Of a stretch of 64,000 bases of DNA, positions 1-64,000 are shown in pieces; position 1 is the stretch's first letter, and the number at the start of each line of letters is the position of its first letter. The translations under genes and the position numbers were made by a program. A model generated the notes under the pieces. It did no database searches, was not told where the DNA came from, and worked only from the letters and a program-made list of their open reading frames with translations. Origin of the DNA: a virus; the IMG/VR virus record IMGVR_UViG_3300035661_000043, positions 15,756 through 79,755 of that record; one strand, 5' to 3'.

Positions 1-2
1 TC

Positions 3-2147
3 AATTTTTTCGGGTTCTAGATCAAACGATCTGAAGAGGAGAAACAGCTTCCTAAATCAGTTGTTGCTCCAAATCTAGCAGATGGTTCTATTGTTATTAA
101 TCAGAACTTGGGAACTGGTATTCTCGGAGACTCTTATACTCTTGCATTTGACCCAGACGGTCAGATCACAAATGAGATCGATCTCGTTCGTAGATATAGA
201 GAATTGTGCAGATATCCAGAAGTAGCAGAAGCTATTGAAGATATCGTTAACGAAGCAGTGATTATCGAAGGTGAAGATAAACCTGTTGAAATCAATCTTG
301 AGTATCTTAAGATCTCAGATTCAATCAAGAAAAAGATCACAGAAGAATTTGCCAAGATTCTTTCACTGATGAACTTCAATGAAGAAGGGTATGATCTATT
401 TGAAAGATGGTATGTGGATGGGAAGATCTTTTTCCATATATTACTGGATGAAAATCATTCAAATGGTATCAAAGAGCTAAGATTAATTGACCCACGTAAG
501 ATCAAGAAGATCAAGAATGTGATCAAAGAGAAATTAGCAAGTGGTGTAGAGATTGTCAGGGAAGTACAAGAATATTACATATACAATGACAAGGGTATTG
601 CAGGCGGCACTAGTCAGGGTGTAAGATTAAGTGTTGATTCTGTTGTGTACTGCCATTCAGGTCTGATTGATTCACAAACTGGATTAGTTCAATCATATTT
701 GCATAAAGCAATCAAACCTGCTAACCAATTAAAAATGTTGGAAGAAGCGGTTATTATCTACAGATATACTCGTGCACCAGAGCGTAGGGTATTCTATATT
801 GATGTTGGAAATTTACCAAAAGGTAAAGCTGAGCAATACGTCAGTGATATGATGAATAAGTTCAAGAACAAGTTATCATATGATGCTGTTACTGGGGAAT
901 TGGCAGATTCTAAGAGACACTTGTGTTTGGATATGAGCACACAAGTACCATTGCTTGATGGCAGAACACTGTCTATTTCCGAGATTGCTGCAGAGATGGA
1001 TCAATCAGATAAACCTCTATGGGCATATTCATGTGATCCAGTGACTGGCAAATTTGTGCCGGGTAAAATTACCTGGGCCGGTGTATCTAGACCAAATGCA
1101 CAAGTCATGCGTATTACTCTTGATAATGGAAAAACCATTACTTGCACCCCAGATCACAAATTTCCAGTTTGGGACAAGGGATTCGTAAAAGCTGAAGATC
1201 TATATATTGGCGAATCAATGATCCCGCATTATACTCGTTGGAAGGAAATTGCTAAGGGTTCTTCCAAGAATTACGAACAAATTTTCGAGAATGATACTGG
1301 AGAATGGAAATTCACACATCAAGCAGTATCCGATTGGAAAGATTGTATTACATCGCGCCGTTCATCTACATCATGTGTTTCTTCTGATAACAGTGCAGAT
1401 AGACAAATTGATTCTCTAATGTTCCGTAACCATAAAATTGCAAAAATTGAGTGGTTAGAAGAAACAATGGACACTGGATGTCTGACTATTGACGGAGATG
1501 AAGAATTCCACAATTATCATACATTCGCTCTATCTGCCGGAATTTACACCCAGAACTAGATGATGGAAGATTTCTGGATGCCTAGGCGCGGAGATAAATC
1601 AACAGAAATCACGACACTTCCAGGGGGTCAGGGTCTCGGTCAGTTGGATGATTTGGATTATTTCAAGGATAAACTATATCGTTCTTTAAATGTACCTAAA
1701 TCTAGATTCGTTCCAGATAGTGGTTTCTCTATTGGTAGATCAGATACTATTTCTAGGGATGAAGTAAAATTTGCTAAATTTGTTGGCAAATTGCGCAACA
1801 AATTCGGAAATATCTTTTTAGATATATTGCGCGTTCAATTGATTTCTAAGGGTATTTTCTCTAGTAAAGATTGGGAACAATTTAAAGAGAAGATTAAAGT
1901 CATTTACGCTAAAGATAACTTCTTTGCCGAATTAAAAGAAAATGAAGTTCTTACTACTAGACTTTAGACTGCATTGCAATTGGATCCATTTGTCGGCAAA
2001 TATGTAAGCAAAGAATACATCCAAAGAAAAGTACTAAGATTCACAGATGATGAAATAAAAGAAATAAATACACAAATGGAAGCCGAGATCAAATCTGGTG
2101 ATATTACTGACCCAGTAGCAATGATGCAAGAACCACCTCAGGCATAA
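3..2147 (+). CDS. 20: Portal protein gp20 (5' end outside window) containing an intein; in-frame TAG read as Ser at 18, 1557, 1965
   Basis: gp20 motifs YLHKAIKPANQLKMLE, RAPERRVFYIDVGNLP, EDFWMPRR, LDPFVGKY lie in one frame across three TAGs; ends TAA 2145-2147. Confidence 0.95.
924..1556 (+). mobile_element. Mini-intein (211 aa) in gp20 with a degenerate endonuclease remnant
   Basis: Starts CLDMST (block A), contains TPDHKF (block B), ends HTFALSAGIYTQN; it interrupts KRHL|SMMEDFW; the +1 codon is TAG. Confidence 0.92.
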
Positions 2148-2163
2148 TCTTTAAGGAATAAAC

Positions 2164-2403
2164 ATGACAACAGCGCATGATTTAGTTAACGCAATTCAGT
2201 CAGGCAAAAGTGCAACGATTCAGGCTACTTTTGATTCACTAATGACAGAGAAAATTCAGGGTGGTATCGAGGCATATCGTCAAGCAGTCATCGATAACAC
2301 TTTCAACCCAGAATTGATGGAATCTGCCGAAGAATCTGCCGAAGAATCTGCCGAAGAAGATGCAGATGATTCTAGCATTAATGGACTAAGCAAGAGCACA
2401 TGA
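2164..2403 (+). CDS. Prohead core protein, gp67-like
   Basis: Small acidic protein directly after gp20, RBS AAGGA, ESAEE repeats. Confidence 0.65.
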   Translation: MTTAHDLVNAIQSGKSATIQATFDSLMTEKIQGGIEAYRQAVIDNTFNPELMESAEESAEESAEEDADDSSINGLSKST

Positions 2404-2476
2404 TAGAGTTGGCAACAAAAGCCGTCAAAAGAATTCCTAATATCGGTAAAGCAGTCGACAAACTAACTAAGTAATT

Positions 2477-2899
2477 ATGGCTAAAACAATACTCAAAAAT
2501 ACAGAAACTTTAGCAATCGTAAAAGTTTCTGGCAACAATATCTCAGAGACAATCACTCTTGCTACAGATCTTTTATAGTCATCTACAGTTGTTTCTGGCA
2601 CACCATCAGTTGGTATCAACCATATCCAATGGTCTTTGCAGGGTGACAATGGGGCTACTAAAATTGCTATTACTAGAGGAGCTACAGATGTACTTTCTCT
2701 ATATGATAACGGTTAGGCATTTGATTTTGCTGGCAATGGTGGTTTCTGTGAGACCACAGGGTCTACATCTGATCTAGTAGTCACAATCACTGGCAAAGCA
2801 TATGCTTATATAACTCTCAGAAAACTCTCTGGCTATAAGTCTAAGATTGAGACAGCAGAGTTTGGTTCATATGACGACACAACTGTGGTAGGAAGCTAA
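2477..2899 (+). CDS. Hypothetical head-module protein (140 aa, 2 in-frame TAG)
   Basis: ATG..TAA frame fills the gap between gp67 and gp21 only if TAG is a sense codon. Confidence 0.75.
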
Positions 2900-2901
2900 T
2901 C

Positions 2902-3543
2902 ATGTTGCTTTTAAGAGAATAGGTTGATTTTACTGATGTTCAGTTACTAACAGAGGCAGATGCTTCTGGCAAGAAATCTCTCTTCATTGAGGGTATTTTT
3001 GCTCAAGCCGAAAAGAAGAACCGCAATGGTAGGATTTACCCAAAATCAGTCATGGAAAAGTCTATAACTGATTATATTGATAATCAGGTTAAGAAGAAAC
3101 GTGCTCTCGGAGAAATTAGTCACCCCTCAGATCGACCACAGGTAAAACCAGAACTAGCATCACATCTGATCACAGAACTTCGGTTTGACGGAAATGATGT
3201 TTATGGTAAAGCTAAGGTGCTAGAAACACCACAGGGTCAAGTATTAGCAGGTTTGCTAAATGGTGGTGTTCAGATGGGTGTGTCTACACGTGGTCTCGGC
3301 ACAGTAGTTGAAAGAGCTGGATCAACATTTGTCAACAATGATTATGTTATCATGGCAATTGATGCTGTTGCAGATCCATCTGGAATCGATTGCTTTGTTG
3401 ATGCCGTAAATGAATCTCGTGAATGGTTGGTTCTTGACAATGGTCAGGTAATCGAAAGGATGAGACAAGAAATTAAAAAGACTCAACTCACTGAAGAACG
3501 TAAGTATCAGATGATGTCAGAGTTTTTTGCTTCTTTAAAATAA
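2902..3543 (+). CDS. 21: Prohead protease gp21 (1 in-frame TAG near start)
   Basis: FIEGIFAQAE-KNRNGRIYP, ALGEISHP, GVSTRGLG, DAVADPS. Confidence 0.95.
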
Positions 3544-3618
3544 GAAGCACAACAGATTGATGGTATATTTGAATAGTTGCTTTTTATATTAAGAAATTGA
3601 TTTTCGAGATCTAAAAAG

Positions 3619-3626
3619 TATAAATA
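3619..3626 (+). promoter_or_regulatory. T4-type late promoter TATAAATA
   Basis: Exact consensus upstream of gp22; gp55 is encoded in the window. Confidence 0.8.
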
Positions 3627-3651
3627 AAACATTGTTTATTAGGAATTTAAC

Positions 3652-4680
3652 ATGGGAAAAGAACAAGATCTGTTAGAAGAATTGCGTCTCCGTGCTGCCG
3701 CTCTAGTTGAAGCCAAAGAAAAGGCTTGTGACAAAGAGGATGAGAAAGATATGGATGACGAGAAAGATGAAATCGAGGATGGTGCCGAAGATTCTGATGA
3801 TGATTCTGATGATGATTCTGATGATGATTCTGATGATTCTGATGATTCTGAAAAAGATGACAAGAAAAAATCAAAGAATTCAAAGAATTCAAAGAATGAA
3901 TCTAAGGAAGTTGACATGAGCATCGAATCTATTTTCGAAGGTCAGGATCTGTCCGAAGAATTCAAAATCAAAATTACTGCACTGTTCGAAGCATCAGTTG
4001 CACAAAAAGTTTCCGCTATTGAAGAATCCTATGTGAAAGCAATGGGAGAATTCAAGGCAGAAGTATCTCAGCGGACAATCTCTGAGTCCGCTGAGGTAGT
4101 AGAGGGACTCGTTGAAAGAGTTGATGGATATCTCGACTATATGGTTGAGCAGTGGATTGAAAATAATGAGATTGCCCTTGAACGTGGTATCAAAGCTGAC
4201 CTGTTCGAAAGCTTCATGACTGGTATGAAAGGTCTATTTGAAGAGCATATGATTAATGTCCCGGAAGACAAGATCGAAGTTCTAGAATCCCAAGCAGCCG
4301 AAATTGAAGAATTAGAATCTAAGGTTGACTCTGTTCTCGCAGAAAATGTAGAACTGAAGCAAACTCTAAAAGGAATCGCTAAGCAAAATCAAATCAAGGA
4401 AGCAGCCAATGGCCTTTCCGAAGTAGAGATGGAGCGATTTGTAGAACTAGCTGAAGAACTTACATATGACAATGAAGAAGTTTTCGGTAAGAAATTGTCC
4501 GTAATCCGCGAACAATTCTTCTCGCAGACCGATGACTCCAAGCAATTGGTAGAGTCAGTGGCCAATGTGACTACTGATGAGCCTCTGGTAGAAGTTGAAA
4601 TGCCAAAACGTGCTCTGAGCGAAGGTGTTGACCCTACAATCGCAGCTCTGGCAGCTCGCATCGCCCGTAATTCTTACTAA
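3652..4680 (+). CDS. 22: Prohead scaffold protein gp22
   Basis: LSEEFK..LFEA, VDGYLDYMVEQW, FEEH motifs; lies between gp21 and gp23; DSDD low-complexity tract. Confidence 0.92.
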   Translation: MGKEQDLLEELRLRAAALVEAKEKACDKEDEKDMDDEKDEIEDGAEDSDDDSDDDSDDDSDDSDDSEKDDKKKSKNSKNSKNESKEVDMSIESIFEGQDLSEEFKIKITALFEASVAQKVSAIEESYVKAMGEFKAEVSQRTISESAEVVEGLVERVDGYLDYMVEQWIENNEIALERGIKADLFESFMTGMKGLFEEHMINVPEDKIEVLESQAAEIEELESKVDSVLAENVELKQTLKGIAKQNQIKEAANGLSEVEMERFVELAEELTYDNEEVFGKKLSVIREQFFSQTDDSKQLVESVANVTTDEPLVEVEMPKRALSEGVDPTIAALAARIARNSY

Positions 4681-4705
4681 TCCATTAACTCTAAAGGAAA
4701 ATAAA

Positions 4706-5974
4706 ATGGAACAAAATGTCCAACAATTGGTCAAAAAGTGGTCTCCTATTCTGGAGCACGCCGATATGCCAGCAATCAAGAGCGCTCAAGTTCGCGCTGA
4801 TACTGCTGTTCTGTTGGAGAACCAAGAGCGCGAAATGACCCGTGCTACTTCCTCTCTGAACGAAGATGCAGCCAGTAACGCTGTTGGTGCTATGAGTGAC
4901 ACCGGTGGTGTTGCTAAGTTTGACCCAGTACTGATCAGCTTGGTTCGCCGTGCTGCTCCTGCAATGATCGCTTATGATATCTGCGGTGTTCAGCCTATGT
5001 CCCAGCCTACAGGTCTGATCTTCGCTATGAAGAGCAGGTACGGTTCACAAGGTGGCCCTGAGGCACTGTTCAACGAAGCTGATTCTGACTTCTCAGGCAA
5101 GGGCACGCATGCTGGTTCTAACCCAGTCAACGGTACTTACACTACTGGTACTGGTATGACTACCACCGAAGCAGAAACCCTAGGTTCTACCAACGGTACT
5201 CCTGGTGGCACATTCAATCAGATGGCATTCACCATTGAAAAGACTTCCGTGGTTGCACAAACCCGCGCTTTGAAGGCTGAGTACACTGTTGAACTGGCTC
5301 AAGATCTGAAGTCTGTTCATGGTCTGGATGCTGAACAAGAACTGAGCAACATCCTGTCTCAAGAAATCACCAACGAGTTGAACCGTGAAATCATGCGTAC
5401 CGTGTACACCTCTGCTAAGTTAGGTGCTCAAGTTGGTACTGCTACTGCCGGTACTTTCGATCTGGATGTGGATTCTAACGGTCGTTGGTCTGTTGAGAAG
5501 TTCAAGGGTCTGATGTTCCAAATCGAACGCGAAGCTAACCGTATCTATCAAGAGACACGTCGTGGCAAGGGTAACATCATCATCGCGTCTGCCGATGTTG
5601 CTTCTGCTCTGGCAATGGCTGGTGTTCTGGATTATGCTCCTGCACTGAAGACTGATCTAAATGTTGACGAAGCTACTAGCACCTTCGCTGGTGTTCTGAA
5701 TGGTCGTTACAAAGTATATGTTGACCCATTCGTTGCTAACGGTACTGCTGAACAGTTCCTGTTGGTCGGCTATAAGGGTGCAAATCGCTTTGATGCTGGT
5801 ATGTTCTACTGCCCATACGTTCCACTGCAAATGTATCGTGCAACAGATCCACAAACCTTCCAACCAAAGATTGCTTTCCGTACACGATATGGACTGGTGG
5901 CTAACCCATTCACCACTAACAGTGCTGATAGCAACATTTATTACCGCAAAATTAAGGTTACCAACTTGTTATAA
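4706..5974 (+). CDS. 23: Major capsid protein gp23
   Basis: KWSPIL, FDPVLISLVRR, ICGVQPM, RALKAEYTVELAQDLK, YCPYVPL, FQPKIAFRTRYG. Confidence 0.98.
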   Translation: MEQNVQQLVKKWSPILEHADMPAIKSAQVRADTAVLLENQEREMTRATSSLNEDAASNAVGAMSDTGGVAKFDPVLISLVRRAAPAMIAYDICGVQPMSQPTGLIFAMKSRYGSQGGPEALFNEADSDFSGKGTHAGSNPVNGTYTTGTGMTTTEAETLGSTNGTPGGTFNQMAFTIEKTSVVAQTRALKAEYTVELAQDLKSVHGLDAEQELSNILSQEITNELNREIMRTVYTSAKLGAQVGTATAGTFDLDVDSNGRWSVEKFKGLMFQIEREANRIYQETRRGKGNIIIASADVASALAMAGVLDYAPALKTDLNVDEATSTFAGVLNGRYKVYVDPFVANGTAEQFLLVGYKGANRFDAGMFYCPYVPLQMYRATDPQTFQPKIAFRTRYGLVANPFTTNSADSNIYYRKIKVTNLL

Positions 5975-6014
5975 TTTATAACAAGCTACCTATACTGGAT
6001 ATAGGTTTAATATC

Positions 6015-6038
6015 AAAACCGCCTTCTGGCGGTTTTTT
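6015..6038. terminator. Bidirectional intrinsic terminator after gp23
   Basis: AAAACCGCC-TTCT-GGCGGTTTTTT between convergent genes. Confidence 0.85.
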
Positions 6039-6040
6039 CA

Positions 6041-7486
6041 TTAGTTCAAGATATAGACAAAATTTCCACAGTCATATATTTGAAAATATCCAGCATTTTC
6101 CATAATCTGTCTTTCAGTTAAATCATCTTTATAATAAGTAGGTACTAATTTCTTTAGTTTGGATTTTTGTGTTTGATATCTTGAATACCAACCATTAAAA
6201 CTATGCCAGGAATAACCGGGTTCTGTTTTTCTTATATATTTCCCAAATCGGGAATATGTTTTGCCAGTGGATATTTTTCTGTCGCAATAAGTAAGAATAG
6301 GTTCTGTTGTTATATTATTTCTTACATATTTCATCAATTTTGAAAAACCACCAATGACTGTGACATTAAGTTTAGACGCCATTCTTATTAATTCAAAATT
6401 ACATTCTTTTGTGAATCTACTTTTTCCTATGGATATACACATGACGATCTCATTATCTGATAGAAGAGCAATATAGTTATTAGCAGGAGAAAATCCCTGA
6501 AGATGTGTTTTATCAAAAAATTCTCTTGCTTCTTTCGCTGCAATCTCTTTTATAGTTGTTTTTCTTGCATAGATTTTTTCTGAATTACCTAATTTGTTCA
6601 AAAGAATAGACTTCACAATTTCTGGTTTATGTTTCAATTCCTATTCAAATATATGCATAAGATTAACACCAATTTGAGAAGCCATTTCTGTTTTTTCTAG
6701 ATGAGATTTAATTTCATCTGATTTTTTAGTAGAATGCCAATAGATTCCATCAAATTCAATCCCAAGTTTTAGTTCTGGGATGTAAATGTCAATTTCTCTC
6801 GGAGTTATTACTGATCTACTATTTCTTACAGTATCAAAACCGAAAGATCTGATCCATGCATCTAATTCATCCTCACCAGCAGAACCTGTTTTGGCATAAG
6901 TAAAAAGATTATGATATGCATAATACTTTTGTACAAAAACTACATGAGCACCATTAAAGAATTTCATACTTAGTTCTGATAAAGATTTACACTCATCTCT
7001 AATAGAGCAGAGATAATCTTTGTCAAAATACATATCCAAATTTAAACCAAGTTCTGAAAATTTACTCTTTAAAGATTCGATCTTTCTAATTCCCCTTTTC
7101 TTTTTCTTTGATTCTTTTACACCAGGAATTCCATTATTCCATGAAACACCGTATTTTTCTTGGTAAGTTTTTCTAGCTTTTTCTGCACGTTGTTTAGAAT
7201 TATTTCTTTGAATTTCAGATATTTTGGCAACAGTAGAAGGTTCATTTGCTGCACATCTAGGAGAACATACTTTCTGACCGGGTTTCACATAGTGAATACC
7301 ACCACAGTAACATTTCATTGGCGGCATGTCGCTTATCAAGAAATCGATACGATCCCGCATGTTCCATTTTTCATAGCCAACGGCTGAAGTTTTCTCCATA
7401 ATATATGTAAATAGCCCATGAGACTTGAGATAATTCTCTTGCATTTTTCTGGGACTTTTTCTTACTTCTACAAGTTTTTCTTTCAT
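6041..7486 (-). CDS. Hef-like/Vsr-fold putative homing endonuclease (1 TAG at 6641)
   Basis: EIDIYIPELKLGIEFDGIYWHS, HIFE*E, ELIRMASK, YDCG; the two track ORFs are in frame across one TAG. Confidence 0.8.
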
Positions 7487-7586
7487 TCTAGCCTTAAATT
7501 GGTTATATCAATTTGATGATCTTGTTAATTAAACATGTCTACTAACCTTTTGTAACCTAATTGATGAATTAAGTGTTCAATCTTTT

Positions 7587-7615
7587 CACAAAACCGCCCG
7601 AAGGCGGTTTTTGTG
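7587..7615. terminator. Bidirectional intrinsic terminator, paralog of 6015-6038
   Basis: CACAAAACCGCC-CGAA-GGCGGTTTTTGTG. Confidence 0.8.
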
Positions 7616-7623
7616 TTTCTTCT

Positions 7624-9090
7624 TCATGTTAACACATACTTTAAATTGCCGCAATCATAGTATATCTTGAACTTATTATTAAACATATTCTGTTCTTCTG
7701 TTAAGTTTTGATCAAAAGTCTTTAACAGTGTCGATAATTTGGATTTTTGTGTTTTGTATCTGGAATATGTTCTTGATCCATTTGTCCAAACATACCCAGG
7801 ATCTGTCAATTTCAAGAATGTAAACTATGATTTTGCATATACATTCCCATTTGAAATTCTTCTGTCAGCATATGTAATAATAGAACCAGTATAGTTCTTT
7901 CTGAAATAATTTAGAATCTTCTGAAATCCACCTACAACAGTAGTATTCAATTTAGATGCAAATCTGATGATTTCCCACTCATAGTTCTTTTCAAATCTTG
8001 GTTTACCAAAAGTACAAACTGCTACTAATTCATTCTCATAATATAGACCGAGATTGACTTTAGACACTGCATATCCACTTAGATGTGTTGTTTCCAAGAA
8101 TTGCTTTGTATTTTTAGAATCAACTATTCTAAGATCACATTTTCTAGCATATATCTTTTCTGTGATGCCTAATTTAGAACGAATAATAGATTTGACTAAT
8201 TCCGGAGATTCTTTCCATTCTTCTTCTGTGATTCTTATAACAAGATTACCCGTTTTTTCTGCATCAATCACTTTCTTTTGATGTATTTTCTTTTCGGCAG
8301 ATGAGAGTTTTCTGTCTGATCCGTGAAAATATAGACCATCATATTCTATACCAAAATTCTTTTCTGGTACAAATATGTCTATCTCTCTTTTATCTGTGTC
8401 AAAAATTTTGACATTCTGTTGAACGTCAAATCCAATCGATTTGACGAATTCTGCAATTTGTTTTTGACCAGAAGAAATAGAATAGCCTACTTTCACTGGT
8501 ATTTCATGTAACGCAATATATTTTGCTATAGTTCCTTTGTCAATATCAAACTCCGATGATATATCCATATACGTCTTGTCTAATGTGATATACTGATTAT
8601 ATAGCCAATCTCTGTCTGAAACCATGGTTTCAATTCTTTTCTACAACTTAGATTTAGTCCATACGTGCTTTATATCTTCTCTTTGTGAGTTATATTCTAC
8701 CCCATATTTCTTAATCATTGTTTCTTTTCTGGATTGTTTTCTTTTTTCAAGAATTTCTGGATCTGAATCACGAGTTTTTACAGCAAGACGGATTCTTTCA
8801 ACATCTTTAGAAGAACATTTTTTTGAACAATAATCTGAAATTCCTTTGTCTCCAAATACGAACATTCTTCTATTTGTTTTACACACCGCACAAACCCCAG
8901 GTTCACACAATTGCATTTTGGCTAGTGTGAACAATTCTCTGACAGAATAGCCATCTCGTTCATATATATCTAAAATAGCTAGAATATGTGAAGTGTATTC
9001 AAATTTTGCACGAAGAAATTTGTAATTGCACCTCTTGCTAGGTATTTTTCCATTTACTTCTAGTGCTTCTATTATCTCATCAAACCACAT
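7624..9090 (-). CDS. Second Hef-like putative homing endonuclease (TAG at 8641 and 7825)
   Basis: YCSKKC, KKYGVEY, EIDIFVPEKNFGIEYDGLYFH, YDCGN; three track ORFs join in frame; AGGAG upstream of ATG 9090. Confidence 0.8.
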
Positions 9091-9398
9091 TTGGAAACTC
9101 CTATGTTCTATATTATATATTAATTTGATGATCCAGTGAAGTAAACGGAATGAATAATAGAAACTATTCATTACTTCAATGTGACTAATTTCTCACACAT
9201 AGACAAAGTTATGTTTGTCTGTGTCAGATCACTGCTAGACAAGATCGAAGCTGTAGGACAGTTAATGCAGGAGCCTACTGGTGTCTCCTTCGGTTTATGT
9301 TTCAATTCCTATTCGGACCCAAACCCTTAATTCACGGAGTGCGCGTATTTTTCTCACTTGGTACATAAATAGTACAACACACTTTCGGGGATATTCAA

Positions 9399-10301
9399 AT
9401 GACCGGTAATGATTTAGCTGATATGTTATCCAAGTCTGGATACAAAATAAAGTCGAAAACAAGTACATCTGTTGTTGTATTAGTATCTGGAAATCGCCTT
9501 AATGCTATGAAAGAGTTAGCTGTAAAATTACACAATCTAGGTGCTGTAATGGATCCGAATGCAAAGGGTTAGTAGATCGGTGCCATTATGATTGATAAAA
9601 TTAAGGTATTAGTAAAATCAGATGGGAAGACTGGTGGGCTAGATGTAGAATAGGCGGCTATTGAATCTTTAACTAATGCTATAAATGGGGCATTATGTCA
9701 GGCTGGAGAGCCAATTACTATTAAAATGCCACATCGAACAGTATCTGGGATCGTTGGTGTAGAAAAAACTGCTGGCACACCTAAGTAGGATTTTCACTTA
9801 GTAGATGAAAATGATAGACCTGTAGTTTTCATCTCTCATAAAAAAGGTTCTAAACCAAATGATTTTCAACAATGGGGTGGCATGACAGAAAAAGAAATTG
9901 CTGCTCATAAAGAAGTAATCCAATTCGCTTTGGAATGTAGAGCTAGCCCGCATGTTGGATAGAAGATACCTTAGGGTATGTCTGTGTATAAGAAAATAAA
10001 AAGTAATGATCTAAAGATGATGTAGGTATTTGGTGTCAATTCTCTAAGATAGAATGGTAATGATATCAATTCCGTAGATGTACTAATCCAAGGAGACCCG
10101 GGTGTCAAATTTATATCTGGAGTTACATTTGAATTAACGGGTACAGGTCACATACATTATTACGGCGATATCCCTAGTGGCGGATTTGAACCAGTTTTAG
10201 CATGCATATATAAAGGTGACAGAGATCAATTCGGTATTAAAGGTGCAAGATTTTCTATCTATCCATTCGCAGGAAGAAATTTTAAGGTCCAATTGAAATG
10301 A
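9399..10301 (+). CDS. Hypothetical protein, possible PD-(D/E)XK-like fold (300 aa, 8 in-frame TAG; absent from the ORF track)
   Basis: Open frame with only TAG interruptions: G**IG, GTPK*DF, ISHKKG, FQQWGG; CATAAATA late-promoter variant at 9364. Confidence 0.8.
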
Positions 10302-10801
10302 TATCATTTAGACAATATCTTATAGAGGCAATGGATACTCGTGTTGGAAATTATGTTTAGGTCGGAACAACATTCCCAGACATAATAGATCAGATGGATG
10401 TTTCAACTGGAAATAGATCAAAAGATCCTCATATCACATTAGTCTACTCTAAAGAATCTTCTGTTGATAAAAACAAACTGTTAAAGTCAATCCAGCAATC
10501 ATTTAAAGATTATGGAGTAGCAGAAATAATTGGAGCAGCTGCTTTTAGAGAAGATGATAAAGCATGTATAGTACTCAAACTTAAATCTCCACAATTATCT
10601 AGAATTAATACCGCTCTGTGTTCATTTGAAGATATAAAACATTCATATCCAGAGTTCAATCCACACCTAACTCTATTCTATGATGTAAATCAAGAAGAAG
10701 CAGATTACTGGGTAGATTGGTTAAACCAGAGAGTTAAAGGGAAAATGTTAGAATTCAAAGGATTTGAATAGACAACAATTATAGAAGATTGGAACAAATA
10801 A
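10298..10801 (+). CDS. 2H phosphoesterase, T4 57B/Acb1-like (2 TAG)
   Basis: Two HxT motifs (HITLVYS, PHLTLFY), N-terminal GNYV and C-terminal DW as in 57B. Confidence 0.75.
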
Positions 10802-10889
10802 TGACTACTTCATGAATGCAAACATCACCCGCATAATGCTCACCAAAACCCCAATAATTATAGAAGATTGGAACAAATAATGACTACTT
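10777..10889 (+). repeat. 34-bp direct repeat duplicating the 57B-like/gp3 junction
   Basis: AATTATAGAAGATTGGAACAAATAATGACTACTT at 10777 and 10856. Confidence 0.9.
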
Positions 10890-11431
10890 TAACTTGCCCA
10901 AGCCCAGGTAATGTGAATCCTCTTAGACTCCAGAGTTATCAGTTCACGATTCAGAAATTACCAGAACTGACGTATTTTGTCTCTACTACTGAAGTACCAT
11001 AGATGACGCTCGGTGTTTCTACACAGTCATCTTCTGTACATGATATTAAGATACCAGGTGAAACGATGGATTATTCGGATCTGACTATCGATTTTCAGAT
11101 TGATGAGGAGATGAAGAACTGGAATGCAATTTATTTCTGGATGGTGGGTCTTGGTTACCCAGAAGGTCATGAGTTGTATCGGCGTTATATGAATGCCAAG
11201 GTAAATCAAAATTCTACAAATGAACTGATGAAGGGCTATTCAGATGCATCGCTGATTGTTTTGGATTCTTAGAATAACCCGAAACAGGTTTTTACTTTTG
11301 TGGACTTGTTCCCCGTGAGTCTGTCGGGTATGAGATTTGATTCTAGTAACACAGACAACCCCATAGCAATGGCGTAGGCGACTTTTGCTTATTCTTATTA
11401 CTACATAAATAAGGATGTGCAAACCACTTGA
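10880..11431 (+). CDS. 3: Tail completion/sheath stabilizer gp3 (3 TAG)
   Basis: FTIQKLP, IPGE, FQIDEEMKNW, SDASL, FVDLFPVSLSG; synteny with uvsY. Confidence 0.85.
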
Positions 11432-11441
11432 GACATAAATT

Positions 11442-11876
11442 ATGACATTAGATGATTTGCGGGCTGCTTGGCAGTCTGACTGTGAGATTGACCAAAATGA
11501 TTTAGGGACTGCTTCTGCGAAGAGTCCCAATCTCCATGCCAAATACTTGGATGAATTAATTCAGTACAAACTTCGCATGACTAAACTCCAAAATGAGATC
11601 ATAGAATACAGAGTCAAAAGGACTAAGTATTTTCGTGGTGAAATGACGCGAGAAGAACTAAAAGATGCTGGCTGGGATCAATGGCAATATAAGACATTGA
11701 AGTCCGAAGTAGATGCACTAATTGATGCAGATCCGGATTATCAGAAACTCTCCACTAGAGAACAATACATCAAAACATGTGTGTATTTCCTTGAAAGTGT
11801 TTTACAAGAAATTAGATCTAGATCTTTTACAATTAAGAATATTGTAACTTGGCAACAATGGAGAAGTGGGAATTAA
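11442..11876 (+). CDS. uvsY: Recombination mediator UvsY
   Basis: W..DCEID, PNLHAKYL, RSFTIKN. Confidence 0.9.
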   Translation: MTLDDLRAAWQSDCEIDQNDLGTASAKSPNLHAKYLDELIQYKLRMTKLQNEIIEYRVKRTKYFRGEMTREELKDAGWDQWQYKTLKSEVDALIDADPDYQKLSTREQYIKTCVYFLESVLQEIRSRSFTIKNIVTWQQWRSGN

Positions 11877-11935
11877 TATAGTATATCTATTATTTCAAAG
11901 TCCATAAGAAATACAGATCCGATGAAAGATGTATA

Positions 11936-13483
11936 ATGAATGTAGATGTTGAATTTATCCCAAAGGATGAATAGAATATTCTTATTAGATGTTCTGATTT
12001 TGGTATATACCAAGAAATGTCTGAGTATTTCTCGTTCTTCGTTGAAGGCTACAAGTTTATGCCATCATATCGTAATGGTACATTCGATGGGAAAATTCGG
12101 ATCTTCGATGCTCGATATAAGAAGTTACCAAAAGGACTCTTAAAGATTGCAATAAAATTCTGTAAGGACAGAGATTATACATTCAGCATTGATCCAGAAT
12201 TAAATCCAAAGACTAACTTTAATGAAAAAGAAATTATAGATTGGATAGATTCAATTGATGTTACTACAAAAGGGAAACCAATTGCAGTAAGAGATTACCA
12301 GACACAAGCTATTCTTCAATCTTTGAGATATTATCGTAATCTGCTAATCAGTCCTACTAGTTCCGGAAAGTCATTAATTCTGTATTACAAACTGAGATAT
12401 CACATTGATATACTACATCAGAATGTAGTTGTAATTGTTCCAACAACTCAGTTAGTTGAGCAACTATATTCTGATTTCAAGGATTATAGTGAAACAAATG
12501 GGTGGGATGTTGACGAATATACTCAAATGCTTTACTCCGGGAAAGAGAAGTTATTTACTAAGCAATTAATGATTTCTACTTGGCAATCACTTGCTGCTAT
12601 GTAGAAATTTCATCAAGATAAATTCAAGCATATCTGTGACACAACTGATGTTCTGTGTATGGATGAAGCACATACATATAAATCAGATGTAACTTTAGCA
12701 ACTGCTAATAAGTTTTATAGAGCAAAATGGAGAACTGGTACAACTGGCACACTAGATGACTCGAAAATCAATAAGTTACAGTTAATTGGTCTAATGTCAG
12801 AACCATATCAGGTAATTACCACTCGTGAATTGATGGATCAAAAATCAGTTGTAAATCTTGATATCAAAGTATGCAAAATCCATTACCCCGATGTGCTGAA
12901 ACAGCAATTGATTGGTATGGATTATAAAGCAGAGATTAATTATCTAGTAACATACGAGCCTAGGAATCGATTCATTGCAGATCTTGCCAAGAATACTAAA
13001 GGTGTTACTTTAGTTCTGTATACATATATTGAGAAACACGGTGCAGTATTAGACAAATTCATCCGTGAAATCTGTCCAGGAAGAACAGTGAGATTTATTC
13101 ACGGTGGTGTAGATATTGAAAATAGAGAAGAAGTAAGAAAAGTGGCAGAGACTGATGAAAATTGTATTATCATTGCTTCTTCTGCAATTTTCAGTACAGG
13201 TACTAATATCCCATCAATTGAGAATGTGATTTTTGCAATGCCCACGAAATCAACAATACGTGTGCGGCAATCGATTGGTAGAGGTTTAAGACTAAGAGAA
13301 GGAAAGAATAAATGCACATTGTTTGATGTGGCAGATGATCTCAGTTTCAAGTCGTACACCAACACAACGTTACGTCACATGTTTCATAGAATTGAAATTT
13401 ATGACAAGGAGCAATTTGACTACACAGTCCATAAGATTGATGTCAGTAAATTCATGTCTGACTCATCAATGTACACAGACTAA
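11936..13483 (+). CDS. uvsW: Helicase UvsW (TAG at 11972, 12602)
   Basis: FSFFVEGYKFMP, PTSSGKS, TWQS, DEAH, QSIGRGLR. Confidence 0.95.
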
Positions 13484-13676
13484 AGATAGTTACATTACAA
13501 CCGAGCGGTGGGGGCAACTAAGATTATCCTTTTAATATGATTGTATATTGCCTAGAACTCTTGTAAACCCCTCTTAGCAAAATATTTTTCACACATGCTA
13601 AGAGGGGTTTCTTCATTTTCTTCTGTGTTATAATAGTAAGTGAATGACACAACACATCCTAATTCAGGAGCATACT

Positions 13677-14273
13677 ATGGCGAAATACTACGACGCAACC
13701 CCCATCAAAATCAAACCACCCGTGGATCCAAAGAATCCAGAGCACTACGTCAACAACCAAGACTTCAAAACTGCTCTGTTAGACTATGCGGAGCAAAGAG
13801 ATGCCGCTCTTGCTGCAGGCGAAGAAAAACCCCAAGTGTAGAATTACATCGCTTCATGTTTCCTGAAGATTGCTAAGGGTCTAGGCTCGAAGCACAACTT
13901 CCGGAATTACAGTTATTTGGATGATATGATTAGTGATGCAGTTTTTACATGTCTTAAGAATATCGACTGTTTTGATGCATCTAGAGGAACTAGTGCATTT
14001 GCATATTTCACACAATGTGTCTGGTTTTCCTTTCTTGGCTCTATCAAAGATGAAAAGAAGAAAGAACAGACTAAACGTGATTTGTTCTTCAGAGGGGATT
14101 TTGATACCTTTGATATGGGATCAGAAGATGAAGAATTTCAAATGTAGTATACTGAATACATGAAATCTCTCGGGACAGATTCAACTCCTTATGAATCAAA
14201 AGAACAAAATAAAAGAAAGAAATTTGAAGCAAAGAAATCAGGTCTTGACACACTGTTCGGGGATGAAGAATGA
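13677..14273 (+). CDS. 55: Late sigma factor gp55 (TAG at 13839, 14145)
   Basis: HYVNN, V*NYIASCFLKIA, NFRNYSY, DMISDA, AFAYFTQ. Confidence 0.92.
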
Positions 14274-15319
14274 AAGTGTGCATACTCGGTGATCTTCATC
14301 TAGGTGCACGAAATGGGAGTAATCATTTCTAGGATTACTTTAATAGATTCTTTTCTGAAGTTCTTTACCCATACTGCAAGAAAAATAAGATCAAACATAT
14401 TCTCCAACTTGGAGATTGTATGGATAACAGAACCAATTTAGCATACAAAGCATTTTCAAAATGCCGAGATGTTTGGTTTAATGATATGGGAAATCATGGA
14501 ATATCAATGCATGTTCTTCTTGGCAATCATGATATTGCATATCGGCATACTTTGGAGATTAATAGCCCAGAGTTATTGCTTGGTGAATACAAACATATCA
14601 CTGTTGTGAATAAGCCTACTCAAATCGAATTGGGAGGCACAAAAATTGATATTGTACCTTGGATCTGTGATGAAAATGAAGAACAAATTAAGGAATTTGT
14701 AAAGAGAAAAGATAGAGGATCTATTCTTCTTGGGCATCTTGAATTAGCTGGATTTGCAATGTACAAGGGTATTGAATCTCATGGTGGGATGTCTGGGTCT
14801 ATATTTGATGGGTATAATTTGGTTTTCTCTGGTCATTACCACACGAGAAGTGAAAAGGGTAATATCGTTTACACTGGTATCCCATATGAAATTACTTGGG
14901 CTGACTATGCAGACCCAAAAGGATTTTTTGTCTATGATACTGACAAGAACACCTATGAGTTTGTGAGAAATCCGCTGACTATGTTCGAGAAGATTCACTA
15001 TAATAATGGTAGTAAAGTTGATATATCAAAACTTGCTGGTAAAATTGTGAAGATCATTGTTGGTGAGAAGAAAGATGCAGTTCTTTATGAGAGATGGCTT
15101 GATTCTATTAGATTGGTGTCACCTTACGAATTAACTACTATTGAGAATGATATTGTTTCTTTGGATGGAGAATTAGATGATTCTATTCAGATCGAAGATA
15201 CCCCTACCTTAGTAAAGTCATATATCGACAAGATAGACACATCAGTTTCCAAAGAAGACTTGAATAAGTATATGCAAGCACTTTATTTTGAAGCACTGAC
15301 TACAAACGACACACTGTAA
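14270..15319 (+). CDS. 47: Recombination nuclease gp47, Mre11-like (TAG at 14330)
   Basis: GDLHLG, LGD, GNHD, GHLEL, SGHYH. Confidence 0.95.
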
Positions 15320-15324
15320 ACTAT

Positions 15325-17031
15325 ATGATTATCTTCGAAAGTATAAGAATCAAGAACTTCCTCAGTTACGGCAATGCATGGACTGAATTAAATCTCAGAC
15401 AGGGAAAAGTACTAGTTGCAGGTGCCAATGGGGCAGGAAAATCTACTATGGTAACTGATGCTCTGTAGTATGCACTATTCGGTAAGCCATTTCGTAAGAT
15501 CAATATCCCACAATTGATCAACTCTATCAACCAGAAGGATTGCCAGGTAGAACTAGATTTCTAGATTGGCAAGGATTCTTACCAAATTAAGAGAGGGATG
15601 AAACCGGGGAAGTTCGAAGTATACAAAAATTCAGAATTGATAAAACAGGAAGCAGCAACAAAGGATTATCAATAGTATCTTGAGCAGCAAGTGCTGAAGA
15701 TAAATCATAAGACGTTTGTACAGATTCTTGTTCTTGGTTCTGCTGTTTTTACTCCTTTTATGCAATTAGCAGCCGGTCATAGAAGAAATGTGATTGAAGA
15801 TCTTCTAGATATCAATGTTTTCAGCACTATGCTTAGATTGCTTAAGGAAAAGATTCAAGTCAATAAAGAAGAAACTCTAATCATCAATGGTAAACTAGAA
15901 TCAGCTAAGAAGGAATAGATTGCACAGAAAAGACTCATTGAAACATTGAGTTCTAAGAGTGATGATCAATTGGTAATTCTGTATTCTGAACTCACATAGT
16001 TACAGAACGATATAGTATCGGCAAAATAGAAGAGAAATGATGTACACAAATTACTTGAATCTATCCAGATTCCTGACTTTATGTCAGAAGAATTAGAAGA
16101 TATAAGAGTTGAATTCAATACACTGAAAAAGTAGATTCAATCAGATATCAAGAAGATAGATTCAGTCTCCGCTATTCATTCATGCCCAACATGTTTACAG
16201 TCTGTAACTGATGATCACAAAGTAAGAATCAAGACTGAACTAAAATATAAGTATGATCAACAGAAACCGAAGCTAGATCAGTATTCTAAAAAAGTTGAAG
16301 AACTGACTACACAGAAAGAATTGTTTGATACAGCAAAGATCGAACAGCAGAAAATGTTGAAAGAACTTGCTGCGATAGACCAGAAAATAATTTCCCTTGA
16401 AGAACAAGAATCTTCCACACGAGTGAAGATCGAGACACAGAAACAAAGTTCTTCTGCAGACTTGGAAAAAGAAAAAGATCGACTCAGAGATTTAGCACAA
16501 TCTGCTCTTATGTTGATTGAACGCAAGAACGAATTGATCACAGAGAAATAGATTCAAGAAGTCTCTCTAGGTCTTCTGAAGGACACAGGTATTAAGGCTA
16601 GTATCATCAAAGAATACCTGCCGATTCTCAATAAGATGATCAACAAGTATCTATCTGAGTTCGACTTTTTCATTAATTTTGTATTGGATGAAAATTTCAA
16701 TGAACAGCTGTTGAGCAGAGGAAGAGATTCGGCTTAGTACTTCTCTCTATCAGAGGGTGAAAAGAAGCGAGTAGATGTTGCAATTCTTCTCGCATTCAGG
16801 CATATTGCTTCTCTAAAGAATTCTGCAAAGATCAATTTGCTTGTTCTTGATGAACTTGATTCTGGGTTGGATCACGACTCTCGTTTGAAGTTGCTAGAAT
16901 TGATCCAGACTATGGATTCCGATGTCTGGATGGTCTCCCACTCTATACAGAACACTGAACTTGAACAGCAGTTCGATAAGGTGACTTTTGTAATGAAGAA
17001 GGGAGATTTTTCAGAAATGATCATCAAGTGA
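15325..17031 (+). CDS. 46: Recombination ATPase gp46, Rad50-like (9 in-frame TAG)
   Basis: KNFLSYGN, GANGAGKST, LFGKPFR, CPTC hook, SEGEK, LDE; one frame to TGA 17029. Confidence 0.95.
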
Positions 17032-17127
17032 ATCTACATGTGCTAAAATTTTGAATTTCTCCATGAGAAATATGTTATAATGATTTTACTGGCAATAATG
17101 CCATTTTTACTATAAGGTGACTACTTT

Positions 17128-17790
17128 ATGAACTTATCAAAACAAACACTGTCCATTCTTAAGAATTTTGCGGGTATCAACGGTAACATTGCACTGAAGA
17201 AGGGATCCGTTCTTACCACTATCTCCCCACAGCGCAATGTTGTAGCATCTGTGACTGTGACGGAGGACTTTCCAGAAGACTTCTATATCTATGATTTAAG
17301 TCAATTCCTGGGTGTTCTATCACTGTTTTCTGATCCAGATATCGACTTCAGCTCAACCGTTGCAACGATCAAGGAAGGAAAAAATAGTATCAAGTACTAT
17401 GCAGCAGACAAATCTGTTCTACTGCTCCCACCAGACAAGGCTATCAAGTTCCCCGGAGCTGATGTCGAGTTTGAATTTACTGCAGAACAGTTAACCGCTA
17501 TTCAGAAGACTTCCAGTGTACTTTCTGCTCCAGATCTGAGTATCGTTGGTGATGGAAAAACCTTGACAATGAAAGTCTTAGATCTTAAGAATAATAGTAC
17601 AAATAACTATGAAGTTGAGATCGGTGACACCACAGAAGAGTTTGTTGCTAACATCACAATTAGTAACCTGAAAATGATTAATCAGTCCTATAAAGTTGAG
17701 CTGTCATCAAAGAAAATTTCTAAATGGACTGCTCTGGATGGTGATATGACGGTGTATGTAGCTCTGGATTCTACTTCCACATTCTCGTGA
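17128..17790 (+). CDS. 45: Sliding clamp gp45
   Basis: LSKQTLSILKNFAGIN, IYDLSQFL. Confidence 0.95.
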   Translation: MNLSKQTLSILKNFAGINGNIALKKGSVLTTISPQRNVVASVTVTEDFPEDFYIYDLSQFLGVLSLFSDPDIDFSSTVATIKEGKNSIKYYAADKSVLLLPPDKAIKFPGADVEFEFTAEQLTAIQKTSSVLSAPDLSIVGDGKTLTMKVLDLKNNSTNNYEVEIGDTTEEFVANITISNLKMINQSYKVELSSKKISKWTALDGDMTVYVALDSTSTFS

Positions 17791-17912
17791 TATAATGGGG
17801 CTTTGTCCCCCTTCCAAGAGTTAGATTTTACTAAATTGGTAACATCAAAAGATATGAGTGGAATAGCACTAGACAGTAAATTGAACCATCTGAATAATCT
17901 GAAAGATATATT

Positions 17913-18854
17913 ATGAGCAGTATTGAAAATTTTGTGTGGAGTGAAAAATATCGACCTTAGACTGTGGCAGAATGCATACTCCCACAGTCAATCAAAAATG
18001 TGATTGTAAGCATGATCAAGAATGAAGATGTGACACATATTCTTATGTCTGGATCTGCTGGTTGTGGGAAAACAACATTAGCTAGAGCCATAGTAAATGA
18101 CTATGGTGGTGAATATCTGTTCATTAATGCATCTTTGGAGAATGGTATCGACACTATCCGAACTAAGGTTATGCAGTATTCCAGTACTGTTTCTTTGGAA
18201 GGAAAACAGAAATTTCTCATCATGGATGAATTTGATGGAATTTCTCGACAGAGTCAAGAGGCTCTTCGTGGTATCATTGAAGAGTTTAAGAATGTAAGAT
18301 TCTTCTTTACTTGCAATTTTAAAAATCGTATTATCGATGCTATCATCTCTCGTACAGTTGAGATCAATTTTACTATCCCAAGTGATGAAAAATCAAAACT
18401 TCAGTCTCAGTTCTTCAAACGTATAGTTGAGATTCTGAAAAAAGAAAATGTAGAGTTTGACCCAAAAGCAGTTGCAGAACTCATCCAAAAAAGTTATCCA
18501 GACAATCGTAAGATTCTGAATGAACTACAACGATATGCGTCAGGTGGTAAAATTGATGCAGGTGTTTTGATAGATCAAAGTAAATCTCACTTCAAAGATC
18601 TACTCAAAACCCTGAAAGAAAAGAACTTTACGGAGATGCGCAAGTGGGTCGCAAAAAATACCGATATTGAACCACAATCACTATTTCGGGAGATTTATGA
18701 TTCTGCTAATGAGCAATTGCTACCTTCTTGTATACCTCAAGTAGTAATTCTTGCTGCAGATTATGGGTTCAAGTCTACACATTCAGTTGATCAAGAAATT
18801 CTTATTGCTGCATTTCTCACTGAATTTATGGCAGGTGCTCAATGGAAGCAGTAA
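17913..18854 (+). CDS. 44: Clamp loader large subunit gp44 (TAG at 17958)
   Basis: EKYRP*TVAECILP, GSAGCGKTT, DEFD, SR motif. Confidence 0.95.
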
Positions 18855-19174
18855 ACACTCTAACGGATTTGACACTGTTTGTTTTTTTACTACTGGCTGT
18901 AGTAATAGGATGGACTACAGGTTATTACAAAGGGCTCATCACCGGCTATAATTATGCTAAATCGGAAGAGATAGATAAGTACCCAGTTGCCAATGTGTAT
19001 TTTTATGACACAGACAAAGAGGATGCAGACAAAGAGGATGAATATTCATTTGTGAATATGGTGACTGGTGAGTTTATCACCTCCGGCTCATTTAATGAGT
19101 GTATTGAGAAATTAAAATCTAAAGATACATCTAAGCTTGTTGTTTTTTCTAAAGGAGAAAAAGATGAGCAGTAA
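18842..19174 (+). CDS. Hypothetical membrane-anchored protein
   Basis: Hydrophobic N-terminus; coupled to neighbouring genes. Confidence 0.6.
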   Translation: MEAVNTLTDLTLFVFLLLAVVIGWTTGYYKGLITGYNYAKSEEIDKYPVANVYFYDTDKEDADKEDEYSFVNMVTGEFITSGSFNECIEKLKSKDTSKLVVFSKGEKDEQ

Positions 19175-19556
19175 TCCTTTTGATTGGCTGAATAATATCA
19201 ATGGGTCTACTGAATCTATTTGGGATGAATCTACCTCTGAAAAAGATTATAATTCTTTCATGATAAACCGGGGTTTATCACAATTTCGTGACACAGTTCT
19301 ATTTTCTCAGATGATGAATGAGAAGTCACAGTATCTTTCAAATAAGATGCAATATGACTTTTACAGATTGGGAATCACTCATAAGAAAAAACGATTCGCC
19401 AAGTGGCATAAACCAGAAAAACTTCAAGAAATTGAAATGTTATCCAAGCACTTTGGTATCTGTATTAGAGTTATGGAAAACTATGTTTCTCTTCTGTCAG
19501 ATGAAACTAAGAAAGAATTATTGGCTTCACTGGCTAGGGGTGGTAGGAATAAGTAA
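19164..19556 (+). CDS. 62: Clamp loader small subunit gp62
   Basis: PFDWLN, FMINRGLS, MQYDFY, KKRFAKW. Confidence 0.9.
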   Translation: MSSNPFDWLNNINGSTESIWDESTSEKDYNSFMINRGLSQFRDTVLFSQMMNEKSQYLSNKMQYDFYRLGITHKKKRFAKWHKPEKLQEIEMLSKHFGICIRVMENYVSLLSDETKKELLASLARGGRNK

Positions 19557-19599
19557 AAGATTTACACTTATCCTATTGCGCATATCCGCTTTGGGATTT

Positions 19600-19850
19600 G
19601 AAAATCTGATTCATATTTGGCGGCTTCTGATTTCCACATTAAATTCTGTGTACTAAATAATACGGAAAGATTCTAATCCAGTATGCTTGATTAATTCTTT
19701 TACATACTTAGATGATGTTTTATATCATCTTGTGTTAACAATTTTGAATGATGACAGCCTGATTTTGTTTCAGATCCGCGATATAAAAGACCAGAAGATG
19801 TGTGTTCTATGATATAAAAGTATGGTTTCGATTTTTTACGCTGGACATAA
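19600..19850 (-). pseudogene. Frameshifted GIY-YIG homing endonuclease remnant
   Basis: Minus-strand fragments KPYFYIIEHTSSGLLYRGS..GCH and SSKYVKELIK..GLESF in different frames. Confidence 0.6.
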
Positions 19851-20015
19851 CATTTCCTTAAAGATTTGTAGCATAAATATGTTTAGAGGTACTGGGAACA
19901 GGAATTCCGCAAGTATAACCTATTCATAGTTTTCGACAAATAGAAAACAATGTTTCATTGATGAGTGAAACTGATTATGCAACTTTAATAGGATCCCTGG
20001 ATAGGGGTGAGCAAC

Positions 20016-20456
20016 ATGGAACTAAAAAATGATTACACTGTCTGGGACTTCAAATGGTAGCCAGATATTATGCTAGAGATCAGTTTAATCGACCCTGATT
20101 CTTTTCTCAAAATCAAAGAAACATTGACTCGTATTGGTATTTCTTCGAAGAAAGATCAAACTTTGTATCAGACGTGCCATATCTTACATAAGAAGGGCAA
20201 GTATTATATTGTTAGTTTCTTGGAGCTATTTGCACTTGATGGGAAGGATACAACTCTGGGTTACGAAGATGTAGCTCGTAGAAATACTATCGCTTCTTTG
20301 ATTGAACAGTGGGGAATGTGTTCTGTCATAAAGACATCCATGTATGAGAATGCAAGAGTTCCTGTTTCTTCTATTAAAATTATTTCTCACAGTGAAAAGA
20401 AAAATTGGAATTTGATACCAAAGTATAATCTTGGTAAATTTAAGACCAAATCATAA
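20016..20456 (+). CDS. regA: Translational repressor RegA (TAG at 20058)
   Basis: FLKIKETLTRIG, LYQTCHILHKKG, ELFALDG. Confidence 0.95.
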
Positions 20457-20547
20457 AGAATTCAAAAGAATTTGAGGGTAGTTCCCTCAAATAGGAAGAT
20501 GCCTATTGGGTCTTCCTCTAACCTTGTCTAATTGAAAGGAAAATAAA

Positions 20548-21009
20548 ATGGACTTATTTGATCAACTAACTCGTGGCTACATTGGTGCTGACAGATTTTT
20601 TAATCTGCAAGCTCAACTAGCTGCAAATGCCAAGAAATTTGGAACGTTCCCGTTCTATAATATTAAAAAGACCGAAGAAAATAAGTATACAGTAGAATTG
20701 GCTCTTGCAGGTTATAGTATTTCTGATCTAGAGATTACTCTAGAAAAGAATGTTCTGACTATCTCCAGTAGCGGAAAGGATGAAAATTCTACAAACTATA
20801 TTTTCAAAGGTTTTGCTTCCAGAAAATTCACTCGTCAATTCACACTGATGGACAATATTAAGGTGGCAGGAGCGGATTTGGTAAACGGTATTCTCTCTAT
20901 CTGGTTAGAGGAATATGTGAAAGAAGAAGATAAACCAAAGAAAATTAATATCGGCCCTCCTTCTGAAGAACTACATCCACAATTGTTAAACGAATCCTCA
21001 AACTTCTGA
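20548..21009 (+). CDS. Small heat-shock protein (Hsp20/IbpA family)
   Basis: FPFYNI, ELALAG, FTRQFTL, NGILSI. Confidence 0.92.
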   Translation: MDLFDQLTRGYIGADRFFNLQAQLAANAKKFGTFPFYNIKKTEENKYTVELALAGYSISDLEITLEKNVLTISSSGKDENSTNYIFKGFASRKFTRQFTLMDNIKVAGADLVNGILSIWLEEYVKEEDKPKKINIGPPSEELHPQLLNESSNF

Positions 21010-21059
21010 TGCTTTGAACTAAATAGGTCCATGGTTAACTCTATGGACCTTTAAAGTTT

Positions 21060-21269
21060 ATGCCAGCAAAAATTGAGCGAATAGCAGTATTTGGATCTAA
21101 GAAGATTGATGACTGGATATTCCGAGTTTAGATCTAGAACTCGGAGAATATTATGATTATGTGCTATGATAGTAATGATCCTGTGAATTTCATAATACGT
21201 TTCTTCTTAGATGAAGAACAAGCTAATGCTTTTGTTCATGAAGCTGCTATGGGGAAACACTAGCCGTAA
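21060..21269 (+). CDS. Hypothetical protein (69 aa, 3 TAG)
   Basis: ATG..TAA frame filling an intergenic gap when TAG is sense. Confidence 0.55.
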
Positions 21270-21327
21270 CATTCACTATAAGATTATGATATAATGAACT
21301 TTGTTATTATGAAAGAGGTGATCAAAA

Positions 21328-21912
21328 ATGTATTTGTATGACTTAGAGACACTTGGTGTAAATGAAACAGCTGTAGTACTTTCTATAGGTTGCATTTATA
21401 TCAGTTCACCAGAACCGTGTTCATATCATGATTTGATGAAGAATTCTTTCTTCGTGAAATTGGATGCTAAACATCAAATCCAAAAACTGGGTCGACAAGT
21501 TACTTCCTCTACCGTAGATTGGTGGGCAAAACAAAGCACCGCTGCTAAGCATACATCATATATCCCAAGTAAGAATGATGTGACACCTGACGTGGCGCTT
21601 CAGCAACTACGGAAGTTTGTCTATGACAACACCGGGCAATCTCGAGTCAAGTGCTATACTCGTGGATCCATGGATGTTATTGTTTCAGAGCATTTGGCTA
21701 AGCAAGTCGACATGAAACTTCCTTGGGTGTATAATAACTTCAGAGATATTCGTACTGCTATCGATATTCTATACACACTCAGTAAAGATGGGTATGTGGC
21801 AGTAGACCAGACAAAATGCTTTGGTTACACAGATGACATGACTATTGCGCACAACCCAGTGCACGACTGTGCTCGCGATGCTGCAATGCTACTTTTTGGA
21901 AAGACTGAATGA
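21328..21912 (+). CDS. DexA-like 3'-5' exonuclease
   Basis: DLETLG, TVDWW, RDIRT, HNPVHDCARD. Confidence 0.85.
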   Translation: MYLYDLETLGVNETAVVLSIGCIYISSPEPCSYHDLMKNSFFVKLDAKHQIQKLGRQVTSSTVDWWAKQSTAAKHTSYIPSKNDVTPDVALQQLRKFVYDNTGQSRVKCYTRGSMDVIVSEHLAKQVDMKLPWVYNNFRDIRTAIDILYTLSKDGYVAVDQTKCFGYTDDMTIAHNPVHDCARDAAMLLFGKTE

Positions 21913-23414
21913 CAAGATTTTATACAAACGTAGTAAGACTCGGGAACAATATCTGTGTCCGAGAGCAAACAGAAACTGGACCTAGCAAGTTTAAAACTCG
22001 TTACCAGCCAACATTATTTCTAAAGACCGACAAGGAGTCAAAGTTTAAGACTCTGTACGGAGATTTTGCTAAACCCGTGCAACAAGACTCGATGTCAGAA
22101 GCACGAGAGTTCATCAAGAAATATGAAGGTGTACGTGGGGTAGAATTGTTCGGTCAGCATAACTGGGTTCTTCAGTACATTAATGAGACATATTCTGGAT
22201 CAGTTAACTTTGACCCAAAACTGATTTCTGCTTGGTCTTTAGATATAGAAACGCTATTGTTTGAAGATGCAGAAGGAAAGATTACTGGCTTCCCGAATGC
22301 AGAGACAGGTGATTGTGAAATCACTCTTATCACAATTCAATGTCTGCAGAGCAAACAGTGCTTCACATTTGGCTCACGCGAGTATAAAGGTGAAAAAGTT
22401 CTTGATAGCAGGTACATGAACTGTGGATCTGAAAGGGAAATGCTTAAGCAGTTCATACAATTTTGGCAACTCAAATCAGTAGAAGTGATCACTGGATGGA
22501 ACATCGAGCGGTTTGATATTCCGTACATTGTGAATCGTGTAAAAGTAGTTCTCGGAGAAGAATGGGCCAAGAAGTTATCACCGTGGGAATCAGTTGAAGT
22601 TATTAAGAAACGTGTCTCCGGTGGGTTTGGTGGAGATGAAGAAATCATCTGTAATATTGCTGGTGTGTCTATTCTAGACTATATGGCTCTGTACAAGAAA
22701 TTTGTGTTTGTAAAACATGAATCTTACTCGTTAGGGCATATTGCACAGGAAGAACTTGGTGAGACCAAATTGGACCACTCGGAGTATAAGAACTTCAATG
22801 AGTTCTACTGGAAGGGGTTTGATGCAAAGTATGTTGACTATAACATCCGAGATACGCAACTTGTTGCTCGTCTTGAAGATAAATTGAAACTTATTGAGTT
22901 AGTCTATACTCTGGCATATTTGGCAAAAATCAACTTTACAGATGTTTTCAGTCCTGTAAAGATGTGGGATTCTATTCTCCACAACAGGCTGTTTGGTGAA
23001 AATACGGTTGTGCCACTGAAGGAACACAATCCTGATGGTGACAAGCACATCGAAGGTGCTTATGTAAAGGACCCATCAGTTGGTATGCATGAATGGGTTA
23101 TCTCATTAGATGCTACAAGCTTGTATCCATCCATCATGATGACACTGAATATCAGCCCAGAAACATATCGAGGTATTGACAAAGAATACAATGTTGATTC
23201 TTTGTTGGCTGGGAAAATGAAGTTGGATCCACCTCAAAATCAAGCATGGGGACCGAATGGTTCCAAGTTTGAAATTACTACACGCGGTGTTATCCCAAAG
23301 ATTGTAGAAGAAATGATGGCAGATAGGAAATCTTCTAAAAAGAAAATGCTTAATAGGACTCAGGATCTGGAACACATCAAGACAGAAATCACCAGGCGTG
23401 GATTGAAAGTGTAA
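21909..23414 (+). CDS. 43: DNA polymerase gp43, part A (exonuclease, motif A)
   Basis: DIET, GWN..FDIPY, YNIRD, DATSLYPS; ends at the fingers tip with TAA. Confidence 0.95.
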   Translation: MTRFYTNVVRLGNNICVREQTETGPSKFKTRYQPTLFLKTDKESKFKTLYGDFAKPVQQDSMSEAREFIKKYEGVRGVELFGQHNWVLQYINETYSGSVNFDPKLISAWSLDIETLLFEDAEGKITGFPNAETGDCEITLITIQCLQSKQCFTFGSREYKGEKVLDSRYMNCGSEREMLKQFIQFWQLKSVEVITGWNIERFDIPYIVNRVKVVLGEEWAKKLSPWESVEVIKKRVSGGFGGDEEIICNIAGVSILDYMALYKKFVFVKHESYSLGHIAQEELGETKLDHSEYKNFNEFYWKGFDAKYVDYNIRDTQLVARLEDKLKLIELVYTLAYLAKINFTDVFSPVKMWDSILHNRLFGENTVVPLKEHNPDGDKHIEGAYVKDPSVGMHEWVISLDATSLYPSIMMTLNISPETYRGIDKEYNVDSLLAGKMKLDPPQNQAWGPNGSKFEITTRGVIPKIVEEMMADRKSSKKKMLNRTQDLEHIKTEITRRGLKV

Positions 23415-23584
23415 GATCAAAAAGTTTCCGACTATTGATTTAGCTGGGACTTTTGTATATTACCAAATACACGTTCACTTTTCTTCATTCCCACAAACGG
23501 GAAGTAATTTTTCTTCGATATCAACAATTTTCAACCTTTACTATATCACCATATAGTATATTTTATTAGAACAGGACCTCATAT

Positions 23585-24229
23585 ATGGATCTTTCTAAAC
23601 TTTCCGATTCCGAATTGTTAAAACTCTACAATAAAGCAGAAGAGGAAATCTCCGCTCTTGATAACTTACAAATGGCACTCAAGATCTCTTTAAATTCACT
23701 TTACGGTGGAATTGGAAATCAAGGGTTCCGTTTCTTCAACTCTAATGTTGCAGAGACAATTACATTGACCGGTCAGTATGTTCTTCGGTCTATTGAGCAA
23801 AGCATCGATGATAAACTGAATAAAGTATTCAAGACAGAGGGTCACAAGTACCTGATCTATATCGACACTGATTCTGTCGTCGGAGATACAAAAATTTTAG
23901 TTAACGGCACTGAAACAACAATTGCAGATTATTATGATTCTAAGACGGAGTTCATCAAAAGAGATGAATTTAATAAAGACTATGTTAAAAAATGTGATTC
24001 AGATTACACACCTACTGTGAATCCAAATACACAGGTAATGGAAAATAAATCTGTTTCATATGTTATGAAACATAGAGTAAAAAAGAGAATGTATAAAATT
24101 ACTGTTGGTGGAAAAGAAGTAATTTGTACGAATGATCACTCAATTATTGTACGCAGGAATAGTCTCATTCTTTCCGTTATTCCCTCAGACATTCTGAAGA
24201 CTGATGAGTTAATACATATTAAGCACTGA
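23585..24229 (+). CDS. 43: DNA polymerase gp43, part B fused to split-intein N half (23873-24226)
   Basis: KISLNSLYG (motif B), YIDTD then SVVGDT..TNDHS; ends TGA. Confidence 0.92.
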   Translation: MDLSKLSDSELLKLYNKAEEEISALDNLQMALKISLNSLYGGIGNQGFRFFNSNVAETITLTGQYVLRSIEQSIDDKLNKVFKTEGHKYLIYIDTDSVVGDTKILVNGTETTIADYYDSKTEFIKRDEFNKDYVKKCDSDYTPTVNPNTQVMENKSVSYVMKHRVKKRMYKITVGGKEVICTNDHSIIVRRNSLILSVIPSDILKTDELIHIKH

Positions 24230-24288
24230 ATTTGTATGAACTAATACATGACTAAAGATCGTGATTTAATTATAGAAAGATTAAAAAA

Positions 24289-25242
24289 ATGCAATTAGAG
24301 TTCACAACTGATTTTCAGATTGAAGATTTAGGTGAGATCGAAGAAGATGTTTATGATATTGAAACAGAAGATAATCATAATTTTTTCGGCAACGGTGTTT
24401 TAGTACACAACAGTTGTTACATCAATGTCGCCCCAGTTGTACAGAAATATCTATCAGATATTCCCGATAAGTCTGAGATTATTAAACGATTAGAAAAATT
24501 GGCAGTTGATATTATTCAAAAGAATGTCAATGATATTGTGAATGATGTCTGTAAGCAAATGAATGTCTACGAGAACAAACTATCATTTAAATTAGAGGTA
24601 TGTGCAGATAAGGCAATCTGGTTAGCAAAGAAAAAATATGTAGTACGTGCATATTCTTCTGAGGGTGTTACATACTCAAAACCAAAATATAAAACGATTG
24701 GTTTGGAACTCGTCCGTTCGTCTACTCCAATGTTTATCCGTAAGAAGTTGAAGGATGTTCTCCCATTGGTGTTTGACACAGATCAAAGCACAATTCAGAA
24801 ATTTTTATTAGAAACTCGTAAAGAGTTTGATCAATTGTCGGTGCAAGAAATTGCATTTCCAAGATCTGCTAACAATTTAGAGGAATATTCCGATAGTCAA
24901 AATATCTACAAAAAGGGTGCTGGTGTGTCTACACCAATACATGCCCGCGCAAGTTTGTTGTATAATGATCTAATACGGAAGAAAAATCTTCAAGGGCAGT
25001 TTCCAATTATTGTTTCTGGTGCGAAGATCAAATTTGTGTATCTAAAACTACCAAATACTCTAAGAGAGAATGTCATTGCTTTCCCTGCTGATGAGACTCT
25101 TCCTATTGAATTTGACCTACACCAGAAGGTTGACAGAGATATTCAATGGGACAAAACGATGATTGCTTCTACACAGATCATTCTAGATTCAATTGGTTGG
25201 TCAGCTATCGAACAGTCAAGTTTAGATGACTTTTTTGGTTAA
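24289..25242 (+). CDS. 43: Split-intein C half (41 aa, 24289-24411) fused to gp43 part C
   Basis: VYDIETEDNHNFFGNGVLVHN|SCY, then AKKKY, GLELVRSSTP and C-terminal clamp-binding SLDDFFG. Confidence 0.92.
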   Translation: MQLEFTTDFQIEDLGEIEEDVYDIETEDNHNFFGNGVLVHNSCYINVAPVVQKYLSDIPDKSEIIKRLEKLAVDIIQKNVNDIVNDVCKQMNVYENKLSFKLEVCADKAIWLAKKKYVVRAYSSEGVTYSKPKYKTIGLELVRSSTPMFIRKKLKDVLPLVFDTDQSTIQKFLLETRKEFDQLSVQEIAFPRSANNLEEYSDSQNIYKKGAGVSTPIHARASLLYNDLIRKKNLQGQFPIIVSGAKIKFVYLKLPNTLRENVIAFPADETLPIEFDLHQKVDRDIQWDKTMIASTQIILDSIGWSAIEQSSLDDFFG

Positions 25243-25360
25243 TAGTGAAAGATACAAAAGTTTAAACGGAAAAGAAACTTGGTATTTTTTGATCCATCTT
25301 TCATTAAGAGGAAACTCAGAAATTCGCTGAGTGGTTTCATATTCAAGGAGATATTTTAAA

Positions 25361-26434
25361 ATGAGTAAATTATTGCAAAAAATGTTGAAAGCAGGTTCTG
25401 CAGGGGCTACAATTCTGTCAGAAGCTGATATGTTCAAAGAACAAGATCTCGTTCAGACATCGCTTCCTATTATTAACATTGCATATTCTGGTAAAGTAGA
25501 TGGTGGGTTCGGCTCCGGTCTAACAATTCTGGCAGGTGAATCAAAGACATTTAAAACTGCTCTGGCACTATATTGTCTGAAGGCGTATTTGGACAAATAC
25601 AAAGACGGTATTGGTGTTCTATATGATTCTGAGGGTGGTTGTAACCCACAATATATTAAGTCATTTGGTATTGATCCAGCCAGAGTTGTTCACGTTCCAG
25701 TTGAACATGTTGAACAACTGAAGTTTGACTTTGTTAAGAAACTAGAAGAAATCGAAAAGGGTGATAAAGTATTTTTCTTGGTTGATTCAATTGGTCAAAT
25801 TGCATCAAAGAAAGAAACTGATGATGCGAGTGATGAGAAATCAGTGGCTGATATGTCACGTGCCAAAGCTATTCGGTCTCTCCTCCGTCTTGTGACAGTG
25901 CAATTGAATAAAAAGTTGCTACCATGTTTCATGATCAATCACGTCTATCAAGAAATTGGTATGTTCCCAAAGACTATCATTCCTGGTGGAACAGCTGTCA
26001 CATATTCCGCGAACACTATCTTTGTTATTGGAAAATCACAAGACAAATCTTCAGATGGTGAATTGAATGGTTGGCACTTCACATTGAATATTCATAAATC
26101 TCGATTTGTCCGTGAAAAGGCTAAATTCCCATTCACTGTGAATTATGAAACAGGTATTAAGCCATATTCCGGTCTTTTGGACATGGCAATTGAATTGGGT
26201 GCAATTGTATCTCCTTCGTCCGGATGGTACTCTGTAGTTGATCTGGTGACTGGAGAAATTTCATCTAAAAAATATAGAAAAAAGGACTGTGATTCGGAAG
26301 AATTCTGGAGTCCTATCTTAGAATCAAAGGAATTTAAGCAAAAAGTGATTAATCGTTATATGCTATCTTCTCCTAGTATGACAGATGAAGATATTGACAC
26401 CGCAATGAGCGAGATTGGAGATGACAATGAGTGA
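25361..26434 (+). CDS. uvsX: RecA-like recombinase UvsX
   Basis: AGESKTFKT, YDSEGG, DSIG, ADMSRAK, KSRFVREK. Confidence 0.95.
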   Translation: MSKLLQKMLKAGSAGATILSEADMFKEQDLVQTSLPIINIAYSGKVDGGFGSGLTILAGESKTFKTALALYCLKAYLDKYKDGIGVLYDSEGGCNPQYIKSFGIDPARVVHVPVEHVEQLKFDFVKKLEEIEKGDKVFFLVDSIGQIASKKETDDASDEKSVADMSRAKAIRSLLRLVTVQLNKKLLPCFMINHVYQEIGMFPKTIIPGGTAVTYSANTIFVIGKSQDKSSDGELNGWHFTLNIHKSRFVREKAKFPFTVNYETGIKPYSGLLDMAIELGAIVSPSSGWYSVVDLVTGEISSKKYRKKDCDSEEFWSPILESKEFKQKVINRYMLSSPSMTDEDIDTAMSEIGDDNE

Positions 26435-26699
26435 ATTTGATTATGTGCCTTCAGATGTTCACAAAGACAAAATTGTGATTAAAATAAACTCTGGTCCATT
26501 TGCCGGCATTAGTTATGTTCTTGGGGAAGTAAATTTTCCCGATGAAGATGAACCAATTCTACAATTCCAATACGATATCATAGAAGGCGAACCTTATGAT
26601 GTGCAGGCATTTGAAAAGTTTGTTGGTGATGCTCTTGTTGAAATGTTGACAAAATCCTTAGAGGAACATACCACTGTATTCAAGGGCGGAACTGAATAA
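26427..26699 (+). CDS. Small conserved protein at the gp40 position
   Basis: Lies between uvsX and gp41; GPFAGI..LQFQYDI. Confidence 0.55.
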   Translation: MSEFDYVPSDVHKDKIVIKINSGPFAGISYVLGEVNFPDEDEPILQFQYDIIEGEPYDVQAFEKFVGDALVEMLTKSLEEHTTVFKGGTE

Positions 26700-26747
26700 A
26701 GGAAGAACGACATCCTCAATTTAGATATTTGAATTGAGGATGTTTCC

Positions 26748-26977
26748 CTCCTTTCTTCCATACCATTCGATGTATCTTCTTTCTAGTGCAAAAGCACCTA
26801 TTTCTGACAGATTTCTTTCTAGTATGACTATATTACTTTTATGATGGAATATGTAGACTTCCATGTTTTGCATATGCTCTTTTGCCGCTGCCTATGTAGT
26901 ATGGTGTGCCGGCTTTAGCGGTATCACTATCTTTTGATCTCAGATAGGCATAAACGTAATATATTTTTGTTGCTCAT
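26748..26977 (-). pseudogene. Frameshifted GIY-YIG homing endonuclease remnant
   Basis: YYVYAYLR..GTPYYIG and ILERNLSEIGAFALERRYIEWYGRK in shifted frames. Confidence 0.7.
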
Positions 26978-27059
26978 ATAAGCCTTTAGTTGGTTGAGTA
27001 AAGTCATCGGGAACGCCAATTCCGCGGGTGACACCTATTCATAATTGTGGAGTTTAGTA

Positions 27060-28502
27060 ATGCAAATTGAGTCAGTGATTATATCGAGTCTTTTGATTAG
27101 TGAGGACTACGCCAGAAAGGTAGTTCCTCACCTTGAAAAAGAATATTTCGCAGAAAGAGTTGATGCTCTCATTTACGATGAAATCAATACTTTCTTCTTG
27201 AAATTCAATGTGCTTCCTACAAAGGATGTACTGCGTGTGCAAATTACAGACAAGTCAGGTATTTCTAATTCTGATGCCGAAGACGCTCTTGCTAGGATAC
27301 AAGGTCTTTCAACCGAGCCGAAAAATCTAGATTGGCTAATAGAAAAGACTGAAGCATTCTGCAGAGATCGTGCTCTGTACAATGCTATCATGAAATCTAT
27401 CACCATCATCGACGGCAAAGATCAGAAACACTAGCGGGAAGCAATCCCTAGTATTCTTCAAGAAGCATTGGGGATTTCTTTTAACACTGCGGTTGGTCAC
27501 TAGTATCTTGATGATGCAGAAAAACGGTTTGATTTTTATACTCGTGTTGAATCTAAGATCGTCATGGATATTGAGATGTTCAATAAGATCACAAATGGCG
27601 GACTGAGCAGAAAAACTCTAAACATCTTATTAGCTCAATCTGGTGGTGGTAAATCATTGGTGATGTCGCACATGGCCGCAGGATGTTTACGAGATGGATT
27701 AAATGTACTCTATATCTCTATGGAGATGTCCGAAGAAAAGATCGCAGAACGTATCGATGCCAACTTACTTGATGTTGAAGTTGACAAGATCAAAGATATT
27801 GGTAAGGATATCTTCTGCACAAAAATTTCTAATCTTGCAGCTAAGACTCACGGAAGATTGTTTATCAAGGAGTATCCATCCGGTGCAGCACACACAGGTC
27901 ATTTCCGCGGTCTGTTAGAAGAACTGAAAACTAAGCAAGATTTTACCCCTGACATTATCTTCATTGATTACCTTGGCATCTGTGCTTCATCTAGGGTGAA
28001 GATGGGAGGGTCAGTTAACTCTTATGCTTACCTGAAATAGATAGCAGAAGAACTTCGTGCATTTGCCACAGAGAATGATGTGCCTGTCGTGACTGCAGGT
28101 CAAGTGAATCGTGGTGGGTACAACACCACAGATTTAGACATGACTGACACATCAGAAAGTTTAGGTATTGCTATGACCGCAGATGTGATGCTAGGTATTG
28201 TTCGAACTGAAGAACTCGATGATATGAATCAGTTGATGATGGTACAACTGAAAAATAGATATTAGGATCCCACTATCAATAAAAGATTTACTGTCGGTCT
28301 AAATCGCGCTAAGATGAAGTTATATGATCTGGAAGGGATGGCAAATTCCGGTTTCACACCAGATGCAAAAAATAAAACATATGCACCAAAAATTGCATAG
28401 AACACCAGAGAAGACACACCGGTATCAGAAGATGTTATAGAATAGTTACCGGTTGCAGGTATTAAATCTAAAACAGTCAACACACAAGGATTCGCGTTTT
28501 GA
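27060..28502 (+). CDS. 41: Replicative helicase gp41 (6 TAG)
   Basis: FCRDRALYNA, AQSGGGKS, SMEMSEEKIAERID, IDYLGIC, K*IAEELR, KNRY*DP. Confidence 0.95.
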
Positions 28503-30112
28503 ACTATGAAAAATATATTGATGATCACTTCCCATTTGAGAAGTTCAATCCAGGTCAGAAGGAAGCAATTGATTTCGCCGTAACAAATCTAGTTGCAGGA
28601 AAAAAGCATATTCTTATGGAACTGCCGACAGGTATAGGCAAGAGTGCTATTGCTACAACAGTACATAGAGTCATGCGTCAGATCAAAAAGGGTAAAGAGA
28701 ATTGGAAAACTGCAATTATTACTGCTACTAAAGGTCTACAAGAGCAGTATCTTCATGATGATAAGGAGATTTTCTCGTTAAAAGGTCGTCAGAACTACCC
28801 CTGTTCAAAGAATGCAGGACATTATGGCTCTGCAAAATGTAAACAAACTTGTAATGCGGGTGGCTGTGTTCCTGCTTCATCTTGTGATTACTTCAAGACC
28901 CGCGAGGTGTGGAGACTACACGCAGATCTTCGTTTGACTAACACATCTTTCCAAATTAAGGCACCAACAGTATTGATTGGTGATGACAAATCTCGTGCAT
29001 CACTCACTGTTATCGATGAATGTCATGAGATTGATGAGCAGTTGGTGAAACATGCTGCTTTGACTATAGATGTTGTCGATCTTACTTCTATCGAAAAGGT
29101 GGCCGGCAAGAACTTCACCGGTAGATTTGCTGCTTTCATCAATGACTTCTCCGAGTATGATGAGGGTTTCTATTTTGTCCCTGACGCGGATATCCAGAAA
29201 TCTGCCAAGGAACTCATTGATGCTATCGATACTAAGGCAGGTGAACTTGAGCAGAAAGCCAAGGAGTCTTCTCATGGGCATGGGTCTATTGCAGCGGTGA
29301 TAGATGATCTGAGAGGTTGGGCAACAGCTCTGCATTCTTTTGCATTTTCTGGTGGTGAGTGGATTATTGAAGAATATGCATATGCTCAGAAACTGGTCTT
29401 AACACCAGTATATACGCATCAGGTTGTGAACAAAGGTCTGTATGACAAATGTGATCAGTTTATTCATATGTCGGCTACGATCTGCGGATTTGATGAGTAT
29501 ATGAAAACGATGGGGATAGATAAGAAGGATGTCGCTGTGATCGATGCGGCAAATCCCATTCCAGTCGAACAAAGACCTGTGTATGCGATGAATGCTATCA
29601 AAGTGTCAGGATAGTTCGATAAAGAGAAATTGGCGACATTTGTTGACAAGATTATTGATCGACATGGGACTGATAATGGTGTTATTCATACCGTGTCTTT
29701 CCAACTTGCTAAAGACATCCGTGATAACTCTAAACACAAGAAACGTATGGTGATCAGTAACGACAGGGATGAAATTATCTCTCTTTTGAAAAAGAAGAAT
29801 ATGATTTTATTGAGTCCCAGTGTTGAGTCGGGATATGACTTCAAGGGAGATCTTGCTAGATGGCAAATTCTACCAAAGGTACCTTACGAGTATCTTGGTA
29901 ACCCAAGAATAAAATTGTTAATGAACAGGTAGAATAAATGGTACGCCAGACAAGCTATTCTTAGAATTGTTCAATCATCTGGTAGAGCTGTCAGAGGTAT
30001 GGATGATTATGCCACAACATACATCATCGATAGTAACTTTAGCACGTTGTGGCATGGAAATCAGGAATTATTCCCGAGTTGGTTCAAAGAAGCTGTCACT
30101 GTTGTAAAATAA
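28499..30112 (+). CDS. DinG/XPD-family helicase (TAG at 29612, 29930)
   Basis: PTGIGKS, KGRQNYPC with Cys cluster, DECH, MSAT, QSSGRAVR. Confidence 0.88.
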
Positions 30113-30253
30113 TTTGTGCTTAAGCGTGCTTTTATTCTAGTATGTGTTATAATGCAACTATGATCAAACAAACACTCATCGAAATCATCCAGGCATCAGT
30201 AATAGGTGCCATGTTCTTTGGTCCCCTCTTTTACTATTATGTCTGGTAATATC

Positions 30254-30550
30254 ATGAAAAAACTTGCAATTGCTCTTACCTTTGCTGTCGGTGTAACCTC
30301 TGCCCAAGCTTGGGGTGATCGCGAGCAGGGTGCCCTTCTAGGATTAGTCATTGGAGGTGCTATCGCTGCACAAAAAACAGAACCTCAACGATATCCATAC
30401 GATGTGTATCCACAGCAGCAAATTATCGTTCAACCACAACAACAGTTGGTATGTGGTTACAATACATATTGCGGTCCTACTTATTGCTATCAAGAACCAA
30501 TCTGGGGTCAGTATGGGCAAGTCATAGCATATCGAAATGTGTGTCGATAA
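30254..30550 (+). CDS. Secreted glycine-zipper-like protein
   Basis: Signal peptide MKKLAIAL..AQA, GALLGLVIGG. Confidence 0.65.
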   Translation: MKKLAIALTFAVGVTSAQAWGDREQGALLGLVIGGAIAAQKTEPQRYPYDVYPQQQIIVQPQQQLVCGYNTYCGPTYCYQEPIWGQYGQVIAYRNVCR

Positions 30551-30584
30551 TCCAGTAAAATTAACAACTATAGAATGAGTTTCT

Positions 30585-30698
30585 ATGTCAATTAGAAACG
30601 GCATTTTAATCGGAAGGTTCCAACCCTTTCGTGGTGGGCGGTTAAGTGCAAAGACACAACTACACACGAAAAACTTTTCACATAAATTAATGAGGTAA
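30585..30698 (+). pseudogene. Truncated NadM-like adenylyltransferase N-terminus
   Basis: GILIGRFQPF followed by unrelated sequence and TAA. Confidence 0.5.
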
Positions 30699-30815
30699 TG
30701 AAATGATGTCATTCTGGTCAGCATGTTTAGGTGCTATAATCGGCACATTGGTAGCACTGGGTATAGTATCTCTTTGGCTATGGTATGAATTCTTTTCAGA
30801 TGATGATGAAGAAGA

Positions 30816-31355
30816 ATGAGAATCACAGGAAAAATTAGAATCATTGAGACTGGAATTGATACCAAACCTTTTCTAGAAGAACTGGAGCAAAACAAGCATC
30901 TTTGGTAGATGGTGAAAAAGATGCAAGACATTGGTGGAGATAAAGACCCGTATGGATTCTTGCCACTTTGCATGGGAGTAGAAGATAAGCCAGGGAACAT
31001 CAAGAATTCGGACATTCATAGTAAGACTCCAGCGTATTGGCAATTCCCCATGATAAGAAAGTTTCTTAATGAACGAAATGCATCAGAACATTCTCGTGCC
31101 GCTTTCTTTAAACTAGCCCCAGGTGGTTGTGTTGGTAAACACATCGATGATGGTGACTATTATCTAAACAAAGATCGCTATCACTTTTCACTGTCTGGTG
31201 TCTATAATTACTGGTGTGATGGGGATTGGCTAGAAGTTCATCCAGGTACTTTCTTCTGGTTCGATAACAAAAGAGAACATTGGGCAGATAATATTGGGGG
31301 TGTTGACAGAGTTACATTCGTCTTTGACTTGAAACATTCCTCTACAAACCCATGA
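30816..31355 (+). CDS. Asp/Asn beta-hydroxylase-like 2OG-Fe(II) oxygenase (TAG at 30906)
   Basis: HID..Y, RYH, WFDNKREH, RVTFVFD. Confidence 0.85.
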
Positions 31356-31760
31356 TGAAGTTTTGAACAAGTTTTGATCAAATCCCCTCTTTAGGGGATT
31401 TTTAGTTTCTGCTGTTTTCCGTAAAAAACCATGAGGGGTCCCTCATCCACTGAAAAACGATGAAAAAAGTGTATATAGATCAATCACTTAGCTGCGATAA
31501 AACGCAGAAAATATCGTTTCTAAAGCAATCTCATAGATTTTATGATTAAGGAAATTTATCAGGACTAGAACATGATAAACAAAATTGTATCGTAGAACAG
31601 TGTGAAACTGCTAAGAGGGGTTTACAGGGGACTCCCTTCCTAATAGAATGGACATATTAAAAGGATAATTCAGAAGTACTCTGTCGTTCGTTGGTAATGG
31701 AGCTACATGATGGTACACATACCAAGAAGATGCAGTCACAAATTTGTTGACCAATGTAGA

Positions 31761-31786
31761 GCTTTTAATCAAAGCCGTGTTATAAT
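31761..31786 (+). promoter_or_regulatory. Representative of a phage promoter family RCTTTTA-N13-TATAAT
   Basis: Same spacing at 30128, 31761, 32023, 32598, 32805, 32986, 33177, 39848, 42410, 43627, 49400, 51689, 57133, 63312. Confidence 0.8.
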
Positions 31787-31826
31787 GAACACATGGAAAC
31801 AAACAAGGTAAACTAAGGTAACAATC

Positions 31827-32018
31827 ATGACTAAACTTTCAACTGTGATTTTCTCTATGTCTTCCTCTAACATCCGAAATGCTAACAAGATCTTTGATGG
31901 TTCTATTGAAAAGACCAAAGAACAGAAGAAGTTGACTTCTATTGCAAATCGAGTGTCTAAAGCCAAGCGCGAGTCTATGAAGCCTGGTCCTTGTGTTGTG
32001 ATCACTTCTCAGAAATAA
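31827..32018 (+). CDS. Hypothetical protein
   Basis: Follows promoter and RBS. Confidence 0.55.
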   Translation: MTKLSTVIFSMSSSNIRNANKIFDGSIEKTKEQKKLTSIANRVSKAKRESMKPGPCVVITSQK

Positions 32019-32397
32019 AGTAGCTTTTATTCGGATGTGTGTTATAATGAACACATGAAAACAAAACAACAAATTGCCCTTGTTCTTTATCATCTCGACC
32101 CAATGGGTACTTGCTGTAAAGAGAACGAACTCTTCGATGAGTATGAAAAAGAAGCAGATATGATTGCTTCTGGTTGTTCGTTGAAAGCTGTATTCTTTTC
32201 TTGCTTTTGGAAAGGTTGTTTAAATAATAGACAACTGAAAGAAATCAAGGAAAAGATCGATGCTATAGTTTAAGCAGTTGCTGAATGAGAATGAAGCTCA
32301 AGCAGGGGCTCCTATGATCATTACTGAGACTGTGACTATTTTGGAAATAGTTGTAAAATAGTTTCCTAAAAGTTGCACATTGAGTATAAATAAGTAT

Positions 32398-32520
32398 ATG
32401 AACAAAATTTTCAATCACTTCCATAGAGCTCCCTCAAGTCTAGACACAAAATAGACATGGTGCTGTGCATACACAACTGGCTATAATGCACCGATGATTG
32501 AGGGAAGAGGATACACCTAA
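32398..32520 (+). CDS. Putative leader peptide (40 aa, 1 TAG) after late promoter TATAAATA at 32385
   Basis: ATG 5 nt after the promoter; terminator hairpin at about 32553-32585. Confidence 0.35.
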
Positions 32521-32801
32521 GCATAACAAGAACGATACTTTATATCTTGTTAGGGTCTTAGGGAAACTTAAGATCCTTTTTGTTTATGATCTGCGATACT
32601 TTTAATCAAAGTTGTGTTATAATAAACACATGAAAACAAAACTTCAAACTGTTGTGTTAGGTGGGAGAGCTTATGTGGGTGGATTCATAAATCAAAACAA
32701 CTGGGTTGTGGATCTGAAGGGAAGAAATGTAGCTGAGTGCTATAGCAAAGAGGTTGCAAGAGCTCTTGCAAAAGAACTCAACAAAATGTTTGAATACGGT
32801 A

Positions 32802-33210
32802 ACAGCTTTTAATCAAAGTTGTGTTATAATAAAAGAAAAACAAGTGATCGGACTTGTTTGGATGGATCTTTTAAAATTTGTTGTCATAACGCTTTAGTGG
32901 TTATATTCTGACACAGTGTTACACAGTACAGTCTATGAGTTTTTTAGGATGTTGACAACAAATTTTAAAAGTTTCATTTAGTACAGCTTTTAATCAAAGT
33001 TGTGTTATAATAAACACATGGAAACAAACAAGGTGATAGGGCTTTGTTTGATGGATCTTTTAAAATTTGTTCTAGTTACGTGCACAATGGGTAGACATGT
33101 TGGTAGCTAAACATCAGTGGTGTTTAGAAATACGATTTGGTAACTAGAACAAATTTTAAAAGTTTCATTTAGTACAGCTTTTAATCAAAGTTGTGTTATA
33201 ATAAACACAT
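32802..33210 (+). repeat. Tandem promoter plus long-hairpin cassettes
   Basis: Constant flanks; inverted repeats 32868-32886/32953-32971 and 33057-33079/33140-33162. Confidence 0.8.
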
Positions 33211-33459
33211 GATCCGATGATAGTGTTGGATCACAAAGGTTCATTAAAAATTAAGAACACTTTAAAAGTATAATTCCTAGTGTTAGAGTGTGGAGATAAT
33301 CTACCCTAGCACTAGGAGCTATATTGAAGATATTTTTCCTGGGATTTTAGCAGACCGATGGTTAGCTATCTCTCGGTTTAAGATATCTTCAATATGGGGG
33401 AATGGGACTGCATGGGTGATGTTGAAAGACTCAGATCGGATCATTATAGATATTCTCCA

Positions 33460-33679
33460 CACAATTTTGTTGCATCGGACCAAGATCCGGCATGTGACTC
33501 CAGAGCAAATGAAACCGAAAGGTTTCCAACGGTTGTAAGTGACGATGGGAGGTGATCGGAACTTTCACAATTTTGTTGCATCGGACCAAGATCCGGCATG
33601 TGACTCCAGAGCAAATGAAACCGAAAGGTTTCCAACGGTTGTAAGTGACGATGGGAGGTGATCGGAACTTTCACAATTT
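33460..33679 (+). repeat. Exact 106-bp tandem duplication of a structured element
   Basis: Copies start at 33460 and 33566; contains GAAACC-GAAA-GGTTTC hairpin. Confidence 0.9.
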
Positions 33680-33777
33680 AATAGCTGCAGATACCTAGCA
33701 TCTCCCAAGTATGCAGGTGACAATTTAATGCAATGCTGCAACTGTCAGGAAAGAATCCATATACTGACAATAATTTT

Positions 33778-33853
33778 CTCTCGTTGGCGTAATCTGGTAG
33801 CGTTCCTGGTCTGGATCCAGGGGGTCTGAGTTCAAATCTTAGGCGGGAGACCA
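33778..33853 (+). tRNA. tRNA-Pro(TGG), atypical C33
   Basis: CCTGG-TCTGGAT-CCAGG arm, TTCAAAT loop, ACCA end. Confidence 0.7.
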
Positions 33854-33893
33854 CAGTTCATTAACATTATGTTCTTGACTAAGTTTTTAGTAT

Positions 33894-33971
33894 CCGTGAT
33901 TCGCCTAGTCTGGAATGGCACTCCATCTGGGGTGGAGAATAACGCAGGTTCGAATCCTGCATCACGGACCA
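33894..33971 (+). tRNA. tRNA-Pro(TGG)
   Basis: CCGTGAT/ATCACGG acceptor, GGTTCGAATCC, CCA. Confidence 0.8.
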
Positions 33972-33994
33972 GTTTTTAGAAGAAAGTAGTAAGT

Positions 33995-34082
33995 GGAGGT
34001 GCTGAGCATAAGTGAGCTCAACTGACTGTAAATCAGCCGCATCATCAATAAGCCTGTGTAGGAGCGTTACCTGCCGCCTCCA
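33995..34082 (+). tRNA. tRNA-Tyr(GTA)
   Basis: CTGA-CTGTAAA-TCAG, long variable arm, extended flanking stem. Confidence 0.7.
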
Positions 34083-34201
34083 CTTACTACTTTCATATTC
34101 CCATAATTTGTTAACTTAAAAGGAAGAACATCACGAAACGTGGTAAATGTAAGTGACACTCAGATGTCTGGGTTGTCACGTTAATTCAAAATATGTGTCA
34201 C

Positions 34202-34276
34202 CCCTCTAAAGTGTTACGGCTGCACAGCGGACTCTTACTCCGACAAGTCTGGATTCGAGTTCCAGTGGAGGGACCA
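34202..34276 (+). tRNA. tRNA-Lys(CTT)
   Basis: CGGA-CTCTTAC-TCCG, T arm, ACCA. Confidence 0.65.
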
Positions 34277-34280
34277 ATAT

Positions 34281-34356
34281 GGGACTATAGTTTAATGGTT
34301 AAAACATCACCCCTTTAAGGTGTAAGCTCTCGGTTCGAATCCGAGTAGTCCTACCA
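34281..34356 (+). tRNA. tRNA-Lys(TTT)
   Basis: GGGACTA/TAGTCCT, CACC-CCTTTAA-GGTG, ACCA. Confidence 0.8.
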
Positions 34357-34485
34357 TTCATATAGTAAGACCATCGACGGGTGCCATACTGCAGATTACA
34401 GCAGTCAACATTCGGTGCTCCTGCCAGGGTGCGAAAAGCTGGGTTGGCAGACTCGGCAAATTATTGATGGTCTTACTATATGAAT
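34356..34485 (+). ncRNA. Unknown structured RNA closed by a 20-bp terminal stem
   Basis: ATTCATATAGTAAGACCATC / GATGGTCTTACTATATGAAT with GC-rich interior hairpins. Confidence 0.5.
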
Positions 34486-34646
34486 GAATTTTGCCCGGTT
34501 AGCTCAAATGTAGAGCAATCGACCAGATCCAAAGAATAATTATAAAGCATTGCAAGATAAAGAAAAGATAAAATCTGTAATCAAACAAAATGAAGTTAAT
34601 TTGAAGATCGTATTGAATCATCAATTGACTTTATTACATATAAGAA

Positions 34647-34720
34647 GCCTCTGTAGTTAAATGGTATAACGGGCGCTTGATAAGCGCTTATTGTATGTTC
34701 AATTCATACCAGAGGTACCA
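34647..34720 (+). tRNA. tRNA-Ile(GAT)
   Basis: GCGC-TTGATAA-GCGC, ACCA. Confidence 0.8.
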
Positions 34721-34728
34721 AGAATAAT

Positions 34729-34800
34729 GGGGTTACCGTATGGGACGGACTCGGGGTTTGCAACCTTGATGATGCGGATCGTTACCGCATAACTCCACCA
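34729..34800 (+). tRNA. tRNA-Ala(TGC)
   Basis: G3-U70 in GGGGTTA/TAACTCC, loop TTTGCAA, ACCA. Confidence 0.7.
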
Positions 34801-34912
34801 CAGGATAATAGAAATCCTAGGTATCTATAAGGGCTTGCCCTAGATCATGAACACGGGATCCTTTCCACGAGGGTTTAGTGTAATGTCTCCGGCACAATCC
34901 ACCAATTTTAAT

Positions 34913-34987
34913 GCTGAAGTAGTTTAACTGGAAAAATCGCCCTTTGGTATGGGGCAGTCATGGGGTCAGTTCCCATCTTCAGCTCCA
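34913..34987 (+). tRNA. tRNA-Thr(GGT)
   Basis: GCTGAAG/CTTCAGC, loop TTGGTAT, TCCA. Confidence 0.7.
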
Positions 34988-35099
34988 ATCCGCCTCCACT
35001 TACTACTTTCATATTCCGTTCACTCCCGGATATGGTAAAGGTCTCTGGCTGTTAACCAGAAGGGAGTGTGGGTATCATTGTATCCTAGACAGTATTTTT

Positions 35100-35175
35100 A
35101 GCCTTAAGAGTGAATGAGATTCCTATCTCTATGACATAGAGATGATGCGAGGTGCGACTCCTCGTTAGGCCACCA
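35100..35175 (+). tRNA. tRNA-Val(GAC)-like, degenerate
   Basis: TCTCT-ATGACAT-AGAGA, T arm, ACCA; poor D arm. Confidence 0.45.
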
Positions 35176-35312
35176 GTTTTCGGTTCTAAGATTTTACGTA
35201 AGCATACCACTTCTTAGAAGTGGAGGAGAGAGATCGTTACTCTCTAGAACCGTCCGAAATTCTAGCTGCAGGAGTAATTTCCTGTCTAGACCCGGGAAGT
35301 CATGACCCCGGG

Positions 35313-35408
35313 ACCTCGTAGTGATGGAATGGTAGACATAGGCTCGTATAGTGATCCGGTGGAAATAAACGCCACATGCAGGTTTCGAAGTCCTGCCTAC
35401 AATGAGGT
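35313..35408 (+). ncRNA. tRNA-like RNA without a canonical anticodon arm or CCA (copy 1)
   Basis: Shares 24 identical nt and a T-like arm with 37967-38070. Confidence 0.55.
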
Positions 35409-35439
35409 TAAGTAAACATGATGTCATGAGTTTTAAGAT

Positions 35440-35514
35440 GCCTCCGAGGTGTTGGTGATTACATCTCTGACTTCCACTCAGATGTATCCGGTTTGACTCC
35501 GGACGGAGGCTCCA
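35440..35514 (+). tRNA. tRNA-Gly(TCC)
   Basis: GCCTCCG/CGGAGGC, TCTGA-CTTCCAC-TCAGA, TCCA. Confidence 0.8.
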
Positions 35515-35528
35515 GTTTTGATTAGTAA

Positions 35529-35604
35529 TGTGTGATAGCTCAGTTGGTAGAGCAGATGGTTGTTACCCATCAGGTCGAGGGTTCGAAGCCTTCTCACACA
35601 GCCA
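35529..35604 (+). tRNA. tRNA-Asn(GTT)
   Basis: Canonical cloverleaf, GATGG-TTGTTAC-CCATC, GCCA. Confidence 0.85.
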
Positions 35605-35655
35605 AATTTTATATGCCCTTATAGCTCAGTTGGAAGAGCAACAAAAAAAATATAT

Positions 35656-35730
35656 TCTCTTAAAGCATAGATAGCGATGCAGGGGTCTTGTAAACCTCAG
35701 AGGAGCGCGCAAGTCGTTCTGGGAGAACCA
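35656..35730 (+). tRNA. tRNA-Thr(TGT)
   Basis: GGGGT-CTTGTAA-ACCTC, ACCA. Confidence 0.7.
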
Positions 35731-36585
35731 TCACAATAAAGTTTGTATATATTCCCAACTCAGTTGGTGCTTATTTAAGATATGAACTATGACATTATTT
35801 TCTTCCATAACTTTTGAAATTTTTTCTGTGTCTATGGATATTAGATAATCGTTTTTAGGATCTAAATACACATCATATTCTACTAGGTAAAAATCTGCAA
35901 AGTATTTTTTAGTACCATATCTCAGATAAGATGGTCTAGTCCAATTGATATTGTTAGAATCTAATTCGGTTGCGATTTTATATTCATAAGAAGATTCTAA
36001 CCAGACTTTTCCAGCAAATCTAGATTCATACCAACCCCAGGCTTTATTGTTTTTATTTCCACCAAGAGCCGGATTTGATTTTGCTGTTTCTGATAATCTT
36101 TTGAGATAACATTCCTTTGAACAAGTTTTTCTGTCTCCTGGGAAGCATTTATTGCAAACACAACACCAAGAAACATAAGTAAATTTTAATTTTTCTCTAT
36201 TAGTTTTTGTTTCATTGTGTTTTGTTTTTATTTTTTGTAGTTTTGGTCCGATAAAAGCAGGTCTATTACATTTTTCTCTTTTTCTATTTGTATAAGAAGC
36301 AGCACATGAATGAGAACAATATTTGTTATTTCTTGCCTTCATTGATTTAGGTTTTCCACATTCACATAGATTCGGATTTGAATTATATTCGGCTATGCGT
36401 GCGGCTGCTTTTGCCTTTTGTGTAATGTGATTCTATTTGCTAGCTTTGCCTGCTTTAATCTTCTAAAGTTTTCCAGCTTCAGTGTGCGCTGCGATAAAAT
36501 GAGAAAAGATACCTTTGGAAGATTTGATTTCTCTACATTCTAAACAGGAGACTAGAGGAGATAGATATTTGTCTTCGACTGTCAT
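35731..36585 (-). CDS. Putative PD-(D/E)XK homing endonuclease within the tRNA cluster (2 TAG)
   Basis: CSHSC and CSKEC fingers, LESSYE, YFADFYL, DPKND; frame extends to ATG 36585 through two TAGs. Confidence 0.75.
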
Positions 36586-36865
36586 AGTTGTTACCTTAAT
36601 AAATAAAAATGATATGGGACAGCTTGGTTGTTACCTTACTGGGTTGAATGATACGCCAATATCATTCTAACCATATCTATGTATACAAATTAGTTCTTGA
36701 GGGTCCGGGATTCGAATTCTCGTGAGGGCACCAAGTTTTGATTAGTAATGTCTTTAGCGAGAGAGTCTAGTAGACACAGATTGTTCTTCGGTGTTATACG
36801 AGATGATCTTGTCACTCAATAGTAGGAGAACATGAGGAGTGGCCTACTAATCAGATTTATTTTAT

Positions 36866-36941
36866 TGCGGCGTGGAGAAGTAGTATCTCATCAGTCTCAT
36901 AAGCTGAAGGTCGTCTGTGCGATTCAGACCGTTCGCAACCA
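36866..36941 (+). tRNA. tRNA-Met(CAT), initiator-like
   Basis: TCAGT-CTCATAA-GCTGA, AACCA; imperfect acceptor. Confidence 0.65.
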
Positions 36942-37211
36942 CTTTATTTTGTATTACTTCGAATGCTGTTTCTGGAGTGTAAGATCTATCTTCAAAGATG
37001 AGAACTTCCAAACCAACTGCTTCGAATTCATTTATTTCAATTCTATCTCGGTTTTGTACTTGCAACAGAGAGTGTTGTTAATCGACTCAATGAGGCTTTA
37101 CTCTGCCCGAAGAATATCAGTGAGTTTATCTCAGTGCTACACGTCTTTCAACAGTGAAAATCTTTTCAATCTTTTCAATCATTCCTTAGCTCAGGAACAA
37201 TTAATTTTAAT

Positions 37212-37286
37212 GCTGCGTAGTCCGAAAAGTGAGGGCGCGACTTGATAAGGCGCTGGCAGATGGGGCAGTACCATCACGCAGCACCC
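37212..37286 (+). tRNA. tRNA-Ile(GAT)-like, degenerate
   Basis: GCTGCGT/ACGCAGC acceptor, TTGATAA loop, mismatched stem. Confidence 0.45.
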
Positions 37287-37454
37287 ATTTTCAATAGGAA
37301 GTATGAGGATCATTACCTCGTAATAGGTGTAACTATACTTTGTATTTCCACCGTAGACTTGGTGTCCCGGAACTGCGCGCGCCGGAAGACGGTTCGATTC
37401 CGTCGTTAAAAGGTTTATGTTAGGTTCGATTCCTAACCGGTGGCCTACTTATTA

Positions 37455-37820
37455 TGTGCGATATCTCTATCGCACATCAGAATGACTGTATGGATCTTCG
37501 GATCTGTGAAGTTGAAAGAAATGTGTTCAGGAAGCGAGTTCGAGTCTCGCCAGCTCCACCAGAAGTATATCATCTGATGCATTCTGTGTGCTGTATATAT
37601 TGCAAGTATTCAGTATACTTCTGATGGGGCTGTATTGGTTTCGACTGGGCAATGAGTATGGAGATGGACAGTTTGGCAACGCAGAAGCCATTATGATTGG
37701 GTCTTCCCGGTTGAAGAAGCAAACAAAAGTAAAAGCAAACGCTGATACATTCCTGATGGCGGCTTGATCGCCCAGTGAGGATTCCTTGGGTGTTCCTTAT
37801 TACCAAAACACCCATCCTAA
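37455..37820 (+). ncRNA. ssrA: Circularly permuted two-piece tmRNA; tag ANADTFLMAA (outer ends approximate)
   Basis: T arm plus CAGCTCCACCA ends at 37561, before GGGGCTGTATTGGTTTCGAC at 37626; G3-U70 pair; tag frame 37735-37767. Confidence 0.9.
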
Positions 37821-37825
37821 TATAC

Positions 37826-37913
37826 GGAGAGTGGACCTGCAGGGTGCAGGCGCTGTTTGCTAAACAGTTGGTGTCAGGAATGGCATTCCGGTCGGGACGG
37901 ACTCTCTCCTCCA
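37826..37913 (+). tRNA. tRNA-Ser(GCT)
   Basis: GGAGAG/CTCTCC, CTGT-TTGCTAA-ACAG, long variable arm, TCCA. Confidence 0.75.
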
Positions 37914-37966
37914 AAATTCTTTCTAAGAGCTGATCCCTCTTAGTTAGACAGGAGTTATAACTCCTG

Positions 37967-38070
37967 GGCCCGTAGTGATGGAATGGTAGACATAAGCCCA
38001 CGTGGGCTGGTGGGATAAACCCCGGGGTTTAAACCCCACGTACAGGTTCGAGTCCTGTCTACAATGGGCC
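37967..38070 (+). ncRNA. tRNA-like RNA (copy 2)
   Basis: GTGATGGAATGGTAGACATA D-like arm, CAGGTTCGAGTCCTG, closing GGCCC/GGGCC. Confidence 0.55.
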
Positions 38071-38080
38071 AAATAATTAT

Positions 38081-38155
38081 AGATTCTAGGGTGTGATAGC
38101 AGCACGATTCCCTCATAAGGAATAGGACTCCGAGCGTAACGGATAGAATCTACCA
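38081..38155 (+). tRNA. tRNA-Met(CAT)
   Basis: ATTCC-CTCATAA-GGAAT, ACCA. Confidence 0.7.
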
Positions 38156-38174
38156 AATGACAGACTTCTTTGGT

Positions 38175-38249
38175 GTGATGTTAGCTTAACAGTAAAGTCC
38201 GAGAATGTGACTCTCGTGGATATGGATGCGACTTCCATACATCACCCCA
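38175..38249 (+). tRNA. tRNA-His(GTG)
   Basis: GTGATGT/ACATCAC, CGAGA-ATGTGAC-TCTCG, CCCA. Confidence 0.75.
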
Positions 38250-38288
38250 AAGAAGTTTTAATGCTCCGGCTCCTCTGTCAATTTTTCA

Positions 38289-38540
38289 ATGATGAAAGTT
38301 CATCATGACTACTACCAAAGAAACCCAAGACAACGCATCATTTGTACAGATGGCAATGATGTGAAAAGTAAATGGAAAGCTTTTATTCATTCCTGTGATA
38401 TAATACATTCATGGAAACGAACGATGACTGGAAACGCGAATTCTTCTACTATCGTCAATTTCGAGTTTGGGTTGGTGAAAGATAGTGAAGGCAACCAAAT
38501 TGGTGATACTGAATACTTTCCAACAAAACTCTCACAGTGA
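38289..38540 (+). CDS. Hypothetical protein
   Basis: ORF between tRNA genes. Confidence 0.45.
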   Translation: MMKVHHDYYQRNPRQRIICTDGNDVKSKWKAFIHSCDIIHSWKRTMTGNANSSTIVNFEFGLVKDSEGNQIGDTEYFPTKLSQ

Positions 38541-38877
38541 CCTGGAAAGAGGAAGTTGTTAACTATACTTCCTCTTCATAGTAAGCAGAAGGTGGATCTA
38601 TGTACAGTAGCACGCACTTGACATTCTTATTTTTAATGAGTAAATCATGATCATCAAAGCTAATGTTTCTGTGTGTGATATCACAGATAGGAACTACGGT
38701 AAGTATATCGAAGGTGCTGCAGCTATTGCCGTGGTGCAACCGGTCGCTGGTGTGCTGTACTCTGGTTTGGTCCTGAGTATATTGCAGAGAATGATTTGAA
38801 GATCACCTCTCGTGAAGAAGCAGTTAAGAAGATTGAAGCACTGGGAGATCAGGTAGATTCTTAAAGAAAGATAAATT

Positions 38878-39141
38878 GCAAATTTAGCTCAATGGTTAGA
38901 GCAGCGGACTCATGAAAAATTGTGCACCTAGGTAGGGATGCTTAGTGTGAATGTTGTCAAATTCGAAGAAACCTAAGTCAGAAATGATATGGTAACCTCG
39001 AGCCAAGCCTGAGAAATTAGGTGCTGTGTAGAGACTAGACGGCAACCATCTAGAACAGATGAAGGTATAGTCCAGGGAGTGGCGAAAGTCACACAAACCA
39101 GAATCCGTTGGTTACAGGTTCGAGTCCTGTAATTTGCACCA
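38878..39141 (+). tRNA. tRNA(CAT), probably Ile2, interrupted by a group I intron
   Basis: Exon 1 38878-38913 ends CTCAT; exon 2 39102-39141 AATCCG..ACCA; the spliced product is a canonical cloverleaf. Confidence 0.92.
38914..39101 (+). mobile_element. Group I intron (188 nt), Azoarcus tRNA-Ile type
   Basis: GTCAAATTCG..AAACCTAAG, GAGCCAAGC, GTAGAGACTAGACGGC, ATAGTCCAGGGAGTGGCGAAAGTCAC, terminal G. Confidence 0.93.
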
Positions 39142-39185
39142 AGAATTAATGCGAGGTTGGTATAGATAGATGGTAACCTCTTAAA

Positions 39186-39260
39186 CGCACCGTGGCTGAA
39201 ATGTTAGGCAGTGGATTGCAAATCCACTTTATGAGATCTCAGAATTCTCCGGTGTGTCCA
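39186..39260 (+). tRNA. tRNA-Cys(GCA)
   Basis: GTGGA-TTGCAAA-TCCAC, U73 CCA; atypical T loop. Confidence 0.7.
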
Positions 39261-39379
39261 TATTTTTCAGTAAGTGACTAAGAAATAATCTATCTCTGAT
39301 GTTCGTATAATGAGCTGTTTCTCTTAGTTAGAAGATAAGAGAATATTGAACAACCCATTGTATTTGTTCTTAAAAATTC

Positions 39380-39454
39380 GGGTCTGTGGTGAAACGGAAA
39401 TCATAAGAATCTTCTAAATTCCTGTTCCAAGTTCGATTCTTGGCAGACCCACCA
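39380..39454 (+). tRNA. tRNA-Arg(TCT)
   Basis: GGGTCTG/CAGACCC, loop CTTCTAA, ACCA. Confidence 0.85.
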
Positions 39455-39552
39455 TTTAATATTGGAAGTAGCTCAATTGGTAGATCACAGACTCGAGTAT
39501 GAAGATGAGACGGATCGCCGTAGTAAATGGGCTATCCAATTGACCGTTTAAT

Positions 39553-39627
39553 ATACCCTTAAGATAATGGCAGTCGTCAGGTCTCCAAAACCTTGAAGTC
39601 GCGGTTCGAGTCCGTGGGGTTATGCCA
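39553..39627 (+). tRNA. tRNA-Trp(CCA)
   Basis: AGGT-CTCCAAA-ACCT, GGTTCGAGTCC, GCCA. Confidence 0.75.
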
Positions 39628-39911
39628 TAATATAATACAACTATAGTTTAGTTTGGAGATGTAACTTACATCTCGTCTCCGGATAGCTGCTCCATGTTCG
39701 AATCTCTCTAGGTGTTCCGATATTCGGTGATTGATCCCAGTCATCGCTGGGCATACACTGGAAATGTATCGGTCTGTATGAAACTGGATTCGTGTCGGTA
39801 ACGACTATCTCCTCCATCTTAAAGCCCCGATGCTGAAAGATATTTGAACTTTTATTCAGTCCGGTGATATAATTCATCCACACCACAACAAAACACTGAA
39901 AGAGGTAGTAT

Positions 39912-40367
39912 ATGAAGAATGGTGAATTATTGTCAAAGGCTATCATTATTGCGACAAACGCACATGCTGGACAATTTGATAGGGGTGGTACTCCATATAT
40001 CCTGCACCCACTGCGAGTGATGTCATACTTGGAGGATGCAGACGAGGAACTCCAGTGTATTGCAGTTTTACACGATGTAGTAGAGGACACCTCTGTTACT
40101 TGGAAAGATCTTATCGAAGCAGGTATGACTCAACGAATCATCAGTGCTCTAAGATTGCTGACAAAGCTTTCCGGTCAGACACCGGATGAATACAAAGCAG
40201 GAGTTCTTTCTTCTGTGGATGCGATGAAGGTGAAAATGTGCGACTTGCGTCACAATTCTGATGTCCGCAGGTTGAAAGGCGTCTCTGAAAAAGACATAGC
40301 AAGAACTGCAAAGTATCACATGTTCTATATGGAAATCAAATCTGTTTTAGAACAAAGCAGAATTTGA
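39912..40367 (+). CDS. HD-domain (p)ppGpp hydrolase-like protein
   Basis: AHAGQ..G.PYILHP, AVLHDVVEDT, VKMCDLRHN. Confidence 0.85.
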   Translation: MKNGELLSKAIIIATNAHAGQFDRGGTPYILHPLRVMSYLEDADEELQCIAVLHDVVEDTSVTWKDLIEAGMTQRIISALRLLTKLSGQTPDEYKAGVLSSVDAMKVKMCDLRHNSDVRRLKGVSEKDIARTAKYHMFYMEIKSVLEQSRI

Positions 40368-40487
40368 CATGAAGGAAAATTGAACATTACTCTCACTTTA
40401 GCTGAACTCTAGTTTAGTGTAGTCGAGTCTTCTGTTTGTGATGTAGAATATTCACCGGATCTGATCCGTGCTACTGCCCAAGATAAT

Positions 40488-40564
40488 CCGCCGTTAGCGC
40501 AATTGGTAGGAGGCAACTGGCTTAAGACCAGTACAGTGTGGGTTCGAATCCTCACGGCGGACCA
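40488..40564 (+). tRNA. tRNA-Leu(TAA), short variable arm
   Basis: CCGCCGT/ACGGCGG, ACTGG-CTTAAGA-CCAGT, ACCA. Confidence 0.85.
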
Positions 40565-40584
40565 TGTATTATGAAAGAGTGAAA

Positions 40585-40944
40585 ATGAAAGACATCCTAG
40601 GTCGCGAAGTTCATGTTGGTAATTATATTGCCTATGCTCAGGTTGCCGGTAGATCTGCTAATATGGCAATTTACAATGTCATCGCCATTGTCGGTGATTA
40701 CCATGGTACTATCAAGGCGACGAAACTAGTAGAGAGCTATGGAGATTATGCTCCATCTCGAATGTGTACTCTCACATCTGGAAAGGTAATTCCATGGCGA
40801 TATGCGACACACACGAAAGATGTATGGAAACTTATTGAAATGACTCCAGAAGAAAAAGATGCAGTAGATAACAAGACATTCACTCTGAAGATCGGAGAGA
40901 GAATCATTATCCTCGATAATTTTACTCCAGATGTAGTAAAATAA
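40585..40944 (+). CDS. Hypothetical protein
   Basis: MKDILGREVHVG start typical of small phage proteins. Confidence 0.6.
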   Translation: MKDILGREVHVGNYIAYAQVAGRSANMAIYNVIAIVGDYHGTIKATKLVESYGDYAPSRMCTLTSGKVIPWRYATHTKDVWKLIEMTPEEKDAVDNKTFTLKIGERIIILDNFTPDVVK

Positions 40945-41029
40945 TACACAGACCGAGAAGTCTTGGTACTAGTCATCGGTGATGCATCATCATACTTATA
41001 TCCGATTGAAATGTTCTTAATTCAGTAAT

Positions 41030-41704
41030 ATGTCTCGACATCTTATGTTACAATGTCTTTTCAGCACACCTCTTTGGTCTTCTAATAAAATGGAAGACTT
41101 TCAAGAGAAGAAAAAAGCGATTATTCCATATCTATTGGATGATAATAACTACATTCTTTCTGGGAAAAAGAATGGACTTTTGATCACAGATGCAAATTTA
41201 CACAAGAATGCTGAATTCCGTGATATCTATAATTTCATGCGGATGAATGTATACAAAGCAATGCAAGAACTAGGTTTTCAGCCTAGATTCACTGTGACAA
41301 GTATGTGGGCAACAAAACAAGAATCATTTGCATATCATCACTTGCACACTCACCGGAATTCTTTTCTCGGATCGGTGATGTATATTCACACAGACTCACC
41401 TACTAGTGGTACTACATTTGTTAATCCAACTGCTAGCATGTGGCAGTTGGAACCTGCATATCACGGTGGGTCTATGCCTCTTATTGCGAATTCATTTACT
41501 ACAGACTTTGAAGAAGGTTCTGCTCATGTGTTTCCTGGGTGGCTGCAACACTATACAGAACCTAGTAAGTCTTCGTGTAGGATTGTCATTGCGATGAACA
41601 TAATGCCTGTAGGTGGCACGAATAGAGATCACTACGATCGATATGAGTTCCCATCGGATATGAATTTGTTAGAAATAGAAAAAAATGTATTTCATCCCAG
41701 CTAA
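41030..41704 (+). CDS. Putative 2OG-Fe(II) oxygenase
   Basis: HHLHTHRNSFLGSVMY, VFPGWLQH, RIVIAMN. Confidence 0.85.
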   Translation: MSRHLMLQCLFSTPLWSSNKMEDFQEKKKAIIPYLLDDNNYILSGKKNGLLITDANLHKNAEFRDIYNFMRMNVYKAMQELGFQPRFTVTSMWATKQESFAYHHLHTHRNSFLGSVMYIHTDSPTSGTTFVNPTASMWQLEPAYHGGSMPLIANSFTTDFEEGSAHVFPGWLQHYTEPSKSSCRIVIAMNIMPVGGTNRDHYDRYEFPSDMNLLEIEKNVFHPS

Positions 41705-41764
41705 AGTATGTTATAATTACTCAACAACAAAAGAGAAACACTCTTTCTAACTTAATAGTTTAAT

Positions 41765-41854
41765 GGAAGTTTGGCAGAGTGGTTTATTGCCGCGGACTCT
41801 AAATCCGCTGAATCAGAGATGGTTCCACGAGTTCGAATCTCGTAACTTCCTCCA
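41765..41854 (+). tRNA. Amber-decoding tRNA with CUA anticodon and Ser-type body
   Basis: GGAAGTT/AACTTCC, GCGGA-CT-CTA-AA-TCCGC (anticodon 41799-41801), 6-bp variable stem with GAGA loop, perfect T arm, TCCA. Confidence 0.95.
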
Positions 41855-41867
41855 CCAATTACTTGCT

Positions 41868-42047
41868 ATGATAGACGAATCTCATCTGCCGACATCAGAA
41901 CAGTCTTTGATCTTTAGACTCAGGAAACGAGCCGAGATTCGTAGATCCATCAGTCACAGAAAATCAGTTCAAGAAAATCAACCAGACAGAATAGCAGATC
42001 TTTTAGAAGAAGCTGCGAACGAATTGGAGAGATTAAAACATGAGTAA
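41868..42047 (+). CDS. Conserved small phage protein
   Basis: RLRKRAEIRR..RKSV..DRIADLLEEAA; true start is after the tRNA. Confidence 0.65.
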   Translation: MIDESHLPTSEQSLIFRLRKRAEIRRSISHRKSVQENQPDRIADLLEEAANELERLKHE

Positions 42048-42197
42048 CCCAGAAACAAACTAAATCATTCTAGAAGAATTGCAAAGACTAGGACAAAGGG
42101 ATACACGATCTTTAGTTGTGTATTTTCTCACTTTACTGCTGATAATAGGTGCTACTTGTGGTACCGAATCTCTTAACATTGAAATAGGAATAACAAA

Positions 42198-42398
42198 ATG
42201 AGTATCTCTGAAAGCCGCGGTTCATCTATTGATCTTGAAAAATGTGTTGAACAATCTGGAAATCGGTATAAGTTAGTAATTGAGGCAGCTGCTCTGGCTC
42301 GAGATATCAAGCGCAAGAATCGACATTCTCCATATCGCGAACACCAGTTTCCCCAAGTCACTTCATTGAAGATGATCGAAGAGGGCAGAGCAAAATGA
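42198..42398 (+). CDS. RNA polymerase omega (RpoZ)-like protein
   Basis: CVEQSGNRYKLVIEAAALARDI..VTSLKMIEEG resembles the omega core. Confidence 0.65.
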   Translation: MSISESRGSSIDLEKCVEQSGNRYKLVIEAAALARDIKRKNRHSPYREHQFPQVTSLKMIEEGRAK

Positions 42399-42855
42399 AC
42401 TTATCTTGAGCTTTTATTCTGAGATGTGTTATGATAAACACATCAACACAACACTTGAATCAATATAATCATGCCTTCACAGATCATCAAATATCACCCA
42501 CGTACCACTGATATTGCTCTTTTGTTCTCACCTGAGAGCAAAGAATACTGGATCGGTGAATACTCTCCATTCTGTACTCATCAATCCGGTGAACCAGATT
42601 ATATCTGGGTTGCTGGCAGTTGGACTTCCTTAGAGGAAGCCGATCTTTCTCTGATTCTTTGGATGTAAAAATTTGATCATGCGCAAATCTGAACTCGAAT
42701 TCACACAGACTCGTGTTTCTAGCAAATCTTTCCGTGAAAAACCTCGCAAAGAGAATGAACAATATTCTCGTAATGAGAAGAAGAAAGAATATCAACGAGA
42801 GCGTGCTCGACAAAAACGTGACATTTAAACTAATTTCTAACTGTAGAAAGACAAT

Positions 42856-43131
42856 ATGAAAACTATTGCAATGAAACTTGTATCCGGAGAAGAACTGATT
42901 GGTCGATCTGTATCAGAGACAGCTACTTTGACCACCATCTCCCATGCTCGTACTATGGGTCTGCAGCAAGATCAACAAGGTCGATATGGTGTAGGGATGA
43001 TGGACTACATTCTGGCTAACAAAGATTGTGAGATTTCCATCTCCAAGGATAAGATCATCACCATGTATGAACCCGCAGTGGAAGTAGAGAAGGCTTACCT
43101 ATCTCAAACATCTGGAATTCAACTATCGTGA
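42856..43131 (+). CDS. Sm-like domain protein
   Basis: KLVSGEELIG..AYLSQTSGIQL. Confidence 0.65.
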   Translation: MKTIAMKLVSGEELIGRSVSETATLTTISHARTMGLQQDQQGRYGVGMMDYILANKDCEISISKDKIITMYEPAVEVEKAYLSQTSGIQLS

Positions 43132-43324
43132 AAGAAAAGATTGCGATAGTTCTTGTTAGTTCGAATATCCATGCATTGACTAGATCATCTAAGAAGGAAA
43201 TGTTAACACAATTCTCATCACACATGTCATGACAATGTTTTTCTCCTTTTCGCGTGTTTACTAAGCTCGATGAAAACGGAGTTCGTATTTTTCTATCAAA
43301 CCCACTGTAATTAAGGAAATAAAA

Positions 43325-43585
43325 ATGACACAGAAACAATTCTCCACACCTCAAGTCAAACATGGCAAGGGTGATCCACAAACTCCTCGCAAGACACCAG
43401 TCACCGGTCCTACTTGGCGCATGTCGCACGCAGTGAAAAACCTGCTTGGGTCAGAACGTGATCCGGTTCAGCGAGCCATCTATAAGAACATGATGGTAGA
43501 GGCAAGTGCTTATGCTGCAGCACAGGCAGCCGAACTTGCTAAGAAGAAGGACAAGAAAAGCGCTGCACCGAACTCCGGTAATTGA
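43325..43585 (+). CDS. Hypothetical protein
   Basis: RBS AAGGA, followed by a hairpin. Confidence 0.6.
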   Translation: MTQKQFSTPQVKHGKGDPQTPRKTPVTGPTWRMSHAVKNLLGSERDPVQRAIYKNMMVEASAYAAAQAAELAKKKDKKSAAPNSGN

Positions 43586-43683
43586 TCTTTTCTTTTGCCT
43601 AAAAGCTCCTCTGTGAAAGCATTGGAGCTTTTATTCATTTGTGTGGTATAATACACTTATAAACAACAAAACACAGGTATAAA

Positions 43684-44004
43684 ATGACAAACGCTAAAAC
43701 AGAATTGCTGCACATATTGCAAGGTCATGGTACTCGCATCAAATGTGCGGTCATCGCCCTTGGGGATGAGTATAGTGATACTACCCAACAAGTCTTTAAC
43801 TTGAAGCTCGGTGCTTCTGATAAAGAAGTAGATGATTTCTTCAACTCCTTGGACTTCGAGTATGATTCTGGATATGGCAGACAAGAGCTGTTCGGCACAG
43901 TCTGGCTGGAAAAAGAAGGTACTTGGCTGACGCGCGGAGAGTATGACGGATCTGAATGGTGGGAATTCCATGAATGCCCTGAGATTCCTATGGAGATGTT
44001 ATAA
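43684..44004 (+). CDS. Conserved hypothetical phage protein
   Basis: YDSGYGRQELFGTVW..RGEYDGSEWW. Confidence 0.7.
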   Translation: MTNAKTELLHILQGHGTRIKCAVIALGDEYSDTTQQVFNLKLGASDKEVDDFFNSLDFEYDSGYGRQELFGTVWLEKEGTWLTRGEYDGSEWWEFHECPEIPMEML

Positions 44005-44155
44005 GGGTTTAGATTTCACAAGTTTATAGACGAGAATGAAAGTTCCGAATATGATTATATGTCTATGGAATGGCTGCTGAACAACAAAATTCTAATTAGA
44101 CTTCCGTTCATCATCTATACTTTTGTTTACAAATATCAGATCAAAGAGATCAATC

Positions 44156-44647
44156 ATGTCTAAGTTTCAAAAGTATTTCACTAACCTCGGTATTGATGTC
44201 CAGAAAGTTCTAGAACTGGATGAATTCAGTGGGTGTTCTTATGTCGGGCAATTTCCTGGTGGTCGCCGCAAGGATAATGGATCCATCGACTTCCGTGATA
44301 GCGCAGTTGACGTCTTTTATCAACCAAATCCAGATCGTTCTCTAGGGCACACAAACTATTTTTCTGTGTTCAATCATCAAGGGTCGGTCTATATTGCCAA
44401 TGCAGAATATGTGACTGATGTTCTTCTGAATGGTATCATTGACTCAGAAGGAGATATTCTCTACGCGCGCTATCAACATGACTTCCGCTATACTTTCGAT
44501 AAAAAGTGTGGTGTTGATGGTGGATGGTGGCTGAAATGGGAAGATGGGCTTTGGGCTATGGCTGCTCGAACTATTGGTTCTGTAGATGGAAGTCTCCCTA
44601 AGTGGGTTAATATCCGTGTGAAAGATGGTATTCTTTCTGAGGTCTGA
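44156..44647 (+). CDS. Hypothetical protein
   Basis: Long ORF co-oriented with neighbours. Confidence 0.6.
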   Translation: MSKFQKYFTNLGIDVQKVLELDEFSGCSYVGQFPGGRRKDNGSIDFRDSAVDVFYQPNPDRSLGHTNYFSVFNHQGSVYIANAEYVTDVLLNGIIDSEGDILYARYQHDFRYTFDKKCGVDGGWWLKWEDGLWAMAARTIGSVDGSLPKWVNIRVKDGILSEV

Positions 44648-44924
44648 TGACTTATATTCGGTTCTGCGATTGGTCGGTGTATCTACAACGCTGGGCGCGA
44701 ACATGTAGAAAAATTCAAGCAATGGGTAATCGATTCGGAAGAAGAAGGATATACCATCAAATTTGAGATGTGCTAAGATTTCAGAGGTTGAGAAAAGTCA
44801 TTGATGGACTGCCCAGAGTATTTCTGGTCTTGAGAAACAACTATCATGACTCGCTGGGGGATTGGCCGAATTTGGCCAAATGTGATCAAGTACACATTTT
44901 TGTGTAAACATAGGAGTATTGAAA

Positions 44925-45278
44925 ATGTCTAACCAGCAATTTGAGTATACTGAAGAGATGATAGATCATCTCGATAAGGTCGAACTATATATCCATGGGT
45001 ATCGTCTTGCGCTGACATGGTTTGCGTGCCCTGAGCAATATGATATGTTTGACCGTGCTGGAAACATGGTAGCATATTTTCGGTTGAGGGACGGATCTTT
45101 TAGAGTTGATGTCCCAGGCTGTGGTGGAAGGACCGTCTATCAGAATTCTGATGTTGAAGGTGATGGTAGATTCAGTAAAAAAGAGCGATTTGGTGAACTG
45201 ACAAAAGCAGTTGAACACGTGATAGAATACTATTTGAACACAGAATGGTATTCTAACGATGATGTTAACTATTCTTGA
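44925..45278 (+). CDS. Hypothetical protein
   Basis: ACPEQYD..YFRLR motif; RBS AGGAG. Confidence 0.6.
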   Translation: MSNQQFEYTEEMIDHLDKVELYIHGYRLALTWFACPEQYDMFDRAGNMVAYFRLRDGSFRVDVPGCGGRTVYQNSDVEGDGRFSKKERFGELTKAVEHVIEYYLNTEWYSNDDVNYS

Positions 45279-45798
45279 ATAATTCACCTATACCAAGAGA
45301 AATATCATGGAAATCAAACTCCATTCATATCACGAAGTTGAAATCATCGAATCTGAACGTGGCTATGATCAAAAGATCGATGCAGTGAAATATTTTGACT
45401 CGAAAGAAGATGCCATGTGCTTCTGTGCCGAGTTTAATGCGCAAAACACATCAAAGACTATACCAGTCAGGTATGCTGAATATGTTGGAAAGTTTGGTCA
45501 TTGAAATGAATAACACAATTGATGTCGATGAATTGCAGTACTCGAGTGAGTACGCCGAATACATCATGACACATGGAGACCGCCCGTGTTACAATGGTAG
45601 TATGCTCCTCGAACTGATGGAGCAGGGTTACTTATTCAGTGCTTTCTTGGAAAGCATTAATGAAGACGATGAATGACGGATGGTCCGATGCTATGACTAT
45701 CCCATATCTCTGTGATGCTGATGATAGAACTTCTTGTGGTGCAATGAACTACTTGATGAAGTGATATAATACATAATGGACCAATCAAATAGGAAATT

Positions 45799-47352
45799 AT
45801 GAAAAAGACGATTGAACAAAAATACCGTAAGCTGGATGAAATTTCTCACGTACTTTTGAGACCTGGAAGATATCTAGGTAGTATTACTCCGCACACCGCT
45901 GATGCATGGACTGTGACTGAATCTGGTACTATGCAAAAGAGGAGTCTGACATGGACTCCTGCTTTGCTTAAGATCTTTGATGAGATCATTTCTAACTCTG
46001 TTGACTTTAGCAAGACAGAAGAAGGAAAGCATCTGGATACTATCAAGGTGGATTTGAACCGGATAACTGGTGAGATCACAGTATACGATAATGGCGGTAT
46101 CGCTGTGATCAAACACAGTGAATATGATCAGTATATCCCGGAGATGATCTTTGAATTGCGCTCTGGATCAAATTTCGATGATTCGGAAGATAGCATGGCA
46201 ACCGGGCAGAATGGAGAAGGCTCAGCCCTAACAGCTATTTTCTCCTCTGAGTTCGAAGTACAGACTGCAGATGGATCTAATCAATTCATCCAGACTCGCA
46301 CCGACAATTCAAGGAAGATTTCCGACCCTAAAGTCAAGACATCAGATAAACACTTCACGAAGATTCGATTCATTCCGGACTATGAAAAGTTCGGTCTTGA
46401 TGGTCTTGATACCGATAATGAAGCTAGATTGATTAAGCGTGTATATGATGTAGCTGGCTGCAACCCAAAACTGAATGTATATCTCAATGGGAAGCGGATC
46501 AAGATTGCCTCATTCTCTGACTACGTGAAATTGTATACATCTGATTTTGTGCACGAAGAAAACGATCACTGGCATGTTGCATTGGCTGCTTCGGAAGATG
46601 GATTCAATCATGTATCATTTGTGAATGGTACAGAAACTACCACCGGGGGGAATCATATCAGCTACATCGCAGATCAGATCACGAACAAGCTGCGCGACTT
46701 CTTCAAAAAGAAACACAAAGTAGATGTGAAGCCAGGAGATATTCGGAATCACATGCTCCTGTTTATTGATGCCGGTATTATCAGACCAAGATATTCAAGC
46801 CAGACTAAAGAAGATCTGATTACAGAATCAAAGAACTTTGGTACTAGTATTGAAATTTCAGATAAGTTCATCCAAAAGGTTATCAAATCAAATATCGTTC
46901 AGTCTGTATTGGATTGGGTAAATGCAAAAGCTGCAGCAGCTGAAGCAGCGGAACTTCGCAAGAAATCAAAGGACATTGACAAGGCGAACCTACGAAAGAT
47001 CAGCAAGTTTACTGATGCCACACAGAAAGAAAATCGTGATCAATGCATGATTTTCATTGCCGAGGGTGAATCTGCTGCAAGTTCTATTCTGTCTGCGCGT
47101 ACAGGCAATATCGGTTGTTACCCATTGAAGGGTAAGCCGATTAACGCTATGGCTGCTACAACTAAGGATCTTCTTGATAATAAAGAATTCACTGAGCTGA
47201 TGACCGTCACAGGTCTGAAAATTGGTGAGAAAGTTAAAATAGAAGTAGATTCACTATATGAAATCTATATTGATGATATCTCATATATTGTGTCTACAGA
47301 AGATATCATTATTCACAAAGATAAACAATATATTGTAAAAGATTTAATCTGA
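45799..47352 (+). CDS. 39: Type II topoisomerase large subunit gp39 (ends inside the TOPRIM domain)
   Basis: HVLLRPGRY, EIISNSVD, DNGG, GQNGEG, EGESA, PLKGK; lacks DxDxDG; ends TGA. Confidence 0.95.
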   Translation: MKKTIEQKYRKLDEISHVLLRPGRYLGSITPHTADAWTVTESGTMQKRSLTWTPALLKIFDEIISNSVDFSKTEEGKHLDTIKVDLNRITGEITVYDNGGIAVIKHSEYDQYIPEMIFELRSGSNFDDSEDSMATGQNGEGSALTAIFSSEFEVQTADGSNQFIQTRTDNSRKISDPKVKTSDKHFTKIRFIPDYEKFGLDGLDTDNEARLIKRVYDVAGCNPKLNVYLNGKRIKIASFSDYVKLYTSDFVHEENDHWHVALAASEDGFNHVSFVNGTETTTGGNHISYIADQITNKLRDFFKKKHKVDVKPGDIRNHMLLFIDAGIIRPRYSSQTKEDLITESKNFGTSIEISDKFIQKVIKSNIVQSVLDWVNAKAAAAEAAELRKKSKDIDKANLRKISKFTDATQKENRDQCMIFIAEGESAASSILSARTGNIGCYPLKGKPINAMAATTKDLLDNKEFTELMTVTGLKIGEKVKIEVDSLYEIYIDDISYIVSTEDIIIHKDKQYIVKDLI

Positions 47353-47400
47353 AGTCAGACAATTTGGCTATATGTTTGTCAGAAATCGAAAGGATTGGAA

Positions 47401-47964
47401 ATGGAAATTAAAGTAAAAAAAATTGATGTCAATCATCAAAACATGACAAAATATCTTGGTGATAATAATGTTATCAGAAAGACTAATCTTAGAAGCAGTC
47501 TGCGCTTCGGCAAATTGGTTATGTGCGCAGACGCAGACGCAGATGGTTAGCTTCGGCTAACTAATCTATAAACTAATTTAAGAAAGAATATTGGCTCACA
47601 TATTTGTGGCTTAATTATGGCAGGGCTGAAGAAATTTTGGCCCGAATTATTTTCTCTAGGTGCAGTATATCGATTCCAGACACCGATTATGAAAGTTATG
47701 ATCGGCAAGGATGAAAAATATTTCTATTCACTTGATGAATTCTCTGTTTGGGAAAAGACTAATACTAAATCTTTCAAGACTCGGTATCTGAAAGGTCTTG
47801 GCTCTTCTACCGCGGAAGACTTCCGAGGTTATTTTGCTAACATGGATAACAATCTAGTGCAGATTACGTTACAATCTACTGATGATCTAGACATTGTTGA
47901 TCTGGTATTTGGTAAGGAAACAGGAGCAGCTGATGCTCGTAAAGTCTGGTTGGATTTGGAGTAA
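47401..47964 (+). CDS. 60: Topoisomerase small subunit gp60 with a 48-nt bypassed coding gap (47548-47595)
   Basis: MEIKVKKID..MTKY..NNV..RSS..CADADADG|gap containing TAG and TAA|SHICGL..RYLKGLGS. Confidence 0.9.
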
Positions 47965-47967
47965 TCT

Positions 47968-49278
47968 ATGGCAAAAATGAATATTAAAGACTTTTTCGGC
48001 ACTGCCGTGCGCGACTACTCCATTTATGCATGCGAACGTGCTATTCCATCTGGCTGTGATGGTCTCAAGCCAAGTCAGCGCAAGGTGTTGTATGGAATGA
48101 CAAAAGAATTTCCTACTCAGGAAGTGAAAGTTTCCATCTGCGCGGCTACTATCCAAGCAGTGACCGCATATCATCATGGTTCTTTGGAAGCAGTAGTCAC
48201 AGGAATGGCACAGAACTTTGTTGGTTCTAATAATGTCCCATTGTTGGAAGGCATCGGACAGTTTGGTTCTCGAATCACATCTACACCCGCAGCATCTCGG
48301 TACATTTTTGCTAAGTTGTCTCAGCAAGCGAAACAGCTGTTTAGGTCTGTAGATGACAATATTCTGGAATGGTTGGATGACGATGGTCAGAAAATTGAGC
48401 CAAAGTTCTACCTCCCAGTTCTACCTCTGGTTCTCATCAATGGTGCAGAAGGCATGGGTACTGGTTTCTCCACTTACATTATGGGGTATAAACCGGATGA
48501 TCTAAAGAAACGCACACTGGAAATCCTCAACGGAAGCAAGAAAAAGACTTCATTGACTCCTTGGTATCGAGGGTTCAGTGGCACTATTTCTAAGAATCTT
48601 GAAGGTCAGACTGTAACTACAGGTAAACTAGAAGTTGTTAATACTACAACGATCAAGATCACAGAGTTGCCAATCGGGATGTTTACGATGAAATACCGTG
48701 ATCATCTGAACTCAATGGAAGACAAAGATCTGATCAAGTCATATGATGACAATTCGAATGAGCAGAAAATTGAGTTCATTGTGAAGGTATCACGTGAATT
48801 TTCTGCTAAGTCTGAAGAAGAACTCATCAAGGCTTTCAAACTACAGAACCGTAATTCTGAGACTATTACCGTTTGGGATGAGAAGGAAAAGATTCGTAGG
48901 TTTGATTCAGCTGAGGACTTGTTGGAATGGTTTGTTGCATTCCGATTGATCAAGTACGAAGATCGCCGGGTGTACATGATTTCTGCGGCAGAAGAACGTG
49001 TCAAGAAAATGACAGAACAAATGCGGTTCATCCGATTGTATCTGAAACGTTCTTCTGTTTGGTCAAAGACTAAGATTGATCTGATTCGGCAAGAATTGAC
49101 TGACGAACTGTTTGAATCTATAGATGAATTACTTGCTATCCGTGTGTCTCGTCTTACCGGCGATGCGATCGAAGAACTTGAGCAGAAGATCAAAAATGAA
49201 CTTGACACGATCACTGCGTTGAAGAATACATCTGCTAAAGATTTGTATGTGGAAGATTTGAACAGCCTAAAGGTGTAA
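47968..49278 (+). CDS. 52: Topoisomerase medium subunit gp52
   Basis: RAIP..DGLKPSQRK, YHHG, GQFGSR, ASRYI. Confidence 0.95.
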   Translation: MAKMNIKDFFGTAVRDYSIYACERAIPSGCDGLKPSQRKVLYGMTKEFPTQEVKVSICAATIQAVTAYHHGSLEAVVTGMAQNFVGSNNVPLLEGIGQFGSRITSTPAASRYIFAKLSQQAKQLFRSVDDNILEWLDDDGQKIEPKFYLPVLPLVLINGAEGMGTGFSTYIMGYKPDDLKKRTLEILNGSKKKTSLTPWYRGFSGTISKNLEGQTVTTGKLEVVNTTTIKITELPIGMFTMKYRDHLNSMEDKDLIKSYDDNSNEQKIEFIVKVSREFSAKSEEELIKAFKLQNRNSETITVWDEKEKIRRFDSAEDLLEWFVAFRLIKYEDRRVYMISAAEERVKKMTEQMRFIRLYLKRSSVWSKTKIDLIRQELTDELFESIDELLAIRVSRLTGDAIEELEQKIKNELDTITALKNTSAKDLYVEDLNSLKV

Positions 49279-49431
49279 TTTGGGTGAATATGAGATGGAT
49301 CATGAAGCAGTCGCCAAGAGAAAGTTGCGGCAGTGATTGAACCATCACATTCGTATCTTACTTAGAAGAGATGACCGAAAGTTACTCAGATCCAGTGTGA
49401 CTTTTATTCATCCCTGTGATATAATTCATCC

Positions 49432-49758
49432 ATGATCAAAAATACCACACTCTCACTCCTGACTAACTTCCGTGAATCTGTTTTGTTTCATGGAGACGTT
49501 CGAAAAGCAATCACCAAACTTTGTGATAAGTACTCTTATCCAATTTCCATCACACTCGAAGGTTCATTTGCAGATGATAAAGCAGTCTGTGAAGAAATTT
49601 TCGATCTGATCAACAATCCATATCGTCAAGAAGAGCGTGTCAAATTGTATGGTCGTGGTCGCTCTGTTTCTGTTGGTGATTTAGTTGGTATTGATAATGA
49701 TGAAACAGGTATAACAGCATTTTATGCTTACACACCATCTGGTTGGGTCAAAATCTAA
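49432..49758 (+). CDS. Hypothetical protein (YodL-like motif)
   Basis: RSVSVGDLV; promoter at 49400. Confidence 0.55.
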   Translation: MIKNTTLSLLTNFRESVLFHGDVRKAITKLCDKYSYPISITLEGSFADDKAVCEEIFDLINNPYRQEERVKLYGRGRSVSVGDLVGIDNDETGITAFYAYTPSGWVKI

Positions 49759-50167
49759 GGAGAAGATCATACCAAAAGGAATACACATTCCTGTACAGGA
49801 ATTTGATCTTTATTCATCCCTGTGATATTGTTCGTGAACAAAATATATGACATCATCCTAGGATGATGTCATTTCTGATCTTAGTTGTTGTGGGTATTGC
49901 TAACACACCTAGTACCACAACTGAGAAGGAACGTTGCGAAGCAACGGGTGGTGAGTATGCCCAGACCATGAAGACATACCACACTTGTGAAACAAAGAAT
50001 TGAAATGATCATGAATGCATGGAAAGTTTCCTGAATAATGTTCATATTGACACATGTGTTTTATGTTCGTAGTTTATCAGATATCGAGGTCAAGTCTTTT
50101 CTGATATATCATGACGGTTTCGATCCTGCTATTAAAGTCATAAAGAAACGAAAATAAAGGGTATGTG

Positions 50168-50821
50168 ATGAAAAACAAATATTTTGACTACATGCGAGCT
50201 AAAGCAAAGAAATATGCTAAGACATGGCATCGCGCAAATCAGCTAACTCCATTGGGTAACGCACTGATTCACTGTTATGATAATCCTGACAATAAGAAGG
50301 AACATGGTTGGTGGGATGATGTGCAGTTTAAACTTGGTGGTCAGGTCATCACTGTGTGGTGGATCCACCCTCGTATGGCATTCTCAGATACTACTGACAC
50401 TGTTGCATATGATTCTCTGCCTCCAGCACCAGAATGGAATTGGGCTTCTAGCGGAGTCAAGAACTACAAAAAGATCGGCAAGAACAAGAATCGCAAGCGC
50501 TTAGTTTCAACTACTATTCCACCATCTCCAGCGAGTTTTACTGAATGGTGTGATCTCTGGAAAGTACGGCGTGCGGAAGTTCGGCAGTCTACGGACATTG
50601 TGATCCGCCCTTCTATTAAAGTTGATCAACTGTCATGGTGTCGTGGTGTGTCACTGTGTATTCCAATTGAAGCCGTTGATGCCGATTCTGTAGAGCAGGT
50701 TGCAGAGATTGCAAAGAAACTGCTGCGTGGTGAAACTACACTGGATGAACTGTTCCCGAACTATACATATACTAAAGATGACTGGGCTGCCGAAGCTCAA
50801 TCAAATTGGAATATGACATGA
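50168..50821 (+). CDS. Hypothetical protein
   Basis: Long ORF; WWDDV, WIHPRM. Confidence 0.65.
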   Translation: MKNKYFDYMRAKAKKYAKTWHRANQLTPLGNALIHCYDNPDNKKEHGWWDDVQFKLGGQVITVWWIHPRMAFSDTTDTVAYDSLPPAPEWNWASSGVKNYKKIGKNKNRKRLVSTTIPPSPASFTEWCDLWKVRRAEVRQSTDIVIRPSIKVDQLSWCRGVSLCIPIEAVDADSVEQVAEIAKKLLRGETTLDELFPNYTYTKDDWAAEAQSNWNMT

Positions 50822-51016
50822 CGCAAGAAATGCAGTTGAATAAAGCCGATCTAGAGAAACTGATGCAGGCTATGAATGAATACAAATGTGATGTTGTTAA
50901 AATCATTCGGCACGCAGAAACATCTATCGGTTACTTGATGGATATCGAATTTGTTGATATCATTACAAAAAGTAACCGTAGAGTACCAGTGGTAACTTAC
51001 TCAGATTGGTGAAATT

Positions 51017-51325
51017 ATGGAATTCCCAGACAGTTGGATTCTATGCAAGATAACAGACAAAGAAAAGAATCAAGTTCAGTATAGAGTATTTGCTGGATGG
51101 TATGGTGGATACTGTGTGTCTGATTCTTGGAAGATGTCATCTCCGGTTGTAAAGACTGAAGTGACAGATAATTCATTTGACTACTTTACCAACAGCGGTA
51201 ACTGCTATCGTTGTTACAAATCAACTGAGGGTATGAGTAGCTATATGGATAGCATATATTCTAGCTACACAGATCGGAATACAGATATACTGTTCATTGA
51301 ACGTGTATGTCCGGAGATTATATGA
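51017..51325 (+). CDS. Conserved hypothetical phage protein
   Basis: PDSW..YRVFAGWYGGY..DSWKMSS. Confidence 0.65.
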   Translation: MEFPDSWILCKITDKEKNQVQYRVFAGWYGGYCVSDSWKMSSPVVKTEVTDNSFDYFTNSGNCYRCYKSTEGMSSYMDSIYSSYTDRNTDILFIERVCPEII

Positions 51326-51791
51326 TCTGGGGGCTGGCAAAGCCATATTCAAACCCGGGAGAAACCCGGGAGTTTGTTGCCAAAAATTGGGGAGTTGAGT
51401 TGTGATTCTACATATAATGAATGACTTCGAAGTCAGTAAAGATTGGATCCATTACTCAGATCTGGGTGATGAAGTAATTGCGGATGCCATGGACTTCCTG
51501 AAACCAAAGTGTGTCCGTGATATGCTACACTTTCATGCGGAAAAGTGGGTCATGTCAGAAGTAAATATGCTACCCATTATGCGAATGTTGGATGAAATTT
51601 CATCAAAACTCGAGTGGCATTACTTCCAAAGAGAAGATGATGTTTATTTCCAAGTCTATGTGACTCCCCGGCAGTTCGACCCTTCATAACTTTTATTCAT
51701 CCCTGTGTTATAGTACATGTACTAACTCATTACATTATTGATTGCACCACTTGTCGGACATATTTGGTGTACTAAAATAGAGAAAATAATC

Positions 51792-52259
51792 ATGCCTTGG
51801 ATTCAACATTTTGGTCGTAGTGATATCAAGAACGGTACTCACTACGAGCCCGGTGATAACACTGTACTCATTCAGATCAAAGACTATAATGAGAATTTCG
51901 TTGAGCCTAAGTGTAGGTTTGTCGACATAGTCAAGTTTGAGTTTGAAGATGTAGAAGATGAGACAAATCCAAATTCCATCACGGATCATGATGCTAAATT
52001 GATAGCAACTGTTCTACGTAGTGCGTATGAGCAGAATCAGAATGTGATTGTGCATTGCGTTGTGGGTTTGTGTCGTAGTTCTGCCGTGGCTGTCGCTGGG
52101 CACCTGATCGGATTCGATCTGGAAGATAAAGTGCGGCTACCGAATATTTTGGTGATGAAGAAAGTATTTCAAGCGCTCGGTCTTTACTTCGATCCGAATG
52201 AATCATCTTTTAAGACAATACCTGATCCCTATGACATCATGACTGATAACGAGAACTAA
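51792..52259 (+). CDS. CX5R phosphatase (PTP/DSP-like)
   Basis: VHCVVGLCRS. Confidence 0.8.
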   Translation: MPWIQHFGRSDIKNGTHYEPGDNTVLIQIKDYNENFVEPKCRFVDIVKFEFEDVEDETNPNSITDHDAKLIATVLRSAYEQNQNVIVHCVVGLCRSSAVAVAGHLIGFDLEDKVRLPNILVMKKVFQALGLYFDPNESSFKTIPDPYDIMTDNEN

Positions 52260-52261
52260 TC

Positions 52262-52738
52262 ATGAAATTGAAGACTATCAACTACGATGAAGTGCGGAAA
52301 TACTTGAAGAACACTTCTCCTACTAGTAAAATTTATCTTGGGGCAGACTCGGAACGAGTTAATGTAGACAATATTTGGCACGTTGATGTACTCGTCTGTC
52401 TTATCGTACATGACAGTCAGAAATATGGCGGGAAATTCTTTGGCGGAATTTCTAGAGAGAAGGACTTCGATAAGACTCTGAACAGACCACAAATGCGCAT
52501 GATGATGGAAGCATATGCTGTATCACAATTGTATTTGGATCTAGCTGATGTACTGGCGCCATTCGATCCAGAAATTCACTTGGATATTTCTCCCATTAAA
52601 GAAAATGGTTCAAACTGTGCACATAGTCAAGCTACTGGGTATGTGAAAGGTGTAACTGGTTTGGACCCAGTGTGTAAAGGATTTGCTGCTAGTAATGTAG
52701 CAGATGCTACAAAACGACTTTTGTCAGATAATAAATAA
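52262..52738 (+). CDS. RNase H-like YkuK-family protein
   Basis: IYLGADS, RMMMEA, EIHLDI, ASNVAD. Confidence 0.8.
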   Translation: MKLKTINYDEVRKYLKNTSPTSKIYLGADSERVNVDNIWHVDVLVCLIVHDSQKYGGKFFGGISREKDFDKTLNRPQMRMMMEAYAVSQLYLDLADVLAPFDPEIHLDISPIKENGSNCAHSQATGYVKGVTGLDPVCKGFAASNVADATKRLLSDNK

Positions 52739-52829
52739 TCCATAAAGGAAATACTACTATGTCAATTATGAATTTTGCCTTCTTCGCCGCTCTTATGTTC
52801 ATGCCATTCCTCGTGTTCGGTATGATTTG

Positions 52830-53384
52830 ATGATACCATTCCGGGATTTCAGTAAACTACAATTTGCAAACGATGGGACTAGGACTTTATTTGAGTCTGC
52901 TATAGCACCAGAAATTGTATATGCTCTCAAAGACTGGAAGGAACAAGCTAAAGTTGGAGTACTCATTGGTGGGTTGGCACTATCTTATTGGGCAAAACCC
53001 CGATACACGCAAGACGCAGATATGTTATTTTTGCAGCCAAGTGATGTGCCGCATTCTATTGAAAAATTCAAGGCTCACAGAAAAGGTGCATTTGAACATA
53101 AAGTTACTCAAGTAGAAATAGAGTATGCTCACCGTGATAATATACCGGTGCCGCAACATGTCATTGATGCAGTATTCAAAACCGCAGTTGATGTAGACGG
53201 TATAAAGGTTGCATCTAAGTCTGCGCTGATTGCGCTAAAGTTACATAGATTTTGGTTGAAGGATCAGGCTGATATTATTACTTTGGCTGCATTGGGAGGA
53301 ATTGATCTCACACCATTCCATCTCGAAAAGAAGTTTTTAGATATGTACCATGATCTTCTAGATAAACACAGACACGAAACTTGA
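52830..53384 (+). CDS. Nucleotidyltransferase-fold protein
   Basis: LIGGLALSY..PRYTQDAD, LIALKL..R.KDQADI. Confidence 0.75.
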   Translation: MIPFRDFSKLQFANDGTRTLFESAIAPEIVYALKDWKEQAKVGVLIGGLALSYWAKPRYTQDADMLFLQPSDVPHSIEKFKAHRKGAFEHKVTQVEIEYAHRDNIPVPQHVIDAVFKTAVDVDGIKVASKSALIALKLHRFWLKDQADIITLAALGGIDLTPFHLEKKFLDMYHDLLDKHRHET

Positions 53385-53386
53385 TT

Positions 53387-53758
53387 ATGAATTTTGTTGA
53401 ATTTACTACAGAGCAGTATCCTGAGTTGCTTAAAGGTAATATTGGATGCTGTGTTGTTGAATCATGGGCACCTGCAGTCACTAAAGCTTTGGATGAACTA
53501 GAAGCATTGCGACTATCTGGTGTTGATATCCGAGTAGCCCAGATCAAAGAAAAATTTGGTTCACTGCGCATATATGTCAGAGGTGAGGGATATTCTGAAG
53601 CAGAACCTATCATCACCAGAGCCGAGATTGAAACAGAATCTATCTGCTCTGTCTGTGGTTCTACAGAAGATGTGCAGCGGGGTACCAGAGAAAAAGACTC
53701 GAGATGGATACTCACCCTGTGTAAAGAACATCGCTATATTCCAAAGGATAGCGATTAA
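53387..53758 (+). CDS. Conserved hypothetical protein
   Basis: QIKEKFGSLRIY, CSVCG, TLC..H. Confidence 0.7.
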   Translation: MNFVEFTTEQYPELLKGNIGCCVVESWAPAVTKALDELEALRLSGVDIRVAQIKEKFGSLRIYVRGEGYSEAEPIITRAEIETESICSVCGSTEDVQRGTREKDSRWILTLCKEHRYIPKDSD

Positions 53759-53968
53759 GAAACCCTACCTTGGGGCTGCAGCGCTGCGGTTAGATCGAAA
53801 GATCAGGCGTCCATGGTATCTTGTAGCCATGTAAAGGGATCTCACATCCCCTGAGTTACTCCGCCATGAGTAACAAGAAGAAATTATACAAGCGTATACT
53901 TATGCGGTAGGAGCGAAATGCCTACGCTGGAATCGTAACCAGCATCTATTCTTCAAAGACATTACATT

Positions 53969-54418
53969 ATGATCCAATACAAAGTTGGTGATATTCTCCA
54001 AAACATCAAGTCAGGTGTTCTTCTACACTCCGTTAATTGTCAAGGGGTGATGGGAGCAGGTGTAGCTAGGGGTATTCGTGATATGTATCCACATGTATAT
54101 CAAATCTACAAAAGCCACTGCACCATTCTTAAATCTAGTGCGCTGGGTGATGTATTACCTACAAAAGCAGGTAATCTATTGATCTTGAATGGTTTTGGGC
54201 AAGAATCAACAGGTGGTCACAGAGCAGTCTCTTATGATGCAATAGATACTATTTTTAATACAATCTATTGCTCAGGAGAATATGACAGAGTTAACAAAGA
54301 AATTCATACTGTGAAAATCGGTGCTGGTTTGGGTGCTGGTAATTGGAAAGTCATTGAACAGATTATTCTCACATACCTACCAGAAAGTTGTAATCTTTAT
54401 GTTTGGGACTTTAAATGA
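53969..54418 (+). CDS. Macrodomain (ADP-ribose processing) protein
   Basis: GDI, HSVNCQGVMGAGVA, IGAGLGAGNW. Confidence 0.9.
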   Translation: MIQYKVGDILQNIKSGVLLHSVNCQGVMGAGVARGIRDMYPHVYQIYKSHCTILKSSALGDVLPTKAGNLLILNGFGQESTGGHRAVSYDAIDTIFNTIYCSGEYDRVNKEIHTVKIGAGLGAGNWKVIEQIILTYLPESCNLYVWDFK

Positions 54419-54573
54419 TTATTGAACAACAACATGACATGATACAAGCAGAGGCAGGTAAAGGTTCTGCACCAAGGAAGACCTAGGATCAAAAGAAGTA
54501 TGCAGACAATTGGGATCTGATCTTTGGTAAGAAGAAAGAACCAACCCCTACTCAACAAAATAAGATCCAATAA
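54415..54573 (+). CDS. Small conserved phage protein (1 TAG)
   Basis: GKGSAPRKT*DQKKYADNWDLIFGKK. Confidence 0.6.
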
Positions 54574-55141
54574 AGAAAAGCCCTATGATTTTTAGTCATA
54601 GGGCTTTTTAGTTTCTGCTTCAAGAATGCTTCAAGAATTGTAGAATTTTACAAGAATACATTTCTAGTACTCTAGAATTATCTTCTAGTATTTTCTTTTG
54701 GAATCATGTACTTTTGGTTTCATCAGGCAAAGGAGCCCTATCCGGGGCTCCAATGCCTGATAAAGTATCATGTACTTTCGGATCACCAGGGGTTTAATCA
54801 TCAACCAGACTTAACTGGAAAGGCGGCTGACCGGTACCTTTTATGACTAGGAGCGACTTTCGTCTCAGCGGGGCTAAATGATGCTTATAAACCAAAAACA
54901 TCATCTAGGTGTGTCATTTCAACACATCATTCTTTGCTGGCACTTTCGTGCCTGTTAGTTTGTTATCCGTCCCGACTAGCTCCTTCCAGGCTTTCCGGTT
55001 GATAGGTCTTTCAAGGCAGACATCACCTCTAAGTAATCCGACGATCTCGCGACGTCTTGTGCATCCGCAATAAGGATCCATCATCATTGCGTCACATAGT
55101 ATATATTAACATACTTTCCCCAGAAGTGATTATTCTTAGTG

Positions 55142-55202
55142 CTTTTACACAACTTTTACACAACTTTTACACAACTTTTACACAACTTTTACACAACTTT
55201 TA
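55142..55202 (+). repeat. 11-bp tandem repeat CTTTTACACAA x5.5
   Basis: Direct reading of the sequence. Confidence 0.95.
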
Positions 55203-55607
55203 TGCGGTTTTTTGTTAAAATATATTCATGATCAAATATAACGGTAAATAATATGACGATAGCACTTACTAACTATTCTCGTGTAGTGGCTGCTAGTTAG
55301 TATCTCTCTATCCACAAACCTCACAAAAGTGTCTAGGCATAAGATCATACTACAGTTGAAGTGTGCTGGATTAGAATGAATATGAATTTCAAAAGATGGG
55401 ATTGAATAATGTCTTACATGTCAAAACAACGACAGAAACGAAAACTGCCACACCGTAATTTCTTAGTACCTTTGGTTATCAAGAAGACTGGTTCTGGAAA
55501 ACACAAAGACAAGAAACGTGAATCGAAGGGGAAACATCATGAGTGAATGTTACTGATCACAGGTGAACACCGGATCATATGAAGTTGCTCGCAGAGCCGG
55601 GATCTCG

Positions 55608-56618
55608 TTAAGAGATAACCCATCCCTTAGAAGCATCTACATATGTTAATGTGAGATTTGCATTCATTACATTTACAGTCATGTCTTCTGCAAAGCCCAT
55701 GATGTTTGATCCATTACGCAATAGTGTTGGTGTTACTGTATTACTACTATTGATGATCCGCACCCAGTCACCCATTACTGGGGTTGGAGGAAGTGTTATG
55801 TTTGCAGATGCAGTTAGGATATATGTTCTCTACTGGGTGACCTAAGTGTCTCCTGAAATCACATACACCTATTCTCTGTAATCAAGATTAGCAGAAGGAA
55901 TCTTCCCCACACCAATTCGACCTGATGTCTGAGTGTCACCCTATGCTGTGAATCTAATTCGCTCAATATTGTTTGTATTGATGATGAGATCTTTGTTATC
56001 TACTAGATTGATATAGGCATTACCAGATGCAACCTGCTGGACGATCAACCCTAATGCATTAGATTCATCCTTGACCCTAATACCTGGATTTGTACCTGCT
56101 ACATCTAATTTCCACGCTGGTGATACTACACCCAGTCCGATATTCCCGCTAACATCTTTAACAAACTGGTTGCTACCGATGGTGATCTCAGTTGTGTTGC
56201 CGGTGAAACCGTTGATCGTGGGAAGATTAAGAACTGGAGATGTCAATGTTTTATTTGTCAACGTCTGTACACTGTTTAGAGTCACACTATTAGAAGAAAT
56301 AGATGAAACCTACTGCTGCAGATTTGATATGTCCGAAGTTTGAGTGGATGTTAGAGTCTGTAGTGAACTTATGTTACCAGTATTAGTAGAAACATTTCCC
56401 TGGACAGTCGTGACTGTTCCAGAAAGAGTTGTGACTGTTCCAGAAAGAGTTGATAGGTTAGAATTTGTAGTACTATTCCCACTCTCAACCAATGCAAGTT
56501 CATCTGACAGAGACTTAAAATTGCCGTCAATTTCTTCATTCGTCAGAGGTGAACCCTTGACTGAGGTGCTATTTGGCACAGAAGGGGAACCGGTGCGATA
56601 TTTGATATTGGCTGCCAT
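55608..56618 (-). CDS. Virion fibre/baseplate-type structural protein (336 aa, 5 TAG)
   Basis: KGSPLTNEEIDGNF, coiled coil, QTLTNKTLTSP, GNIGLG, ITLP..GDWV, YVD..GW; one frame through five TAGs. Confidence 0.85.
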
Positions 56619-56671
56619 TATTTCTCCGGGCATAAATTAGTATAGAATATTTGTATTTAATAGGATTCAAC

Positions 56672-57133
56672 ATGACAAACGATTTTTATGCCTCACAAGA
56701 GGGTGCCGCACTGATGCCAAATGGTATGAGGTATTTTCATTTCTATGGACAAGTTGCCCCCAACAAATTTGATCTTATAGTAAAGACGATAAAAGAAGGT
56801 GAGGGATATCCAACACTAGCTGAAGCGCTGTCTAAATCTCTTTCCATGAACCGTAAGCCAGAAGAAGATGAACAGAAGTTTATCGACAAACTCAGACTCT
56901 GGGTGAATATGGATTTCGGCAAAGGACTGGGAGAAGACTATCCAGAACTCAAACTAGTAGCATGGGCTGGAACACACAACACACAAAAGCCTGTTGTCTT
57001 TTACACTTACAAAAACCAAAAGAAGTGGGTAACACATCCACAAATTCAACTCATGGTTCAACGATATGGAGTGTATTATGGGGCTGAAGCAGTTCGGGGA
57101 AAGAAATTACCCAAGTTTCATGATAAAGTGTGA
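56672..57133 (+). CDS. Hypothetical protein
   Basis: ORF with RBS AGGA. Confidence 0.6.
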   Translation: MTNDFYASQEGAALMPNGMRYFHFYGQVAPNKFDLIVKTIKEGEGYPTLAEALSKSLSMNRKPEEDEQKFIDKLRLWVNMDFGKGLGEDYPELKLVAWAGTHNTQKPVVFYTYKNQKKWVTHPQIQLMVQRYGVYYGAEAVRGKKLPKFHDKV

Positions 57134-57443
57134 CTTTTATTGCCTGATGTGATATAATAAACATATCAAAACATCGATACAAAGACATTATGAAACTTGT
57201 TGTGAGACATACCGATGGTGCCCCTTCTACATGGGAATCTAATATTCCAGTAGAAGAATATAGAAAAGCCATGAAAGAAGTTGTCGAATCTATCATTCAA
57301 GAGACCAAAGAAGCACCTCTCGTAGTTCTCGCTAGGATTAAATGAGTGAATGATATAATGGGGAGACTCTACAAGATTAGCCAAGAGTCTCCCTCATCTA
57401 TTTGATTCCGATCTGGCAAACCTCCAATAGGAAAATCTTAATC

Positions 57444-57908
57444 ATGAATGAAGTAGAGTATTCAGTAAATCTTGATGCTATCATCAACACAGAAAAGTAT
57501 ATCCTGGCAAGTGATGTTGCAACTCTAGTGAAAATGAATGGTCATATGACTATTGGTACCATTCTTAAGTCATTAGAATATCACAAACTTACTATGTTCG
57601 TTCAGCACATCGGAGATACAGTTCATATAGAAGAACCTTCTGATGAAACCTGTCATGATGAACTCATGATTCTATCTTTGATCATGTTGCAGGCTGAAGG
57701 TGGGTATATCAATTTCGATGTAGACATGGCAATAAAACACTTGAATCAAGTTGTTTCATTTATCCTCATGGAATCTTTGTTCAGGATGGGGTTAATTGAA
57801 CTGATGCATGACAATCTTTCCTTTGATGAAGCAGCAGCAAATAGAATGATAGCCCGGGCTACTCCAGCAGGAAAGAAATTCTCTCAGAGGCAAGATGATG
57901 TTTCTTAA
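57444..57908 (+). CDS. Hypothetical protein
   Basis: ORF in an operon with the kinase gene. Confidence 0.6.
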   Translation: MNEVEYSVNLDAIINTEKYILASDVATLVKMNGHMTIGTILKSLEYHKLTMFVQHIGDTVHIEEPSDETCHDELMILSLIMLQAEGGYINFDVDMAIKHLNQVVSFILMESLFRMGLIELMHDNLSFDEAAANRMIARATPAGKKFSQRQDDVS

Positions 57909-58097
57909 TTTTGTAGAATATTTGTTCTCATTCTCTAGGGTTGTTGGTATTCTTCTCATTTCATATGGTGGTGTGCTGGCAGTTATCCCAGATTCAAATA
58001 CTTTGAATGTAATAGGCATGATAAGTTATTACCTCGGCACATATCAGGCATTCGTTATGGCACCCGACATTGAAAATCTAGATGGAGAATATTCAGT

Positions 58098-58751
58098 ATG
58101 ACAGTATATGTTTGTTTGGAAGGTGGAGAGGGTTGCTACAAAACAACCATGACAAAAGCTCTGGCAGAATACTATCGCGACAAGGGGTTTAAAGTACTTG
58201 AGACAAAAGAACCAGGCACACAACATCTTCCTGTGACTATGAAATTACGGGAATTGATGTTGAGTAATGAGTTTGACAATGATCTGACTCCTGCCGCTCG
58301 AGAACTAATTTCTCAGGCCATTCGTTCTATTCATATCGAAAAGTTGATCATTCCTGCAATCTTGAAAGATGAGTACGATCTTATTATCCAGGACCGCGGA
58401 GTCTTCTCTGGTCGTATCTATGCCACAGCGTGTGGTATTTCTGGTGATCACATTGAGAACTTGGAAGACTTTATCATGGAAGATTTCTACCAAAGATGGG
58501 ATATTCTCTACGATCATGTCTTTGTATTCCATAATGAAGGTGGTTTGAAGACCGCGACTGAAGCAAAAAATGAATTTGGAGTTGGTGATGCTATGGAATC
58601 TCGTGGCGATGCATTTCATGAACATGTGAATAATTCTTTTATGAAATTAGACACAAGTGATCTTACTTCCTACACAATGAGTCATCATGATGTGGCAGGA
58701 AAGACTACACATGATTTGGTAGAAGAATGCGCAAAGATACTTAATCTGTGA
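58098..58751 (+). CDS. tmk: Thymidylate kinase
   Basis: EGGEGCYKTT, TKEPG, IQDRG. Confidence 0.88.
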   Translation: MTVYVCLEGGEGCYKTTMTKALAEYYRDKGFKVLETKEPGTQHLPVTMKLRELMLSNEFDNDLTPAARELISQAIRSIHIEKLIIPAILKDEYDLIIQDRGVFSGRIYATACGISGDHIENLEDFIMEDFYQRWDILYDHVFVFHNEGGLKTATEAKNEFGVGDAMESRGDAFHEHVNNSFMKLDTSDLTSYTMSHHDVAGKTTHDLVEECAKILNL

Positions 58752-58769
58752 CGACATGAAAGGAAGAAT

Positions 58770-59273
58770 ATGAAGTTTACCGAAATTAGCACGAAGTCTA
58801 AGCAAAAGCTGACAGACCAGGACAAATTGGCAAAATTCAATGATGTGATGAGATCTAACTGTCTAGATAGAAATAACATCCGGGACATCGAGCTGATTGG
58901 TTCTAATCGCTTTGATCTCTCAACGGAGAATAGCGACTATGATTATATTGTTCCAGATGATTCTGAGTCTTTGGATTATATTATTGAGAAATTTCATGAA
59001 TTTGACATTGAGTTTAATGTAGGTGAACCCATTGAGTATCTTATTGGAGGATCGGACGAGACAGGAACAGTAGGTGTTGTCTATGCTATGAACAAGAGAA
59101 TCAATATTATCGTTAAAGAGAAAGAATCATTCGAACTTTGCCGAACAGTCTTTGCCGGTATCACGGAGGATTTCTTCAAGAAGAATCTTTGGAAGAGCAA
59201 CCCAGAAACACCTATTACAACTAAACAAGTGCGAGAACGACTTTCTCTCTTGATGAAATTTGTTGGCTGTTGA
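58770..59273 (+). CDS. Minimal nucleotidyltransferase-like protein
   Basis: IGS..F....SDYDY. Confidence 0.6.
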   Translation: MKFTEISTKSKQKLTDQDKLAKFNDVMRSNCLDRNNIRDIELIGSNRFDLSTENSDYDYIVPDDSESLDYIIEKFHEFDIEFNVGEPIEYLIGGSDETGTVGVVYAMNKRINIIVKEKESFELCRTVFAGITEDFFKKNLWKSNPETPITTKQVRERLSLLMKFVGC

Positions 59274-59344
59274 ATGTAAAAATCGAAACTTAAATTCTGT
59301 CTTGTGTTATAATAACTCATCATCATCAAAACACAGAGTTTAAA

Positions 59345-59617
59345 ATGGCAAAACGGCTGACAGTAAATCACTTCTCCCAGGAAGTACTAGTGCTCTCTGA
59401 TTTGGTATTGCAACGGTTTCAAGTGCAAGAAGATACAAAGAACTTAAGTTATGAGGTTCTCTGTGATCTTACTTCTGGATATGTTCAGTTATTCTTGACA
59501 GATCTTGCTTTCCAGGGAGAGTCTAGGTCTGTAATGTTGAAAAAGATCAAAGATCGTTGCCATACTGTTTGTGTACAGATCAATGCTATCAAATCTGGTA
59601 CCACTGTTTCCCTTTAA
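59345..59617 (+). CDS. Hypothetical protein
   Basis: Follows a promoter, precedes rIIA. Confidence 0.55.
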   Translation: MAKRLTVNHFSQEVLVLSDLVLQRFQVQEDTKNLSYEVLCDLTSGYVQLFLTDLAFQGESRSVMLKKIKDRCHTVCVQINAIKSGTTVSL

Positions 59618-59637
59618 ACACAACTGAATTCCATATT

Positions 59638-61662
59638 ATGATTATTACTGATCAAGTAGAAAATCGACCAACTCTGAGTTCTGCTATTACTGATACTAAT
59701 CAGTTCACTATCAAGAACTCGGCAAAAGCTTTCCATATTCTTTCTACATCTCTCTACTCCGATACCAAGCTTGCAATTCTCCGTGAACTTGGGTGTAATG
59801 CTCGAGACAGCCACGTAGAAGCAGGTCAGACTAAACCCTGGCGTTTGCACTTGCCGACATTGGTAAATCCAATGCTAGAGATTGAAGACTATGGTGTTGG
59901 ATTGGATCATGATCAGGTCATGAACATGTTCACCACATTCTTTGAATCAACAAAGACTGATTCTAATGAATTCGTTGGTGCTCTGGGTCTCGGTTCGAAG
60001 TCTCCATTTAGCTACACAGATAACTTTACTGTGATTACCATTAAGAATGGTGTGCGGAATGTCTATTCTGCTTATAAGACTGATGCTGGTGTTCCGGCTA
60101 TCGCTCGGATGCACACAGAACAGACTGATGCTGGCAATGGTGTGCTGATTCAGATTGCAGCAAAGACTCAGGATTTCAACGACTTTGAGCAGAAAGCACG
60201 ACAAGCACTTGCTTTCTTTGATCAATTGCCCACGTGCAATAAAAATCTTGCTAAGGCAATGCTAAAACCTTTCGCACCATTCGGTACTGATCTTGGTGCA
60301 GAACAAGCTACGGGTTATACCTCTCCATCTGTAGTGATGGGTGGCATTGCTTATAGGATCGAATCTAGTCGTAAAGAGTTTCAACAATACGGCACTCTGC
60401 TATCGCATAAGATTATCCTCCGCGCAAACATCGGTGATGTTGAGATGACTCCTTCTCGAGAGGGATTGACTTACAATAAGCAGACAACTGATTGGATTGT
60501 CTCTAGGTTGGAAGATCTCACGCATAAAATTCAGATTGAACTTGAGAAGAAAGTAGCCGAGTATACTTCAAAGTGGGAATTGGCTAAGTTTTTGGTCGGG
60601 CAAAATGAAAATTATTCACTGTACAGCGCTGCAGTGGAGCGTCTCATCAAAATTCATTTCCCAGATGGGATCCCAAAACTTACCTTTGAAGAAGCTGAAC
60701 TTCGACAGTACGATATTCGAATGTCCAAGTATGTACAGAAGGTTAGCGGTTATGGAAAGACTAAACCAAATCTTCAACCCACTGCATTCGGATTGTCGGC
60801 ATCCGACATGTCACAGAGTAGTTACAGGTTTCGTGGTAAAAGATACAATTTCATGTTCGACGATTCCAAAGTCCGAGTGATGGATATGCTCAACTGTAAT
60901 ATTGATGGGGATGTTTATCTGTTCCAGAGTAAAAATCCAGCAGCAGAAGAGTTCATCAAGAAGAAACTTAGTGAAACTGAATTTAGTCTGATGTATACTT
61001 CCGCACATGTGAATAAGGTAGCATCTCAGAAACGTGAGAAGATTGACTTCTATAAGTTTGATGTTGTAGAGATCGGTGGTTACCACACCCGTAGGAAAAT
61101 ATTGAAGGCAATTCGTTGCTCTGGGTCAGTTCCTGCAGCTGCGATGTTTTGGGTCCAGATGAGAGGATCAAATATTGATGCAGATGTGTTGCTTGGTACA
61201 AATCTTCTCAATCAAGATTTGATTCAGTTTATCGAGAAACACCCCAATAAGGTAGTTGGATTCTCAAAGACATCGAAGTCCCCAAAGGGGAAGTTGATCG
61301 ATTTGACTAAACATCTTCAGGGTGTATTCGATAAAGAGGTTGCTCGTATCAAGACTCCAGAAGGATTGGAAGAGGCTGTTATTCAACAATGGTCGAAGTT
61401 CGGATATGACAACATCCCAGATCTTTCCGATGCAGATATTGCTCTTTTGGATGACAAGACTCTAGCCAAAATGGCTACCATCAAAAAATCTAAGTCAGAG
61501 ACGTTCCTATTCCTCTCTAGAATTAAAAATCTCGTGCCAACATTCGAGGTGAAACACACCGAGATTTTTTCCCACCTTCAAAAGCATTATTCTGTCATCA
61601 ACTTCAACTCTGATTACAAATATAAAGTAGCGTTGATGAACTTCATCTTCAACAGCAAGTAA
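59638..61662 (+). CDS. rIIA: rIIA protein
   Basis: LYSD..AILREL..NARDSH, DYGVG, STK, GALGLGSKSPFSYTD, PSREGL. Confidence 0.93.
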   Translation: MIITDQVENRPTLSSAITDTNQFTIKNSAKAFHILSTSLYSDTKLAILRELGCNARDSHVEAGQTKPWRLHLPTLVNPMLEIEDYGVGLDHDQVMNMFTTFFESTKTDSNEFVGALGLGSKSPFSYTDNFTVITIKNGVRNVYSAYKTDAGVPAIARMHTEQTDAGNGVLIQIAAKTQDFNDFEQKARQALAFFDQLPTCNKNLAKAMLKPFAPFGTDLGAEQATGYTSPSVVMGGIAYRIESSRKEFQQYGTLLSHKIILRANIGDVEMTPSREGLTYNKQTTDWIVSRLEDLTHKIQIELEKKVAEYTSKWELAKFLVGQNENYSLYSAAVERLIKIHFPDGIPKLTFEEAELRQYDIRMSKYVQKVSGYGKTKPNLQPTAFGLSASDMSQSSYRFRGKRYNFMFDDSKVRVMDMLNCNIDGDVYLFQSKNPAAEEFIKKKLSETEFSLMYTSAHVNKVASQKREKIDFYKFDVVEIGGYHTRRKILKAIRCSGSVPAAAMFWVQMRGSNIDADVLLGTNLLNQDLIQFIEKHPNKVVGFSKTSKSPKGKLIDLTKHLQGVFDKEVARIKTPEGLEEAVIQQWSKFGYDNIPDLSDADIALLDDKTLAKMATIKKSKSETFLFLSRIKNLVPTFEVKHTEIFSHLQKHYSVINFNSDYKYKVALMNFIFNSK

Positions 61663-61713
61663 TTTCTACTGGTGTATAATACATATATCAACACAACCAA
61701 GAAAGGTAACATC

Positions 61714-62667
61714 ATGATCCCATTTATTCTCCAAGGCAGCAATATTGTTCTTTACGTCAATGGTCAACCAGTAATTGTTGACACGACACATGTCAATTAC
61801 AAAGCAGTCAAAGAAGCAATTGTCGCCCAAGACTGGGAAACAGTAAAAGAAATGGCTACAGTGAAAGCCGCTGTGGCAAAAGCATCGAATGGCCGAGTAT
61901 CGGTATCCGAAGATCAAGTCATGTTCGATGGTGTTGTAGTACATAATGCACTGTCGCGACGCATGATTCAGATGTTTGCTGAGGGGTTCCCTATCGTGCA
62001 CTTCTGTAAGTTCATGGAAAACTTGGATGCAAATCCTTCCTTCCGTGCTCGCAATGAACTGTATGGCTTCTTGGAAGCATGCAATCTACCCATCACGGAT
62101 GATGGTTGCTTCTTGGCATATAAGAAGATCAAGTCTGACTGGACTGATTGCTACACAGGCAAGATTGATAACAGCATCGGTTCTAAACCCACTATGCCAC
62201 GTCGAGATGTGAACGAAGATCCTAATCAGACTTGCTCTGCTGGTCTACATGTATGTTCATATTCTTACTTGGAGTCTTACGGTGGAGATCGTATTGTAGC
62301 AGTCAAGGTAAATCCTGCTGATGTAGTAGCAGTGCCGACTGACTACTACGACACAAAGATGCGTGTGTGCCAGTATGAAGTAGTGGAAGAACTGCCATTT
62401 GAAGCGGCACAAAAAGATGATGTACTGAGTGCAGGACCTGTTGTCCGTACAGGTTACATTCAGCCCACCCCTCGTAAGATTTCTTACATGGTGGAAGATG
62501 TTCTGGAATATATGACACCTGATCAATTTGAGAAGTTGGTGAACCATCTCGAATGTGATGAGTCAGGTGCCGAACTCGATATCGAGTACTACAACTATTT
62601 GGATCTCATCGATACTGTCAAGATTAGCCGTATTCGTAAGGCAATCGATGCCCTAGGTCTGGTATAA
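61714..62667 (+). CDS. rIIB: rIIB protein
   Basis: NPS..ELYGFL, ITDDGCFLAYK, TCSAGLH, VNPADVVAVP.DY, KMRVC.Y. Confidence 0.93.
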   Translation: MIPFILQGSNIVLYVNGQPVIVDTTHVNYKAVKEAIVAQDWETVKEMATVKAAVAKASNGRVSVSEDQVMFDGVVVHNALSRRMIQMFAEGFPIVHFCKFMENLDANPSFRARNELYGFLEACNLPITDDGCFLAYKKIKSDWTDCYTGKIDNSIGSKPTMPRRDVNEDPNQTCSAGLHVCSYSYLESYGGDRIVAVKVNPADVVAVPTDYYDTKMRVCQYEVVEELPFEAAQKDDVLSAGPVVRTGYIQPTPRKISYMVEDVLEYMTPDQFEKLVNHLECDESGAELDIEYYNYLDLIDTVKISRIRKAIDALGLV

Positions 62668-62673
62668 AGTAGA

Positions 62674-62940
62674 ATGACTAAACTGACCGAGTCTGATATG
62701 GTAGACTTGGTTGTGGAACTAGCTCAACAAGTGGAATCTACGGATTCTATAGATTGGGCTATGTTTCCTACCAGTGAAGATAGTCTATACAGAGTAGCAG
62801 CAACACAGATCCTAGAAAATTTTAATATGATCAAGAACAAAGATGATCAGATCATGATGCTTCTTGCCACCACTGTAAAATTAGTAGTAGAGAATGCAGT
62901 TCTGAATTACCAGGTTCTGTCTCATCAAAAACCATTCTAA
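62674..62940 (+). CDS. Hypothetical protein
   Basis: IDW..KLVVENAVLN. Confidence 0.6.
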   Translation: MTKLTESDMVDLVVELAQQVESTDSIDWAMFPTSEDSLYRVAATQILENFNMIKNKDDQIMMLLATTVKLVVENAVLNYQVLSHQKPF

Positions 62941-63360
62941 TATGAGTAGATCACGGGCTTTTTGTAAGAAAGTAGCCGGATTCAATACTTCGTTATAGCA
63001 AAGAGGTCTCAGAGTCTAGAAATAGATCGGTCTGGGACCTTTCGCTTTATTGTAGGCACATATCTTGTTCGGGTACATCATGATAGAATAACTGGCAGAA
63101 CCTCATGAGGTTCTAATGGATTCAGATGACAGAATGGATAGACTCTGAGTGAAGTAGGCAAAGGATTTAGCTAGGTTTGCAAAACTTCTGGAAATTCTGC
63201 TACAATTCTCCACATACAGCAGATCATGACTTCAGTCTTCTAGAAGCATTCTGCGGGAATCACAATATTCCAGATATTGAAGACAAGATCAAAATCAGTG
63301 GCTATAACTAAGCTTTTATTCATTCTTGTTGTATAATACATCCATACCAAAGGAAACCTT

Positions 63361-63990
63361 ATGCAATCCAACATAGTTACCCAACCTTTTGTTACCAGTT
63401 TGAATGCAATTCGTGAGCATAAACCTTGCACAAAAGGTTGGACTAAACTTCTCAAACACTTGAAGAAGACTCAAGCTGATGATGAAGAACTTAACTTGTT
63501 GACAGTTCTGGAATCAAATGGGTTGGATGATGCTCTGTGGTGCCTGAGGGCTGTTAAAGGACAAGATAAAGCTATCCGGTTGTACGCTGTCTGGTGTGCC
63601 CGGCAGGTACAACACTTGATGAAAGACCAGCGCAGTCTAGATGCTCTAGACATGGCTGAAAAGTTTGCTAAGGGTGAAGCTACAGAACAAGAACTAGAAG
63701 ATGCTTCTAACTCTGCTTATGATTCTGCTCACACTGCTAATACTGCTCGCGATGCTGCTGCTAATGCTGCCGCTTATGCTGCTTACGGTGCTGCTTACGG
63801 TGCTGCTCGCGATGCTGCTTACGGTGCTGCTTACGGTGCTGCTCGCGATGCTGCTAACTCTTCTTACGCTGCTGCTCGCGGTGCTGCTTACAGTGCTGCT
63901 TACAGTGCTAATTCCGCTGCTGCTCGCGCTTCAGCCAAAGCAAAACAAAAACAAGAACTTATCCTGGTTCTCAACGGCAAGTACAGCTAA
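63361..63990 (+). CDS. Hypothetical protein with Ala-rich AAYG/AARD repeats
   Basis: PCTKGWTKLL, SNGLDDALW, LYAVWCAR; 12-bp repeats at 63720-63930. Confidence 0.7.
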   Translation: MQSNIVTQPFVTSLNAIREHKPCTKGWTKLLKHLKKTQADDEELNLLTVLESNGLDDALWCLRAVKGQDKAIRLYAVWCARQVQHLMKDQRSLDALDMAEKFAKGEATEQELEDASNSAYDSAHTANTARDAAANAAAYAAYGAAYGAARDAAYGAAYGAARDAANSSYAAARGAAYSAAYSANSAAARASAKAKQKQELILVLNGKYS

Positions 63991-64000
63991 TTTCTACTAC

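Follow-up and report, generated by a model that had tools for sequence, protein, structure and literature searches.

A gene 60-type translational bypass cassette with UAG at the take-off site in a T4-like phage that reads UAG as serine

The DNA analysed here, referred to as the window, is a stretch of 64,000 nucleotides (positions 15,756 to 79,755) of the IMG/VR virus record IMGVR_UViG_3300035661_000043, which is 79.7 kb in total and is estimated to be ~45% complete. The record represents an uncultured T4-like phage from mat and sediment metagenomes, and the T4-like gene set in the window comprises the portal gene gp20, gp21-23, gp19, UvsW, gp55, gp47/46, gp45, gp44, a DNA polymerase in pieces, UvsX, gp41, a tRNA block, genes 39-60-52 and rIIA/rIIB. 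The DNA polymerase is encoded by three consecutive ORFs (21909-23414, 23435-24229 and 24289-25242) whose PHROG coverage overlaps between the pieces; the middle one has two TAGs within its first 45 codons, and the pieces may be joined by split inteins. A permuted tmRNA match (37502-37767; Rfam RF04321, 94.7 bits), with the tag peptide ANADTFLMAA according to ARAGORN, is located inside the phage tRNA block, and a group I intron match (Rfam RF00028, 66 bits) occurs at 38902-39094 in the tRNA region. Two homing/HNH endonuclease-like genes of 481 and 515 aa (phrog_3339), each with in-frame TAGs, occupy 6041-9171 on the minus strand, after the major capsid gene and on the opposite strand to it.

Gene 39, which encodes the N-terminal part of the topoisomerase II large subunit (517 aa; phrog_543, E 1e-135), is located at 45799-47352 on the + strand. 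It is colinear with uninterrupted relatives until about residue 480, and the break point lies directly after GEK, the same as in T4. Residues 481-517 (47239-47349) form an insert-derived C-terminal extension, which is missing from the uninterrupted relatives and whose similarity to T4 is not significant. The spacer between genes 39 and 60 (47353-47400) is 48 nt in all, with an AAGGA ribosome-binding site at 47390-47394, and no homing endonuclease gene is present there. Gene 60 as a whole extends over 47401-47964 on the + strand, with its start ATG at 47401 behind this ribosome-binding site, and is followed on the same strand by gene 52 (47968-49278), which encodes the topoisomerase II medium subunit (phrog_551, E 1e-132) and contains no TAG.

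The first reading frame of gene 60 (47401-47547, + strand) encodes Met1-Gly49. Its first ~33 residues are an insert-derived N-terminal extension, not found in uninterrupted relatives, that holds the nascent-peptide signal KY..NNV.R, and after it comes a stretch homologous to the parental gene, ending DADADG. The original prediction placed a bypass take-off stop, in conflict with amber recoding, within 47545-47571, and GAT GGT TAG is indeed located at 47542-47550. GGT (Gly49, 47545-47547, + strand) is the take-off codon, and the A-site codon TAG (47548-47550), followed by C, is a nominal stop that serves as a Ser codon in this phage. A take-off stem-loop at 47544-47563 (+ strand), with the sequence UGGUUAGC-UUCG-GCUAACUA, consists of 8 bp capped by a UUCG tetraloop, and its A-site part is UAGC-UUCG-GCUA. 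The predicted fold is -9.6 kcal/mol (z = -3.4), compared with -14.7 kcal/mol for the T4 counterpart, and the A-site hairpin has just two G-C pairs, one G-C pair fewer than in T4.

After the TAG, frame 0 reads L-R-L-T-N-L and then reaches an in-frame TAA inside the gap (47569-47571, + strand), in agreement with the predicted read-through product DG-SLRLTNL; this TAA is the sole barrier to in-frame read-through once the TAG has been decoded. The untranslated gap (47548-47592, + strand) is 45 nt long, or 48 nt including the landing codon, and is therefore in frame. Its 3' half is A/U-rich, with AAG at the place of the GAG mini Shine-Dalgarno of T4, where such a motif is defined as GAG, GGG, GGA or AGG situated 5-7 nt before the landing codon in A/U-rich surroundings. 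The landing codon GGC (47593-47595, + strand) is assigned by colinearity with the uninterrupted relatives. GGT 47545 and GGC 47593 occupy the same position of the DxDxDG motif, and the same tRNA-Gly(GCC) reads both. Decoding restarts at TCA 47596, from which the second reading frame (47596-47964, + strand) runs through 122 codons and a stop without any TAG. As had been claimed, no other in-frame TAG is found in gp39, the resumed part of gene 60 or gp52. In addition, a candidate 5' stem-loop of 6 bp with a weak fold (47500-47530, + strand) ends 14 nt before the take-off codon, and another stem-loop (47623-47643, + strand), 28 nt after the landing codon, is a possible, though unproven, barrier to forward slippage.

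What TAG means in this phage can be read from the rest of the window. When the first 33 kb are read with the standard code, TAG is the only codon that interrupts conserved genes; if TAG is taken as sense, single Pfam or PHROG domains run across the TAGs, and 27 of the 41 ORFs in these 33 kb end in TAA and 14 in TGA. There are 42 sense TAGs in 12 genes, that is, 42 of the 9157 codons (0.46%) in 24 well-supported genes, so that TAG is among the rarest codons. Nine of them are in gp46, six in gp41, eight in an uncharacterised conserved protein and three in gp19, and TAG also occurs inside gp20, gp55, gp47, gp44, UvsW and a DinG-like helicase. Since gp46 needs nine UAGs to be read, the UAG reader must be efficient. 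A tRNA-Ser-like amber decoder with anticodon CUA is encoded at 41765-41854 on the + strand (ARAGORN; Rfam 54 bits; cloverleaf fold). This tRNA(CUA) has a long variable arm, an encoded CCA and the discriminator U73, and within the T4 genome it matches tRNA-Ser best, the two D-arms being nearly identical; a caveat on the Ser identity is that the discriminator is U, compared with G in T4 tRNA-Ser. ARAGORN gave no confirmation of a tRNA-Ser(GCT) sharing its acceptor end.

The portal gene gp20 carries an intein at 924-1559. By the chemistry of intein splicing, the +1 residue must be Cys, Ser or Thr, and this extein nucleophile is encoded here by TAG 1557, the residue directly after the terminal Asn of the intein, where T4 gp20 has Ser. 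Consequently, portal maturation depends on the insertion of Ser at UAG. Opposite TAG, standard-code homologs mostly have C, S, T, N or D, and Q in one case only. UAG is therefore serine on three independent grounds (the tRNA type, the intein +1 residue and the homolog residues), and the original assignment is borne out by the 42 in-frame TAGs, tRNA(CUA) and the portal intein. Gln, as in NCBI code 15, was considered for TAG as well and is disfavoured by the intein +1 residue, the Ser-type tRNA and the single Q among the homolog residues.

The base after the sense TAGs is A in 20 cases, G in 12, T in 9 and C in 1 (C expected in ~6.7; binomial P about 0.006), counted over the 12 well-supported genes at 108-30112 and 55608-56633, which suggests that decoding of the reassigned TAG follows a context rule in which C is avoided. 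Classical suppressor work found amber codons with a pyrimidine next to be poorly suppressed. The bypass site reads UAG-C, that is, the context avoided among the sense TAGs, because this C pairs in the stem.

The large-subunit gene is uninterrupted in 12 related phage loci found with gp39 as query and in 80 found with an alignment of the C-terminal part as query. These relatives read ...RFGK....D.D.DG-xHIxGL...FWPE, or in short ...DxDxDG-xHIxGL..., and excising exactly 48 nt from gene 60 restores colinearity with them, giving DADG-SHI; the bypass layout did not arise as a random pattern. A 92% identical protein, P0004, reads ...LRFGKLVMCADADADG-NHICGL... (...CADADADG-NHICGL) unbroken and without the insert; consequently, the insertion is either evolutionarily recent or repeatedly lost. 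The gene 60 N-terminus gives a local score of 45 against T4 gp60, where shuffled sequences give 21.9 +/- 4.9 and 0 of 500 reach 45, and the similarity takes in the Tyr, NNV and Arg of the nascent-peptide signal. A blastn search of 47300-48000 against 50,697 phage records returned no match, and a single-protein scan returned no relatives of the second frame. The 80 loci came from the alignment-based scan, all of them uninterrupted, and no second recoded phage with the cassette is among them. The closest gp39 relative, G004 (24.9 kb), is without tRNA(CUA), and covers only the region that is free of TAG in the window too.

The same take-off hairpin is found in 7 other cassettes, among them G002 and G003, in which gp46 is without internal stops and which probably use the standard code. 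As the hairpin is shared with at least two phages that are probably of standard code, the UAG would have arrived with the element, and it appears to be a trait inherited with the mobile cassette and not one that arose as an adaptation in this phage; likewise, the same short hairpin in G002 and G003 gives no sign that the cassette has adapted to the recoded host. The gaps of the other cassettes with this hairpin are 44, 47, 49 and 50 nt long, and an in-frame gap of 48 nt is found only in L047, a metagenome contig that carries the closest cassette. Its flanking coding parts are 63-71% identical to those of the window, and the gap past the hairpin is not conserved as a peptide between the two. 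For the first frame, pN is 0.27 against L047, with synonymous sites saturated; for the second frame, comparison with L047 gives a pN of 0.18 and comparison with L002 one of 0.26, at a pS of about 0.75-0.77. Judged from these substitution patterns, both frames of gene 60, the N-terminal extension included, clearly appear to be under purifying selection, and no frame-breaking change was seen between the cassette-bearing lineages compared. Since the second frame can be reached only by a hop, purifying selection on it is indirect evidence that the hop is used; we infer the hopping itself, then, by way of a joined protein that selection on both frames would support.

Contigs from X5, a public soil-metagenome run, align with 47466-47741 without gaps and with 33 differences. 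Of the differences listed, none falls between 47527 and 47612, 4 are in the preceding 28 nt and 19 in the following 85 nt, those beyond these being accounted for by the excluded end zones of the contig. With its UAG and TAA, the cassette as a whole is thus either frozen in this relative or was transferred recently, the sequence around it being ~18% diverged. P0005 and P0006 (85-86% identical proteins) probably carry the cassette as well.

The locus shares several features with the T4 gene 60 bypass. The split site after GEK is the same, the N-terminal extension is homologous and includes KY..NNV.R, a Gly take-off codon is followed by UAG-C in a UUCG-capped hairpin, the gap is A/U-rich, and a Gly landing codon stands just ahead of the xHIxGL helix. 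However, the codon pair is GGU/GGC where T4 has GGA/GGA, and the gap measures 48 nt and keeps the frame, compared with 50 nt in T4. The hairpin is one G-C pair short, AAG is found at the place of the T4 mini Shine-Dalgarno (GAG), nothing is left of an endonuclease, and genes 39, 60 and 52 are adjacent. The chief difference from T4 is that UAG is a sense codon in this phage.

Some of these deviations are known from the survey of Manning and Atkins, who reported GGU/GGC pairs and a cleanly excised endonuclease in metagenomic cassettes, close relatives without the insert, and the rare codon AGG at the A site in Acinetobacter phages (bioRxiv 10.1101/2022.08.31.505936). Since MobA members without endonuclease are known, the missing endonuclease does not exclude membership in this family of mobile elements. 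L048 matches one sequence in their alignment, and the peptides of the window are absent from their supplementary files. Thr/Ser40, present in all cassettes according to these authors, is Ala here, and their paper never mentions amber suppression or recoding. Its Introduction does describe the 'byp' elements of Magnusiomyces mitochondria, which are similar in that the take-off A-site codon is a poorly served sense-type triplet and no stop; 'byp' differs in being an unrelated element on a mitochondrial ribosome, with no nascent-peptide signal, and in that the cognate tRNA is absent there and present here. With the recoded phages of Borges et al. (bioRxiv 10.1101/2021.08.26.457843) the phage shares a suppressor tRNA, partial in-frame stops and gene blocks compatible with the standard code. 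Unlike in those phages, however, TAG is Ser and not Gln, a T4-like phage of mat and sediment metagenomes is concerned instead of a member of the gut crAss, Lak or related clade, and the recoded codon is carried by replication genes and not only by late or lysis genes. Among the recoded phages described so far, a T4-like phage with TAG as Ser is an uncommon case.

The reading that we favour, to which we would give about an even chance, is that the locus genuinely belongs to the gene 60-type bypass cassettes of the MobA family of mobile elements and has lost its endonuclease, that UAG is not a terminator in it, and that the hairpin excludes the tRNA. Membership in the family follows from the colinearity, the T4-like N-terminal extension and the take-off hairpin. 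On this reading, ribosomes would translate codons 1-49 of gene 60, and with peptidyl-tRNA-Gly on GGU (47545), UAGC-UUCG-GCUA would fold within the A site while the insert-encoded nascent peptide keeps the ribosome inactive. The peptidyl-tRNA would then be released from its codon, and the ribosome would slide over 45 nt, re-pair with GGC (47593) and restart at UCA (47596). UAG would serve as one segment of the hairpin and as an A-site triplet that is hard to decode, not as a terminator. Ser-tRNA(CUA) would be a second competitor next to RF1, kept off by the hairpin, the peptidyl-transferase lock and the unfavourable UAG-C context. Those ribosomes that do decode UAG would end seven codons on at UAA 47569 and be lost with a short fragment, in parallel with the drop-off in T4, and a dedicated temporal switch would be unnecessary.

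Part of the support for this mechanism comes from T4. The original prediction held that bypassing needs a UAG stalled in the A site, and this stands in part: for take-off it is important that the UAG in the A site is decoded slowly (bioRxiv 10.1101/2022.08.31.505936, Introduction; bioRxiv 10.1101/2024.12.09.627546), whereas UAG is no terminator there (PMC5462505). Moreover, the A-site hairpin and an uninduced or locked peptidyl-transferase centre exclude RF1 and near-cognate tRNAs (PMC5462505, PMC6551183, PMC11194080). The prediction had also offered exclusion of the tRNA by the hairpin as an explanation, which agrees with the T4 mechanism as far as RF1 and near-cognates are concerned (PMC5462505); for the cognate case it is an extension by analogy, under which tRNA(CUA) would be largely excluded from the A site. 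In natural cassettes the A site can be occupied by the rare sense codon AGG (bioRxiv 10.1101/2022.08.31.505936), and the present case extends this type to a codon that is rare and has a cognate tRNA. In the accessible literature, we found no test of a cognate tRNA, an amber suppressor or a sense codon at the T4 site.

The weak hairpin with two G-C pairs is the main argument against exclusion by the hairpin. Its A-site part, UAGC-UUCG-GCUA, is exactly that of the '-GC' mutant of T4, for which more RF1 entry and read-through were seen (PMC5462505), and greater hairpin stability leads to higher bypass efficiency (PMC6551183). In addition, His44 of T4, which is said to clash with RF1, is Ala here, and the mini Shine-Dalgarno is AAG and not GAG.

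Promoter-like motifs bear on the timing of the genes concerned. The motif TGNTATAAT occurs in 22 copies, all on the + strand (5967-59313) and all just upstream of genes or tRNAs, where ~4.5 copies would be expected and 0 of 100 shuffles reach 22. A (G)CTTTTAWTC box, resembling the T4 MotA box in sequence and position, is found about 8-9 nt upstream of 13 of the 22 copies, and the other 9 are bare. Among the bare copies, which take the form of an extended -10 motif without upstream box, are TGTTATAAT at 41709-41717 (+ strand), 47 nt before tRNA(CUA), and TGATATAAT at 45762-45770 (+ strand), 29 nt before the gene 39 start; others precede gp55-gp47-gp46 (13626; 12 TAGs), gp45 (17073), gp44 (17788) and the polymerase operon (21287). 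Judged by these copies, tRNA(CUA), the TAG-rich replication genes and the topoisomerase operon would share one promoter-like class. A generic sigma-70 promoter scan gave fewer matches than shuffled sequences and is uninformative, and the T4 late-promoter motif TATAAATA has two occurrences only. No member of the MotA or AsiA families turned up in the record of 79.7 kb (~45% complete), but the control genomes gave no match either, so that this result is uninformative. Three near-identical promoter-containing units (...CAGCTTTTAATCAAAGTTG-TGTTATAAT...), ~190 nt apart, were also noticed at 32580-33210, upstream of the tRNA cluster.

It had been proposed that topoisomerase synthesis is separated in time from UAG decoding, so that gp60 would mostly be made before Ser-tRNA(CUA) builds up and would then be throttled; in this scheme gene 60 would lie within a block readable under the standard code of the host. 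This temporal or kinetic partition, which we consider rather unlikely, is kept as the main rival on account of a 22-kb block without TAG. The earlier claim concerned the topoisomerase genes alone, but TAG is missing from all + strand genes at 42-64 kb (5908 codons, 39, 60, 52, rIIA and rIIB included), where ~27-40 TAGs would be expected at the rates of 0.46-0.69% seen elsewhere, and a minus-strand ORF within the same block has five. For recoded phages of other kinds, a model with early genes under the standard code and a later change of code has been put forward (bioRxiv 10.1101/2021.08.26.457843), and the weakened hairpin should guard poorly against a cognate tRNA. However, tRNA(CUA) is preceded by a promoter-like motif of its own that belongs to the class found before gene 39, and this class, common to tRNA(CUA), gene 39 and the TAG-rich early genes, counts against a switch. 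UAG decoding is also needed by gp41, gp44, gp46, gp47, gp55 and a DNA polymerase piece, all of which are pre-replicative genes in T4, like topoisomerase. Furthermore, the TAG-free genes include the late gp22 and gp23 as well as the early gp43 main parts, gp45 and UvsX, and the TAG-bearing genes likewise span early and late classes; the absence of TAG is therefore no marker of timing. As far as can be judged from the sequence, the temporal switch of the original prediction is without support, and no sign of a dedicated timing switch is apparent.

A tolerated defect, in which a parasitic cassette works poorly in a recoded phage, gp60 stays low and host gyrase substitutes, appears still less probable than a temporal partition. 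T4 genes 39, 52 and 60 are 'DNA-delay' genes and non-essential, and such a defect would fit the hairpin being weaker than that of T4 (-9.6 vs -14.7 kcal/mol), the weak mini Shine-Dalgarno, the presence of a cognate tRNA for the A-site codon and the lack of the insert in the 92% identical P0004. Yet purifying selection on both frames and the N-terminal extension in two lineages, with synonymous sites saturated, is hard to reconcile with it, as is a cassette core that is identical in the diverged X5 relative, with no frame-breaking changes seen. It is far less probable again that there is no hop at all, with tRNA(CUA) reading the TAG and a second tRNA reading the TAA to give a full-length protein with 16 extra residues after DxDxDG. 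Both suppressor-type tRNAs are encoded in the window, the second being of ochre-suppressor type with anticodon UUA (34281-34356, + strand; ARAGORN; Rfam 67.3 bits, the top-scoring tRNA of the window), which could read the TAA backstop in the gap. The gap is also divisible by three, and L047, the closest cassette, has a 48-nt in-frame gap too. But the gap peptide past the hairpin is not conserved with L047, in spite of flanks that are 63-71% identical, and the gaps of other cassettes measure 44, 47, 49 and 50 nt. TAA is the commonest genuine stop (27 of 41 ORFs in the first 33 kb), and rIIA and rIIB end in it, so that efficient read-through of TAA would harm the phage. The bypass signals appear to be retained, moreover, and the insert would fall within the Toprim metal-binding motif.

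The type of cassette is already known, and its coexistence with amber-to-serine recoding appears to be new, no description of the two together having been found in the literature searched. Studies of T4 gene 60 over thirty-five years have regarded the UAG that follows the take-off codon as a slow, unread triplet. The reverse case is encountered here, where the same cassette occurs in a phage with an efficient UAG reader of its own, and the phage thus offers a natural test of whether the hop requires a true stop codon. Comparing the hop with and without tRNA(CUA) would bear on how far a cognate ternary complex can be kept out by the A-site hairpin and the nascent peptide, more widely on ribosome stalling by A-site mRNA structures in general, and also on what happens when a mobile recoding element lands in a genome with another genetic code. 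Given that the A-site triplet is the reassigned UAG and that the hairpin has only two G-C pairs, the level of tRNA(CUA) would set the fraction of ribosomes that hop. We put forward such a coupling between the code switch and topoisomerase output tentatively, as possible but doubtful; if it is true, the molecule that turns on the TAG-containing genes also tunes or shuts off gp60 synthesis. Even without regulation, an efficient hop in spite of an efficient cognate tRNA would mean that take-off needs the hairpin and the nascent peptide only.

Several further observations concern the genes discussed above. The minus-strand ORF at 55608-56633 has 341 codons with Thr/Ser/Gly-rich repeats, five in-frame TAGs and no PHROG match, and because of it the + strand ORFs at 56017-56640 look spurious. 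In other phages, an intein is lodged at this DxDxDG site of the large subunit of topoisomerase, as in L088:2880-3030 and the protein P0021 (...AKN/CDG... or ...AHN/CDG...), and the site is a hot spot for different mobile elements. Finally, P0018, a homolog of 177 aa, represents a split gene in which bypass has been lost or was never present, its T4-like N-terminal extension being fused straight to the second frame without any gap.
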